From Cyanophora paradoxa CCMP329 (taxonomy: Eukaryota; Plantae; Glaucophyta): DNA of 64,000 nt. The position numbers and the translations under genes are program-made. The DNA is taken from assembly GCA_004431415.1 (NCBI GenBank), contig QPMI01000687.1, forward strand, positions 26,745 through 90,744, read 5' to 3'. Under the pieces are notes generated by a model, which saw only the letters and a list, made by a program, of their open reading frames with translations, ran no database searches and was not told the origin of the DNA. Positions 1-64,000 of this stretch are shown one piece after another; the first letter of the stretch is position 1; the number at the start of each line of letters is the position of its first letter.

Positions 1-200
1 TGCGGATGAGCCAGTACTCCTCCCCCGTCTTCTCGTCGACGCCCCAGCCCGAGACGGCGACGTCGTGGTCGTAGTCCTCCACGCTCCACTCCGTCTTCTC
101 CGCGTACACGCCCCCCGCGTAGTTGTACTCGAAGTTGTCCGTGCACTCCATCCCCTGCCCCCGCGCCCCCTCAGCCGCCCGTGGGAGAGGCGCCCTGGGC

Positions 201-231
<31 letters not shown>

Positions 232-1665
232 GGGGCGGGGCGGGGCGAGGCGCACGCAGATGATGGGCCCGTTGGCGAGGATCTCGGCCTTCATCGCGTG
301 CGTGTTCATCGTCGGGATCCGCCCGTAGTGCTTCACGTACCACTTCCGGTACTCCTTGATCGCGCTGCCGCCCGCCGGGTCGCCCCGGCCCGAGGCGTGC
401 CGGGGGCGGGGCCGGCGCGGCTCACTACTTGGTCTTGCGGTCGGACTCGGCGTTGTTGCAGATGCACTCTTCCTTGCAGTGCGCAAAGTTCTTTTGATGC
501 TTCGGCACGCACTCGGTCCCCGTCGCCGCCCGGTACGGCTGGCAGGTGTTGTCCGGGATCCCGTGCTGCCCGCTCCGTCAGGCCGGCGCTCCCCAGGCCG
601 GCGCCCGGAGATCAGACCTTGCGGGCGAAGCCGAGGACGCACATGGCGTCGCCACCCTCCTCGCAGTCACCGCAGTCCTGGCAGTTGAGCATCACCTGGT
701 GGGCCTGCGTGACAAACTCTCGTCAACACGGTCCAGCTGGGCATTCTGAAAGTGGAGCACAGAGCGCGTACGAGGGTGATCGCCGGGTACGAGGCGTTGC
801 GCGCGATGTGAATGCGGTCGCTCAGGGCCTGAACCGACGAGAAGACCCAGCAGCCGCCGCAATACTGTGCGTGCGCGTCAGAGAGTGCTCCGCACGCGCA
901 ATCCTCAAAGGAAAACGCTCGTACGTTGGGGAGGTGCTGCTGGCTGTTCTGAGTGAGCACTACGATTGACGGAGTCAGCCAAGAGGTCGCGTCGCAGAGG
1001 CATATGAAGCCCGCAGCGCGTACTGTTCCTGCCCGACACATTACGCCAGTCCCTGCTCATACACATCAGGAGGGACCGTGGGGAGCGCGAGGGATGGAGG
1101 ATCGCGCGCAGGGTCGCGATCAGAAGGGACGCACCACTCCTTGGGAAGATCCTCAGGGGCTAGCACCTGCAATCGCACAAGAAATGCACGTATGAGCGCG
1201 AAGGCCAATGGAGCGCAAAGACGCGAGCCAGGACCGAAAGGTCAGGAGGACCTGCCCTTTGAGAGCACACACGCGCACCTCCCAAGGGGCCTCACCCATA
1301 GGATAGGCATGGCCCTCGAGGTACGGTGCCATGACTGCGATACGCGCAGCACGATTCTCCTTCGTGAGCCGCCCGACTCGCCGCCGAGAGCCTGGGTGAG
1401 TGGTTGGACGCGGGGGCAAAACTCCCCTATGATACGGCGCACCGTCGCGGCGGAAGGCGACTTGGGGCATAGCTGTCGTCCCAGACTGCCCCTGAGGCTG
1501 GATCGTGCCCCTCGCCTCGCGCAGCTGGCGAATTTCATTACGCTGAACAGCCGTGACGATGACGAGGGCCAGGCACGCGAAGCACGCGACTCCAAACGCA
1601 GCAGCCCATTTCTTCGCCGTCGTACGCCTGATCGGGACGCCAGGAAGGAGGGGCTCGTCCTCCAT
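1..1665 (-). CDS. CTSZ: Cathepsin Z/X-like papain-family (C1A) cysteine protease; multi-exon; 3' end runs off the window
   Basis: Spliced minus strand gives QQHLPN|YCGGCWVFSSVQALSDRIHIAR (cf. cathepsin X NQHIPQYCGSCW with its HIP mini-loop) and ...DYDHDVAVSGWGVDEKTGEEYWLIR at the window edge. ATG at 1665 (MEDEPLL...) is followed by a hydrophobic helix. Confidence 0.85.
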
Positions 1666-1739
1666 TTCGCAAAAGTGACTCCGTACCCCCGGAAGATCAA
1701 ATCTCTATGGAGCTCAAGCGGCCTTGCAGGGAGCGCGCG

Positions 1740-3464
1740 ATGTACGCGGCTTGCTCGGCCGCACAGCTCGACAAAGCATTTTTGTCTCGTGCAGGCCCGA
1801 GCACCGTGAGCTCGAGCTGCTCGACGGCGACTGCGGCTGCGCGTGTCCGATCGAGCCAACCGGCTCGGAGAGCAAGCGCCAGCTTCCTCAAGCGCCCAAC
1901 CATCGAGCTGGACACAGCCAGCCGCCGCTGGACAAACTCGAACTCTATCCACTTCCGTTCGATCGCTGCCAGGCAAGCCGGCAGCGCTTTTCGGCAGCGC
2001 TTTGAGCTCCCGAGAGGGATCTCTTTCTAATGCTTGCGATCTCCTCCGCAGGCGCAGCCCGCTTGCCCAGCTGCCGTTGAAGCCCGCCGTCCCCTGCAAC
2101 GCGCGCATCTCTCCGGCGGAACGGCCGTACACGGCCGTCATGATCGTGCCTACGGGCATTGGTGCCTCAATCGGCGGCTACGCAGGAGACGCCCTGCCCG
2201 CGGCGCGCGCGCTCGCAGAGGTGCGCGGCCTGAGGCACGTCGAAGCCGCATGGCGCGACCCTCGGGGCGCCTCTCGCAGGTCGTGGACTGCTTGATCACG
2301 CACCCGAACGTGCTCAACGGCGCTCAGCTATTCTGGCCGATGCGCAACACGCTGTACGTGGAGGGCTACGCGCTGGACAAGTTCGCCGCGGGCGAGTGGG
2401 GTGCGCGGCGTCCCGGGCCCCCGCGCCCCCCGCGGGGCGCCGCTGACCCTCGCCGCCGCGCAGGGCTGCGGCCGGTGCACTCGAACCGCGTGGGCCTGAT
2501 CCTGGACGCGGGGATCGAACCGGAGCTGCGGCTGCGGCACGTGCAGGCGGCAGACGCGTGCCGGGCGACGCTCGGCCTGCAGGTCAGTGAGTACGTCGTC
2601 ACTGACGAGCCGCTCGGCGTGGAGCTCTCCCGCTCCGCCTCGGGGGCCTCCTGGGGCACGCTGCGGAGCCCCGGGGCGCTGCTGCGGGCGGCGGAGGGCC
2701 TGCTGGCGCGGGGCCGGACGGACGCGGTGGCGGTGGTGGCGCGCTTCCCCGACGGCCTCGGGGACGAGGAGGCGCTGCAGGCCTACCGCGAGGGCCGCGG
2801 CGTCGACCCCCTCGCCGGCGCCGAGGCCGTCATCTCCCACCTCGTCGTCTCCCGCCTCCGCGTACCCTGCGCCCACGCCCCGGCCCTCGCCCCGCTCGCC
2901 CCGGACCCGGCCCTCGCCCCAAAGTCCGCTGCCGAGGAGATCGGGCACACCTTCCTCCCCTGCGTCCTCGCGGGGCTCGCGCGGGCGCCCCTGATCGTCC
3001 CCAGCCGGGCGGCCTCCGCGGCGGGGGACATCTGGCGCGAGGCGGTCGACGCCGTCGTCGCCCCGGACACCGCCTGCGGGGGGCCCGGCCTCCTCGCCCT
3101 CGCCGCCGGCACCCGCGCCCGCCTCGTCACCGTCCGCGAGAACGAGACCGCCATGCGGGCCGCCCCCGACGCCCTCGGCATCCCCGACGCCGCGCGCCTC
3201 CGGACCTACCTCGAGGCCGTCGGCTGGGTCGCCGCACACAAGGCCGGCGTCGACCCGGCATGCATCAGCCCGCGCGTGGAGCCCCTCCCGGAGGTCCCGC
3301 CCCTCCCCCGTCACGACTCCGTCGCCCAGTCCAACGGCGAGCTGACATTCCACTCCTTCTCGGCGACCGTACCCGGCGCCGGCCCCGTCCAAGGGACCGC
3401 ACCTCCCCCAGCGAGTGTGCCTCCGCACTCCCCCGCACCCGAGCGCTCCCCTGCCGTAGCTTGA
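1740..3464 (+). CDS. DUF3326 family protein (cyanobacterial/plastid type) with N-terminal transit-peptide-like extension
   Basis: Motifs MIVPTGIGASIGGYAGDALP, LITHPNVLNGAQLFW, GVDPLAGAEAVISH and AAEEIGHTFLPCVL. Ser/Ala/Arg-rich N-terminus. Introns at about 1972-2051 (GC donor), 2221-2279 and 2401-2463. Alternative ATG at 1707. Confidence 0.85.
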
Positions 3465-4096
3465 TCTGCAGCTCAGCACTGGTTCTGCGCGGCAGGGCAG
3501 GTTTGCGTACTCACTAGACTCACAGAGCCTCCTAGACATATGTATACATCGATCTAGCTAGATCTATAGAGCGGGCCTCACGAGCGGATCTAGACGTCGA
3601 CTTAGCTTTGGATCGAGGGGCTCGGTGCTTGACGTCGGCCGCGGCCGGATCGGAAGAGGGGCGTGCGGATTAGTTCGCGGGGCCCGGGCGAAAGCGAGAC
3701 TGTGCAGCGTGTCCGAGAGCGAGTCACTGTTGTGGTCGTTAGCTCTTGTTCGCTGCCGCCGCCGCGGCCCTGCGGCAGCACCGGTTCGACTACAGCACGC
3801 GCGACGTGTGCGCGGCACGACGCACTTTTGCTTGCATTCGCTCTGGAAGTTTCGGACCTCCTCTTCGCACTTCTTCATGTCGTTGTTGTTCTCGGCGAGG
3901 CCTGCAGCGCGTCTCACGCGATGCCCCGAAGCGGCGAGGGGCGGTGCTGACACTTCTGCAGCATTTTCCAGTCGCATGGTGAGCGGTTCCCGATCTCCAG
4001 CTTTGCCGCGGCGCTCGGATCCATCGAGCGAGTCAAGCGCCCCGTGTGTGTGCACCGAAGATGTCACAGTGTTTGAGAGCTAGTTGCGCTTTCGAA

Positions 4097-4162
4097 GGCT
4101 GCAGGCTGCAGGCTTGCAGGCTGTAGGCTACAGGCTACAGCTGCAGCCTGCAGGCTGCAGCT
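4097..4162. repeat. Degenerate 7-bp tandem repeat (GCTGCAG/GCTACAG)
   Basis: ggctgcaggctgcaggcttgcaggctgtaggctacaggctacagctgcagcctgcaggctgcagc, directly visible. Confidence 0.7.
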
Positions 4163-4355
4163 CGTTCAGGGATACCGAATCTAATTGGGGGTACAACCTG
4201 CAAAGGTGTGTGCGGCGTCGAGAAGCGAGAGCTTGTCACCCGAACAAGTGCATTCACAAGCTTGTCATCCGAACAAAGCCAGGACAGGAACACTAGCACG
4301 CAGCAGGAGTCGCGTTTTGAAAATCCGACAGCGTTGTTCGGGCTATCTTACAAGG

Positions 4356-6370
4356 ATGTCGTTCCGCACGCAAGAGCGTGACCGGGTGAGCATAGTCCGC
4401 CGGCCGCTCCTAGCCTGCCTACACAAGCCCGAGCTGACTGCGCGACGTACCGCCTATCGCTTACTCCCCGAACACGTACAGATCACACTTATGCAGTCCA
4501 ACTTGGAGAGCTGGAAGCACGGCTTGCGTAGCCCCGGGAGCTCTGGAACGCCATCGAAGCCGCTCGCGGGGCACTTTAAACCGACCTCGGCGTCGCCGGA
4601 CAAGAGCTTCGTCAGCACGGGCACGGGCCGCGATGGCCCTGCTCCGTACCTTTCGCCGTCCCCTCCGCGCGCACCAGCTCCGGCTGCACAAAACGACATG
4701 CCGGCTGAGCCTGCAGTGCCGAGCCGCCGGGACTTGCTCATCCAGTACGCGCCCGAGATCCAAACTGGTTTCGAGCGGCTGGAGTCAGGCCGCTCGACGT
4801 GCGCCGATCCTCGCTGGTGATCAACTTCCGGCCTCACAGATTCGCCCGCAGCGTCGATGATTTCGTCAAGGTAGTGAAGAGCTGCGGGGTTCAGCCGTCG
4901 ACGGAGACTGTCCGCCTGCTGAATCTCTTCGCAAAGGTGCGCGCCCGCTCTTCCCCCACGCTCAATTCACTCGCTCAACTTGGCCGCGCAGAACGGGAGT
5001 ATCGGCTTCACGCAAATTATGAAAGCGCGCGCTGCCCTGCTCGGCCGCGGCGCACCCGGCTGACCTCCCGCCCGCAGTCGCTGCTGCACAACGAGGAGGA
5101 CTCTGCCTTCACGTCGCGGGCGGCCGGTGGCCCGGGGGCGGGCGTCGTGGAGGCGCACTTCTACCAGCAGTCGCGGCACAGGCCACGGTCGCCTGTGCGG
5201 GAGACCGACCCCCTGGGCATCGCGACCCCGGAGGAGCCGCACCGCCCCGCCCGCAAGCGCTCCGACCTGCCGCACGCGAGCATCAACCAGGAGAGCATCG
5301 CTCTGCTGCACGCCGCCTCGCCGTCGCCGGGCAAGCCGCAGGCCGCCGCCACGCCGCGGGGGGCTGCCACGGCCGGCGAAGAGGACGAGAGCGTGAAGGC
5401 GGTGGTGCACGACGCGATCCGGCAGCTGCTCAAGGGCGGGATCAGCGCGGCGCAGTTCAAGGACATCCTGCAGACGGCGACGGGCCGGGCGGCGGGGCCG
5501 GACGTGGAGAAGGCGCTGGCGCGCTTCGTTGCGCGGGGCGACAGCACTTTCCGCGAGGTGGCGACGGCCTGTGCGCCGTACTTCGTCCGGGCGCCGGGCC
5601 CGCAGGACGCGGAGTCCGTGCGGCGCCAGCTCGAGGAGGCCGGCCTCCTGCGCGAGCCGCCCGCCCGCCGCCCCAGCGAGCTCTGGAAGGCGCCCCCAAT
5701 CGACTCCCGCGGGGAGCCCCTCCGCATGTTCACCGCGGGCCACCAGCCCAACTCTCCCGCCGCCGAGCGGTGCCCCTCTCGCGCGACCTTGCCGCTCGCC
5801 CACCCCGTTGACCCCCGGCGGCAGCGTGGCCGGCGATGTGATCAGCTTCCGCTACGGATCCGTGGCGGAGGGAGGCCCCGAGGTCGCACAGCCGGCCCGC
5901 CCCGCGACCGCCAAGTTAGCCCGGGCCCCGCCTCGCTGCGGGTCGGGGCAGAGCTGAGTGGGGGGCAGGCTGCAGACGCCGTCTTCGTTCGACCTGATCA
6001 GCGGCCGCGTGGACAGCGGCGTCGTCCGCCACAGCGACGGCGTGCGCGCCGCGCACCCGCGCCGCGCGCCCAGCCCGACCCCGCCCCGCAGCTCGAAGAG
6101 CCCGAGCAGCGCCCCGCCCGCCGTCCCGTCGGCGGCAACTCGCCGCCGTCGCACCTGCGGGCGGCCGCGCCGGCTCGGCCCGTCACGGCCGGCTGCGGTG
6201 AACGCGGCTTTCGTGCCATATGTATTGCGTCTACTCATGCTTCTGCAGGTGACTTCATCAAGTGGGAGGGGGTGGACGAGCGGGCCGTGCAGACGCCGTC
6301 CAAGACGAGCGTGCACCCGCGCTCCGCCATCGCCCCGCGCGAGAGCCCCTTCGCCACCAACTACGGCTGA
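4356..6370 (+). CDS. Hypothetical multi-exon protein with two similar small helical modules and a low-complexity C-terminus
   Basis: ATG at about 4356 followed by a GTGAGC donor. Coding-like segments DDFVKVVKSCGVQPSTETVRLLNLFAK and HDAIRQLLKGGISAAQFKDILQ; ends ...RESPFATNYG* at 6370. Confidence 0.55.
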
Positions 6371-6558
6371 CGCGCCCCCCGCGCCACCACCCGTCCATCA
6401 GCCCGAATCCAATCGAACCACCGTCTATTGCAGCACGTGGGGGGGACGTGGGGGGGACAGGAGGGGACAAAGACGGATGATGGGGGATGGTGGAGGTGAC
6501 GGGATGCCAAGAGGGGTCTAGCTTTAGCGCTGCTCCCGCCGGTGGCTGTCGGCTGGGT

Positions 6559-7823
6559 TCAGGACGCGCCCTTGGCCGCCGGTGCTTCCTCTTTCCTATC
6601 AGCGACGGTGGGCAGCTGCGCGGCGGGAAGTCAGCGGCGGGAGCTGAGCGGGGCACGCGGGGCCCACGGACCGAGTTGTAGATGGGGAGGGCGAGGCTGT
6701 CGCCCGTCTTGAGGTGGAGGGCCTGCGCGGCGCTCATGTGGGCCGCGAGCCTGGGCCTCCGGGGGGCGGCGGGGCGGACCTGGATGTTGGCCCACTTCTT
6801 GGGGACCTTCTCGGCGATGGCGTCGATGGCGCCCATGATGTTCTCCACGATCTGCGCCTCGCTGAAGCCCGTCCGCGCGATCTTCACCGCGCTGCACCCG
6901 CCGTCAGCGCCCCGCCGCGTAGGTGCAGGCGGGCCCGGGCCGACGCGCCTGACGGGGCCTGTGCCGTAGAAGAGGTACGTCGAGTCGCACGCCCGCAGCA
7001 CCTGCTTTGTGATGTTCTCCTTCGTCAGCCGCACCGTGATCGGGTGCCTGTCCCCGCGCGCGGCGGGTGAGCCAACCGCCCTGCCGCCCCTCCCCCGCGC
7101 CGGCGCACCGCTTCCTCTGGATGAAAGCCTTCCCGAGAAGCGTGGGGAGGAAGCGGACGATACGCTCGTCCGCGAGGAAGAGGTCGTAGCTGCCGCTGAG
7201 CTGGCGCTTCGCCTCGTACGTCTTGTACTTCGCCCGCAGCTTCGAGAGGCCAATCACCTGCGCGTACGTGATGTTGGCACAAAGAAAGCGCATGAGATAG
7301 CTGCGCGGCCGAGCCGGCAGACCTTCTTGACGCCCGGGACCTGCTTCTCCTCGATCATATTCTTGTACTCGCGCTGCGGGTCCTTGGTGAACAAGCAGAG
7401 CTCGGTCTCCTCGATCGGATGCAGCGTGTGCTTCAGCGGTCTGCACGACACGGGGAGTCAGCTCCCGCTCTGACGAGCCGCAGGACGCGATCGCGCCGGC
7501 TGCGCCCGGCGATCCAGCGCAGCCGGCGCGATCGAGCTTGTTTATACGGCGGATGTTAAAGGCGGTTTGGCGGTTGCTTGCATTTGCGCGGGCGTGAGGA
7601 TGTTGTTCTTCTTCGGCACGGTCTTGTATGTGATCTGGAGGACGATGAAAGCGTCATCGTCGAACAGCTCCGACTTTCCCTGCTGCTGCTGCTTGTTCTG
7701 CTTCACCACCTCCGCGTGCTTGAGGAGAGCCTTGGCTGCCTTTCGGACCTGCGCGATCCCCCTCGGTACACGCGATAGCTTGTGCAACGAGCTGCATACC
7801 TGCTTCTCGTTGAGTTGTGTCAT
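6559..7823 (-). CDS. RSL1D1: Ribosomal protein L1 domain-containing nucleolar protein (RSL1D1/Cic1/Utp30 family)
   Basis: MTQLNEKQ|VRKAAKALLKH..., IPLKHTLHP..ELCLFTKDPQ, KLRAKYKTYEAKRQLSGSYDLFLADERI..LPTLLGKAF, IVENI..I..KVPKKWANIQ|ALHLKTGDSLALPIYNS. Confidence 0.9.
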
Positions 7824-8021
7824 CGGGGCGCTCGCTGCGTGCTTTGCTGGGCTCAGGGCGCGGCGACGAACGAAAATGCCTATCCTGGATTCGAGCCGGC
7901 GTTGAAACAACGAGGGGGAGAGAAGAGGAGCTAGGAGATCTGGAGGCCTCCAGGCCTGTATAAGGAGAGTTGACGTGTGAGGAGATCTAGAGGTCCGCGC
8001 CTGCACGCGCTCTGTGCGCCG

Positions 8022-10783
8022 ATGCGCATGCGTCGGCGGGCCACGGCCGCGGCGCTCCTCCTCGCGCTGCTCCTGGAAGGTGAGTGTTAGTAGATATAGT
8101 GCGCGGCTGCGTTTTGGGGCGGCCATGCTGAGCCGCACGCAGCCGGGCTCAGCGCCCGCGTCGCTGCGATCGACGCGGGCAGAGATGAACCGCACGCACG
8201 TGGCGAAGTGGCGGCAGAAGGATCCTCGGCAGAATTCGAAGCGGTCGAACACGCGGAGCTGGAGGTGGCCGTCGCGACTCCAACGCCGGTCCCAGAGTGG
8301 AGGCTGAAGGAGCAGCGCGAGAGAAGAGCCAAGGAAGAGCAGAAGCGGAGGAGCGCGCTGGCCGAGGCGGCGTACCGGGAAGGGCGGCGGCTTCAGATCT
8401 CCGACCCCGTGGCGGCGAGCGCGCGGCTGCGGGAGGCGGGGGAGCTGGGCCACGCGTACGCGCCGGCCGAGCTGGCGGTGCACTACGTGCTGGGCTACGG
8501 GGTGGAGGCGGACGAGCGGCGGGCGCTGGAGCTGTACACGGAGGCGGCACGCCGGGGATCTCTACTCGCACACATCGCGCTCGCCGTCCGCCACGCCTTC
8601 GCCGTCGGCACCCCCGCCGACTGCGCCCAGGCCTGCGCGTACTACCTCCCCGTCTCTCGCACCGGTCCGCCGCCCCTCTCCACCGCGCCGCACACGGAGG
8701 GGCCGACGAGTGCGCGGGGCAGCCGTCTCGGCGTCCTCGAAGCAGGCGTCGGGGGAGTCGGGCTCGCGCCGGGAGCGCGCCGCGCAGGCCAAGGAAGAGA
8801 TGCCGCGCCTCTCGGAGGTCCGGGGGGGAGCCCTCGGCCGCTTCCTGGGGCGCGCCCTGGGCCCCGGGGCGGCCGGGGCGCTGCTGGGCGGGGCCGGCCG
8901 GGCGCAGCAGCGCATGCACGACATGCTGCACTACGCGGAGGCGCGCGCAGAGGCCGGCGGCGCCCCGCACTACGCCGTGCGCGCCCCCGGCCCTGCCGCC
9001 GCGTCCCCCGCCCGAGCCTCTGCGCAGCTGGCGATCGGGCAGGCGCACCGGTACGGCATGCATGGGTTCGCGCGGGACCCGCGGCGCGCGGCGCAGTTCT
9101 TCCAGCGGGCGGCGGCCGCCCCGAACCCCGACCCACTAGCATTCGTCCACCTCGGGGAGATGCACGAGCAAGGCCTAGGCGTGCCGGCGAGCAATGTGAC
9201 AGCTATGGATATGTACCGCCGAGCCGCCGACCTCGGGTCGCCGCTCGGCTGGGACCGCATCGGCCAGGTGCGCGCACCCCGCGCCCGCCGCTAACACTCG
9301 CACTCGATGAGTCCCCTACCCCCCCGGTACCCGGGCAGATGCACATGCACGGGAAGGGCGTCCCGGTGGACCCCGCCAGCGCGCTGCGGTCCTTTCGGCG
9401 GGCGCTGGGGGCCCCCGAGGAGCCCCGCCCCGACGGCGAGGAGCCGGCGCTGGGGCCCCTCGAGGCGTGGGGCCCCGACCCGGGGGAGGGCGGGGGCCCC
9501 GCGCCGCCGCCCGGGCACGGGGACGCGGTGTACAACTTGGCGCGGCTCTACTACTACGGGATGGGCGTGGAGCGGAACGAGACGGCGGCGGGGCGGCTGC
9601 TGCAGCGGGCGGCGGGGCGGGGCCACCGCCTCTCCATGCACCTCTACGGGCGCCTGCAGGCCGACGCCCTCGCCCGCGCCGCCGCCGAGGGCCGCGCCCC
9701 CGACGAGCTCGCCCTCCCCTGCGCCCGCGCCGTCCGCTGGCTGCGCGCCTCGCCGAGTCGGGGCCCTGGAGCGGTGCCCCCGCCCCCGCCTTCGCCCCGC
9801 ACCGCGCTCTCGGAGCGAGCGGGGCGGGGCGGGCAGACGCGGTGCGGGACGGGGTGGAGGCCTGGCTCGGCGGCGACGAGCTCTTCGGCCTCATCCGCCT
9901 CGTCACCGCCGCCGAGATGGCCCGCCCCGCCCCGCCCCGCCCCGCCCCGCCGCGGCGCGGGCCGACAGGGCGCAGGGCCTCGAGGCGGGCCTGGTGAACG
10001 CAGCGCACGCGCTGCTGCACCTCTCGCGGGGCGCGGCGGCGAACTTCACGGCGGACCTGGGCGAGCTCGCGCGGGAGTACCTGGAGCGGGCGGGGGCGCA
10101 GGGGAGCGCGGAGGCGCTCGTCTTGCTGGGCGACCTTGAGCACGCGCGCGGCCGCCGCGCCGCCGCCGCCCTCCTCTACCGCTCCGCCGCCGACGCTCCC
10201 GCCGACGCCGTCCGAGGCGTCCTGGCGGCCCTCGGAGCCGGTGCCGCCCGCCCCGCCGCCCCCTCCCCGCCCCCCGCCGACGGCCCCGCAGACGCGCTGC
10301 AGCACGTCGCGGGGGCGAGCTCCGGCAAGAACGGCCTCGCCTGGCGCGCCCGCGCCGCCTACAACCTCGGTGCGCCCCTGCCGGCCGCTGGGCGCCGGCC
10401 CCAGGCCCGCGCACCGACGCGGCACAGGGTTCATGTCGCAGTTCGGCGCGGGCGTGCCCCAGAGCATCGCGCAGGCAGCGCACTGGTACCGCCTGGCGGC
10501 TGCGCTCCATCCCGTGGGCGCCTTCCTCCCGCGCGCGATGCTCCGCCTCCTCCCCGTCCAGAGCGTCGTGCACGAGATCCGCAGCGCGACGGCGGCCCTG
10601 CCCGACGAAGTCCGCGCCGCCGCAAAATCCATCCTGTTAATCCATCTCTTCGTCCAAGCCCTCCTCCTCTCCTGGCTCTGCGCCGCCCTCTGGCGCATGA
10701 GGCACCTGCAGGGCGTCGACCAGGCCCTCCGCCGCGGCGAGCGCCCGCACGTGCCCCCCTGGCCCGCCGCCCTTGCCGCGTAG
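8022..10783 (+). CDS. SEL1L: SEL1-repeat membrane protein, SEL1L/Hrd3-like (ERAD)
   Basis: Signal peptide (MRMRRRATAAALLLALLLE), many Sel1 repeats (AELAVHYVLGYGVEADERRALELYTEAA; AFVHLGEMHEQGLGVPASNVTAMDMYRRAA; AVYNLARLYYYGMGVERNETAA; RAAYNLGFMSQFGAGVPQSIAQAAHWY) and a C-terminal TM helix. Confidence 0.75.
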
Positions 10784-11127
10784 TGCCTTGCAATTGCAAG
10801 CTTCCATTTGCGAGCCCGAGTCGCGTAAAGACGCCGCCGCACAGATGTATACGTACAGCCGCATGCGCAGCTGCGCATGCCGCGCCGGCGCCCGGCCGGC
10901 GCCACTGAAGGCTAGCGCTAGCGCTTTCGCGATCGAAGCACGTGCACGACACGGGGGGGGGGGGACGAACGGGGGGGTCGAGCAGCTCCCGCAGGTGCAA
11001 GGTGGTGTAGTCGGTGTAGAGCCAGGGCTGCAGCTGGGTCTAGCTATAGGCCTGTTGCGTGATGGTTCCGCTCGTCAGCTTCACCACAGAGGGACGCATT
11101 TCGGTGTAGGCATTTCGCATTTCGCGG

Positions 11128-14100
11128 ATGGAGAACCTCACAAGCCTCCAGCCGCTCACCCTGGAGAGATGGCTCGACGTCGCGGTTGCCCTCGCGAGCA
11201 CGATCTATGAGGTACGCGAGCTGAGCCTGCGGTCTGAGGGACGCCAACTCCTCCCGCGTCAAAATGCATAACGCTCCTCACCCGCAGCACCACGAGCAAG
11301 GAAAGCTCTTTGGAGAACGCCTTCGACCTGCTAACATCAACGTACAATTCGGCAACGAGACAAGGGTCCGGATCTCAAACGCGCCAGCGAGCCGGGACGC
11401 TCTAGAGCTTCTCGACGGGTTCACGTACACAGCGCCAGTGCGCAGCGTCCGCGTGAGTGCTAATTGCTCAGCTGAAATTCACTCGACTTGCACAGGAGCT
11501 CACGGGGCGCTGGCACCAAAGCGAAGGTGCGCCCCTCGCTGCCGCGCAGGTCCCGACGCCCCAACGCTGTCGCGCAGGTCCCGACGCGCGAGCGGACGTG
11601 TACCTGCTGGGGGTGGGTCCGCCGGCCCCATGTGGGGCGATCTCTTGACGGGCGCGGCAGCTTATCCTGCACGAGGCGTTCACGGGGCGGCCATGCTTCG
11701 CTGCGGGGAGCGCTCTCGAGCTGATCCACGCGCATCTGGCGCGGCCGCCGAAGCCCGTCTCGCACGTTTCGCCGTCCCCCATACCCGAGGTCGTCGAGCG
11801 GATCGTCGACCGTTGCCTCGCCAAGATGCCCGGGAGCCGGTACCAGAGCGCGTTCGGCGTGCTGCACGACCTGCAGCGGTGCCGGGCGTCGCTGCGGGAG
11901 GCGGGCGCAGTGGCGAGCTTCGAGCTGGGGGAGCGGGACCGGAGCGGGCAGCTGGCGCTCCCCGACCTCCTCTACGGGCGCGCCGCGCCCCTCAACCGCG
12001 CCCTCGCCGCCGCCCGCGCCGTCGCCCAGAGCGGCCGCCCCGCCCTCTTCGCCCTCCGCGGCCTCCCGTGCGGCCCCGGAGCCCGCCCCCCGCGCCCCGC
12101 CGGGCTCACGGGCGGGGCAGGGGCGCGGGGAAGACGTTTCTTGTTCGCGAGGCGGCGCGGCGGGCGCTCGAGGAGGGCACCGCCGCCTTCTTCGTCTCGG
12201 GCAAGGCGGACCAGTTCAACCGGCTCCCCTTTTCTTGCTGGTCGCGGGCGCTGCAGGACCTCGTGCGGCAGCTGCTCGCCACGCGGGAGGAGGGCGTGGC
12301 GGCGTGGCGCGCCGCGCTGCTGGCGGCGCTACAGGGCAAGGCGCGCCTCCTCGTCGAGCTCGCCCCCGCGGCGAAGCTGCTGCTGGGCGCCGACCTGGCG
12401 CCGCTGCCGGAGGTGCCGGGCCCCGAGGCGCAGGCGCGCCTGCAGCTCGCCCTCGCCGAGCTCTTCCGCGCCGTCTGCGGCCGCCCGGGCGCGCCGCCCC
12501 CGAGCCGGCCGCCGACCCCGAGGCGAACCCGAGGAGGCGGAGGCGGAGGAGCTGGCGGAGGAGGGCGGGCCCCCGGAGCTCGTCCTCGCGCCCCGACGCC
12601 CCCGGGCGGGGAGCCGCAGGCCTCCCCCAGGCCGCCCTCGCCCCCGGCCCTCGCCCTGGAGGCGGCCGGAGGGGAGGCCCGCGGGGCGCCCGCGGGGCGG
12701 GGGCCCGTCATCGTGCTCCTTGACGACATGCGCGCCCGCCCGCCCGCCCTGTGCCGCCGTGCCTCGCGAGCGGCGGGGGCGCAGGCACTGGGCGGACCTC
12801 GAGACGGTGAAGCTGGTGGAGAGCCTCCTGGCGGCGCCGACGCCCGACCTCCCCATCCTCCTCTGCATGACCTACAGGGAGAGCGAGGTCGCCGAGCGGC
12901 ACCCGCTCGCCCAGTTCCTCGCGCGCGCGCGGGAGAGCTTCCCCGTGTACGAGGCCGAGGCCGCCCCGATGCGCCGAGAGGACTGCTGCTCCCTTCTCGC
13001 CGACGTCGTCCGCTCCCGCCCGGCCGCGCCCCGGCGCACGGCCGGCGCCTCTGACGGGGCGGCAGCTGCGGTGGGAGGGCGGGCCGGAGGAGCCCCGGCT
13101 GGGCGCTCTGGCGGGGGCCATTTTGCGCAAGACCCTCGGCAACCCGCTCCACGTGGTGCGCCCCGCCGGGGGCCCCTCGCCGGGCGGGGGAATCCCGTTC
13201 GACGCGGCGCGGCGCAGCTCGCGTTCCTGCGGCACCTGCACGCGCGGCGCATCCTGCGCTTCTCGCACCCCGAGGGGGCGTGGCGGTGGAGCCAGGGGGA
13301 GGTGGAGGGTGCGGAGGAGGGGGCGAGCCTGGGGGAGATGGTGGAGACGTCGATCGGGCTGCTGCCGGCGGCGACGCAGCACGCCCTCAAGGTCGCCTCC
13401 TGCTGCGGCGCCACCTTCTCGGTCCCTCTCCTCGCCGCCATCCTCGGTGCCCCCGCCCCGCCCCCACCCCCCACCTCCCTTGCCCTCATGCCCGGCCCTT
13501 GCTCCCGCCAGGGTGCTCGGAGGAGGAGATCGTGCCGCTGCTGCGGCCAGCGCTCGCCGCCGGCCTCCTCCTCATCGGCGAACCGCAGACCCTCCGCGCC
13601 GCGTCGCCACTCCCCGCGCCGCGCGGTGCCCCCGCCGACGCCGCCCCGCCCCGCTTCCTGCGCCGAGCGCGCCGCAGGGATGTCGCTCTCGCCGGCGCGG
13701 GCGCTGGGGGACCGGCGGCGGAGCGCGCCGGCGGTGGCGCAGGAGATCGCGTCGGCGGCGCTCCAAGTGCACGCCTCGCACTCCTTCCCCGTCCTGTGCG
13801 AGGCGCCGGAGGCGGGGGCGGCGGGCGGGGCGGCGGGGGCGAGGAGGCGTGGGCGGGGCGGCGGGGCGCTGAAGGTCTCGTTCACGCACGACCGGGTGCA
13901 GCAGGCGGCGCACGAGGCGCTCTCCGACTCGGAGCGCGCCTCGGCCTGCTTCCGCGCGGGCTCGCCCTCGCCGCCGCCCCGCCGCTCCCCGGGCGCCCCC
14001 GCGCCTCCCTCTTCGAGCTCGCGAACCTCGTCAACCAGGGCCTCGCCGCCGGCGCCGCCGCCGCCGAGCGCCCGCCCCTCCTCGAGGCCGCCCGCCTCAA

Positions 14101-17100
14101 CGCCGCCGCCGCCCGCCGCTCCTACGAGATGGCCCGCCGCCCCCTCCCGCCCTGCCCCCCCCCTCACGCGCCGCGCGCAGTGCTCGTACCGGCGCGGGGC
14201 GCACTACGCGCGGGACGGCTGCGCTTCCTGGACGCGGCGCCGCGGCGGCGGGCGGGAGGTGCCGCGGGCGCCGCAGCGGTGGGGCTGGGACGGGCGCTGG
14301 TGGGCGGGGAGGGGCGGCGGGCGGAGGAGGGCGGGGAGCTCGCCTTCGAGCTCCGCGTCCTCCTCGCCGAGTGCGAGTGCCTCTCGGGCGCGTCGAGGCC
14401 GCCGAGGCCGCCTTCGCCGAGGCCGCCCGCGCCGCCGCCGGCGACCAGCAGCGCCTCCGCCGTCCGCGCCCCGCCCCGCTCCCCCGCCCGCCCTCACCCG
14501 CCCCGCCAGTCTACCGGCTGCGCATCGCGCTGGCGGGGGCGGCGGGGACTACGGGGGCGCGCTCGAGGCGGGGCTCGAGTGCGGGCGGGAGCTCTTCGGG
14601 CTGACCCTCCCCGCCGAGCCGACGATGGCGGACCTGGAGGCGGAGTTCGAGGCGCTCCTCGCCGCCCTCCGCCCCTCGGAGCCGCGCCCCGGGCCCGGCG
14701 CGGCCGCCGACTGGGGCGACCTGCTCGCCGCCCTCCCGGAGGCCGTCGCCCGCCTCCCCGAGTGCACCGACCGCCGCACCCTCGACCTCATGCAGGCGCC
14801 CCGCCCCCCGCCCCGCCCGCCCCGCCCCGCCCCGCCCCCAACGCCCGCCCGGCGCAGGTGTGCGGCGAGTGCGTGGTGGCCGCCTCGCTCCACCCGACGG
14901 CGTGTCCCCTCGTGGGGATCCTCCCGGCGCGCGCCGTCCGCCTCTCCCTCGAGGCGGGGCGCGCGCCCCAGACGGGCTTCATGGCGGGGGCGCTTGCACA
15001 TGCCGCCTCGGCCTCAACAGCCTCCTCCCCTTCGTCGCGCCCCTCGCCCAGGCCCGCCCTGCCGCCCCCGCGCCCCCTGCCGCGCGTCGTCACGGGGCGG
15101 GGCCGGCGGCAGGTGTGCGTGCGGTTCGGGGGCGAGGGGCGGCACGCGCGGGTGCGGGCGAAGGCGCTGGTGGCGGCGGCGACGTGCTGCATCTGGGGCG
15201 ACTCGTTCCGCGCCTCCATGCACTACGCGGAGCAGTGCGCCCTCGCGCGGCAGCTCCCTCCTCTCCGCCGCCGGCGACGGGGCGCAGGTGCTTCGGGCTG
15301 GCGCGGGAGCTGGGGGACCTGGTGGACGCGAGCGCGGCGGCCTCGGCGTGGGAGGCGGCCGCCCTCGGCGCCTGCGAGCGCCTCCCCGCCCTCGAGCGCC
15401 GCCTCCTCGAGCACCGCCGCTTCTTCGGCCCGCCGCCCCCGCTCCCCCGCCCCGAGTCTGCCCCCTCCCCGCCCTGACGCCGGCCCTGCAGCCGAGCACC
15501 GCAACGGGTCTGCGGGGCGCTCGCGGGGCCCACATCGCCCTCGTCCGGGGCCTCCTGGTGCGGCCCCCGCCGCCTCGGCGCGTGCGCCCGTGAGGCGCGG
15601 CGCAGGGCAAGCCGGAGCTCGAGGGGCGGGCCCCTTCGTGCAGGGCCCGTCCCCGGCCTCCGCCCGGCGCCCGCCCTCGCCGCACGCCTCCCCCGAGCTC
15701 GCGCCGGCGATGGGCGAGAGCTCGCCGCGGCCATCGCCGCGGCCGGCGTCAGGCCCGCTCGGCCCGGCGGCGTTCAGCATGTCGCGGGTGCAGGCGGAGA
15801 CGGCCGCCCTGCCGGCGTGGGCCCGCTGGCGCTACAGAACGCTGGTCGCGCTCCGCCTCCTCTTTTTCGGCGACACAGCCAACGCGTGGCGGGTGCTGGG
15901 CGAGTACGAGTGGGGCGGGGCCCTGGAGCAGCCGCTGCGGGCCGCCTTCTCGTGCCACCAGGTCCGCAGCGTTTCTCAAAGCCATCGCATTGTCGGCGAC
16001 GAACTGACCACGTTCCCTTGAAGGATCTCGTCCTCGCTCTTGGCCTCCTCCTCGGCCGCGTGCGCCCTGCCCGCCCCGCCCCGCCCCTCGCCGCCAGCGC
16101 TGCTCAGCGTCCGGCCCCTCGCAGCTGCTCTCGCCGGGGCACCCGCCGGCTGCCTCGGGGGGCGTCACCCCGGCCTCCCTCCCCTCGTCGCCCTCCGTGG
16201 CGGCCCTTTCCTCGCCGGGAGGCGCCGCGGGGCGGGGGAGCGGGGAGACGGTGCCGGCGGTGCCGGAGGCGGGGCGGCTGCTGGCGCGGCTGGAGGGCGT
16301 GTGCGCGCAGGCGCGGGTCTACGCGGAGGCGGCGCCCCAGAACTACCTGCCCGCAGCCTCCTCCTCGACGCCGAGCTCGCCCGCGCCCGCGGCGAGAGCG
16401 CCGCCGCGGCGCGCCTCTACGACGCCGCCGCCGACGCCGCCGAGGCCGCCCGCTTCCACTCCCTCGCCGGCCTCGCGGGGGAGCGCGCCGCGAGCCTCCT
16501 CCTCGACATGGGCGCCCGCCGCGGCGTCGAGGGCTACCTGCGGGCGGCGGCGCGCGCGTACGCGCTGTGGGCGCGGCGGAGAAGGTGCGGGCGCTGGGCT
16601 GCTGGCGCCCCCGGGACGCCCCCGCTGGCGGCGAGCGACGCCAAGACGACGCCCCTCGCCTCCCGCGCCCCCGTCTCGCCCTCCCTCGAGAGCCCCCGAT
16701 CGGGGCTCGCCCCCCGTGCGCGCCGCCCTTGCCTTGCAGCGCGCCCGCGGCTGCGGCGGGGCGTGACGGCGCGGCAGGCCGCTGAAGGCCGTCTCGTCGC
16801 TGACGAACGTGGCGGGGGCCGCCGGGGCGCGCGCCGCCAGCGCCGGCCTCAAGACCGTCGCCTCCGCGGGGGACGTCCACGCGCAGGAGCTCCTCCACCG
16901 GCCCCGCCCCGCCCTCGGCCCCGCCCCGAGCCCCCGCGCCGCCACCCTCCTCCGCTTCGCCGACTCCGCCGCCGAGCGCAGAACGGGTGACATCTCTCCA
17001 CCCGAACCTTCATTTGCTTTGCTTTGCTTTGCGTGCTCGCTGAACCACTCGCCTCACAGCGCTCCTCCGCTCCGCTGCCGCCGCCTCCGGGGGGCCAGCG

Positions 17101-20100
17101 CCGGCGCCAGGCGAGGAGGGCGGAGAGGGCGTAGCGGCGCCGGCGCGGATGCCGCGGAACCGGAGCGGGGCGAGCTCGCACGGGACCGGCTGCGGGGAGG
17201 AGCAGAGCTTCGACTGGGAGACGCTGGTGGCGGCCTCGCAGCTCCTCTCGCGCGAGATCGTCCTCTCGACCCTCCTCCAGCGCCTCATGACCGTCGCCAT
17301 GGAGGCCCGGCCCCCGCGCCCCGCCCCGCCCCGCGCCCCCGCCCTCACCCCCGCCCCGCGCAGATCGCCGGCGCGCAGCGCGGCTTCCTCATCCTGGAGC
17401 AGGAGGACGGGTCGGGGGCGGGGGCGGGGGCCGGGGCGGGGCGGGAGGGGGCGCCGGGGGCGGCCTCTTCGTCGGAGCTGCCGGCGCCGGAGCGGCCCGG
17501 CGCCTACAGCGTCGAGGCCGCCGCCGAGGTCGCCGGCCCTGACGAGGGCCCCGCCCGTGCGGCCCCGCCCCCTGCCCCCGCCCGCCCTCACGCCCCGCGC
17601 CAGGCCGCGCTCGCGCTCCGCCTCGACGGGTGGCCGCGTCGAGGGCGGGCGGGCGGGCCGGGGAGGAGGCCGAGGCGGGGCCGGGGCCGGGGCGGAGGCA
17701 GAGCGAGGAGGCGGGCGGGGAGCGGGCGCTGCAGGTGACGGTGATGCAGGGCCTGCCGCTCGCCGAGTGCGGCGACCTCCTCTGCCTCCGCGCCGTCGAG
17801 TCCGCCCTCGCCACCGAGGGCCCGCCCCGCCCCCGCGCCCCCGCCCCGCCCCCGCGCCCCGCTGAGGCCCCCCCGCGCGCAGAGATCGTGCTGGTGCAGG
17901 ACGTCGGGGGCCGCGAGGAGGGGGCGCAGCTCTCGTTCGAGAGCGACCCGTACGTCGCGGGGGCCGGCGTCAAGTCGCTGCTCGCGCTCCCCGTGCTCCA
18001 CCAGGGGCGCCCCGTCGGCTGCCTCTACCTCGAGAACCGCCTCCTCCGCGGCGCCTTCTCCCCCTCCTCCATCGAGACCCTCGGCATCCTCTCCTCCCAG
18101 CTCGCCATCTCCGTCCGCCCCGCCCCGCCCTGCGCACCGCCCCGCGCCGTGCCGCGAGGCGACGGGGGCACAGATCGTGAACGCGCGGCTGTACGAGTCG
18201 CTGCGGGCGCACTACACGAGCCTGCAGCAGCGGGCGCGGGAGAACGCGGCGGTGCTTGAGGCCTCCCACGACGCCATCCTCGTCCTCGACGACCGCGCAC
18301 ACATCCTCTCCGCTAACCCGTCAGCCCCCGCCCCCCCGCCCCGCACCGCCCCGCCCCACGCGGCGGCGAGCGGCGGGGGGCGGGCAGGGCGGCGGAGAAG
18401 CTGTGGCGGCGGGCGCGGCGGGAGCTGCTCGGCCTGCGCCTCGACGACCTCCTCGTGGTCGCGCGCCCGGCCGAGCCCGACCCCGCGGCCCCGGGGGGCC
18501 GCCCGGCGGCGAGCCGCCCCTCTCCGCCCTGCTCATGCAGGAGGCGCTCGGGGCGTCGCCCGGGGGCCGGCCCCTGTGGGCGGGCTTCGCGCTGGGCGAG
18601 GGCGGCGCGCACATCGAGGTGGAGCTCTGCGTGGCGGTCTTCGAGGGGGGCGCGGGGCGCCGCCACGGGGCCCTCACCGCCGCCTCCAGCTCCGCCTCCC
18701 TCCTCGAGGCCCGCGCCGCGTCCGCCGGCCACGAGCCCGCCCCCGCCCACCGCCTCGCCACCTGCCCCGAGGAGCCCTTCCTGCTGCCCCCGGCCTCCGC
18801 CCCGCCCACCACCGCCCGCCCGCCCCTCTCCCGCGCCGCCTCCCAGCGCCGCTTCTCGCCCCTCGTGGGGCCCCTCGCGAGCCCTTTCTTCAACGGGGCG
18901 GCGCCGGTGCCGGGGCCGCCGGCGGGGGGCCCGAAGCGGTTCGCGGCGTTCGTGCGGGACGTGAGCGAGCGGGCGAAGGCGGAGGAGCAGCTGCGGCGCG
19001 TGCAGAAGCGCTGGTTCGCCATGCTCACCCACGACCTCCGCACCCCGCTCAACGGCCCGCCTGTCCCGCCCCGCCCCGGCCCCCGCGCCCCGCCCCGCTG
19101 ACGCAGCGCGCAGGCATCATGGGTCCGCGGCCGCGAGCCCCGCCACGCCTCCGCCCTCTCCTCCCGCGCGGCGCTGAAAGGAGCGCAGGGATGCAGCAGC
19201 TGCTGTCGGAGACGAAGCTCACGGGGGAGCAGCGGCACTACCTGGAGAACATCGGGTCGGCGTCGGAGATCCTGCTCTCGCTGATGAGCGACATCCTGGA
19301 GTACAGCAAGCTGGAGGAGCAGCCGGCCCTCGCCGTCGACCACCTCCCCTTCGACATCGTCGACTCCCTCGAGGAGACCGGTCCGCCCCGCGCCCCGGCC
19401 CGGCCCCGCCCCCGCCGGCGCGGGCCGAGGGGGCGGGGCAGTGTCGATGGTGGCGGTGGCGGCGCGGAACAAGGCGATCGAGCTGGCGCTGTACGTGCCG
19501 GCGGGGCTCCCGCGCCGCGTCCTCGGCGACTCCCTCCGCCTCCGCCGCCTCGTGATGAACTACCTCTCCAACGCCCTCAGTCCGCCCGCCTCGCGCAGCG
19601 CAGGCGCAGCCCGCCTCGGCTGAGCCCCCCGCAGAGTTCACGCCCCAGGGCGGCCGCGTCGAGCTCCGCGTCGAGCTCGAGCCGGCCCCGGCCCCCTCGT
19701 CCCCGCCCCGCCCCGCCCCCCTCAACGCCGCGCCCCTCAACGCGGGGCCCCTCAACGCCCCGCCCCTCAACGCCGCGCCCCTCAACGCGGGGCCGGGGGC
19801 GGGGCCGGGGCCGGCGGCGTCGTCGCCGGCGCTGTGCGGGGCGGGGCCGAGCTCGCTGGGCTCCCTCGCGAGCCCGCGCACGCCGGCGTCCGCCCCCTCC
19901 GCCCCGCCCCTCCTCGCCTGCCTCTCCGCCCCCGCCGCCCCGCGCCGCCCCCCTCCGCCCCCTCCCTCGCCCCGCCCCCCGCCGACCCCGACGAGGCGTT
20001 GCGGTACCGTATTTCGGTCACTGATTCCGGGTGCGCCTGCGAGGACTAGGGCATCACGTATGCCCTAACGATGCCTGCGCGCTCAAATGACAGGATCGGG

Positions 20101-22309
20101 ATCTCGAAGGCGCACCAGGCGTTGCTCTTCCAGCCCTACTCGCAGGTCCCAAAGAACCGCTCGACGCGCATGTTCGAGGGGACGGGCCTCGGCCTCGCCA
20201 TCAGTCGGCGCCTCGCCGAAGCCATGGGCGGCGCCACCGGCGTCCTCTCCGAGGAGGGCAAGGGCAGGTCCGCCCCGCCGCGCGCCCCCAGCCCAGCCCC
20301 CGCCGCCGCGTTCGAAGGGGGCCGGCGGGGCGGGCAGCACGTTCTGGTGCACGGTGACGCTGCGGCGGGACCGGACGTGGGGCCCGGGCCCGAGCCCGCT
20401 GGCGGCGCCGGCGCGGGCGGCCTCGGTCTCGTCGACGACGCCGCTGCCGACGGTCACCGACGTCGACTCCGACGCCGAGGCCGGCGCCGAGGCCGGCCCC
20501 GACGCCCCGGCCCCTCCCGCCCTCCGCCTCGCCCACCTCGGAGCCCTGCGTCCCCCGCACGCCGCCCCGCCCCGCCCCGCGCTCCGCCCCCGTGCGGGCC
20601 CCCCTCGAGGTCTCGGCCTCCGCCCCGCCGGGGCGCCTCGCGGCGACCCTCGCGCACGCCGCCTCCCTCCGCTCCCCGCCGGCCTCGCCCGGCCCAGCGC
20701 ACCACCGGCCCCGCTCGGTGGCCACCCTGCAGCGCCTCGACCGCTCGGGCTCGGGGGAGGGCGCCGGGGGCGCGCACCTCGGGCTGGCCTCGTCGCTCTC
20801 GCTGCCGCCGGGCTCGTTCGGGCAGAAGCTGCAACTGGAGTGGCCGGACCTCACGGGCGTCCACTGCATCCTCCTCCTGAGGGAGGCGGGGGCGGCGAGG
20901 GCGCTGGAGTACTACCTGGTGCAGTGGGGCGCGACGGTGGAGCAGTGCGGGGACGCGCGCGGGCTCTTCGCCGCCGCGCACCCCGCCTCCCTGCGTGACC
21001 TCGGCCAGCTCCGCGAGGCCGTGCCCGGCACCCCGCCCCGCCCCGCCGGCAGCCCCGGCTCGCCCCTCTTCGGGCCCTTCAGTCCGGCCCGCGGCGGCCC
21101 GACGCCGCCCTCGTCGCCGCCGTCGCTGCGGCTGCCGACGGGGACGGCGGGGCGGGGGAGCCTGGGGAGCCTGGCGCAGTTCGGGGGCCCCGGGGCGGAG
21201 GCGGCGGGGCTGCTGGCGGGGAAGCCGCTGGTGGTGGCGGAGCTGGCGGTGCTCGCCGAGGTCGACGCCTGGCTCCTCTCCGCGGGGGCCGCCCCCGCCG
21301 ACCTCGCCGCCCACTTCCGCGTCCTCGCCCTCCTCCCCGTCGACACCGCCCTCCCCGCCTGTCCGCCCCCCGCCCCGGGCCGCCCCCGCCGCGCGCCCCT
21401 GACGCTGGCGCAGCGCTCTCGTGCTTCCGGATGCTGGAGACGCTGTCGCTGCCGGTGCGGCCGACGCTGCTGGCGCGGGCGATCTACAACACGATCCGCC
21501 TCTCGCTGGGCGAGGGCCGCCTCCCCCGCACCTACGCCGCCTGCGAGACCCCCGCCCTCGGGCCCGCCTCCCCCGCCCCCCCCGAGCCGGGCCCCCTCGA
21601 CGGCGGCCCCGCGCCCCCGACCCCGCACCCCGGCGCGGGGAGCGGGGAGGCGCCCTCGGCGACGGCGCGGCGGGGCCTCATCCTGCTCGTGGACGACATC
21701 AAGGCGAACCTGCTCGTCGCGAAGAAGATGCTCGAGCTCTCCGGCCACGCCGTCGAGACCGCCGAGAACGGGCAGCAGTGCATCGACCTCTACGCCGCCG
21801 ACCCCGACAAGTGGGACTGCATCGTCCTCGACGTCGAGATGGTGCGGGGGGCGCGCAGCCTTGCCGCCCCCTCTGACGTGGCGGCAGCCGGTGTGCGACG
21901 GGCGGGAGGCGTGCCAGCGCATCCGGGCAATGGAGCGGGAGGAGGCGGGGCGGGCGGCGGAGGGGGAGGCGGGGGCGGCGGCGCGGCGCGTGCCCATCGT
22001 TTTCATGACGGCGAACGCGCTCCAGGAGGACCGCCAGGAGGCCCTCACCCTCGGCGCCGACGAGTTCCTCGTGCGCCCCGCCCCGCCCCGCCCCGCCCCG
22101 CCCCGCCCCTCACCCGGCCCCCGCAGACGAAGCCTATCCGGCGACCCGTCCTCATCGAGGTCGCCCCCCTGCCCCTCTGCCTTTCCCCTTCCCCTGCTTC
22201 TCGCGCGCCGCCCCTCCAAATTAACCGCTGCCTTCCCTGCACACAGGTTGTCAACCGCTTCCTCTCCCAGCGACACTCCAGCGTCCCTGCATGCCCAAGC
22301 ACCCTCTAG
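11128..22309 (+). CDS. Hybrid sensor kinase: degenerate Ser/Thr-kinase C-lobe, P-loop NTPase, GAF, PAS, HisKA, HATPase and receiver domains (HstK/Chk1-type architecture); start uncertain
   Basis: ELTGR..DARADVYLLG..ALELIHAHLARPP..RCLAKMPGSRYQSA; Walker A GLP|GAGKT; IVLLDDM|HWAD; FTHDRVQQAA; GAF motif KSLLALPVLHQGRPVGCLYLEN; H-box LTHDLRTPLNG; N-box GDSLRLRRLVMNYLSNALKFT; G-boxes VTDSG and GTGLGLAISRRL; receiver LLVDD..DCIVLDVEM|PVCDG..FMTANA..TKP. Confidence 0.88.
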
Positions 22310-22621
22310 CACCTGGCCAGGCCAGCTCGCCTATGCAGGTTGACCTTGCCAGGACAGCATTGCTTGTACAGGATCTGAGCTCGAGGTATACGCTAAGGAT
22401 CTTGCGCCCCTCGCATGCGTGATCGCATTATCTCGCCTAAACAGCAACCGGCTCATTTCCATCCAATTTCGGGAATTCCGGTCCGGCGTACAGCATTCAG
22501 CACCCGTTGTAGCCAGTAGCGGCCGCGGGACGTCGACCCGGCAACCGCAATGGCGCTCAATTCTAGGACGCCACTCAGGGCTGTCTTTGAGCCAGCCGCC
22601 GCAGAAGGGGTGAGCGGGCGA

Positions 22622-23759
22622 ATGGAAGGGCGCTCTGGCACTTGCAGGCCACGCGCAGGCTCCGTCGACGCAGGGGCTATGAATGCCTTGCTCGTCGACT
22701 CCACAGAAGCCCTGGAACGTCTGCAGACCAGCCCGTGCGTCGCTGTCGGTTAAGCGGCGCGGATCGCTGCAGCTCAGTCGAGAGCCTCGCAGGCGTGCGC
22801 ATCAGCAGAACGAGGCGAGCACGTCTTCCGCACCCCCGCACCCCCGGGAGCGCAGGCGCAGGTGCCGCGGTACTACACGTCAGCTCCTTCAGTCGCTGAC
22901 ACGACGGATCGGCAGCGGCCGGTCGAACTTTGCGACGGTCAGATGGAAGGGCTCGCGGCCCGGGCAGCTCCCCCCTGTCTTCAGCCGGTACCTCAACGTG
23001 CTTGAGACGTGCAGCGATGCCACGCTTCGGCGGAAGTGCCGGGCGCCGCGGGGGGCGGACCTGTGCGAGTGGCTCACCACCAACCTGAGGGAGTTCTTCC
23101 AGATCCTCAACCTCCTGTGCGCTGCGCCCTCGGGGGCCGCCGGCGGGGCTGAGGGCCGGGGCGCGGGCAGGTGGAGCATCTCGTGCGAGGAGGAGTGCAC
23201 GGCGGAGTCGTGCCCGCGGATGACGGCGGGGGAGGCGTGCGAGTACCTGTGGCAGGACGTGAGCAGCGCGGAGTTCGCGGAGCCGCGGCGGGTGCCGGCG
23301 CGCGAGTACGTGGAGCGCCTTTTCACCTGGGTCGAGCTGCAGCTCGAGGACGAGTCCCTCTTCCCCGAGCCCGGCAGCCTCGGCCAGCGCATCTCCCCCA
23401 GCTTCCTCCCCGCCCTCAAGACCATCTTCCGCCGCCTCCTCCGAGGCCCGGCCCGGCCCCCCGCCCGCCCCGCGCCGCGGCGGCGCTGACGGGGGCGCAG
23501 TGTACGCGCACATCTACCGCTCGCACTTCCCCTTCCGCGAGATCCGCATGCTCAGCGGCGAGGAGCACTTCAACAGCTGCTTCCGGTGCCCGCCCGTGCC
23601 GGCGCCCCGCGGGGGCGGGCCAGGGCGGGGCGGGGCCGACGTGGGGGCGGCAGGCACTTCATCTACTTCTGCCGGGAGCACGACCTGGTGGACGCGCACG
23701 ACAGCGCCCCCATCAAGGACATCGTCGACCGCATCCTCGCCCTCAACTCCGCGCCCTAG
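22622..23759 (+). CDS. MOB kinase activator (Mob1/phocein family) protein
   Basis: APRGADLCEWLTTNLREFFQILNLL|WS...CTAESCPRMTAG..EYLW, PAREYVERLFTW..QLEDESLFP, KTIFRRLLR|VYAHIY..HF, HFNSCFR|HFIYFCREHDLV. Stop at 23757-23759; start approximate. Confidence 0.88.
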
Positions 23760-24487
23760 CCCCCCGCCCCGGCACCCCGCTCCCGCCCCCACCGCCCTTC
23801 TCTCCTCCCCGCCCGCCCTTTCCGACCGCTGCCTCCACCCCCGGCTCTAGTTTTGTAGCGGCTCGCCCCGCGAGGCTAGCGCGCGCGTTCACCCCGCCCT
23901 GAAGTTTTGGCACCAGCATGCGCAGCAAGTTCTGCAGCAGATCAGCGTTGTGCATTTTGGCAACTGTACATGTATAGGTTTTTGAATGCGGAATATGTTT
24001 ACAGCGCTTAATTTCCGGGGCCGCTCGCGATCGAGCTCATCAGCTATCAGCGGCTGTATGCATGTGTTCGTGCATATAATATTTAATTATATAGAGCCCC
24101 GCGGCCGCGCGCGTGCCAAGGTGCACTGTGCACGTGCCACCGTGGGCACGGTGCCACTGCGCATGCGGCGTGCAATTGGGCCCCGGCTCCGCCCCCGCGC
24201 CCGCGAACGGCAAGGTGCAGCTGCAAAGCACATGCGTTGGCGCCATCACCTCGACGACTGCTGCAGCAAGACAGGAACTCTCAGAGAGTAGAATTGAACA
24301 GCGAATGAAAAAAGACATGAGCGAAAGTCGAAGGTGCAGAAGCCTATACAAAACCAGCGGAAGCCGTCGCAACCCTGGCGGGGCACATCTTAAAGTACCA
24401 GCGTCCTAAAGCATCGGCCGCTGGGCATCCTGAAAGGAATGCACGCCGCATTGAAACTAAGGTTGAAAGGTGTCCGAGGGGGCCGAG

Positions 24488-25590
24488 TCAAGCCTCGACG
24501 GGGGCCCTCTGGGGGGCGCTGTATTGGTTAATAGCCTCGAGCACGCGCTCAAACTTCGCCCCCGAAAATTCGTGAACGGTCTCCCCGTCCACCTGCGCAG
24601 GCAGCGAGGGGCTGCCCGTCAGGCAGGCGCAGGGCCGGCGGCGGCGGGTCCACGGACGATGAAGCGGAATGTTGGGACGGATTTAATTTCGAGACTCCTG
24701 CACAAGTCACGCAGGCCGTCATTCTTGTCGCCAACGATCTTGATGAACGCAAGCTCTGACGACGACGACGTCAGCCAGGAGTCACTAGAGGGCCGGGGCT
24801 AGCAAGGCGAGGGGCGATCACCGTTCCTTTCCGCAGCTAGCCTGGCCATCTTGGGTGCGATGCCCTTACAGGGCCTACAGAAAGAAGCCGATACCCACAC
24901 AATAACCAGGCTCTCGCTCTCCTTCGCAACCTGGAGCACTTTATTTGAGTCCGGTGCGCATCCACAGGTTTGCGCATTGCTTTCATTCCTTTTACCTTCA
25001 AAATTGCTCTGTACTCCTCGGGTGCATCAAGCTCGAAGATCTGGGCGCGGGCCGCCTGCGCGAAAGGAAAGGTGAGGCCACCACATCCGCCCGCCGCCCG
25101 CCGCCCGCCGCCCGCCTAACAGATAGGACACAGAAAGCACCAGATATACAGAAGCTGAACCGCAGCACGGGTAAACCGCCCTAAGATACTTCGCCCGCGG
25201 CACGGCTAAGCTGCTCGCAGCCATCCCGGAGCCACTGCGCCCGCAGCGTGCCTAGACCGCCCAAACGCTTCGCCCCGCCTGAACAGCTCAAAGACAATCG
25301 CACCTCGAGAGGGGCGGGGAGGGGCGTTAAGTGGCCGTTAACGTGCCGCACAGAGGTGCCGTAGAAGGTCCGCGCCAATGGGACTGTGGAGAGAGCGCGC
25401 GGCGCGGTTAGCGCGCACGGGCGCACGAGCCTGGGAAACCAATCTCACCGGCGGCGGCGAACTTGCGGGTAGGACGCTGCTGAGACGAACAAGCGACCGA
25501 CCGCCCGGGCTGCTGCGCGTCCAGGCTGGTGGTGTTGACGAAAGTGCCGCCGCAACGGGCGATGGTAGCGAATGATGCCGCGAAGGCCAT
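24488..25590 (-). CDS. Plastid-targeted thioredoxin-like protein with FCRPC active site
   Basis: Spliced: MAFAASFATIAR...(transit)...AQIFELDAPEEYRAILK|VAKESESLVIVWVSASFCRPCKGIAPKMARLA..|LAFIKIVGDKN..LCRSLEIKSVPTFRFI|VDGETVHEFSGAKFERVLEAINQY...*. Missed by the ORF track because the exons are short. Confidence 0.85.
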
Positions 25591-25840
25591 CTTGAGTTGC
25601 TCTGTCGTAGAGGCAGTCCGTTTAAGGACGCCGGAAGCCCGTGGGCTTGTCAACACGCGCTTTGGTTTGTTTGTTTGTGTACCCGGGTGGCCTCTTTCCC
25701 CCCCAATCTATGCCTCCGCCGTTGGCGTGCCGCACGTGCACTGCCGCCGCCCTCCAGCTGCAATCGCGCACTCCGCGAGGTGCTCGCTAACATTCGTCCT
25801 AATACGGTGCGCGGGGGTGAAAAAAAACGAAAAGGGTGTC

Positions 25841-26610
25841 CTATATGAGCTTGCTGTACTTGTCGTTCTGCAGAGAGGCAGTCGGAAGAGGCGCGCGGGG
25901 GCGGGGGCGGGGGCGGGGGCGGTGACGGGGGCGGACCTTGCGGAAGTAGATCCACCAGCCCATGGCGAGGGCCTGGAAGAGGAGGAGCCACCAGAGGGCG
26001 GAGAGGAGGCCGCCGCCGGCGTGCGCCTTGACGGTCTGGGCGACGGTCTCCTGGAGGCCGGCGAGGTCGCCCGGCTGCCCGCCCCGCGCCCCCTCCATCG
26101 CCGACTTGGCCCGCGCCAGCTGCGTCGAGAAGTCGTTCACGCGGTTCGTCAGCTGCCCCAGGTCCTCCTGCCACGCCTTCTTCACCCAGCCCTTGAAGCC
26201 CTCCGACGCCGCGTCCCTGCCCCCGCCCCGCCCCGTCACGCCCCGCGCGCCGCACGGAGCGCCGGCTGCGGGGCCGCCCGGGGCGGGCGCACAGGAGCTG
26301 CTTCTGGGAGTCGCGGAGGGAGGTGCCGAGGTTGGCGACCTGCTGCTTCAGCGCCTCGTTCTGCTCCCTGCGCCCCGCCTCAGGCCGCGCGGCGAGGGGG
26401 CGCGGGGCTGGGGTGCGGGGCGGGGGCGGCACTTGAGGGAGCGGAGCTCGCCGGCCTGGCGGTTCACCAGCTCCCGCAGCGACTCCACCGCCTGCCCCCG
26501 CCCCGCCCCCCGTCACCCCCCGCCCCGCCCCCGCCCCGCCCCGCCGCCCCGCCGCCCCGCGCACCGCCTCCACCGCCGCCGAGTTGCCCGACACCTGCTG
26601 CGGCGCCGCC

Positions 26611-26643
<33 letters not shown>

Positions 26644-28253
26644 GGGGGCGGCGGGGGCGGCGGGGCCTGCTGGGTCTCCTGCGCGGCCGGCGGGGCCTGC
26701 TGCTGGCTGCCCTGCGTGTTGGGCGTCTCCGCGGGGCGCTCCGCGGCGACCGGCTGCGCCGCCGCCTGCTCCTGGCGCGCCGCCTGCGCGCCCCCCGAGG
26801 GGAGCTGCACCGCCTCAGGGCGGGGCGGGGGGGGGGGGCGGGGGGGCGGGGCGGGGGCGGACGGAGTTGAGCTCGTCGCCGTCGATGGGGCGGAACTGGA
26901 AGCTCATGACGTCGTGGTTGTCGAAGTAGTAGCCGGTGGCGGCGGTGAAGCCGAGGTAGTAGCCCGTGGGGACGACGACGTCGGCGGCCCGGAAGCACTC
27001 CTCGAAGGTGCCCGTGTTGCGCGCGTCGATGGCCACCGCCAGGCCCCGCTTGACGTAGCTCACGCGCACCTTCACGTAGTGCGGCTGGTTCCGGTACTCC
27101 GACACGCACATCCCGATCGTGTGCGCCGCCCCGTCGTGCTGGTGGTCTGCCCCCGCGCGTCGGGCAACACGGAGGGACGCGGGCGCGGCGGCCGCACCAA
27201 AGCTCTTCGTCCCGTCGTTGACCATCGCGTAGACGGCCGGGTTGTTGCTGCGGCGCGTGAGCCGCCCGGCGCCCGGCCGCGCGCGGGGCGCCGGCGCGGG
27301 GGCGGTGCGCACTGGCGGCCGTCGTTGTCAAACTGGGCGGGGCGTGAGGAGCGGGGCCGGGGCGGGGAGGCGCGGGGGCGCGCACGGTGTCGAAGATGAC
27401 GGCCAGGCCGCGGAACTTCTCCGCCCCGCCGAACACCGGACCCTGCTGGTGCGGCTTGTCCACGTACCAGAACGCCAGCCCGTCCGCCCCGGGGTTCTTC
27501 GGCCCTGCGCGCCGCCTCGCGGGGGCCCCGGCACCGCGCCGGGCAGGGCGGGGCGGGGAGCGCGCCGTGGACGCGGAACTCGAAGACCGCCTCCCAGTCG
27601 GGGACCTCCACAGGGGCCATGTTGAAGAGCCAGCCCGAGCGGCTATCCAGCGCCGGCGTCAGCCGCACGTGCCGGTCCTCCAGAATCGCCGCCCCCTGCT
27701 CCCCGCGTCAGAGGCGCCCGCCGCGCGCAGGTGCGACGGGACGCACTCCGAAGTCCCATGAGTTGATGTAGTTGGTTCTGCGGCAGACGCGCATCAGCGA
27801 GTGCGCGCGACTGAGGGCCTCAACGGAGGAGCTGTGGCGCGGGTCTGAATAGAGGGCATAAGCATCGCTTCTCCGGCTGAGGTGCGGCTTGAAAGTGCAT
27901 TTCAACATCGCTTATGCCACTGTCTAAAATAGAGACGGCATCGCGGTCCGAGGCGTCGGCGACGGGCGATGTCGCGTGTGTGCAGACACATTGAGCGCGA
28001 GTTCGCCGTCGACGGCGGTCCGCGAGCACGCTTCTATGCGGAAAGCTCTCTTCTTGATCAATGCCGGCGAGCACGCACCGGAACGGAGCCTGCGATGCGC
28101 CAAATGTGAGTGCTCGGCCGCGAGTTCCGCGCGGGGGCGTCGGTGGCGGAGCGCAAGCGGATACACCTTGAAACTGTGCCGCGGGTCGATCTCGCTGGAC
28201 GCCAGCGCCAGCGCCGCGACCAGGGCCAGCGCAATGGCGGTCAGGGCGCGCAT
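25841..28253 (-). CDS. L-type lectin cargo receptor (ERGIC-53/VIP36, LMAN family)
   Basis: Signal peptide, HSFK|APF, VRLTPALDSRSGWLFN, WEAVFEFRVHG, GADGLAFWY, GPVFGG..FRGLAVIFDT|FDND, YYLGFTAATG..DNHDV, then a Gln/Pro-rich linker, coiled coil, TM helix and tail NDKYSKLI*. Confidence 0.88.
26612..26643 (-). repeat. (CAG)n microsatellite encoding poly-Gln in the lectin linker
   Basis: gctgctgctgctgctgctgctgctgctgctgc on the + strand. Confidence 0.85.
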
Positions 28254-28431
28254 TTCGTTGTCTGCCCTTTCCGACTGCTCTTCGAAACGCGAGGCTCTAC
28301 CGCTGGCCTAGAACTTTCAGTCTTGCCGAGACTTTTCTTCGCTAGGGGGCTACCCTAAATTGAATGCCACGCGCTGCGCGCCAAGGGAATCCGCAGCTTG
28401 AGCTTCCGGCGTTTCAGTTGACACATCGTTC

Positions 28432-31400
28432 ATGGCGGCCGAGCCATCCGGCGCGGTCGCGGCGGAGGAAGTGTGGATGACGGCGGAAGAGATCGAGAGC
28501 GCGCAGCTGCTTTCCCTGCCTCCGAAGAGCGGTGGAAGAAGCGTTATCGGATGCATCGCAGGAAGCTGCGTCGCCATGCCGTCATGGACGCCGATCGGCC
28601 TGCTCCTGAAGCGCAATTCTGCGTACGTGTGCTTAGTGGCCGCGTACGCCAGCTGAGCTGCGCGGCAGGTTCGCCCGACTAGCTGCAGGAGCTTGGACCT
28701 ACTCCTTCGCGGCGCGAGCTCTGCTTCGGGAATTCTGCTCCAGATGGCCAGGTGCGTGCGAGCGACGGCCGCTCCAGCGGGACGCAGCGAGCCGGCGCGG
28801 TCGCGCAGAGGTTCTTTCAGCGGTCGGGGCGGGCGAGCAGGTGGACCCAGCTGAGAGCCACCCGGACCGGAACGTGAACCAGTACGTGCACGGCGTGCCC
28901 CCCGCCGTGGTGGCTGCCCTCGCCGCCTGGCGCGCCGCCGTCCTGCCCCGCGCCCTCATCATATCCTTTCGCGCCGCCTCGCTCGCGCCGCGCTGCGCCG
29001 CCGGCCTGGCGCGGCCCTTGACGTGCGCGGAGAACGAGGAGGACGATGTGGCCGTCCTGCAGGGCAAGACGGCGTGGGCGGCCGAGGCCGGCGAGCCGGC
29101 CCCCTTCCGCCTCAACGCGCGCGCCCCGGAGTTCCGGCCGCCTTCCAGCATCCCTCCGGCCGGCCAGCCGGCGGCGGAGGGCACCGCGCAGGAGGCCGCC
29201 GCGGAGGGGACGGCCGGCGAGGAGGGCGGCGCGGAGGGGGCCCGGCCGGGCGCAAAGAAGCGGCGGCGACGGCGGAGGCGGAGGAAGGGGGTCGGCGGTG
29301 CGGCCGGCGACGAGGCGGCGAGCAGCGGGAGCGAGGAGGGCGCGGAGGCCGGCGGCGTTGGGGCGGCAGCGCCCAAGGGGGCGGACGGGCCGCAGGGCGC
29401 GGGCGGAAAGGCGGCGGGAGCGAGACGGGACGATGGCGAGGCTCCCGTGCGGGGCGTGCTGCGGCTGCCCGCCGAAGCGATGGCGGCTCTGCGCGGCGCC
29501 GACCCCGCCGCCTGGCCCCGCTCCCCGGCGGCCCCGCCGCACGCTCCCCCGAGCGCCCCGCCCCTGTCTGGCTCGCCCGGCCCGCACTGGGCCCCGCCCC
29601 GCGCCGGCCACCGCGGCGGCCACCGCGGCGCCCGCCTCGGCGGACGAGGGCGCGCAGCAGGCGGCGGCCGGCGGGGCGAAGAAGGCGCGGCGGCGGGTGC
29701 GCCTGAGCCAGCGGCGGGCCGCCGCCGGCGGGGCGCCCGAAAAGGGGCGGGAGGGGCGTGAGGAGGGGCGGCGGGCCGAGGAGGCGGCGACGCCGGCGAC
29801 GCCGGCGAGAAGCGGGGCTGGCTCGCCGCCGTCCTCTCGAGGCCGCCCAAGGAGGAGGCGGCGCCGCCTCCCCCCGCCTCCTCGGCCTCGCCGGCGACCC
29901 CGGCCGCCGAGGGGCGCCCCGGCTCGCGCCTGCTGCTCCTCCGGCGCACCCCGGGGACGCCGGCCGCGACGCCGCCCTCGCCCCACCCCACGCCGCGTCA
30001 GCGGCTACGCCACCGACATCCCGCCCTCCAGCGCCGCCCGCTCCCCCGGCGACCCCTCCCCGTCCTCGCCCGCCGCCGCCTGCCACCCTATCTCGCTGCC
30101 GCCCGCGCCGCCGCCCGCCCCGCGCCCCTCGAGCCCCGCGCGCCCCCTCCACCCCCGCCACCCCCGCCGGGGGCGCTGCAAGGCCCTCTCCGCCTCTTCT
30201 ACGGCCCGCCGCCCGTCGGCGGCGCAGCAGCCGCCGCGGAGCCCGTCGCCGGCCCGCGCGCCCCAGCTAGCGGGGGCCCCGGAACTCCGCCGGCCTCCTC
30301 CCAGCGCGGCGGCTCCCGCCCCGAGGCGGCCTCTGGGGCGGGGCCTGCTGCCGCCCCCGCGCTCCTTCCTCAACCCGGGCGGCCCCTCGTTGGCGCGGGG
30401 AGCCCCGAGAAGCCGGCGTGGGGCCCCTCGCGGGTGCCCCAGCCTGCCCCGCCCGCCCAGCCCGAGGCGTGGCCCGAGCTCCCGCGCGGCCCGCGCCCCG
30501 CCGGCCCACCCCGAGCAGCAGCACCGCGCCCAGTGGCCCGCCCTCAGCGCCGGCGCCCCTCGCAGGGCGCCGGCGCCGGCTGAGGCGGGGGGGCGGCGGA
30601 CCTCGGCGTGGCGGCAGCTTCCGAGGGCCCTCGGGGCCGACTCGGACGCCGCCGGCTCCGGAGTGGAGGGCCCGGCGGGGCGCGGCCCGGCGGGGCGCGG
30701 CGCGGCGTACGAGGCCGGTGGGGGTACGAGAGCGCCCCGGGGGCCTTCGCGCGCGCCGCCCCCTCCTCGTACGCCATGGCCGCCCGCGTGCCCCGGCCAG
30801 ACGCCGGCGCCGCCCCGCGCGAGGCTCCCGCCCGGGGCCCCGCCGACGACGGTGCGCGCGCTGCCTCGGGGGCGGGGGCGGGGGCGAGGCGGGTGTGGCG
30901 CAGAGGCGGCGCTGGCGGGGCGGATGGCGGCGATGGCGGCGGTGGCCCGCCGCGAGCAGCGCGCCGCCCGCGAGCGCGCCCGCGCCGCCGCCGCTGCCCA
31001 CGCCCGCGCCCCGCCCGACGACCCCGAGTCGCCCCGCCGTCCCCGCGCGCCCCGCCCCGCACCCCCGCTGGGGCGCACAGGCGCCGCCCCGCCCTCTGCC
31101 CGGGCGCCTCGGCGAACAGGAGCCGTTCCCCGCGCTGCGGGCTCCCGAGCCGCCCGGGCGCCGCCGCGCCGCCCTGGCCCCCGCGGGGCGGCAGTGCGCG
31201 CCCCGCCTTCGGCGCGCAAGAAACCGAAGCCGTCCAAGGCGTGCGGGGCGCGGCGCCGGGGCGGGGCCTGTCGCTGGCTCACCGCGGCGCCCCGCAGGTC
31301 TTCCCACTGGGAGAGTATCTCGGCCTCGCATCCGACTCCGTGCGCCCCGCCACCCCGCCGCCCCGCCCCCGCCCATCCCCCCACCCGCAGGAGCTCGCCC

Positions 31401-32903
31401 TCAACCGCGGGGCGCTTCTCGGGCCCCGCGCCCCGCTCCTCGCCTACGCGCGCTCCGGCGGCCACGCGGCGGCGGGGCCGGGCGGCAGCAGCGGGCGGGG
31501 GCAGGGGCGGCGAACAGCGAGGGGCGGCTGGTGCGGAACCCCAACGCGGGCGCCTCCGCCCAGTTCGTGCGCTCCTCCCGGCCCCCCGACCGCCCGCGCT
31601 GCGCGGGGCGCCCGAGGCCGGCCGCAGATCCGGCGGCGAGGCAAGGAGCGGGAGCTGCCCAAGTCGAAGCGCCTGTCGCGCCTCAAGCGCATCATCAACG
31701 CCGAGCGCGAGCGCCGCAGGCTCGCCGTCGCCGCCATCCCCGCCAGCCCCGCCCCCTCCGCCTTCTCCAAGGCCGCCGGCGGGGCGGGGGCGGGCGGCGG
31801 GGAGGCGGGGGAGGCGGGGCGGGAGGTGCCCGGGGGCTACTACACGGACGGCGACGCGGGGCTCCCCGCCGGCCCCTCGGGCGACTCCAGCGGCGAGGCG
31901 AGCGGGGGCGGCGCCCTCGCCCCACGCCGCCTGGGCCCCGGCGCAGCGGCCGGCGAGACGAGCGCCTCGGAGGCCTTCGACAGCGGCTCGGAGGCCGAGG
32001 CGCCCCCCGCCGGCCCCGCCCCCGGCCCCTGGGGCCCCCTCCACGCGCCCTTCCCCGCCGCCCGTCTGCCCCGCCCCCCGACTCCTTGGGCCCGCCCCGC
32101 CCCCGCCGCCCCGGGCCAGCCACCCTCCGGCCCGCCGCCGCCACCAGCAGCCGCGCAGCTGCCCCGCGAGTCGCCGTACCGCGAGTGCGTGTCGCCGGGC
32201 TGCAGCGGGGCCCGCTGGGCTGGGGGCGATGCGAGGGCCGGGGCGCAGGTACTGCTCGCAGGTGGTGAGCGGGGCGGTGAGCCGGGCGGCGGCCGCCCTC
32301 CTCGCGAAGCTCGTCGAGTTCCAGACGCGCCTCCGCACCCACGACCCCATCAACGTCCGCCCCGCCCCGCCCCGCCCCGCCGGGCGGCGCCGGGCCGGGG
32401 TGAGTGGAGGGCGGGGGCAGTACAAGCGGAAGAAGCGGTACGTGTGCGGGCTGCGGGAGGTGCAGCGGGGGGTGGAGGCGGGGCGGGTGCGCTGCTGCGT
32501 CGTGGCGCCCGACATCGAGCCCGTCGCCGCCCCGGGCGGCCTCGACGACATCCTCGCCGCTATCCTCGCCGCCTCCCGCGCCCGCGCCATCCCCGTCCGC
32601 CCCCCCGGCCCCCGGCCCCCGCCCCGCCGGCCCCCCTGACGCCCCCCAGGTCGTCTTCGCCCTCTCGCGAAACCGCCTGGGGCGCGCCCTCGGCAAGCGC
32701 ATGAAGATGAGCGTCGTCGGCATCTACAACCCCGACGGGCCCGCCCCGCCCCGCCCCGGCGCCCCCCGCCCGCGCCGCCGACGGGGCGGGCGGGGCGCAG
32801 GGCGCACGAGCAGTACCGGGAGATGCTGACGCTGGCGGAGGCGGCCCGCGAGGAGTGGGCCGCCCGCGCCGCCGTCCTGCCCCCCGACCCCGCCCCCTCC
32901 TAG
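28432..32903 (+). CDS. SECISBP2: SECIS-binding protein 2 (SID plus L7Ae domains)
   Basis: SID motif RRRGKERELPKSKRLSRLKRIINAERERR; YCSQVVS..LLAKLVEFQTRL..DP..KKRYVCGLREV..VVAPDIE..GGLDD..|VVFALSRNRLGRALGK..SVVGIYNPDG|AHEQY. Long low-complexity middle with uncertain exon structure. Confidence 0.88.
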
Positions 32904-33513
32904 CTGTAGCTAGCCCCGGGCGGCAGCGCACGAAGAGGGAGTCCGTTCCGGTGTCAGTGGCGGGGCGGGGGCTTGCGGACCGGAGCTCGAGGTAGCCAAG
33001 TGACCATGGGCGAAGGCCTAGGTGTGGCCTGGTCTGGCGGCGGCGCGGGCCGGGGAGGGGCCGGGGCGGAGCTCGGCCCGGCGGGGCACCGCGGCGCCGC
33101 GACGAGCTTGCAATGGAAATTGCTGGCGAGGCGGCGCCGAGCCGGGAGCGCTCGATCAATTGCCCGGGGGCGCTCGATCAATTGCGATGCTAGCGCCCGA
33201 TGCAGAAAGGCACCTTGCGCGCGCGGCGCGGCGCTCAAGGCCGCCCATGGTGTGAGGGGCCGGCCGCGGGTGAGGAGAGCTCGATCGAGGGGGGTAGCGA
33301 GGGACAGTCCTAGCTGCCTCTACCCCCTCTGTGACTGGGACTCTTAGTCTGGGCGGACCTCCGGCAACTCTTGCGTACACGCAGCTTCGGGAGTCCATTT
33401 GTTTTACACTGGCCATAGCGTAGAGCATCCGCGAGCCTGGGACGGCGCGATCTCGTAGCCTGCCGCTGCAGCTCCGACGTTAGCTTCGTTAGCTAGTTAG
33501 AGAGGCTCGCGAG

Positions 33514-34445
33514 ATGCCGCCGATCAGCAATGGCGAGCGCGAGTACATTGTGCGCGGTGCGGAGATGAACCTGCGATCGGACGGGCGCGGCTGCCTCGAC
33601 TACCGATCTTTCTCGATCGAAACGGGCTTGTTAGCGCAAGCGAACGGCAGCGCGCGCGTGCGGCTCGCGCGGACGGACGTGCTGGTCGGCGTGAAGGCGG
33701 AGATAGCGAAGCCGGCGGAGGGGCGGCCCGACCGGGGCATGGTCGCGTGCGCCGTGGAGTGCTGCCCGACCGCCTCCGCCGAGTTCCAGGGGCGGCAGGC
33801 GGAGGAGATCAACGCGGAGCTGACGCGCGTGCTGGAGCAGCAGTTCGAGCACCCGAGCGCGCTGGACTACGCCTCGCTCTCCATCCAGCCGGGGAGGACG
33901 TGCTGGGTCCTCTTCATCGACGCCCTCGTGCTCGCCGCCGACGGGAACCTCGCCGACGCGATCTCGGTGGCGGCGCGCGCGGCGCTGAGCAACACGCGGG
34001 TGCCGAAGATCGAGCTGGTGCCGGGAGACCGCCCCGGGGAGATGGAGATCGAGGTCAGCGACGACCCGCACGAGGCGGCGCCGGTGGGCGTGGCGAGCGT
34101 GCCCCTCTGCGTCACCCTCCACCGCATCGGCTCCCGCTACGTCGCCGACGCCACGCGCGAGGAGGAAGCCTGCTCCACCGCCCGCGTCCGCCCCCGCCCC
34201 CGCCCCGCGCCACTCCGCCGCGCCGGGGCGAGCGGGGCCGGGGGCAGGTGACGGTGGGGGTGGACGGGGAGGGGCAGGTGTGCGCCATGCACAAGCTGGG
34301 GGCGGGGGCGCTGGACCCGGCGTCGCTGGAGGGGATGCTGCAGACGGCGCGCCGGCTCGGCGCGGCCCTCATCAAGGCCCTCGACGCCTGCCTCGCCGCC
34401 GAGCGCCGCCTCGCCGACGCCCCCAAGGTCGCCTTCCTCTCCTGA
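33514..34445 (+). CDS. EXOSC7: Exosome complex component RRP42 (RNase PH fold)
   Basis: ISNGEREYIVRG..NLRSDGRGCLDYR, QANGSARVRL..TDVLVGVKAEI, CWVLFIDALVL..DGNLADAIS.A..AAL.NTRVP. One intron at 34186-34247. Confidence 0.92.
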
Positions 34446-34674
34446 CACCGCCCCCGCTCCCCCGCCCCGTGCCCCGCCCCGTGCCCCCGGCCCCTCCCGT
34501 CCCCGCCTCCCCCCCCCCCCCCCCCCCTCTGCCCCCTCTCTGCGAATGCATGTCTCAGCATCCGCCCCGCCGCCGCGGGCCCCGCTGAGAGAAGAGGGTT
34601 TGGACTATGAATCTGCTACACAAACTAGCCCTGCCTAGAAAGTACACGAGGGGCGCGAGGGCGCGAGGGCCTGC

Positions 34675-35815
34675 TCACGCTCCCGCCGGTCGCCCGATGT
34701 TTATCCTCTCGAGGGCGCCCTCGAGCTGCCGGCGGGCGCTGGTCACGCGACAGCGCGCGAAGGAAAGCAAGGGAGCAGGGGGTGGGGCACCCGCTTGGTG
34801 TGGTCGCTGGTGAGGGCCGTGGAGGAGAGGAGCTCGGGGACGGCGGCGGCGGTGTTGGCGGGGGAGACGCGGGGCAGGGCGAAGGTGCCGACGGTGAGCT
34901 CCTTCATCTGCGCGGCGCGCTGGCTGATCATCTTCTCCCGCTCCCCCGTCTCCTTCCCCTCCGGCGCTTGCGTGATGTCGATCATGCTCCTGCGGGCCGC
35001 CTCGGGGGGGGCGCCGAGGGGCGCCGGCGGGGGCCGCGGAGGGGCGGGGGCGGGGGCGCGCGGCGCACGCGACGGCGCGGTCGGAGATCTCCTTCAGCAC
35101 GTCCTCCCGCGTCTTCTGCTTGGAGCCCTGCTGCTGCGCCTCCGCCCGCGAGCCCGCCGCCCCCCTTCCCTCCACGCCCCCGGCCCCCGACGGTCCTGGC
35201 CGGCCTCCGTCCACCATCGCCACGTCGGTCATGTTGAGCGGCTGCACCTGCGCGCGCCGGGCGCGGTGACGATGCGCGGGGTGGAAGCGGCGCCGCTCCG
35301 CGCACGTCTTTGTCCGATTCGAGGAACGCTCGGACAACAACGCTCGACGCGATTGCTTGCTGAATGAGCAACCCCTGCAAGTATGTATCCAGCTCGGCTG
35401 CGGCGCGCGGAGTGGGCGAGGTTCAATCTGAGGGCGCGCTAGCTAAACAGACGCACCGCGGCGCTTCTGCACGAATGATGCCTCCATGGAATCGCCAAAG
35501 AAGCGCTTTCCAGGAAACTTCGGGATTCGAGGGAAGCGCTCCTTGAGCTGGGCGCCAGGGGTCGCGTCGAGTGCCCCGCGAGAATGCGCGGGGCGCGGAC
35601 CTGGTCGTTGAACTCATCGAATTGACTGTATCGTTTGTACAGCCGCCAAGACGGCTCGGCGCCCTTCTTCACCTCCACGATGTACACCTTCGAAGTGCGC
35701 GTGGGCGGGCGCGCGGGCGGAAGGGTGCGGGAGGCCGCACTGTGTGTGCCTTCTTAGCATCGCGCACTGTCGCCGAGCCCACGATCTTCGCCGCGTACTC
35801 GACGTGCGCCGCCAT
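34675..35815 (-). CDS. PX-domain protein with a LAMTOR1/Ego1-like C-terminal region
   Basis: PX domain: HT|VYIVEV..WRLYKRYSQFDEFNDQ|LKERFPRIPKFPGKRFFG..FVQKRRA|ELDTYLQGLL....VVRAFLE. C-terminal half: REDVLKEISDRAVASMIDITQ...QRAAQMKEL...LPRVSP...PELLSSTALTSDHTKR|LEGALERINIG. Confidence 0.8.
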
Positions 35816-35945
35816 CGCCAGCTGTACCCCAACTGCCAACAAAGCCCACTGTACCCCCGCAACCTCCGAATTGTTGAAGTCGAAGTCGCATACGAATCCA
35901 CGTGCGATCACGATCGATTATTAGCAACAACCGCCCTCCCATGCC

Positions 35946-36543
35946 TAGGCCTGCGGCTTGCAGGCAAGCCCTTGAGCCAAGCCCTTGAGCCGGGCTGGGA
36001 GGTCAAGCCCTTGTCTGGCTTTTGGCCGGCTCAAGCCGGCTCAAGCCCTGAACGGGGAGGGGGGGGGAGGCGTCGGAGGGGGGTGCCGGACGCAGCTGGG
36101 CGCCTGCAGCGCATTTGAATCGGAGCTGATTATAAGCTTAAGATATAAGCCTGCGACGGCAACGTTAACTAACATAAGAATCAACGGCCTGCAACGGCAC
36201 GTACCCCCCGCGGCGCCGGCCAGCCACAGTGCGGCTGGCGCCTGCGTGCCACACGTGCATGCACGCGTTGGCGATTGCTATTATAATTTTATAAGAGTAT
36301 ATGTACATGTGTTTCTTCGTGAATTCGAAGCTTAAGCCAAATATAAGCATTGGGCTGCGGTGCGAAGGGCCTTCGGAACGGTACCCCCCCTTAGGCTTGC
36401 CGCAAGCCCGGCCAAGGGCTTGACCCGCTCGGGAGGCCAAGCCCTTGGGCCGGCCGGCCGGCCGGCTTGGCTTGGCTTGACCGCGAGGGCCCGGGGCTTG
36501 GCTTGGCTTAAGCCGACTTTTTGGCCGGCAAGCCGCACCCCTA
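35946..36543. mobile_element. Non-autonomous hAT-like DNA transposon (MITE), 598 bp
   Basis: 8-bp target-site duplication CCCATGCC at 35938-35945 and 36544-36551. Terminal inverted repeats TAGGCCTGCGGCTTGCAGGC and TAGGGGTGCGGCTTGCCGGC (17/20 identical). CAAGCC subterminal repeats on the left, GGCTTG on the right. Confidence 0.85.
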
Positions 36544-37226
36544 CCCATGCCTCCGCAGCCGCGTTTATCGATGATGATGGTTAGATTCCTGCAAAATTCC
36601 GAGCAGCGACCGGCGACGGTAGTAGCTAGCTATGGCCAAGCTCGCCGCAAAGTCACACCTTGGGCCCTTGACGTCGCCTTCAGCTTCCATTCCTCGGCCT
36701 TCGAATCTCGCCAAGGCTTTCGTCATCTGCATGCCATGATGCGTACGAAGCGCAAACCTTATGATCAACGTGCGCAACCCTAGGCCTAGGCCTCGGCGCG
36801 GCCAGCCGCGGGTTTCGACGCGACACGCTAGCTATAGCTTCCCTCAGCTGCAGAGTCCTTCACTCAACGGGGCGCGGCGCGAGCTCGCCTGCAGGTGCAG
36901 TCCTAAGTTGATGCGCATGCGCACGTTGTCTCGAAGACACGCGCTTCGCCACCGCAGCCGCGGCTCCGGCGGGGCCGGAGGTTAACGTTCGTGGCGTGCC
37001 ACGGTGTGCCCTTAAAGCTTCCGAGTGACACCAGTCCCGAATCCTTGGCTTATGAGACGTGCAGAAGGCTTGGAGAGCAACAGACGGGGCTAGGCTCCGG
37101 ATCCTATCGGAGCGTGCGCGTCGCTCATCTCGGACATCGATCACCGGACCACGCGCGCCGGGCGCCGATCCGCGAGCGTTTGGCGCGCCGTCGCCGAACC
37201 TGGGCCCAAACGTTGACGTTGACCGG

Positions 37227-40200
37227 ATGCCGGCGGCCTTCGAAGCGGTGGGAGCGTCGCGGCCGCCGGCGCCGGCCGCGGCGCCGTCGAGGTCGCCGAA
37301 GCGGCGCTCGGCCGCGGCCGCGGGCTCGCTGGTCATCACGAGCGGGGGCGGCAGCGGGGGCGTGCTCGCCGGGGTGCGCGAGCTGGCGCGCCCCGCCAGC
37401 TCGGGCCCCCTTGGCCTCCAGCCTCCCGCCCCGCGCCCCGCCGCCCCCGACCTCTCCCGCCCCGCCACCCGCCCCGTCTCCCCGCGCGCCTCGCCCCAGC
37501 CGCCCTCGCCCTCCTCGCCGGGCCCGAGCCGGCCGCCTCCCTCGGCACCATCGGCCTCCCGGCGTCGGCCCCTGTGGAGGGCGACTGGGAGGCGGGGCGG
37601 GGGGGCGCTGGAGGGGCCGTACGCGGGGTGGACGAGCGGCTGCGGCGCCTCTGCTCGCTGCTCGAGGCTCCGCGCCGCAGCGGCCCCGCCCCGGCGGGCT
37701 CGCCTCGGCGCCGGCCTCGCGCCCGGGCTCGCCGCCCCGCGCCCCTCCGCCGGCTTCGGGGCCTCCTGCGCGGGCGCCCCGCGGGGGGAGCCCCGTGCTC
37801 GCCCTCGGCGTCGGGCACGGCTTTCTCCGCGAGGCCCCCGCCCGCCCCACCTCCCTCTCCACCCCCAGTCCGCCCCGCCACGCCCTGCCCCGCGTGCCCC
37901 GCGCCTGGCTCTGAACCCGCGCGGCAGCCTCGCCCGTGCTGGGCGGCTCCGCCGGCTCCCGCTCGCAGTCGGCCGGCTCCGCGATGGGCGGCACCGACTC
38001 CCCGCCCTTCCTCGGGGGGGCGCTCTCGGGGGCGGGCGGGGCGGTGTCGCCGGGGGGCGGGGTGCAGCTGCAGCTGGCGGGGATCTTCTCGCGGCGGCGC
38101 CGCTCCTCGTCGGCCTCGACGGGCGCCTCCTCGCTCGGCGGCAGCGGCGCCTCCGCCGCCAACCTCCTCCGCCACCTCCCGGAGCCGCCCCCGGGGGACG
38201 AGGGCGAGGCCGAGGGCGGGGCCGGGGGCGAGGGCGCGGGATGCGAGGGCCGGCACGCGTCCGGCCCCGAGCTCGAGGAGGGGCAGCAGCCGCAGGCCGC
38301 CCCCGCCCCGCCCGAGCCCCGCCCCGAGCCTCCGCTTCACCCTGCCCGCGCTCCTGCCCTTGAGCTCGCCCCGGGCCCCCAGCCGCGCCCCCGCCCCGGG
38401 GGCCGGCGCCCGACCCCGAGAGCGCGTCGTTGGGGTCGGAGCGGGGCGGGGCCGAGAGCTGGAGCTCCCCGTCGGCCCGCGGGGCCGGCACGCCCCCGCG
38501 CCTCGCCGCGGAGAGTGCGCGCAGCACCGGCCGAGGCGCCGAGGGCGCCGGCGCGGGCGCGGGGCGGGGCGCGGGCCTGCAGAGCCTGCAGAGCGCGCGC
38601 TCCAACTCGGGGGCGGGCTCGGGCTCGGGCGCGAGCTCGCCGGGCGCGGGGCGGGAGGCGGTGCTCGAGTCGGGGCGGGCGGTGCGGGGCAAGGTGGCCC
38701 CGGGGCGGACGTGCCGTTACAGCCTCTCGTGCCCGCTGCAGACGCCGGGGCTGGTGAGCGTGCAGGCCCTCCGCGGTGCCGTCGACGCCACCATCCGCTT
38801 CGTCCCGGACCGCGGCGGCGAGCCCCCCCCGGTGCGCGCCCCGCCCCACCCGCGGCCGTGCCGGGGCTCCGCCTGAGGCAGGGCGGGGGCGGGGGCAGGG
38901 GTCGGGCCCGTGGACGCTGGCGTCGACGGAGGAGGAGGGGGCGGAGCTCGCCGTCCCGCCCTTCGGCCTCGCCGGCTCGCTCGCCATCGCCCTCCGCTCC
39001 GCCACCGGGGCCGGCGCCGCCTTCGCCCTCGCCGCCGTCTGCGAGACCCCCGCCGCCCTCAAGATCGGCCGCCCCCTCGACCGCGCCCTCGCCCCCGGCG
39101 ACTCCGGCGCGCCCCGCCCCCTCCTCCCCCCATCGGGCCGCCGGCGGCTGATCGTGAGGGCCGGGGGCGGGGGGCAGGGCACTACTACGCGGGGCACGCG
39201 CGGTCGACGAACGCGGCGCGGAGCATCGTCCTCGAGCTCCGCCCCGGCGAGCGCGAGGCGCCTGGCGGCGCGCAGCCGCCCCGCAGCCTCTCCGCCCTCG
39301 ACCGCGAGTGCGCGCCGCCCCCGGCCCCCTCCCCAGGGCCCGCGAAGCCGGCAGGGGCTCACGCGGGCGGGGCGGGCAGCGGGGAGGGGGCGGGGCCGAC
39401 GGAGGGCGAGGCGGGCTCGAGCGACTCGGAGGGGAGCGCGTGGGGGGAGGGCCCGGGGGCCGCCCCCCGCCGCCCCCCGTGGCGGCCTACTTCTCGTGCA
39501 CGCGGCCGTACCCGACGCCGGAGGAGCACGACTTCGCGCTGACGCCCTCGCGCCCGCGCGCGGTGGTCCCCTGCCAGGGCCTCGGCGACACCCTCTACGT
39601 CGCCGTCCTCCCCCACCGCCGCGACCGCCGGCCCCTCGCCGCCGCCGCCGCCCCGCGCCCCGCGCCCCGCCCCTACACCCTCTCCGCCTCCATCCTCAAG
39701 TGTACGCCCCGCGCCCCGCCCCGCCCCGCCCCGCCGGCCCGACGCGGGGCCCCGCCGGCAGCCTCGGCGCGGGTGGCGGGCATGTTCATCAGCAAGAGCC
39801 TCTTCGCGCACGCCGCGTCAGCGCTCTCGCAGAACGCCCGCGGCAGCGGCAGCGCCGCCCCCTCCGCCTCCTTCGCCCGCCCCTCGGCCTCCCTGCGCGC
39901 CGCCGGCGTCCGCTCGTACGACTCCGCCGACGAGAGCCGCCCCGCCGCCCCCGCCCCGGGCCCCGGCTCCCGCCGCTGGCACGCCGCCCTCCTCCGCCCC
40001 CGCCCCCGCGGCCCGGCGCCGCCCCGCTCCCGGTCCCGGCCCCGGCGACGCCGAGCGGGAGGGGGGCCCGGGGCCTGCGGAGGGGGGCGCCGGGGCCGCC
40101 GTGCGGCGCCCCGCCTCCGTGGCCTCCCTCGCATTCCCCCGCCCCCGCGTCCCCTCCTTCTCCCTGCCCCGGGCCCCGCCCCACGGCCCCCGGCGCGGCG

Positions 40201-40317
40201 CTCGCCTCCCCGAGCCCCGGCCCGCCCCTCAGCCCCTTCCTCCCGACCCCGACCCCTCCGGAGCGCCCTGCAGCTGTCGCGTGGGCCCCCGATCCCACGG
40301 ACCTCCCGTACCCGTGA
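37227..40317 (+). CDS. Hypothetical multi-exon protein: low-complexity N-terminus, tandem beta-rich modules, low-complexity tail
   Basis: Coding-like segments AVLESGRAVRGKVAPGRTCRYSLSC, LKIGRPLDRALAPG..HYYAG, VAAYFSCTRPYPTPEEHDF..TLYVAV..PYTLSASI, separated by typical short introns. Boundaries approximate. Confidence 0.5.
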
Positions 40318-40950
40318 TCACGACGGCCCCGCGGACCCGCGCGCGGCCCCTTGCAGATCGTGGCCATGCAGATGGCTTATTTGCTTTTTATTGCCTGTCT
40401 AATCATCCGCGCGTCCGGATCCGATGTAGTGTACCCTAGGCAGCTGGCGCTGCAGCGTGGCTTCTAGCATGCCTAGGAGCCGCTGAGCGTATTACGGTAG
40501 CCTGCAGCGCAGCGGGCAGTCTAGAAAGAACTCCGGGCCCGTGACCGGAACGGTAGTACTATACGGTGTAGCTACGCAGTAATTTGCCCAACTTGGCAAC
40601 TTGGCAAGTCGAAGGACACATATTGATCATGGCATGGCCCTCGGGGCCTAGCCTGGTAGATCAAGATCTAGCTTGGCATTTTCAGGCTTTCGAAAACGTA
40701 GCTATGCAGCGATTTCAAAAGTTTATCTCAGTATCATAGTAACGAAATGTTATTTGCAAATATCAATACTTGAATACCGTAGTACCTGACTCATGATCAG
40801 TCACTGAGTGATATTCAATGATCATGAGTACCTGCCATGCTGATCATGATCGGATCATGCACCGTGGCACTGCGGCAGCGCATGCGCATTGAGCCTCGGA
40901 GGCAAAATGAAGCTTGCCAAAAAACTTGAAAGTTGATTCTAAGTAAGCGT

Positions 40951-42499
40951 TCAAGTTTCGATCCTCGCCGGCTCTGGCCAACAATAGGAGGGGAGGCAGT
41001 CTATTGCAATTGGGGCCGAATTTGGGGGGGCCAACCGCAGGCCAACTGCAGACTCTGAGAGAAAGACAGCCGCACTCTCGAGACAGCCGGCCGGATCGCC
41101 GGGGCGGCGGACGAGGCGGAGTGGGAGGGCGGAGAGGGGCGGGGAGCGGGGGGCGTTGGATCTGGAGGCGAGGGCGGCGAGGAGGGGCCGCTCGGGGCGG
41201 GCCCCGCCGGGCCCGTAGCGGCGCATGCGGACGGCCACAGAGAGCTCCCGCAGCTCCGCCGCCGCCCCCAGCGACCCCAGCGCCCGCCCCGCCTCCTGCC
41301 CCCCGAGGGCGGGTCGGGGTACAGGGGGGTACAGGGGGGGTCGGGGTACAGGGGGGGTACCTGGACGGGGAAGACGGGGGCCTGGGCGTCGGAGTCGAGG
41401 GGGAAGGCGAGGGAGCGGAGGGCGGGGAGGCGGGCGGCGGCGGCGAGGGCGGCCGGCTCGAGCTGCTCGGGGGCGTCGCTCCCCGCCAGGTCGAGGCAGG
41501 CGAGGCGGCGGGCGGCGGGGACGGCGGCGAGGCGCGCGGAAGAAGAAGGGCACCTTAAGCCCCTCCAGGGCGCCCAGGGCGGCAAGGGGCCCCAGCCCGC
41601 CCTCCACGGCCCCCGCGCACAGGCCCCGCAGGCCCGAGGCCACCGCTGTCCCCGAGTCGAGCGCGTCGTCGGCTGCGTCCGCAGCGCGAGGGCCGCGAGC
41701 GCCGGCAGCCGCCCCAGGAGCGAGCGCAGGTGGTGGTCCTCGTACCCTAGGAACCGCCGCGCCGCCAGCTCGAGGCGCGAGACGCCGGGGAGCGGGCCCT
41801 CGCCCAGCCCCGAGAGGAGCGCGTCCGCCGCGCCCTCGTGCAGCGGCTGCACCCCGATCGCGATCTGCCATGACGATCAGGCGGGGTACGGGTTGCGTTG
41901 GGGGTACGGGGGGTTGCGTTGGTACGGTACGTGGGCGGCGGAAAGCTCGTCGGTGGCACGGTTTGGGGCCTCCGGGGCGGCGGGAGGGGCGCGGCGCACG
42001 CTCGGAGGTGTCGGAGGAGCGCGGGGGCAGCTCCAGCGACACGGAGAGGCGCCGCAGCTCTGCCAGGTTCACCAGGCAGGGCCAGCGCACGTTCCCGAGG
42101 CCCGAGAAGGGCCACGCCCGCGGCGACGTTCGAGGCGCCGCGCCGGTCTCGTTCGGCCCGCACGCGTGCCGGGACACGAGCGTGCAGATCCGCCGCGTGA
42201 GCGCGACGTGCACTTCGACGCTGGAGCCCGCGAGCTCCCCGAGCGCGGCTGGGCCGAGGTCGAGCGCAGCCTAGCGGACCTCCAGCATCACGCGCCGAAA
42301 CCGCCGACACAGCGACCAAAGCTGTGCGTGCCCGTACGCGCTGGCCAGGCCCACGGCCTCGAAGAGTGCGAGCGGCCAGCCGCTAAGCCGCAACGCTGCG
42401 GACCACGGACCTTGTGCAGCGTTATCGATGACAGGATATCGATGAGCTGTGTGTGTCGTCCAGCTGGTCGAAGGCGCAGGGAGGCTCCTCGGCCTCCAT
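40951..42499 (-). pseudogene. F-box/LRR-like gene, apparently frameshifted in the F-box
   Basis: MEAEEPPCAFDQLDD is followed by QLIDILSSI only if 2 nt are removed from the (AC)n run at 42448-42456. Then HAQLWSLCRRFRRVM and LRR-like LRRLSVSL, VSRLEL, LACLDL, LRSLAF, LRELSV. Confidence 0.55.
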
Positions 42500-42828
42500 G
42501 CGAGCGCAATCAGCCGCAACGCGAGCGACCAGCCGCTAAGCCGCGACAATGCGGATTAGTCCAGTTGGACCAAGGGGGCCAAGCCAACGAAACACTATCA
42601 ATATCGAAACGCTTTCGGTTCATTTCGCTTTTATGCGGGATATCGATGAGCTGCAGCGGGGCCGTCGGTCGTTGATGCGTGAGATGTCAACGTACCCCAT
42701 TGCTTCGTTCGCAGCCCGGCAAGTTCGCTTACGCCCGCGCCCTCCGTTCTCTCGTGCACTCGCGTTGAAAGCTGGGGTAATGTGAAGATTCGGCTTAGCC
42801 TAATAGCTTTTAACTTGCCGTCGTTGCA

Positions 42829-45800
42829 ATGACGGGCGACGGCAAGCGGGCCATGGAAGCCTCAAGCGAGCTCGAGGACTCGAAGCGCGCGCGTGGCCTC
42901 GAGCGAGGAGTCGAAGTGCGAAATTCAATATTCATGTTCGGGTGAATAAGTTCGCTGTCGCTGATGATCGGGCGCGTGCAGGAGATGGCGCCTGCGGCGC
43001 CCGCTAGCGCTGATCATGCATATGACCATGAGGAAGAAGCGCCGATTGTGATGCTCCCCGACGAGCTGCTCGTGAAAATCCTGCGGATCTCGGCGAACGA
43101 GGTCAGCGCGCCCGCCTGCGCTTGCGGCTTTGATTTCCTGAGCTCGAGCTCGGACCGCACAGGGACGAATAGCTAGTTGACAGCTAGTTGACAGCTAGTT
43201 ATCTATCTCACGAGGTTTGCAAATCCTAGATATTATCTAGTTGCAATTGTTATCTAGTTGTTATCTAGTGGTCATCTAGACGTCATCTAGTAGTTATCTA
43301 GACGTCATCTAGCTAGTACTTATCTAGACGTCATCTAGAGACGCCTTCCCACCTATCATTCCCACCCTACCGCCAGCAGCAGCACGGTGATTACAACAGC
43401 CTTCATTCACACTGACACACTTGGCTAGCTAGCGCTATGCTAGGCTACGCTAAGCTAGCTAGGCTGCACAACCTGCACTACGCTAAGTTGCCGCCTTCGC
43501 CGCGCCTTGCCAGCGCCATTGAGTCGCCCGCTAAGAAATGGCCGTGTTGCCGCCCAGGAAGGCCGCCGCCGCCGCCGCGCCGCCGCCGCCATCTCTCTGA
43601 CCTGCAAGCCATGTGAACGTCGTGCAACGGACAAGCTAAAGGGCGTAGCTACGCACTAGAACACTCATAAAGACTAGGTCTACGAGGGATGTGCGCTCCT
43701 ATAACGCGAGCAAGCGCAATCGCAAAGTGACACGCACCAGATGCGGAGATGCCTGCGCGGAGCGATCAGATAGCTGAGCATTTCCAACGGTCATGAAGCC
43801 TTGTGGGGCACCGTGGCACACGTTAGTCACGGCTCGGCGGCCACGGCTGGTCGGACCTGACAAAGACTTCGGAGAATGCATCTTCGGGTCGCTTGTCCGT
43901 CCTGAAGAGATAGTCAGCCAGTGTGGCACACGCTGGGACAACCGGACGGCCGCAGACCGACTGCGGTCGACGTCCGTTAGTCCGACCTGTGCGTGAACAA
44001 GACAGGACCTGCGCGTGAAAAGAACGCAAACACGCGCTAGGGGCCGCAGCTGAACGCTGCTGCTCGTGCGCGGGTTAGCTGATGCAGCTTTTGGAAGCTG
44101 AGGCCGTTGCCGAAGGTTTGTGGGATGTGTACCCTTGCTTCAAGCCTGCTACCCCTGCGAGACTGCCAGTCTAGTGTGTCAGACAAGCCTGCTACAGAGA
44201 CCGCGGCACCCGCAGGCGCAGCCACGCAGCACGACCGAATGGGCGAGAGAGTCCAAGAACACCAAGAACTGGCGCGGCGCGCTATGGCGAGAGGCAACCG
44301 ATACACAGCCCGAGCCGCTAGCGAGCGAAAAGCTTTGTGCGGGCCACTTCTAGTACAATGTCTCCTACGAGTCCCCAGGGCTGACTACTCCGTGGCGCAG
44401 GGCGACTCGGCGACACAGCGCAGGTGCTGACGCAGCGCGATCCATGCGGGGACCCGCCCTTGCGGCAAGCGACATGAACAGTTCGTACCACGCTTAGAAG
44501 TTTTCTCATAGACAAGTCATGGGGCCGCCGCATGGGGCCGACGCGCGGGCGGGCGGAGCAGAGGCGCAGCGGCGAGGCTCGCCGGGCGGGCGGCGGCGCG
44601 GCGGGCGGAGGCGCGGCTCACTGAGAGGGTTGCAGGACGGGGCGAAGGCGCGGCGGGCGGCTCGGCGGTGCGGCATCTCGCCAGGCGGCGCAGGAGGCGC
44701 GGCGGGCGGCGGCGAGGCTCGCCGCACGCGGCGGAGCGGGCGGGGCGAAGGCGCGGCGGGCGGCGGGGCATCTCGCCGGTCGGTGCGGGAGGCGCGGCGG
44801 GCGGCGGCGAGGCTCGCCGCACGCGGCAGAGGCGCGGCGGGCGCCGGCGCGGCTCGCTGCACAGGGCGGGAGGCGCTGCGGGCGACGGCGGGGCTCGCCA
44901 GGCGGGGCGGAGGCGCGGCGGGCGGCGGCGCGGCTCGCCGGGCGGGGAAGGCGCAGCGGGCGGCGGGGAGACTCGCGGGGCGGGCCCCAGCTCTGGCGCG
45001 CGGCAGCGGACTTCGTCGCACGGGGCGGAGGCGCGGCGGGCGGCGGCGAGGCTCGCCGCACGCGGCAGAGGCGCGGCGGGCGCCGGCGCGGCTCGCCACA
45101 CGAGGCGGGAGGCGCGGCGGGCGGCGGCGCGGCTCGCTGCACAGGGCGGGAGGCGCGGCGGGTGGCGGCGAGGCTCGCCGCACCCGGCAGAGGCGCGGCG
45201 GGCGGCGACGAGGCTCGCCGCACGCGGGGAGGCACGGCGGGCGGCGGCGGGGCTCGCCGGGCGGGGCGGAGGCGCGGCGGGCGACGGCGCGGCTCGCCGG
45301 GCGGGGCGGAGGCGCGGCGGGCAGCGACGGGGCTCGCCGGGCGGGCGGAGGCGCGGCGGGCAGCGACGGGGCTCGCCGGGCGGGGGAAGGCGCAGCGGGC
45401 GGCGGGGAGGCTCGCGGGCGGGGCCCCAGCTCTGGCGCGCGGCAGCGGACTTCGTCGCACGGGGCGGAGGCGCGGCGGGCGGCGGCGAGGCTCGCCGCAC
45501 GCGGCAGAGGCGCGGCGGGCGCCGGCGCGGCTCGCCACACGAGGCGGGAGGCGCGGCGGGCGGCGGCGCGGCTCGCTGCACAGGGCGGGAGGCGCGGCGG
45601 GCGGCGGCGAGGCTCGCCGCACCCGGCAGAGGCGCGGCGGGCGGCGGCGAGGCTCGCCGCACGCGGGGGAGGCACGGCGGGCGGCGGCGGGGCTCGCCGG
45701 GCGGGGCGGAGGCGCGGCGGGCAGCGGCGCGGCTCGCCGGGCGGGGCGGAGGCGCGGCGGGCAGCGACGGGGCTCGCCGGGCGGGGCGGAGGCGCGGCGG

Positions 45801-48800
45801 GCGACGGCGGGGCTCGCCGGGCGGGGCGGAGGCGCGGCGGGCGACGGCGCGGCTCGCCGGGCGGGGCGGAGGCGCGGCCGGCGGCGGGCGGGGCTCGCCG
45901 GGCGGGGCAGAGGCACAGCGGGCGGCGCGGCATCTCGCCGGGCGGCGCGGGAATCGCGGCGGGCGGCGACGATGCTCGCCGCACGCGGCGGAGCGGGCGG
46001 GGCGGCGGCGCGGCGGGCGGCGGGGCATCTCGCCGGGCGGTGCGGGAGGCGCGGCGGGCGGCGAGCACCGCAGTACTGTACTAGTCGCGTGGGCTTCCCC
46101 GAGGCTCTAGCCGCGTGCATTCGCATGTTTTCCTTCTTTAGGACGTATGTACGCCCTCAGGACGCGCCCCGCTCAGAGCTCCACCCGCGGCACGCGGCGA
46201 AGTACGCCTAGGTGCCCCCCGGTTATCACGGCGTACCGCCGCGGCGGTCGGGCCGCGGACCTTGCTCAGGCCTCAGACGGAAGGTAAACCCGCACAGGCA
46301 CCGGGTTTTCACTCAAGCGTAATGGGCCGGGCCCGCGCGCACGGGGGGGAAGCCTGCGGCTCGAGCTTGCCTGGCTGCTCATGATCAAAGACGCAGTACT
46401 CCCAGCGACTTCCCGCTTTGGGATCAAGATGTACGTAGTCTAAATACTTAATTTGTATTCAAATACCAAGCTTCGCCGAACGTTCCGGACGATGAGCAGC
46501 GCTGATCGATGTTCAACGGTTGAAGTAGAATTGATGAACGGTTGAAGTAGTCAGGTCTAGTACTCTGGTCTAAAGACTCATGATAACGTGGATCGTCCGG
46601 AACGTTCGCGCTCGCCGCGAAAATCGGTGCACACACTCTTAAGATATCATTCTTTAAGAATCTCACTCATTATATCGAAATGAAGCTCTGCTGGCTCGCT
46701 CTGTGTCGCGATCGATCGGCGTGACCATCAACCAAGGGGCCCCGGCGAAGGCGCGGCACCCAGGCGCGCGGCGCAGGCTCTGCTGGGGCCGAGAAAGCAA
46801 CAAACGAAAGCTATTTGAGTGCTTCACATGCTATACAAGGCAGCAGGCGCCGGTCCCGCCCTGGGGAGGACGGGCGTGGTTCCGCGGGCCCATCATTCTC
46901 AGGTGCCCCCCTCACTCCCTCGAGGCGATTCTTCTGTGTCGCGCCCGGCGGCCCCGGCTCACCTTATATAAACTGACTCCCAATGTAATAGATGTTGGTT
47001 CTCAGGGCTCGGATGCAGGCGCGGGGCCCGCCCTGGGGAGGACGGGCGTGGTTCCGCGGGCCCATCATTCTCAGGTGCCCCCCTCACTCCCTCGAGGCGA
47101 TTCTTCTGTGTCGCGCCCGGCGGCCCCGGCTCACCTTATATAAACTGAATCCCAATGTAATAGATGTGGGTTCTCAGGGCTCGGATGCAGGCGCGGGGCC
47201 CGCCCTGTGGAGGACGGGCGCGGTTCCGCGGGCCCATCATTCTCAGGTGCCCCCCTCACTCCCTCGAGGCGATTCTTCTGTGTCGCGCCCGGCGGCCCCG
47301 GCTCACCTTATATAAACTGAATCCCAATGTAATAGATGTGGGTTCTCAGGGCTCGGATGCAGGCGCGGGGCCCGCCCTGGGGAGGACGGGCGTGGTTCCG
47401 CGGGCCCATCATTCTCAGGTGCCCCCCTCACTCCCTCGAGGCGATTCTTCTGTGTCGCGCCCGGCGGCCCCGGCTCACCTTATATAAACTGAATCCCAAT
47501 GTAATAGATGTTGGTTCTCAGGGCTCGGATGCAGGCGCGGGGCCCGCCCTGGGGAGGACGGGCGTGGTTCCGCGGGCCCATCATTCTCAGGTGCCCCCCT
47601 CACTCCCTCGAGGCGATTCTTCTGTGTCGCGCCCGGCGGCCCCGGCTCACCTTATATAAACTGAATCCCAATGTAATAGATGTGGGTTCTCAGGGCTCGG
47701 ATGCAGGCGCGGGGCCCGCCCTGTGGAGGACGGGCGCGGTTCCGCGGGCCCATCATTCTCAGGTGCCCCCCTCACTCCCTCGAGGCGATTCTTCTGTGTC
47801 GCGCCCGGCGGCCCCGGCTCACCTTATATAAGAGTAATAGTATCAGCTTCTGGAATGCCCGGTATTAACTTGGCCTTCGCGGCCCGCTTTATAGCTAGCT
47901 AACTGTAGTGAATTGTGGACATTGTCTTGAGATTGTGCGTATATTCCACGGGAAATGTCGAGATTCGAGGAGATATTGGGGATAATGTCAAAACCGGAAA
48001 CCGGCGTGGCCCGAATTCTCGCCAGAATCTCACCAGAATTTCGCCAGAATATCCGTGATTCTCGAGATTGTGCGAGAATTTCGGGGGAAATGTCAAAACC
48101 GGAAACCGGCGTGGCCCGAATTCTCGCCAGAATCTCACCAGAATTTCGCCAGAATATCCGGGATTCTCGAGATTGTGCGAGAATTTCGGGGGGAATGTCA
48201 AAACCGGAAACCGGCGTGGCCCGAATTCTCGCCAGAATCTCACCAGAATTTCGCCAGAATATCCGTGATTCTCGAGATTGTGCGAGAATTTCGGGGGAAA
48301 ATGTCAAAATCGGCAAACGCTTTGGCCCGGCCCCGAGTTCGAATCCCAAAATTTTATCGCCGGCCTCGCTCGTCGCGAATTTTCGGGCCGTATTTTCTGT
48401 ATTTCTGTAGTGTATGTGCTCGAGTGTGGTTTTCAAGAAGGACAGGGATGCAAGGCGGGGCGCGCCGCGGCGGGGCGGGGCGGTCAGGGGCCGGCTCGGG
48501 GCGGGATTCGGCCTGTGCGCGGGCGTCAGCGCGGCTCGCGGCGGGCGGGAAGGCGGCGAGGGCGGCGCGAACCTTGCCTTAGCCCCGTCGGCACGCGCGA
48601 GGCGGGTCGCGCAGCGGCAGGGCGGGGCGGGCGGGGCATGATGTGCCTAGATAGCGCGCTATACAGCTGTACTACGGTAGGCCATCGGCTCCGGATCCAG
48701 TGAGCAACTACCGCAGTATCACGAGCGCGCGCGGCTAGGCTAGGACGAAAGCACTTCTCTGAAGCTTTTGCATGTCTTCTGACGGGCTAGCTTGCGCGGA

Positions 48801-51767
48801 GCGACACGTTGTAGGGCGATCGTACTCGCGCCACTTCCCCGGCGCCGCTACCTTGCGCTGTCGTCGCTTCGTAACAAGTCCCAAGGCTCGCCGGTACCAA
48901 GGCAGCATCGTAACACAGTCCCAAGGTTCGCCGCTGCTTGCAGCCGCGGCTGAGCCGCCACGGGCCGGGTACGCAACCGCCTGTTATCTAGAGGTTAACT
49001 AGGGAGTCCCGGTTAACTAGTCGCTAACTAGGCTCTAGCTAGCGAATTTCTCTAGCGAATCTCTAGCTAGTGGTCCCTGTGCCGGATGCATATGGACAGC
49101 TGCAGCTGCTTTCGAACCCGGATTTCGACGCCGGCCACACTTTGAACTCCGATGTCGATTCGGAATTAGAATCCGAATTAAACAGCTGCCTGTGGCCGGC
49201 GGCGCTGAGCGAGGCGCACGCGCTCCGCGCCGTCTGCAAGCGGTTCAAGGAGGCGATCGACGCGGCCGGCGGGCCGCTCGCGCTCTTTGAGGAAGCCGAA
49301 TGGGACGGGAGCGTCGAGCACTGGCTGGTGGGCCTCGAGGGCGGCGTCGACGCGTTCCTCGCGGAGCACGCGCCGCGCTTCACCGGCCTGCGCAAGCTTA
49401 TGGTTTATGTCGAAGGCAATTGCAAGCATGGGGCCCGCTTCCTCGCCGCCGTCCCTTGCTGGCCCTCCCTTCTGTCTCTCCGCCTATTTCTTCCCCCCGG
49501 GGCCACATGCGAGCTCCGGGCCTGCCTCGACGCCCTCGCAGCCGTCCCGGCCGGCAAGCTGAGCCTCGACCTCCTTGAGGCCCGTCTAGGCCCCGCGCTT
49601 GGGGTGCCCGCTTGGGCTGCCCGCGCCGTTAGGTCTGAAGATTGCGCCGCAGGTCGACGTCGACGAGGTCCGTGCACGCGCTGTTCCAGCTGATGAGTTC
49701 AGCGAGGAGACCTCGGCTCTGCTCTGGGCGATCGCCCGCCGCTGCGCCCCCTCGCTCCGCGCCCTCAGGCTATATGGAATCGCTGTCGAAGGTGACCCCT
49801 CTTGCCCCGACCACCTCGAGCTCTTCAGTGCCCTCACGCTGCGAGGCATGCGGAGGTCGCTGGGAGGACCTGCTCCCCTCGGCGGGCCTGCACGATCTTT
49901 ACCTCGAAGGGTCGCCCCGCCCCGTCGCGCTCGGCGGCCTGGAGCAGAGCGGGGCCGCCGCAACCCTCGAGACCCTCTCTGTCTATGGCGGCGGCCCGGT
50001 CGCTGAGCAGGGCGGGCCGGACTCGAGCTCGGCCCGCGCCCTCGCGATCGCCGCACTCCCCGCCCTCTCCATCCTGAAAATCGGTGTTGAAGTCGACGCG
50101 TCCCTTTCGGATATGCACATGTACACCTACCCGGGCTCCACGCCGGCCTTGCTCTTGCCTCCCCCCAAGGGCTCCTTTCCCGCTTTGCGCTCTCTCACCC
50201 TAATTATATAAGCGGCCCCGCGCTCTCTACGCGCCCCAGCGTCGAGTGGTGGGCCGCCGTCCTCGCCGGCCCCGCGGGGGCCCGCCTCGAGGGCGTGCGT
50301 GCTCTTCCACCCGCCCGCCCGGCTCGCTGCCCTCACAGGCCCCGCAGCTTTCGTTGCGTCGAGTGGGTAGCGCGGGACGCATCCTGGCGGCCCTCGGCGC
50401 CTCGGGCCCGCCCCTCGCTCTGCGCGCTCTCTCTCTGGCGCATTGCAGCTCTGGCAGTGGGGACGCGTCACGCTTTGAAGGCCTCCTCTCCGCTTGCAAT
50501 TGCCCCGCCCTCCGTGAGCTCGACATCTCGAGCTGCGACGAGGTGTCCCCCCCCTCCCCCTTCCCGCCTCTCCCTCGCCTCTCCCACCCTCCCTACCCCT
50601 TCCCTTCCCTTCCCCCCCCTCCCCCCCCCCCCCCCTTCTTCTTCCCCTCAAGAGGCCGCTCGAGCAGCTCCTCAAGAGGAAGGAGGCCGCCAGCCTGGTG
50701 ATCCTCCTGGCCCGCCTCACCGCCCTCGAGAAGCTCGCGATGTGTGACTGCGTCCAGCGCGAGGTGCCGCTGTACCCCCCGCACGTCCGTCGGACCTGCC
50801 ACCTGAGACGGCGCGGTGCCGGCAGGATGCGGATGAGTGCGTGCCTGCCACCCCTCGTCTCGTCAGCCCAGACCTTAGGCGTGCCGCAGCGCCACGGAGC
50901 TGCCTCTACCCCCCGACTCCTTCCCCTCCCTGCGCGTCCTCGAGCTCGGGGGCCCCTCAACAGTGCGCCTCGACTGCTGGGCCGCCCTCCTCGCCTCTCC
51001 CGCCGCCGCCGCCCTGCAAAGCGTGCGCCCCTCCCGCGTATCCCCCGAGCCGCGGAGGCGTCCTCTGCCCCCCCCCTCCCCTCCCCCCCCCCCAACCCCC
51101 CCCCCCCCCTCCCAACCCCAACCCCCCCCGCGCCCTGGGGGCATTCAAACCAGCCTAAAGGCATGTACAGCTGTCGCTGAGCGGCGCGCGGTGCATCCCT
51201 GTAAACGCACATCCGTCGTTGAAATATTTGGACTGGGCGTGCACGTGGAGCATGCTGGGGGCCCTCGGCGCCTCGGGCCCGTCCCCCGCCCTGCGCTGCC
51301 TCTCCCTCGACATGTGCCGCTTCGAAGCGGAGGAGGCCCCGGGCCTCGCCGGCCTCCTCGCCAGCCTTCCCGCCCTTGAGCACCTCCGCGTCCACGGCTG
51401 CCCCGAGGTGCCCCCTGCCCCGCCCCCAACTCCACAGACTCGGTACTCCAACTGACGCGGCGTGTGCGCCTGCCCGGCGAGCAGCTCGAAGAGTGCGCCC
51501 CCGCGCTTCCTCAGGGCCTCCTCCCGCCACCGAGGTTCCGCGCGGCCTGATCATGAGCGCGGCGGCAGGTTCCTGGCGGGCAGGGGCGATGCGGAGGCGG
51601 CGGGGCCGCGCCTGCTGCGGGAGCTGAAGGCGCGCGGGGCGCGCGTGGTCTGGCACCGCCCCCCGGCCCCGAGCCCCGACAACGCGGACATCGACTCCGA
51701 CAACGAGGACGACGTCGACTCCGAGGACTCCGGGTACACCAGCAGCGAAGGCGGCGGTGCGGAGTGA
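42829..51767 (+). CDS. F-box/LRR protein; intron 2 is interrupted by a 5.9-kb transposon
   Basis: F-box N-half IVMLPDELLVKILRISANE ends at 43101 before a GTCAGC donor and resumes in frame at about 49100 with ...LSEAHALRAVCKRFKEAID. LRRs follow (LRKLMV, LRALRL, FPALRSLTL, LRALSLAHC, CPALRELDISSC, LRCLSLDMC, LEHLRVHGC), then an acidic tail to the stop at 51767. Confidence 0.75.
44545..46063. repeat. GC-rich tandem array of about 40-bp units with higher-order duplications
   Basis: Unit ggcgcggcgggcg(a/g)cggcg(c/g)ggctcgccgggcggggcgga recurs at 40-bp spacing (45711, 45751, 45791, 45831, 45871). A block near 44940 recurs near 45379. Confidence 0.9.
46843..47831. repeat. 172-bp tandem repeat, about 5.7 copies
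   Basis: Near-identical units; ORF-track starts at 46992, 47164, 47336, 47508 and 47680 give the 172-bp period. Confidence 0.95.
47928..48312. repeat. 105-bp tandem repeat, about 3 copies plus partial copies
   Basis: aatgtcaaaaccggaaaccggcgtggcccgaattctcgccagaat... at about 47984, 48089 and 48194, with a partial copy near 48300. Confidence 0.92.
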
Positions 51768-51838
51768 GAACGCGGCGGGGCCGGGCCCGGCCGTCCGGGT
51801 TGTACATAAATAGCAAAGTTGTTGTAGTCAATTTAGAT

Positions 51839-51892
51839 GGGTCGAAGTCCGCATGTAAATTCAAAGGTCGAAGTCCGCATGTAAATTCAAAG
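51839..51892. repeat. Short direct tandem duplication (about 26 bp, two copies) downstream of the F-box gene
   Basis: ggtcgaagtccgcatgtaaattcaaa occurs twice in tandem. Confidence 0.8.
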
Positions 51893-52575
51893 CTTAAGGT
51901 TCAATTGCAATTGCAAGGGGCCCCGGGGCGCGTGCACGTGGGCTGGCGCCGGGTTGCGTTGGGAGTTGGCTGCGGCCGGTGAGCCGGCCTGTACATATGG
52001 CAGCGGCGTGCACGAGCACCGACTCCGACAAGAGCCCCCCCCCCCCCCCCCCCCCCCCCCCCCGCGCGGCACGCCCTTTCTACGTATATATACTCGGGAC
52101 TTTAAAGCCTTGAAGCCCTGTCACAGTGTCCCAGTGTGACCTGTGCCATGGGTGACCAGTGCCACAGACTGAGAGTGATCATGCCATGACAAGCCACCGG
52201 TACCTTGGGTTCAACGGTTTGAAACTTTGGGGGTCCTTTTCAAGGCATTACCGTAGCCTAATAGCCTAGTAGTACCAAGCTCAGCGGCTTACTTGTTAAG
52301 TCTCAGAGTCTAGATCAGGATCATCGGATGTGGCATGGCATCTGAGAGTCTACTAGTACTCTTCATTTGTTCAGTTTTCTTTGAGCCCGGCGGCCTATGA
52401 GCCTGTCACACAGTGTGCAGCTCTACGATCCGGCCGAGCCGCTGGAAACGTTAACAGCGGCGTGTGGGGAAGGGGGCAACCCCGACGTATACCTGTCTGG
52501 CCGGACCTATCCGAGCAAAAGTTTTTTCGAGCCTGTGCAGCTCCTGCGTTCGTGCTGGAGGGGCCGGGGGCGGGG

Positions 52576-55500
52576 TCAGGGGGGGGCCCCCTGGGGCTCG
52601 AGGAAGAAAGTGGCGCGGGCGCAGGCGGCGCGCTCGGTGGGCCCCGCGGCGCAGGAGACGTTGGCGGGCCCGGCGCCCCAGGCGGCCAGCGGCCGCTCCA
52701 CGCGCAGCGCGATCACCGCGAGGGCCCGCGGCGCGCGGAGACGGGCCCCGCGCCCTCCGCCGCCGCCGCCAGGAAGCCGCCGGCCGAAGGGGCGTACAGC
52801 GAGACGCAGGGGGCAGCGGCTGGGGAGTCGGCGGGGCAGGCGAGCCCCGGGACCACTGCGCGGCGCGGGGCTCGGCGGGGGCCTCGGGCGGGGGCCTCGG
52901 GCGGGGCGGGGCGGGGCGGGGCGGGCACGGCGGAAGGAGCTGTCGAGGCCTGCTGGCGGTCGGCGGCGAAGGTCTCCAGGAGGACCCGCCCGTGCGCGTG
53001 CCGCACCACGCGGCCCCGCATCGCCCCCGCCCCCGCCCCGCCAGCGTGACCTCCTCGCCGGCGCGCCCCTGGGGCGCCAGCGCCGCCTCCGCCGCCGGGG
53101 CCAGCGCGGGGAGGAGCTGCAGCGGGGCCGCCGGGTTCCAGGGGGGGCCAGCACCAGCGCCGCCCTGGCCCCGCCCCGCGCCCCGCCCCGGTGGGACTTG
53201 GGGCGGTGGGAGGGGCGGGGGCGGGGCCCGCACGGGCGCTCGGGGCGAGCATGGCGGCGGCGGCGTCGCTCGGGCCGCGCGCCTCCCACCGCTGCCCCGC
53301 CCGTCCACGTGCACCAGCCGCACCAGCGCCGCCTCCGCGCCTGCCCCGGCGCCCTCACGAGGCGGGCCGCGGCGGGAGCTCGGGCGGGGGCGGGGGCGCG
53401 CACGGGGGACGCAGGGGCAGCCGGCGAGGCCGGCGTGGTCCACCACTGTCACCCGCCCCCGTCACCCCGCATCGGCGGGGGCGCCGGGGGCGCCGGGGCG
53501 CCCGGGGCGCGCCGGGTGCCATGCGGTCGAGCGGCCGGGGCGGGAAGCCGAGGAGGGCGGCGTAGCGGGTGAGGACGCTGCGGGCGGGTCAGGCGGGGCG
53601 CGGGGCGGGGACGGGCGCGGGCGTGGGACGGGCGCGGGGCGGGCCGGGCGGCGTAGGCGAGGACGTGCTGCGGCTGCAGCTGCTCCCCCGCGAACTGCCC
53701 GGCCCCGGGCTCGCCCGCGGGGCGCGGGCGGGGATGGGGCGGGAGGCGGGGCGGGCGGACGCGGGCCCCCGCGTCGGCGATGGCGCGGGCCTCGGCCTCG
53801 TGCTGGCGGGCCCAGCTGGGTGCGGGGCGTGGGGCGTGGGGCGGGCGGGGGGCGGGGCGGGCGGGCCGGGCGGACGCGACGCGCTCCTCGACGTCGGCGA
53901 GGTCGTAGCGCAGCGGCACGAAGTGCTCCCACGCCCGCACCTGCCCGCCCCCGCCCCGCCTGCTCCCTCGCCCCCCGCCCCCGCCCCCGCCCGCCCCGCG
54001 CGGCAGTGCGCACGAAGGGGTAGTAGAACTCGTAGAACTGCGGGGGGCGGGCGGGGGGCGGCGGTGGCGTGAGGCGGGGGGCGCGGGGCCGCCGAGGGCC
54101 ACGGGGGCGCACGGGGGAGGTCTGCTTGAAGGGGACGCCGTCGCTCGCGAGGAACGCCGCTGCGAACGCCGGCCACCTCGGGGCCCGCTGGGCGCCCGGC
54201 CGCCCGAGGAAGGGCGACGGGGCGCACCGAATCTGCCGGCGGGGATGTGAGCACCTCGGGCACGGCTCGCGGGGGCGGGGGCCGGGGCGGGGGCACCGGC
54301 CGGAGCAGCCGTTGCCGTCAACGGTGGCGAGGAAGGCGTAGTCGCGCATCTGGTCCCTCAGCGCCATGAACGGCGCCCGGTTCTGCCCCCGCCCCTCAGC
54401 CGCCGCGGGGCGCCGGCGCGGGGCCGGGCCGGCGGGCGGCGGGCCTCCGGGGCAGCACGACGGCGGCGATGGGCGCGCTCATCGGGTACGACGTCCTGCC
54501 GCCCCCGGTGAGGCGCGGGCTGGGGCGGGGCCGGGGCGGGCCGGGGCAGGGGCACGAGAAGCGGGCATCGACGAGGTCGGGTCGGTCGCGCGAGAGCCGC
54601 ACGAGCCGCGGCCGCGGGAAGAACCGGTAGTCCTGCAACCGCCCCGCCTCAGCACCCCGCCCCGCCGCCGCCGTTCCGCCGGCGCGGCCGGCGGGCGCCG
54701 CGGCACCTCCAGCGTGTAGGGGTCGGCCTTCCAGCGGCCCTGCCGGCGCCCCGACCCCAGGTGAGACGGCGGCCCCCGGCGAGGGCGAGGGCGAGGGCGG
54801 GGCGGGGGGCGGGCCGTGGTGGTGCCCCGCCAGAAGAGGCGGCGGCGGTCCTTCTCGGACCAGGGGCGGCGCTCGCGCTGGCGCATGGTGCCCCAGCCGA
54901 GCCACTCGGAGGAGAGGAAGAAGCCGTCCGGCAGGAGCACGTCGTTGTGCGCCTGCCCCGGCCCCTCAGCCGCCCTCCGCTGCACCCCGCCCCGCCCATC
55001 CCCCCCGCACCTCTGTCTTGACGACCCCGAAGAGGGGGATGGGATCTGTGCGGGCAGGGGCGCATGAGAGGCCGGCTGCGCGGGGAGCTCGGAGGGAGCG
55101 AGGAGCCGCCCGCACCGTGCTTGGTGATCTGGGGCCGGTCCGCGAGGCCGACCTGGGGCGCCCCGGGGCGCTCAGGGCGGGGCCCGGGGCGGGCGGGGGC
55201 GGGCGGGCGGGCGGGGTGCAGAGGCGGCACCGCGAAGTCGACGTCGGGGACCTCGACGTGGCGCAGCAGCACGAGCAGCTGCCCCGCCCCCCCGGCCGCC
55301 CGGTCGCCTCACATGCGGCCCGGGGCGCGGGCAGCGCGAGCGCACCAGGTTCGTCAGCGACACCAGGTTCGCCTGCCTGGGCGCCTTCGACCTCACGAAA
55401 AGCCGCCCGCCGTGGATCACGAAGCGCGCTGCGGCGGGCCGCACGTCAGGCCGCGCAGAGGCTGCGGCGGGAGGCGCGCGCACCCGTCGCGTACTGCTCG

Positions 55501-56050
55501 GCCTCGTCCACGAGGGCGCGGGATATGTTCCCCTCCCGCCAAATCCCGAGGTCCGCCCGCACCCGCTCCTCGTGCAAGGCCGCCGGGCACGAGACGCGCG
55601 CGCAGAAGATCTCCTGCCCCACGGGAGGCACCGCGCTTGGCTCGCAGAGGCAGTCCGCAACTGCGCGCGTGCGTACGCAACTCCGGCCACCAAACGCGCC
55701 CGCAGAACGTGCCCGCACCTCGCTCGCAGGTGTTCCCGGCCCGACCCGCAAAGCACCGGCACACCGGCGCGCCGTCGGCCAACTCTTGCACTCCGAAGTT
55801 TGAGCACAGCGCCGCGGCTGTGGACGAATTGGCGCTCGGCGCTTCTGCAGAGGGCGGTGAGCCCGACGCTGTGAGCGCTAGAGTGGAGACCGGAAGCCGC
55901 ACCGTTCGCGTACGTGGCCGACAGTGCTCGTCGTTCGGCAGCGGCAGGCACGGCGCGCGCAGACGGTCGCCGGAAGAATGAGAGAAGCAAGATTGAACCG
56001 AGCAAGAGCACAAGCGACAGGGCGCGCCGGCGATCCCGGCGAGAAAGCAT
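52576..56050 (-). CDS. Glycosyltransferase family 90 (CAP10/POGLUT/KDELC-like), type II membrane protein
   Basis: N-terminal TM helix (RRALSLVLLLGSILLLSFF), Cys-rich EGF-like stem, VPDVDFA|VGLADRP, DVLLPD, PWSEK..LFWRGTTT, RPRLVRLSRDRPDLVDARF, YAFLATVDGNGCSGR, FYEFYYPF|VRAWEHFVP, WARQHEAEARAIA. 3' end approximate. Confidence 0.85.
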
Positions 56051-56344
56051 GGTGGAGCGCGCGGGACGCGGGGCGCAGATGAATGCGCTACTCCTCACGT
56101 TGCGCGGGAGCTGCGCGTGGCTCTCTAGATCGCAGAGTTAGAGTTAACAAAAGTTCGTTTTGGGGGTACGCTGACGGAAGTGCGACTTCGGTTCCAGCAC
56201 GTTGCTCGCTGCGATCAGATTGTCACGAGGAAGCGCTAAGTTTCGCGTCGAGGTCCCGCTCCGGCGAGCGCCAGCGCGCCAGCAGCTCGCAGAGAGCAGC
56301 AGCCCCGACCGCGTCAGCGGCGCGGGACCCGTAATTCTAAAGCT

Positions 56345-59300
56345 ATGGTCAAGGCCTACCTAAGATATGTGCTCCATCAAACGTTCGGCGTTGTCGTCAG
56401 CCACAACTCGAACATCGCTCTCGATGGCACGGGCAAGATCGCGTACTGCCCGGCGCTGGAGAACGTGGCAATATGGAACATCAAGACCGGCACGCTGGTG
56501 AGATGCAGCCCGCGCAGCCTGCAGCGCCCGCCGGGGCGAGATCGGCCCGTCTGCGCTTGCGCCCCAATCCACGTACGCGATCCTCACGTACACGTGCGTC
56601 GCCGATCGCAGGTGAGGCAGCTAACGGGGGAGGGCAAGGGAGAAGTCACGTGCCTCGCGCTCAGCCCGGATGAGAAGACCCTCGCCGTCGGGTGCGCCGG
56701 CCCCGCCGTGGCTGCGCGCCGGCGAGGGCGAGCGAGGGCCGGCAGGCACGCGACGGGGGCGATTCGGCTGTGGAACATCGCGCAGGGGACGAGCACGGTG
56801 TCGTTCGCGGGGCACAAGTCGGCGATCTCGGCGCTGCGCTTCAACGGGGACGGCTCGCTGCTCGCCTCGGGCGCCCGCGACACGGACCTCGTCCTCTGGG
56901 ACGTCATCGCCGAGAGCGGCCTCTACAGGTGCGCGGGGCCGGCGGGGCGGGGCGGGCGGGGCGGGGCGGGGCCTGAGGGGCGGGCAGGCTGCGGGGCCAC
57001 AAGGACGCGATCACGGACGTGGCGTTCCTCGAGGCCCGCCGCCAGCTCGTCTCCTCCTCCAAGGACACCCTCCTCAAGGCCCGCCCCCCCCCCCACCTCC
57101 GCCCCCCGCCCGAAAGCGAGGCGGGGCGGGGCGGGGCGGCGCCAGGTGTGGGACCTGGAGACGCAGCACTGCGTGCAGACGATCGTGGGGCACCGGGGGG
57201 AGGTGACGGCGATGGCGGTGGACCCCGCGCAGGCGCGCCTCGTCACCGCCTCCTCCGCCGACGACGAGCTCCGCTTCTTCGCCCTCCCCGCCCCCGCCGC
57301 CCCCGCCGCCCCCGACCCCGACCCCGAGGGCGCCCCCGAGGCGGCCTCGGGCCCGGCGGAGCTCGCGCTGCTGGGCTCGCTGCGGCGCGAGAGCAAGGAG
57401 CGGGTCGTCACCCTCCGCTACCACCCCTCCGGCTCCATCCTCGGCTGCCAGACCGCCGACAAGATCGTCCAGGCCCGCCCCGCCCCGCCCCGCCCCGCCC
57501 CGCTCCTGCGCCGCCGACGGGGCGCAGCTCTTCCGAGTGCACTCGGCGGAGGAGGCGCAGCGGCGGGCCAAGCGCCGCCGCAAGCGCCTCCGCGAGAAGC
57601 AGCGCGCCAAGGGCGAGGGGGAGGCGGGGGCGGGGGAGGGGGAGGGGGCCGGGGAGGGGGAGGAGGGTGTGGCCCTGCGGGACGAGGTGGCGGGGCTGGC
57701 GATGGTGCGCGCCTCGCACAAGCTCCGCTCCTTCGCCTTCGGGCCCCTCGCCCCCGCCAAGGCCGGCGCCAAGGAGGCGGCGCCCCGCGTCACCCTCCTC
57801 GCCGCCCTCACCAACAACGCCCTCGAGCTCTACGCGGTGGGGGCCCCCGGCGAGGGCGCCTCCAAGGCCTCCGAGGGGGCGACGGGCGTGGGCGAGCGCG
57901 TGGGGGCCCTGGAGGGGGCCGGCCACCGCTCCGACGTCCGCGCCCTCGCCCTCTCCGCCGACGACGCCCTCCTCGCCTCCACCTCCAGCGGCCCGCCCCG
58001 CCCGCCCTGCCCCGCCCCGCCCCGCCGCCTCACGTGCCCGCAGGCTCGCTGAAGGTGTGGAACGCGCGGACGCGGCAGTGCGTGCGGACGGTGGCCTCGG
58101 GCTACGGCACGTGCGTGCTCTTCGTACCGGGGGCGAAGCAGGTGCTGGTGGGGACCAAGTCGGGCGCCTTGGAGCTCTACGAGGTGGCCTCGGGGGCGCT
58201 CCTGGAGGCCGTGCGGGCGCACGAGGGCACCGTCTGGTCCCTCGCCCTCCGCCCCGACCGCTGCGGCATCGCCTCCGCCGGCGCCGACAAGACGGCCCGC
58301 CCCGCCCCGCACCCGCCCCGCACCCCCGCCCCCCGCTGAGCGCCCCGCAGGTCAAGTTCTGGGACTTCGAGCTCGTCAGCGACCCCGAGTACTCCGCCGT
58401 GCGCCCCCCGCCGCCCCCGCCGCCCCGCCGCCCGGCGCGAGGGCGCTGCAGACGGCGAAGCGGGTGTCGCTGGGGCACGCGCGGACGCTGCAGCTGGAGG
58501 AGGACGTGCTGGGCGTGCGCTACAGCCCCGACGGGCGCTACCTCGCCGTCGCCCTCCTCGACTCCACCGTCAAGGCGCGCGGCGCGGGGCGGGGCCGCGG
58601 GGCGGGGCGCGGGGCGAGCGGGGCGGGGGCAGGTCTTCTTCGAGGACTCGCTCAAGTTCTACCTGGCGCTCTACGGGCACAAGCTCCCCGTGCTGGCCCT
58701 CGACGTCTCCTCCGACAGCACCCTCGTGGCCACCGCCTCCGCCGACAAGACCCTCAAGGTCTGGGGCCTCGACTTCGGCGACTGCCACCGCTCCCTCCGC
58801 GCCCACGCCGACAGGCCCGCCCCCGCCCCGCCCCGCCGCCCCCGGGGCCCCGCTGACGGGGCGGGGCCGGCAGCGTGACGGCGGTGCAGTTCGTGCCGCG
58901 GACGCACTACGCGTTCACGGCGGGGAAGGACGGGAAGGTGAAGTACTGGGACCTGGACAAGTTCGAGTGCGTGCTGACGCTGGACGGGCACCTGGCGGAG
59001 GCGTGGTGCCTCGCCGTCGCCTCGGACGGGTCGTTCGTGGTCTCGGGCTCGCACGACCGCTCGCTGCGGGTCTGGGAGCGCACCGAGGAGCAGGTCTTCC
59101 TCGAGGAGGAGCGCGAGCGCGCCCTCGAGGCCCTCTTCGACGCCGACGACGCCCCCGCCGGCCTCCCCGGCGAGGCCCGCCCCCGGCCCCGGCCCCGCGC
59201 TCGCGCCCCCGCCCCACGCCTCACGCCGCCGGGCGCAGGCCGGCGTGGCGATCCGGCCGATGGGCCCCGACGGGGAGCCGGTGGCGGGGGAGGAAGGGGA

Positions 59301-60411
59301 GGAGGAGGGGGGGGCGGAGAGCGGGCGGGCGGGGCGGCGGGGGGCGGAGACGCTGAAGGCCGGGGAGCGGCTGGCGGAGGCGCTGGAGCTGGCCGACGGC
59401 GAGCTCGCCAAGGCCGACGACTTCGAGCGCGCCCAGGCCGCCGCCCTCGACGCCGGCGAGACCCCCGCCGCCGTCGCCCGCATGCAGCCCCCGCCCCGTC
59501 CGCACCCCCCGCCCCTTGCCCTCGCCGCCCCCGCTGAGGGGCGGGCAGCACCCGCTGCTGGTGGCGCTGGGGCGGCTGTCGCCGCTGGAGTACGTGCTGA
59601 AGACGCTGCGGGAGGTGCGGGCGGCGGAGCTCGAGGAGGGCCTCCTGGTGCTCCCCTTCGCGCGCGCCACCTCCCTCCTCCGCCACCTCGAGGCCGCCCT
59701 CGCCGCCGTCCGCGCCGCCCCCGCCGCCCCCGCCCCGCGCCCCGCAGCCGCCCCTCACCGCCCCGCCCCCTGCAGAACCGCGACGTCGAGCTCGCCGCCC
59801 GCTGCGTCCTCTTCCTCGTCCGCGCCCACTCCCGCCAGGCGCGCTCCGCCGCCCCGCCGCGCCGCGCCGCGGGGAGCGCCTGGGGCGCTGAAGAGGACGG
59901 GGGCGGGCAGATCGCGTCGACACGGGCGCTGCGGCACACGGTGCTGGCGCTCCGCGACGTGGCCCGCGCCCGCCTGCGCGCCCGCAAGGTGCCGCCGCCC
60001 GCGCCCGCCCCCCGCGCCGGCGAGGCGGCCGCCGAGGGCCGGGCGCCGCGCAGGACCTCATCGCCTTCAACCTCGCCGCCCTCCGCTTCCTCCAGGCGCC
60101 CCCGGCCCCGGCCCCGGCCCCCCGCCCCGCCCCGCCCTGACCCCCCGCAGCGCGAGGCCGAGACCTCGGGCGCCCGCGTCTTTGGCGGCGTCTCGGAGCG
60201 GCTGGCGGCGGTGCGGGCGGCGAACGAGGCGGCCGCCAAGGGCCGCCCCGCCCTCGACGCCCAGCTCGCCTCGGCGAAGCGGGAGAAGCGTCGCGCCGCC
60301 GCCATCGCCAAGGCCCGCGCCGCCGCCGAGGAGGAGCCCGACGGCCCGCCCCCCGCCAAGAAGGCCAAGGGCGCCAAGCACAAGAAGGGCCCCAAGGCCG
60401 GCCGCCCCTGA
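56345..60411 (+). CDS. WDR3: WD repeat protein 3 / Utp12 / Dip2 (SSU processome), about 17 exons
   Basis: MVKAYLRY...FGVV, WD40 repeats, [56 protein letters not shown], and a C-terminal Utp12 domain ([23 protein letters not shown]). Confidence 0.95.
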
Positions 60412-60731
60412 CTGCCCCGCTCGGCCTTCCCGCCTGATGCGGCGTGCCCGTAGCTAGCGGCCGGATTGCAGTTCAAGAGCTAGACGCCGCAGAAGCGCTG
60501 CAAGCTTTAGATCGACGCCGCAAATTAAAGCGATGCGAACGAAGTTTTGGGGGGAAGTCTCACGACCGGGGTACACTCTTGTTCGTTGTTTTGCGAGTTA
60601 GTGCGAAGTGCGAGGTGCCGTTCTCTCTCTCCTCGCCCCTCCAGCTCGCCGTACACGGCAAAGGCAATCGTTCTGCATCTCCTGGGCCAGCGAATCGCTT
60701 CTGATTCCCTCGCCCGGGCAGACATTGCAAA

Positions 60732-62730
60732 ATGAGGAGCGCCAAGGCCGCTGACCGCAAGAAGCAGTTCAAGAAAGGTATCGATGTCGAGGAGTCGCGC
60801 CGTCGTCGCGAGGATGAGCTCCTGGAGCTGCGCAAGAACAAGAAGGAGGAGGGGCTCATGAAGAAGCGCCGTGCCGGCCAGGCCGTCGAGCCGCCGAAGG
60901 TTCAGGATGCTAGCCTCGTTCAGAAGGTGTGTTTGAGCAGGCTCTCGCCCCAATCAAGCGGACCCGTGCTAACCGCGGGAGCAGCTGGAGCGCCTGCCGC
61001 TCATGGTGAACGGTGTGAACTCCAACGATCCGCAACTGCAGCTTGATGCTACTACCGAGTTCCGCAAGCTCCTCTCCATCGGTGCGCATGAGGACCATGT
61101 CCCGGAACCTTGTTACCGTTGTGCCATTCTGACGCACAGCCCAGAGCGGAGCCCCCCGATTGAGGAGGTCATCGCTGCTGGCGTTGTTCCCCGCTTCGTG
61201 CAGTTCCTGCAGTACTCGAATATGCCCCAGCTCCAGGTGTGACGCGTCCATGCGCTGCTGGCTCCAGCATCTGACCGTTGCATCGCGACCGCGTGCAGTT
61301 CGAGGCCGCCTGGGCGCTCACTAACATTGCCTCTGGCACTTCTGAGCACACGAAGGTTGTTATGGAGAAGGGCGCTGTCCCCATTTTCGTTCAGCTGCTC
61401 CTGTCGCCGAACGACGACGTCCGCGAGCAGGTGCGCGCGTGCACGCGCCGCTGCCGCGGCCGTGCGTTCCGAAGCACTGATGCACACACGCGTGCAGGCC
61501 GTGTGGGCGCTCGGCAACATCGCCGGCGACTCGCCGAAGTGCCGCGACATTGTCCTGAGCCATGGCGCTCTCATCCCGATCCTGCAGCAGCTGCACGAGG
61601 GCCAGAAGCTCTCCATGCTGCGCAACGCCACCTGGACTCTGTCCAACTTCTGCCGCGGCAAGCCGCAGCCGGACTTCGCCATGGTGCGGCGGGGCCGGCA
61701 ATGCGCCGCCGCGTCGGCGGTCGCTGAGCCCTGCGCAGGTGAGCCCTGCGCTCCCGGTGCTGGCGCGCCTCATCTTCTCGACGGACGAGGAGGTCCTCAC
61801 GGACGCGTGCTGGGCCCTCTCCTACCTCAGCGACGGCACCAACGACAAGATCCAGGCCGTCATCGACGCCGGCGTCTGCCCGCGCCTCGTCGAGCTGCTC
61901 ATGTGCGTTCGATGCACCCTCCCTGCTTGCTCCCAGCTAACGCCCGCGCCGGCAGGCACGCCTCGCCGTCCGTGCAGACCCCCGCCCTCCGCACCGTGGG
62001 CAACATCGTCACCGGTGATGACCTCCAGACCCAGGTGCTTCGTTTTCTTTTATCCTCTTTCTCCGCGACGGCCGGGGCGTGACGGGGAGGGCAGATCATC
62101 ATCAACTGCTCGGCGCTGCCGTGCCTGCTGGCGCTGCTGCAGAGCCCGAAGAAGAGCATTCGCAAGGAGGCGTGCTGGACGATCTCGAACATCACGGCCG
62201 GCAACAAGGAGCAGATCCAGGCGGTGGTCGAGGCCGGCATCATCGTGCCCCTCATCAGCCTCCTCTCCACCGCCGAGTTCGACATCCGCAAGGAGGCGGC
62301 GTGGGCGATCTCGAACGCGACCTCGGGGGGCTCGAAGGAGCAGATCAAGTACCTGGTCAAGGCCGGCTGCATCAAGCCGCTGTGCGACCTGCTGACCGTC
62401 AGCGACGCGCGCATCATCACCGTCGCCCTCGAGGGCCTCGAGAACGTCCTCAAGGTGGGCGAGACCGAGAAGGAGGCGATGGGCGGCGCCAACGAGTTCG
62501 CCTCGGCCATCGACGAGGCCGGCGGCCTCGACAAGATCGAGCAGCTCCAGAACCACCAGAACAACGACATCTACGAGAAGGCCGTCAAGATCCTCGAGAC
62601 CTACTTCGGGCTGGAGGAGGAGGAGGACGCCAACGTGGCCCCCCAGATGGACACCTCGGCGACCACCTTCCAGTTCGGCGGCGGCGCCGCCATGCCCCAG
62701 GGCGGCTTCAACTTCGGCCAGCCGATGTAG
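60732..62730 (+). CDS. KPNA: Importin subunit alpha (karyopherin alpha)
   Basis: IBB domain ([27 protein letters not shown]), FRKLLSI|[63 protein letters not shown]. Seven GT-AG introns. Confidence 0.97.
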
Positions 62731-63749
62731 ACGGCGTCGCCGGCCCACGCGCCCCGCCGCCACGTCCGCCTCTCCTCCCGCCCCCCTTCCCGTCACACGA
62801 GACACCTACATCACTCCGACGACGGAACCACGAACCCGTCCCAACTACGCGCTCTACCCTCGGCCCCCCCACGACACGCCCCATGCGAGATCCACAGTAC
62901 CCCCGTCACTCCTCGTCCGACCCCCGACAACCAGCAACGGCTGGCACCCTCGACCCGCCACTCGCCCTCCTGACGCCCCACCGGGCACACACGTGCCCCA
63001 CTTTTTTTGACGACCGGCGCGGACGCCCGCCTACTTGACGCGGGCCGACGCGCGCGACGGTATCCTTTCTTTCAGCCCCGACGTCCTCCCTCCGTGACAT
63101 GACAGTGCTGGCTGACGCCAGCGTTTGACTTTTACATGACTGTAACAATAACATGAACGACAGATGCTTTTCACAGACCTTTTTTCAGAGCTCGGGTTGC
63201 AGTGCCAGGGGTAATTTTTGGGAAGCTGCATACTGTGTTGTTGTGCAGAGTATTTTTATGAGTTCGAATCGCACATGCAGGCTTAACCTTTTCCCGCCTC
63301 GCCCAAGCACTCCCAATGAAACCCACAATCCTGCGCTCAACTTCTGTGTCGGTGATTACTGTAATAGCAAGCCGTAAAAGCGATCGGGAGACGAGATACT
63401 CTACTCTTCTATAGAAAGTTACATACAGCTGGCCCCTATAGCTGAGCTAGCGCTAGAGCTGGGACTATGCGGGGGGGTCCCCGCGCTGTTCACGAACACC
63501 AACTTGCAAGGCAAGCTTCGATCGACGAGACGCACATCAAAAATCTCCGGGGAAAAAACAGCGAGAAGGGGGGGAGGGGGGGGGGGAGCTGTGAAGGGAG
63601 CAGGCGGGGCGGCTCAGGTGAGGTTGAGGAGGAGTGCGATGGCGAGGGCGAGGGCGGCGAGCGCCGGGGCGCCCGGCGGCGTCGCCCGCATCTCCGCCTC
63701 CCGCTCCGCCTCGGGCTCGGGCTCGGGCTCGGGGGCGCGCGGCGGTGTG

Positions 63750-64000
63750 TCAGGAGCACTGGCCGGTCCCGGAGGGACCGGCGGGGGAGCCGCCTGGGGC
63801 GGGGCGGGGCGGGGGTGAGACGGGGGAGAGCTGCGCCTGCCAGAAGGCGAGGGAGGCGAGCTCGAAGTGGAGGGTGGCGGAGAGGTCGCGGAGGCCGTGC
63901 CGCTCCCGCGGGTAGAGCTGCAGCGCGTAGGGCCGCCCCGCGGCGACGAGGGCGTTGACGAGGGCGGTCGTGTGCGCGAGGTGCACGTTCTCGTCGATCG
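63750..64000 (-). CDS. Dipeptidyl peptidase 8/9-like (S9B) C-terminus; gene continues beyond the window
   Basis: IDENVHLAHTTALVNALVAAGRPYALQLYPRERHGLR contains the catalytic Asp and His motifs typical of DPP8/9. Confidence 0.85.
   Translation of the reverse strand, partial: IDENVHLAHTTALVNALVAAGRPYALQLYPRERHGLRDLSATLHFELASLAFWQAQLSPVSPPPRPAPGGSPAGPSGTGQCS

What the first reader, a model, noticed from the sequence alone, without database searches (positions are those of the whole stretch)
34675..35815. PX domain fused to a LAMTOR1/Ego1-like region: possible PI3P-anchored Ragulator scaffold
Seen: after splicing, a complete PX domain with the usual PI3P-binding residues (KRYSQF, IPKFPGK, QKRR) is followed by REDVLKEISDRAVASMIDITQAPEG...ISQRAAQMKEL...ALPRVSP...VPELLSSTAL...KRLEGALERINIG. 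Known: LAMTOR1/p18, recalled from memory, has the same ordered motifs ([51 protein letters not shown]) and is anchored to the lysosome/vacuole by N-terminal myristoylation and palmitoylation. This protein starts MAAHVEY, with no Gly2 or nearby Cys. Inference: a PX domain may replace lipidation to tether a Rag/TORC1 scaffold to PI3P membranes. Land plants are generally considered to lack Ragulator, so this would be notable in an alga.
Basis: partly seen in the sequence, partly recalled or inferred. Interest (0 to 1): 0.85.

Follow-up and report, generated by a model that had tools for sequence, protein, structure and literature searches.

The report
PX-anchored candidate Ragulator scaffold in Cyanophora
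The alga Cyanophora paradoxa makes a real, spliced protein in which a lipid-gripping PX domain sits where the nutrient-sensing scaffold LAMTOR1 normally carries fatty-acid anchors, which would be a new way to pin growth-control GTPases to membranes, but the LAMTOR1 resemblance is weak and unproven.

Summary
The gene is real: seven exons on the minus strand, all six introns seen in RNA contigs (five in three studies, one in two), one contig spanning both halves; the 257-aa product equals Cyanophora paradoxa g23221 in EukProt. Residues 11-114 are a PX domain (Pfam E 3e-18; nearest structures SGK3, SNX16) with all four PI3P ligands. There is no Gly2, no Cys anywhere and no acidic dileucine. The only Pfam family hit by the tail is LAMTOR (PF15454), at E 0.04-0.14, 13-15 bits against a cut-off of 25. 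The hit covers the Rag-binding helix and the following I-D-hydrophobic motif, and lacks the model's first 23 positions. Rag GTPases are already reported for glaucophytes, so the novelty would be the anchor swap, not Ragulator in an alga. Odds: about 0.7 for LAMTOR1 descent, 0.55 that it is the PI3P-tethered anchor. LAMTOR1-like, not filed as a member. The scan noted it only on this same DNA.

The parts
35741..35815 (-). Exon 1, residues 1-25; starts Met-Ala, no Gly2, no Cys; first strand of PX
   Evidence: RNA contigs begin at 35818-35831, no RNA depth upstream of 35838
35601..35687 (-). Exon 2, residues 26-54; PX, with R44-Y45
   Evidence: (PX E 0.05 alone)
35457..35547 (-). Exon 3, residues 55-84; PX PPK loop (I62-P63-x-x-P66-x-K68) and R83/R84
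   Evidence: (PX E 0.005 alone)
35306..35397 (-). Exon 4, residues 85-115; end of PX; a phase-0 intron follows right at the domain boundary
35069..35247 (-). Exon 5, residues 116-175; Gly/Ala/Gln-rich linker (about 45 aa), then the LAMTOR1 alpha1-like helix (V165, L166, I169)
34962..35154 (-). Stretch matched by Pfam LAMTOR (residues 147-184, profile 24-61 of 75); spans intron 5 (35068-34990)
   Evidence: E 0.043-0.14, 13-15 bits, cut-off 25
34791..34989 (-). Exon 6, residues 175-241; M177-I178-D179-I180 motif, predicted helices 189-211 and 218-229, L213-P214-x-V216
34675..34725 (-). Exon 7, residues 242-257 and stop; last predicted helix (236-249) and a 6-residue tail after I251
34586..34674 (-). 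3' UTR as covered by RNA contigs (unbroken, no seventh intron)
   Evidence: table 8

Best explanation
The protein is the Cyanophora counterpart of LAMTOR1/Ego1/Lam1 with a different membrane anchor. The N-terminal PX domain binds PI3P on endosome or vacuole membranes (inferred from four conserved ligands; not assayed). After a flexible linker of about 45 residues, helix 162-176 and the M-I-D-I motif grip the roadblock domain of RagC (inferred from the profile match and residue register). The three later helices wrap small roadblock subunits of the LAMTOR2-5 or Ego2/3 type (inferred by analogy only). The result is a Rag heterodimer held on PI3P membranes for TORC1 control, with an attachment that is reversible and depends on Vps34 activity instead of permanent acylation. 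Shown: gene structure, single transcript, PX identity, absence of lipidation sites. Weakly supported: LAMTOR1 descent (about 0.7). Inferred: everything about binding and localisation.
For: Single spliced transcript. PX E 2.7e-18; R44, Y45, K68 and R83/R84 match the four ligands required for PI3P. LAMTOR is the only one of 24,736 Pfam families hit by the tail, in 7 overlapping cuts; the hit vanishes without the exon 5-6 splice, and LAMTOR did not appear in about 4,450 control residues from the window. The matched part is profile 24-61, i.e. without the N-terminal part where the lipidation motif lies. Gap-free register: I169, I178, I180 equal human I57, I66, V68 and yeast I63, I72, I74, residues needed for Rag binding (PMC5680233, PMC5696360, PMC6760929). 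Four predicted helices in a region of LAMTOR1-like length ending at the C-terminus. Rags and Rheb reported in glaucophytes (PMC9664231). A lipid-less p18 with a mitochondrial anchor, and an NLS-tagged Lam1, still carry the complex to the new site. True orthologues diverge fast: S. pombe Lam1 was described as having no apparent homology; the Ego1 tail is short and its Gtr1 contact dispensable.
Against: Pfam score 13-15 bits is under the 25-bit cut-off, and E 0.04-0.14 is within chance range. No LAMTOR1/Ego1 chain found by phmmer of PDB, of 1.84 billion representatives, word search or Atlas. Contact-residue test p 0.06-0.10 overall, 0.25-0.45 for blocks after alpha1, with two competing registers. 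Human L58 / yeast V64 aligns to S170. The tail that anchors RagA in human p18 (E152-P161) has no counterpart. Fold searches on low-confidence models show no Ragulator chain (uninformative). No orthologue in any other species, so no conservation test.
Confidence: 0.55

Rival explanations
1. An ordinary SNX16/SGK3-type PX protein whose helical tail is lineage-specific (for example an oligomerisation or cargo-binding region); the LAMTOR1 likeness is chance.
For: Nearest solved structures are SGK3-PX and SNX16 PX-coiled coil. Atlas neighbours are PX-only clusters of 247-248 aa. Pfam LAMTOR score sub-threshold; motif test not significant; no homologues of the tail.
Against: The single family hit is an endolysosomal membrane scaffold, the match stops where the lipid anchor would start and falls on the Rag-binding helix in gap-free register; a random family at this E-value would rarely fit a PX partner that well (inference). 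The predicted tail is four short helices, not one long coiled coil.
Confidence: 0.29
2. A LAMTOR1-derived but secondary protein: a duplicate that kept mainly the Rag-binding helix and acts as an endosome-specific adaptor or decoy, while a normal acylated LAMTOR1 exists elsewhere in the genome.
For: Only the alpha1 region has profile support; later blocks and the tail do not. L58 is changed and the RagA-binding tail is absent. A phase-0 intron sits at the PX boundary, compatible with exon shuffling. The rest of the genome could not be searched.
Against: The tail has the full length and four-helix outline of the scaffold part; in human p18, residues 76-145 suffice for the pentamer and the p14-binding tail is not needed for it (PMC5680233).
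Confidence: 0.15
3. Gene-model artefact: two separate genes or a mis-assembly fused in annotation.
For: None found.
Against: One 879-nt spliced contig spans all exons without mismatches; the PX-to-linker joint is seen in three studies and the exon 5-6 joint in two; an unspliced run covers 35172-35974 and 34519-35032.
Confidence: 0.01

Closest known systems
LAMTOR1/p18 (human), Ego1/Meh1 (S. cerevisiae), Lam1 (S. pombe); Pfam PF15454
   Same: Weak profile match over the alpha1 helix and the following hydrophobic-I-D-hydrophobic motif in exact register; four predicted helices; region of similar length at the C-terminus, after a low-complexity linker.
   Different: No Gly2, no Cys, no acidic dileucine; PX domain instead; L58/V64 position is Ser; last helix about 14 residues against 18; only 6 residues after the final I-x-I; score below family cut-off.
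SGK3/CISK and SNX16 PX domains
   Same: About 36% identity over the PX; four PI3P ligands kept; like SNX16 it has Asn at the column where SGK3 has Tyr, which I take to be the second lipid site, so PI3P-only binding is predicted.
   Different: No kinase (SGK3) and no long coiled coil (SNX16); tail unrelated to either by any search.
Vam7 (yeast soluble vacuolar SNARE)
   Same: Same design: a soluble protein whose PX domain binds PI3P and so supplies the membrane attachment (PMC3843000).
   Different: Cargo domain is a SNARE motif; no sequence relation in the tail.
PLD1 and Vps501 (PX proteins upstream of TORC1); Pib2 (FYVE, from my own knowledge)
   Same: PI3P readers that feed into TORC1 at the lysosome or vacuole (PMC3206351, PMC9305297; titles and abstracts only).
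   Different: They act beside the Rag scaffold; none is fused to LAMTOR1.

Membership tests
PX domain (PF00787) | Profile match above gathering score | tested here: met
   66.7 bits against 21.6, E 2.7e-18; exons 2-4 each hit consecutive parts of the model
PX domain, PI3P-binding groups II/IV | Arg-Tyr pair, Lys of the PPK motif, Arg in helix 2 | tested here: met
   R44, Y45, K68, R83/R84 aligned with SGK3; rule from PMC6449406
PX domain, PI3P-binding groups II/IV | Measured PI3P binding | not testable with these tools
   needs liposome or ITC assay
LAMTOR1/Ego1 (PF15454) | Profile match above gathering score (25 bits) | tested here: not met
   13.3-14.9 bits, E 0.043-0.14, profile 24-61 of 75; sole family hit
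LAMTOR1/Ego1 (PF15454) | N-terminal myristoylation Gly and palmitoylation Cys | tested here: not met
   starts Met-Ala; zero Cys in 257 aa; RNA shows no upstream exon
LAMTOR1/Ego1 (PF15454) | Acidic dileucine sorting signal | tested here: not met
   no [DE]xxxL[LI] match in the protein; feature from PMC5752196
LAMTOR1/Ego1 (PF15454) | Rag-binding helix alpha1 with I57/L58 and I65-I66-x-V68 | tested here: inconclusive
   I169, M177, I178, I180 in exact register, S170 for L58; block alone p about 0.10 against shuffles
LAMTOR1/Ego1 (PF15454) | M-loop, alpha3 and alpha4 contacts for LAMTOR4/5 | tested here: inconclusive
   L213-P214-x-V216, L228-L229-x-S231 and D237 can be aligned, but p 0.25-0.45 and a second register scores as well
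LAMTOR1/Ego1 (PF15454) | Four helices forming a belt around roadblock domains | tested here: inconclusive
   four helices predicted at pLDDT 40-49 from a single sequence; fold searches uninformative
LAMTOR1/Ego1 (PF15454) | C-terminal tail that binds RagA (human 152-161; minor in Ego1) | tested here: not met
   protein ends 6 residues after I251; stop confirmed by unbroken RNA contigs
Ragulator/EGO complex | Rag heterodimer encoded in the genome | not testable with these tools
   no genome-wide search available; PMC9664231 reports Rags and Rheb in glaucophytes, with C. paradoxa as the glaucophyte named (figure not held)
Ragulator/EGO complex | LAMTOR2-5 or Ego2/3 roadblock partners and physical assembly | not testable with these tools
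   no seed sequences by reference and no multimer prediction; scan notes hold no such gene, which shows nothing

The most novel reading that the evidence does not exclude
Cyanophora has replaced the acylated, dileucine-sorted N-terminus of its only LAMTOR1 with a PI3P-specific PX domain, so the Ragulator-Rag platform is tethered reversibly through Vps34-made lipid. It would be the first natural non-acylated Ragulator anchor I could find described, and a derived state in the archaeplastid line whose green relatives lost Rags altogether.
Probability: 0.5. Interest if true: 0.75.

Novelty: new variant of a known kind. Interest (0 to 1): 0.57.

Why it matters
In animals, budding yeast and fission yeast the Rag scaffold is fixed to the lysosome or vacuole by N-terminal acylation plus a dileucine signal. 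A natural PX-anchored version would merge what are treated as two parallel amino-acid inputs to TORC1 (Rag-Ragulator and Vps34-PI3P) in one protein, and make scaffold localisation itself a regulated step. It would also name a LAMTOR1 in a glaucophyte, where Rags are reported but the anchor is not, and suggest that LAMTOR1 'absences' in protists may hide behind fusions and swapped anchors. It is directly testable: express it in ego1- or lam1-deficient yeast, or fuse its PX to anchor-less Ego1/p18.

Tried and rejected
Exon-by-exon Pfam and PDB searches: PX only; exons 5 and 6 alone hit nothing. Word searches with an exon-5 region, the whole protein and the tail found only the protein itself. phmmer of residues 140-257 against 1.84 billion representatives: itself plus one 856-aa ENA protein (P0002, E 4e-6, five stretches), which I read as a compositional match and did not pursue. 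ESM Atlas: no usable hit for the tail, PX clusters for the whole. Two metagenome scans: nothing. No contig record for the protein. AlphaFold2 without alignment: pLDDT 40 and 49; Foldseek, VIA-align and Atlas shape searches gave PX chains or generic helices. An ordered-motif shuffle gave 0 of 300,000; I reject it because the pattern was tailored after seeing the sequence, and rely on the fairer test. A possible seventh intron (donor at 34678) is not used in any RNA contig. An upstream exon giving Met-Gly-Cys: no RNA upstream of 35838. No paper links PX, LAMTOR1 and glaucophytes. I did not type any LAMTOR1 sequence from memory, so no direct pairwise or profile-profile comparison with LAMTOR1 was run.

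Full report
Gene structure. The six-frame translation and splice sites give seven minus-strand exons: 35815-35741, 35687-35601, 35547-35457, 35397-35306, 35247-35069, 34989-34791 and 34725-34675, with GT-AG introns of 53-79 nt. Contigs of public runs confirm them. Runs X1 and X5 show all six joints and X8 shows five; X1 record 2 (879 nt, 34586-35831, no mismatches) holds the PX exons and the tail in one piece, while X18 reads through the introns. The runs are only guessed to be RNA, but spliced contigs show that they are. The stop at 34677-34675 is covered by unbroken contigs in three studies, and no RNA depth lies upstream of 35838. So the two halves are one gene.

Source. A search with the exon-5 region returned one protein, P0001, 257 aa, EukProt EP00741 Cyanophora paradoxa P024046 (tig00021721_g23221.t1), whose sequence equals the exon translations. 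The organism is thus a glaucophyte. Later full-length and part searches used the database's record P0001 by its id.

PX domain. Pfam PX scores 66.7 bits, E 2.7e-18, and exons 2-4 match consecutive parts of the model. Nearest solved structures are SGK3 (E 2e-17) and SNX16 (E 5e-17). The four side chains required for PI3P binding (PMC6449406) are present: R44, Y45, K68 in a perfect PPK motif, and R83/R84. The column where SGK3 has Tyr holds N52, as in SNX16; taking that column as the second lipid site (my inference), PI3P-only binding is predicted. The protein has no Gly2, no cysteine at all and no acidic dileucine, the three signals that target LAMTOR1, Ego1 and Lam1 (PMC5752196).

The tail, evidence for LAMTOR1. 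Of 24,736 Pfam families only LAMTOR (PF15454) hits it: E 0.043-0.14, 13-15 bits, residues 147-184 on profile positions 24-61 of 75. The first 23 profile positions, where the lipidated N-terminus lies (my knowledge of the family), are unmatched. The hit needs the exon 5-6 splice: exon 5 alone, residues 116-175 and the unspliced reading frame give nothing. Ten long control frames from the window, about 4,450 residues, gave no LAMTOR hit (a rough control). Residues needed for Rag binding are I57/L58 and I65, I66, V68 in human p18 (PMC5680233, PMC5696360) and I63/V64, I72/I74 in Ego1 (PMC6760929). Here I169, M177, I178 and I180 fall in the same gap-free register; S170 stands for L58. Single-sequence AlphaFold2 predicts four helices, 162-181, 189-211, 218-229 and 236-249, at low confidence; p18 and Ego1 have four.

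The tail, evidence against. The score is below the 25-bit cut-off and the E-value is in the range of chance. I scored all contact residues named in the two human structure papers as ordered blocks: p 0.06-0.10 for all blocks, 0.10 for the first alone, 0.25-0.45 for those after it, with two competing registers. The protein ends six residues after I251, without the RagA-binding tail that human p18 needs, although the Ego1 tail is short and its Gtr1 contact dispensable and p18 76-145 suffices for the pentamer. No relative of the tail was found in 1.84 billion representatives, the word index, PDB sequences, the Atlas or metagenomes. Fold searches on the poor models are uninformative. Fast divergence is typical of the family: S. 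pombe Lam1 was first described as without apparent homology, so these blanks weigh little either way.

Context. Rags and Rheb are reported in glaucophytes and red algae and lost only in green algae and land plants; Ragulator subunits are said to occur irregularly in microalgae (PMC9664231; PMC5745459). I could not search this genome for Rags, LAMTOR2-5 or a second LAMTOR1. The anchor of this scaffold is modular by experiment: p18 without its lipid site but with a mitochondrial anchor recruits the other subunits and Rags, and NLS-tagged Lam1 takes Gtr1-Gtr2 into the nucleus. Yeast Vam7 is the precedent for a PX domain as membrane attachment of a soluble vacuolar protein. I found no paper on a PX-LAMTOR1 fusion; the library is incomplete.

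Mechanism and odds. Most likely (0.55): PX binds PI3P on endosome or vacuole, the linker spaces the scaffold from the membrane, helix 162-180 binds RagC and the later helices wrap roadblock subunits, so that the Rag platform is attached reversibly and under Vps34 control. Shown: gene, transcript, PX, missing lipidation sites. Weakly supported: LAMTOR1 descent (about 0.7, my estimate, resting on the fit between the sole profile hit and the PX context). Inferred: all binding steps. Rivals: an ordinary PX protein with an unrelated tail (0.29), a secondary LAMTOR1-derived adaptor beside a normal copy (0.15), a model artefact (0.01). Because lipidation, the dileucine signal, the tail and the profile cut-off were tested and not met, I do not file it as a LAMTOR1 family member; I call it LAMTOR1-like.

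Verdict. Observation confirmed, interpretation partly supported. A new variant of a known kind if the homology holds; interest 0.57, 0.75 if proven. The other scan note on this stretch (s1-511275) is the same DNA read again and is no independent support.

Noticed in passing
window 33514-34445 (+): Convergent neighbour: RNase PH exosome subunit (Pfam RNase_PH E 7e-25; RRP42-like by my reading), one 62-nt GT-AG intron 34186-34247 confirmed by RNA; its 3' end lies about 230 nt from the PX gene's stop.
   Followed up: partly
window 34678-34613 (-): The stop codon overlaps a strong donor-like site (GTGAG at 34678); splicing to an AG at 34613 would remove the stop and add a short hydrophobic tail beginning F-I-V-Q, at about the spacing of the LAMTOR1 C-terminal tail as I recall it. 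No RNA contig shows this splice; contigs drop rare forms.
   Followed up: partly
window 35305-35248 (-): Intron 4 is phase 0 and sits at the end of the PX domain (codon 115/116), compatible with exon shuffling; weak, since introns occur about every 100 nt.
   Followed up: no
window 35940-36545: Upstream intergenic stretch with high depth and several variants in the unspliced run X18 and short repeated motifs on both sides (35940-36050 and 36390-36545), suggesting a small dispersed repeat with inverted ends.
   Followed up: no
window 2031-3461 (+): Long frame with a strong DUF3326 match (E 8e-131).
   Followed up: no
window 56240-58336 (+): WDR3/Utp12-type beta-propeller gene.
   Followed up: no
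another piece of this genome, scan note s1-511287: An unchecked note of a PX-PX fusion to a Byr4/Bfa1-like GAP scaffold; if real, PX fusion to GTPase-regulator scaffolds may recur in this alga.
   Followed up: no
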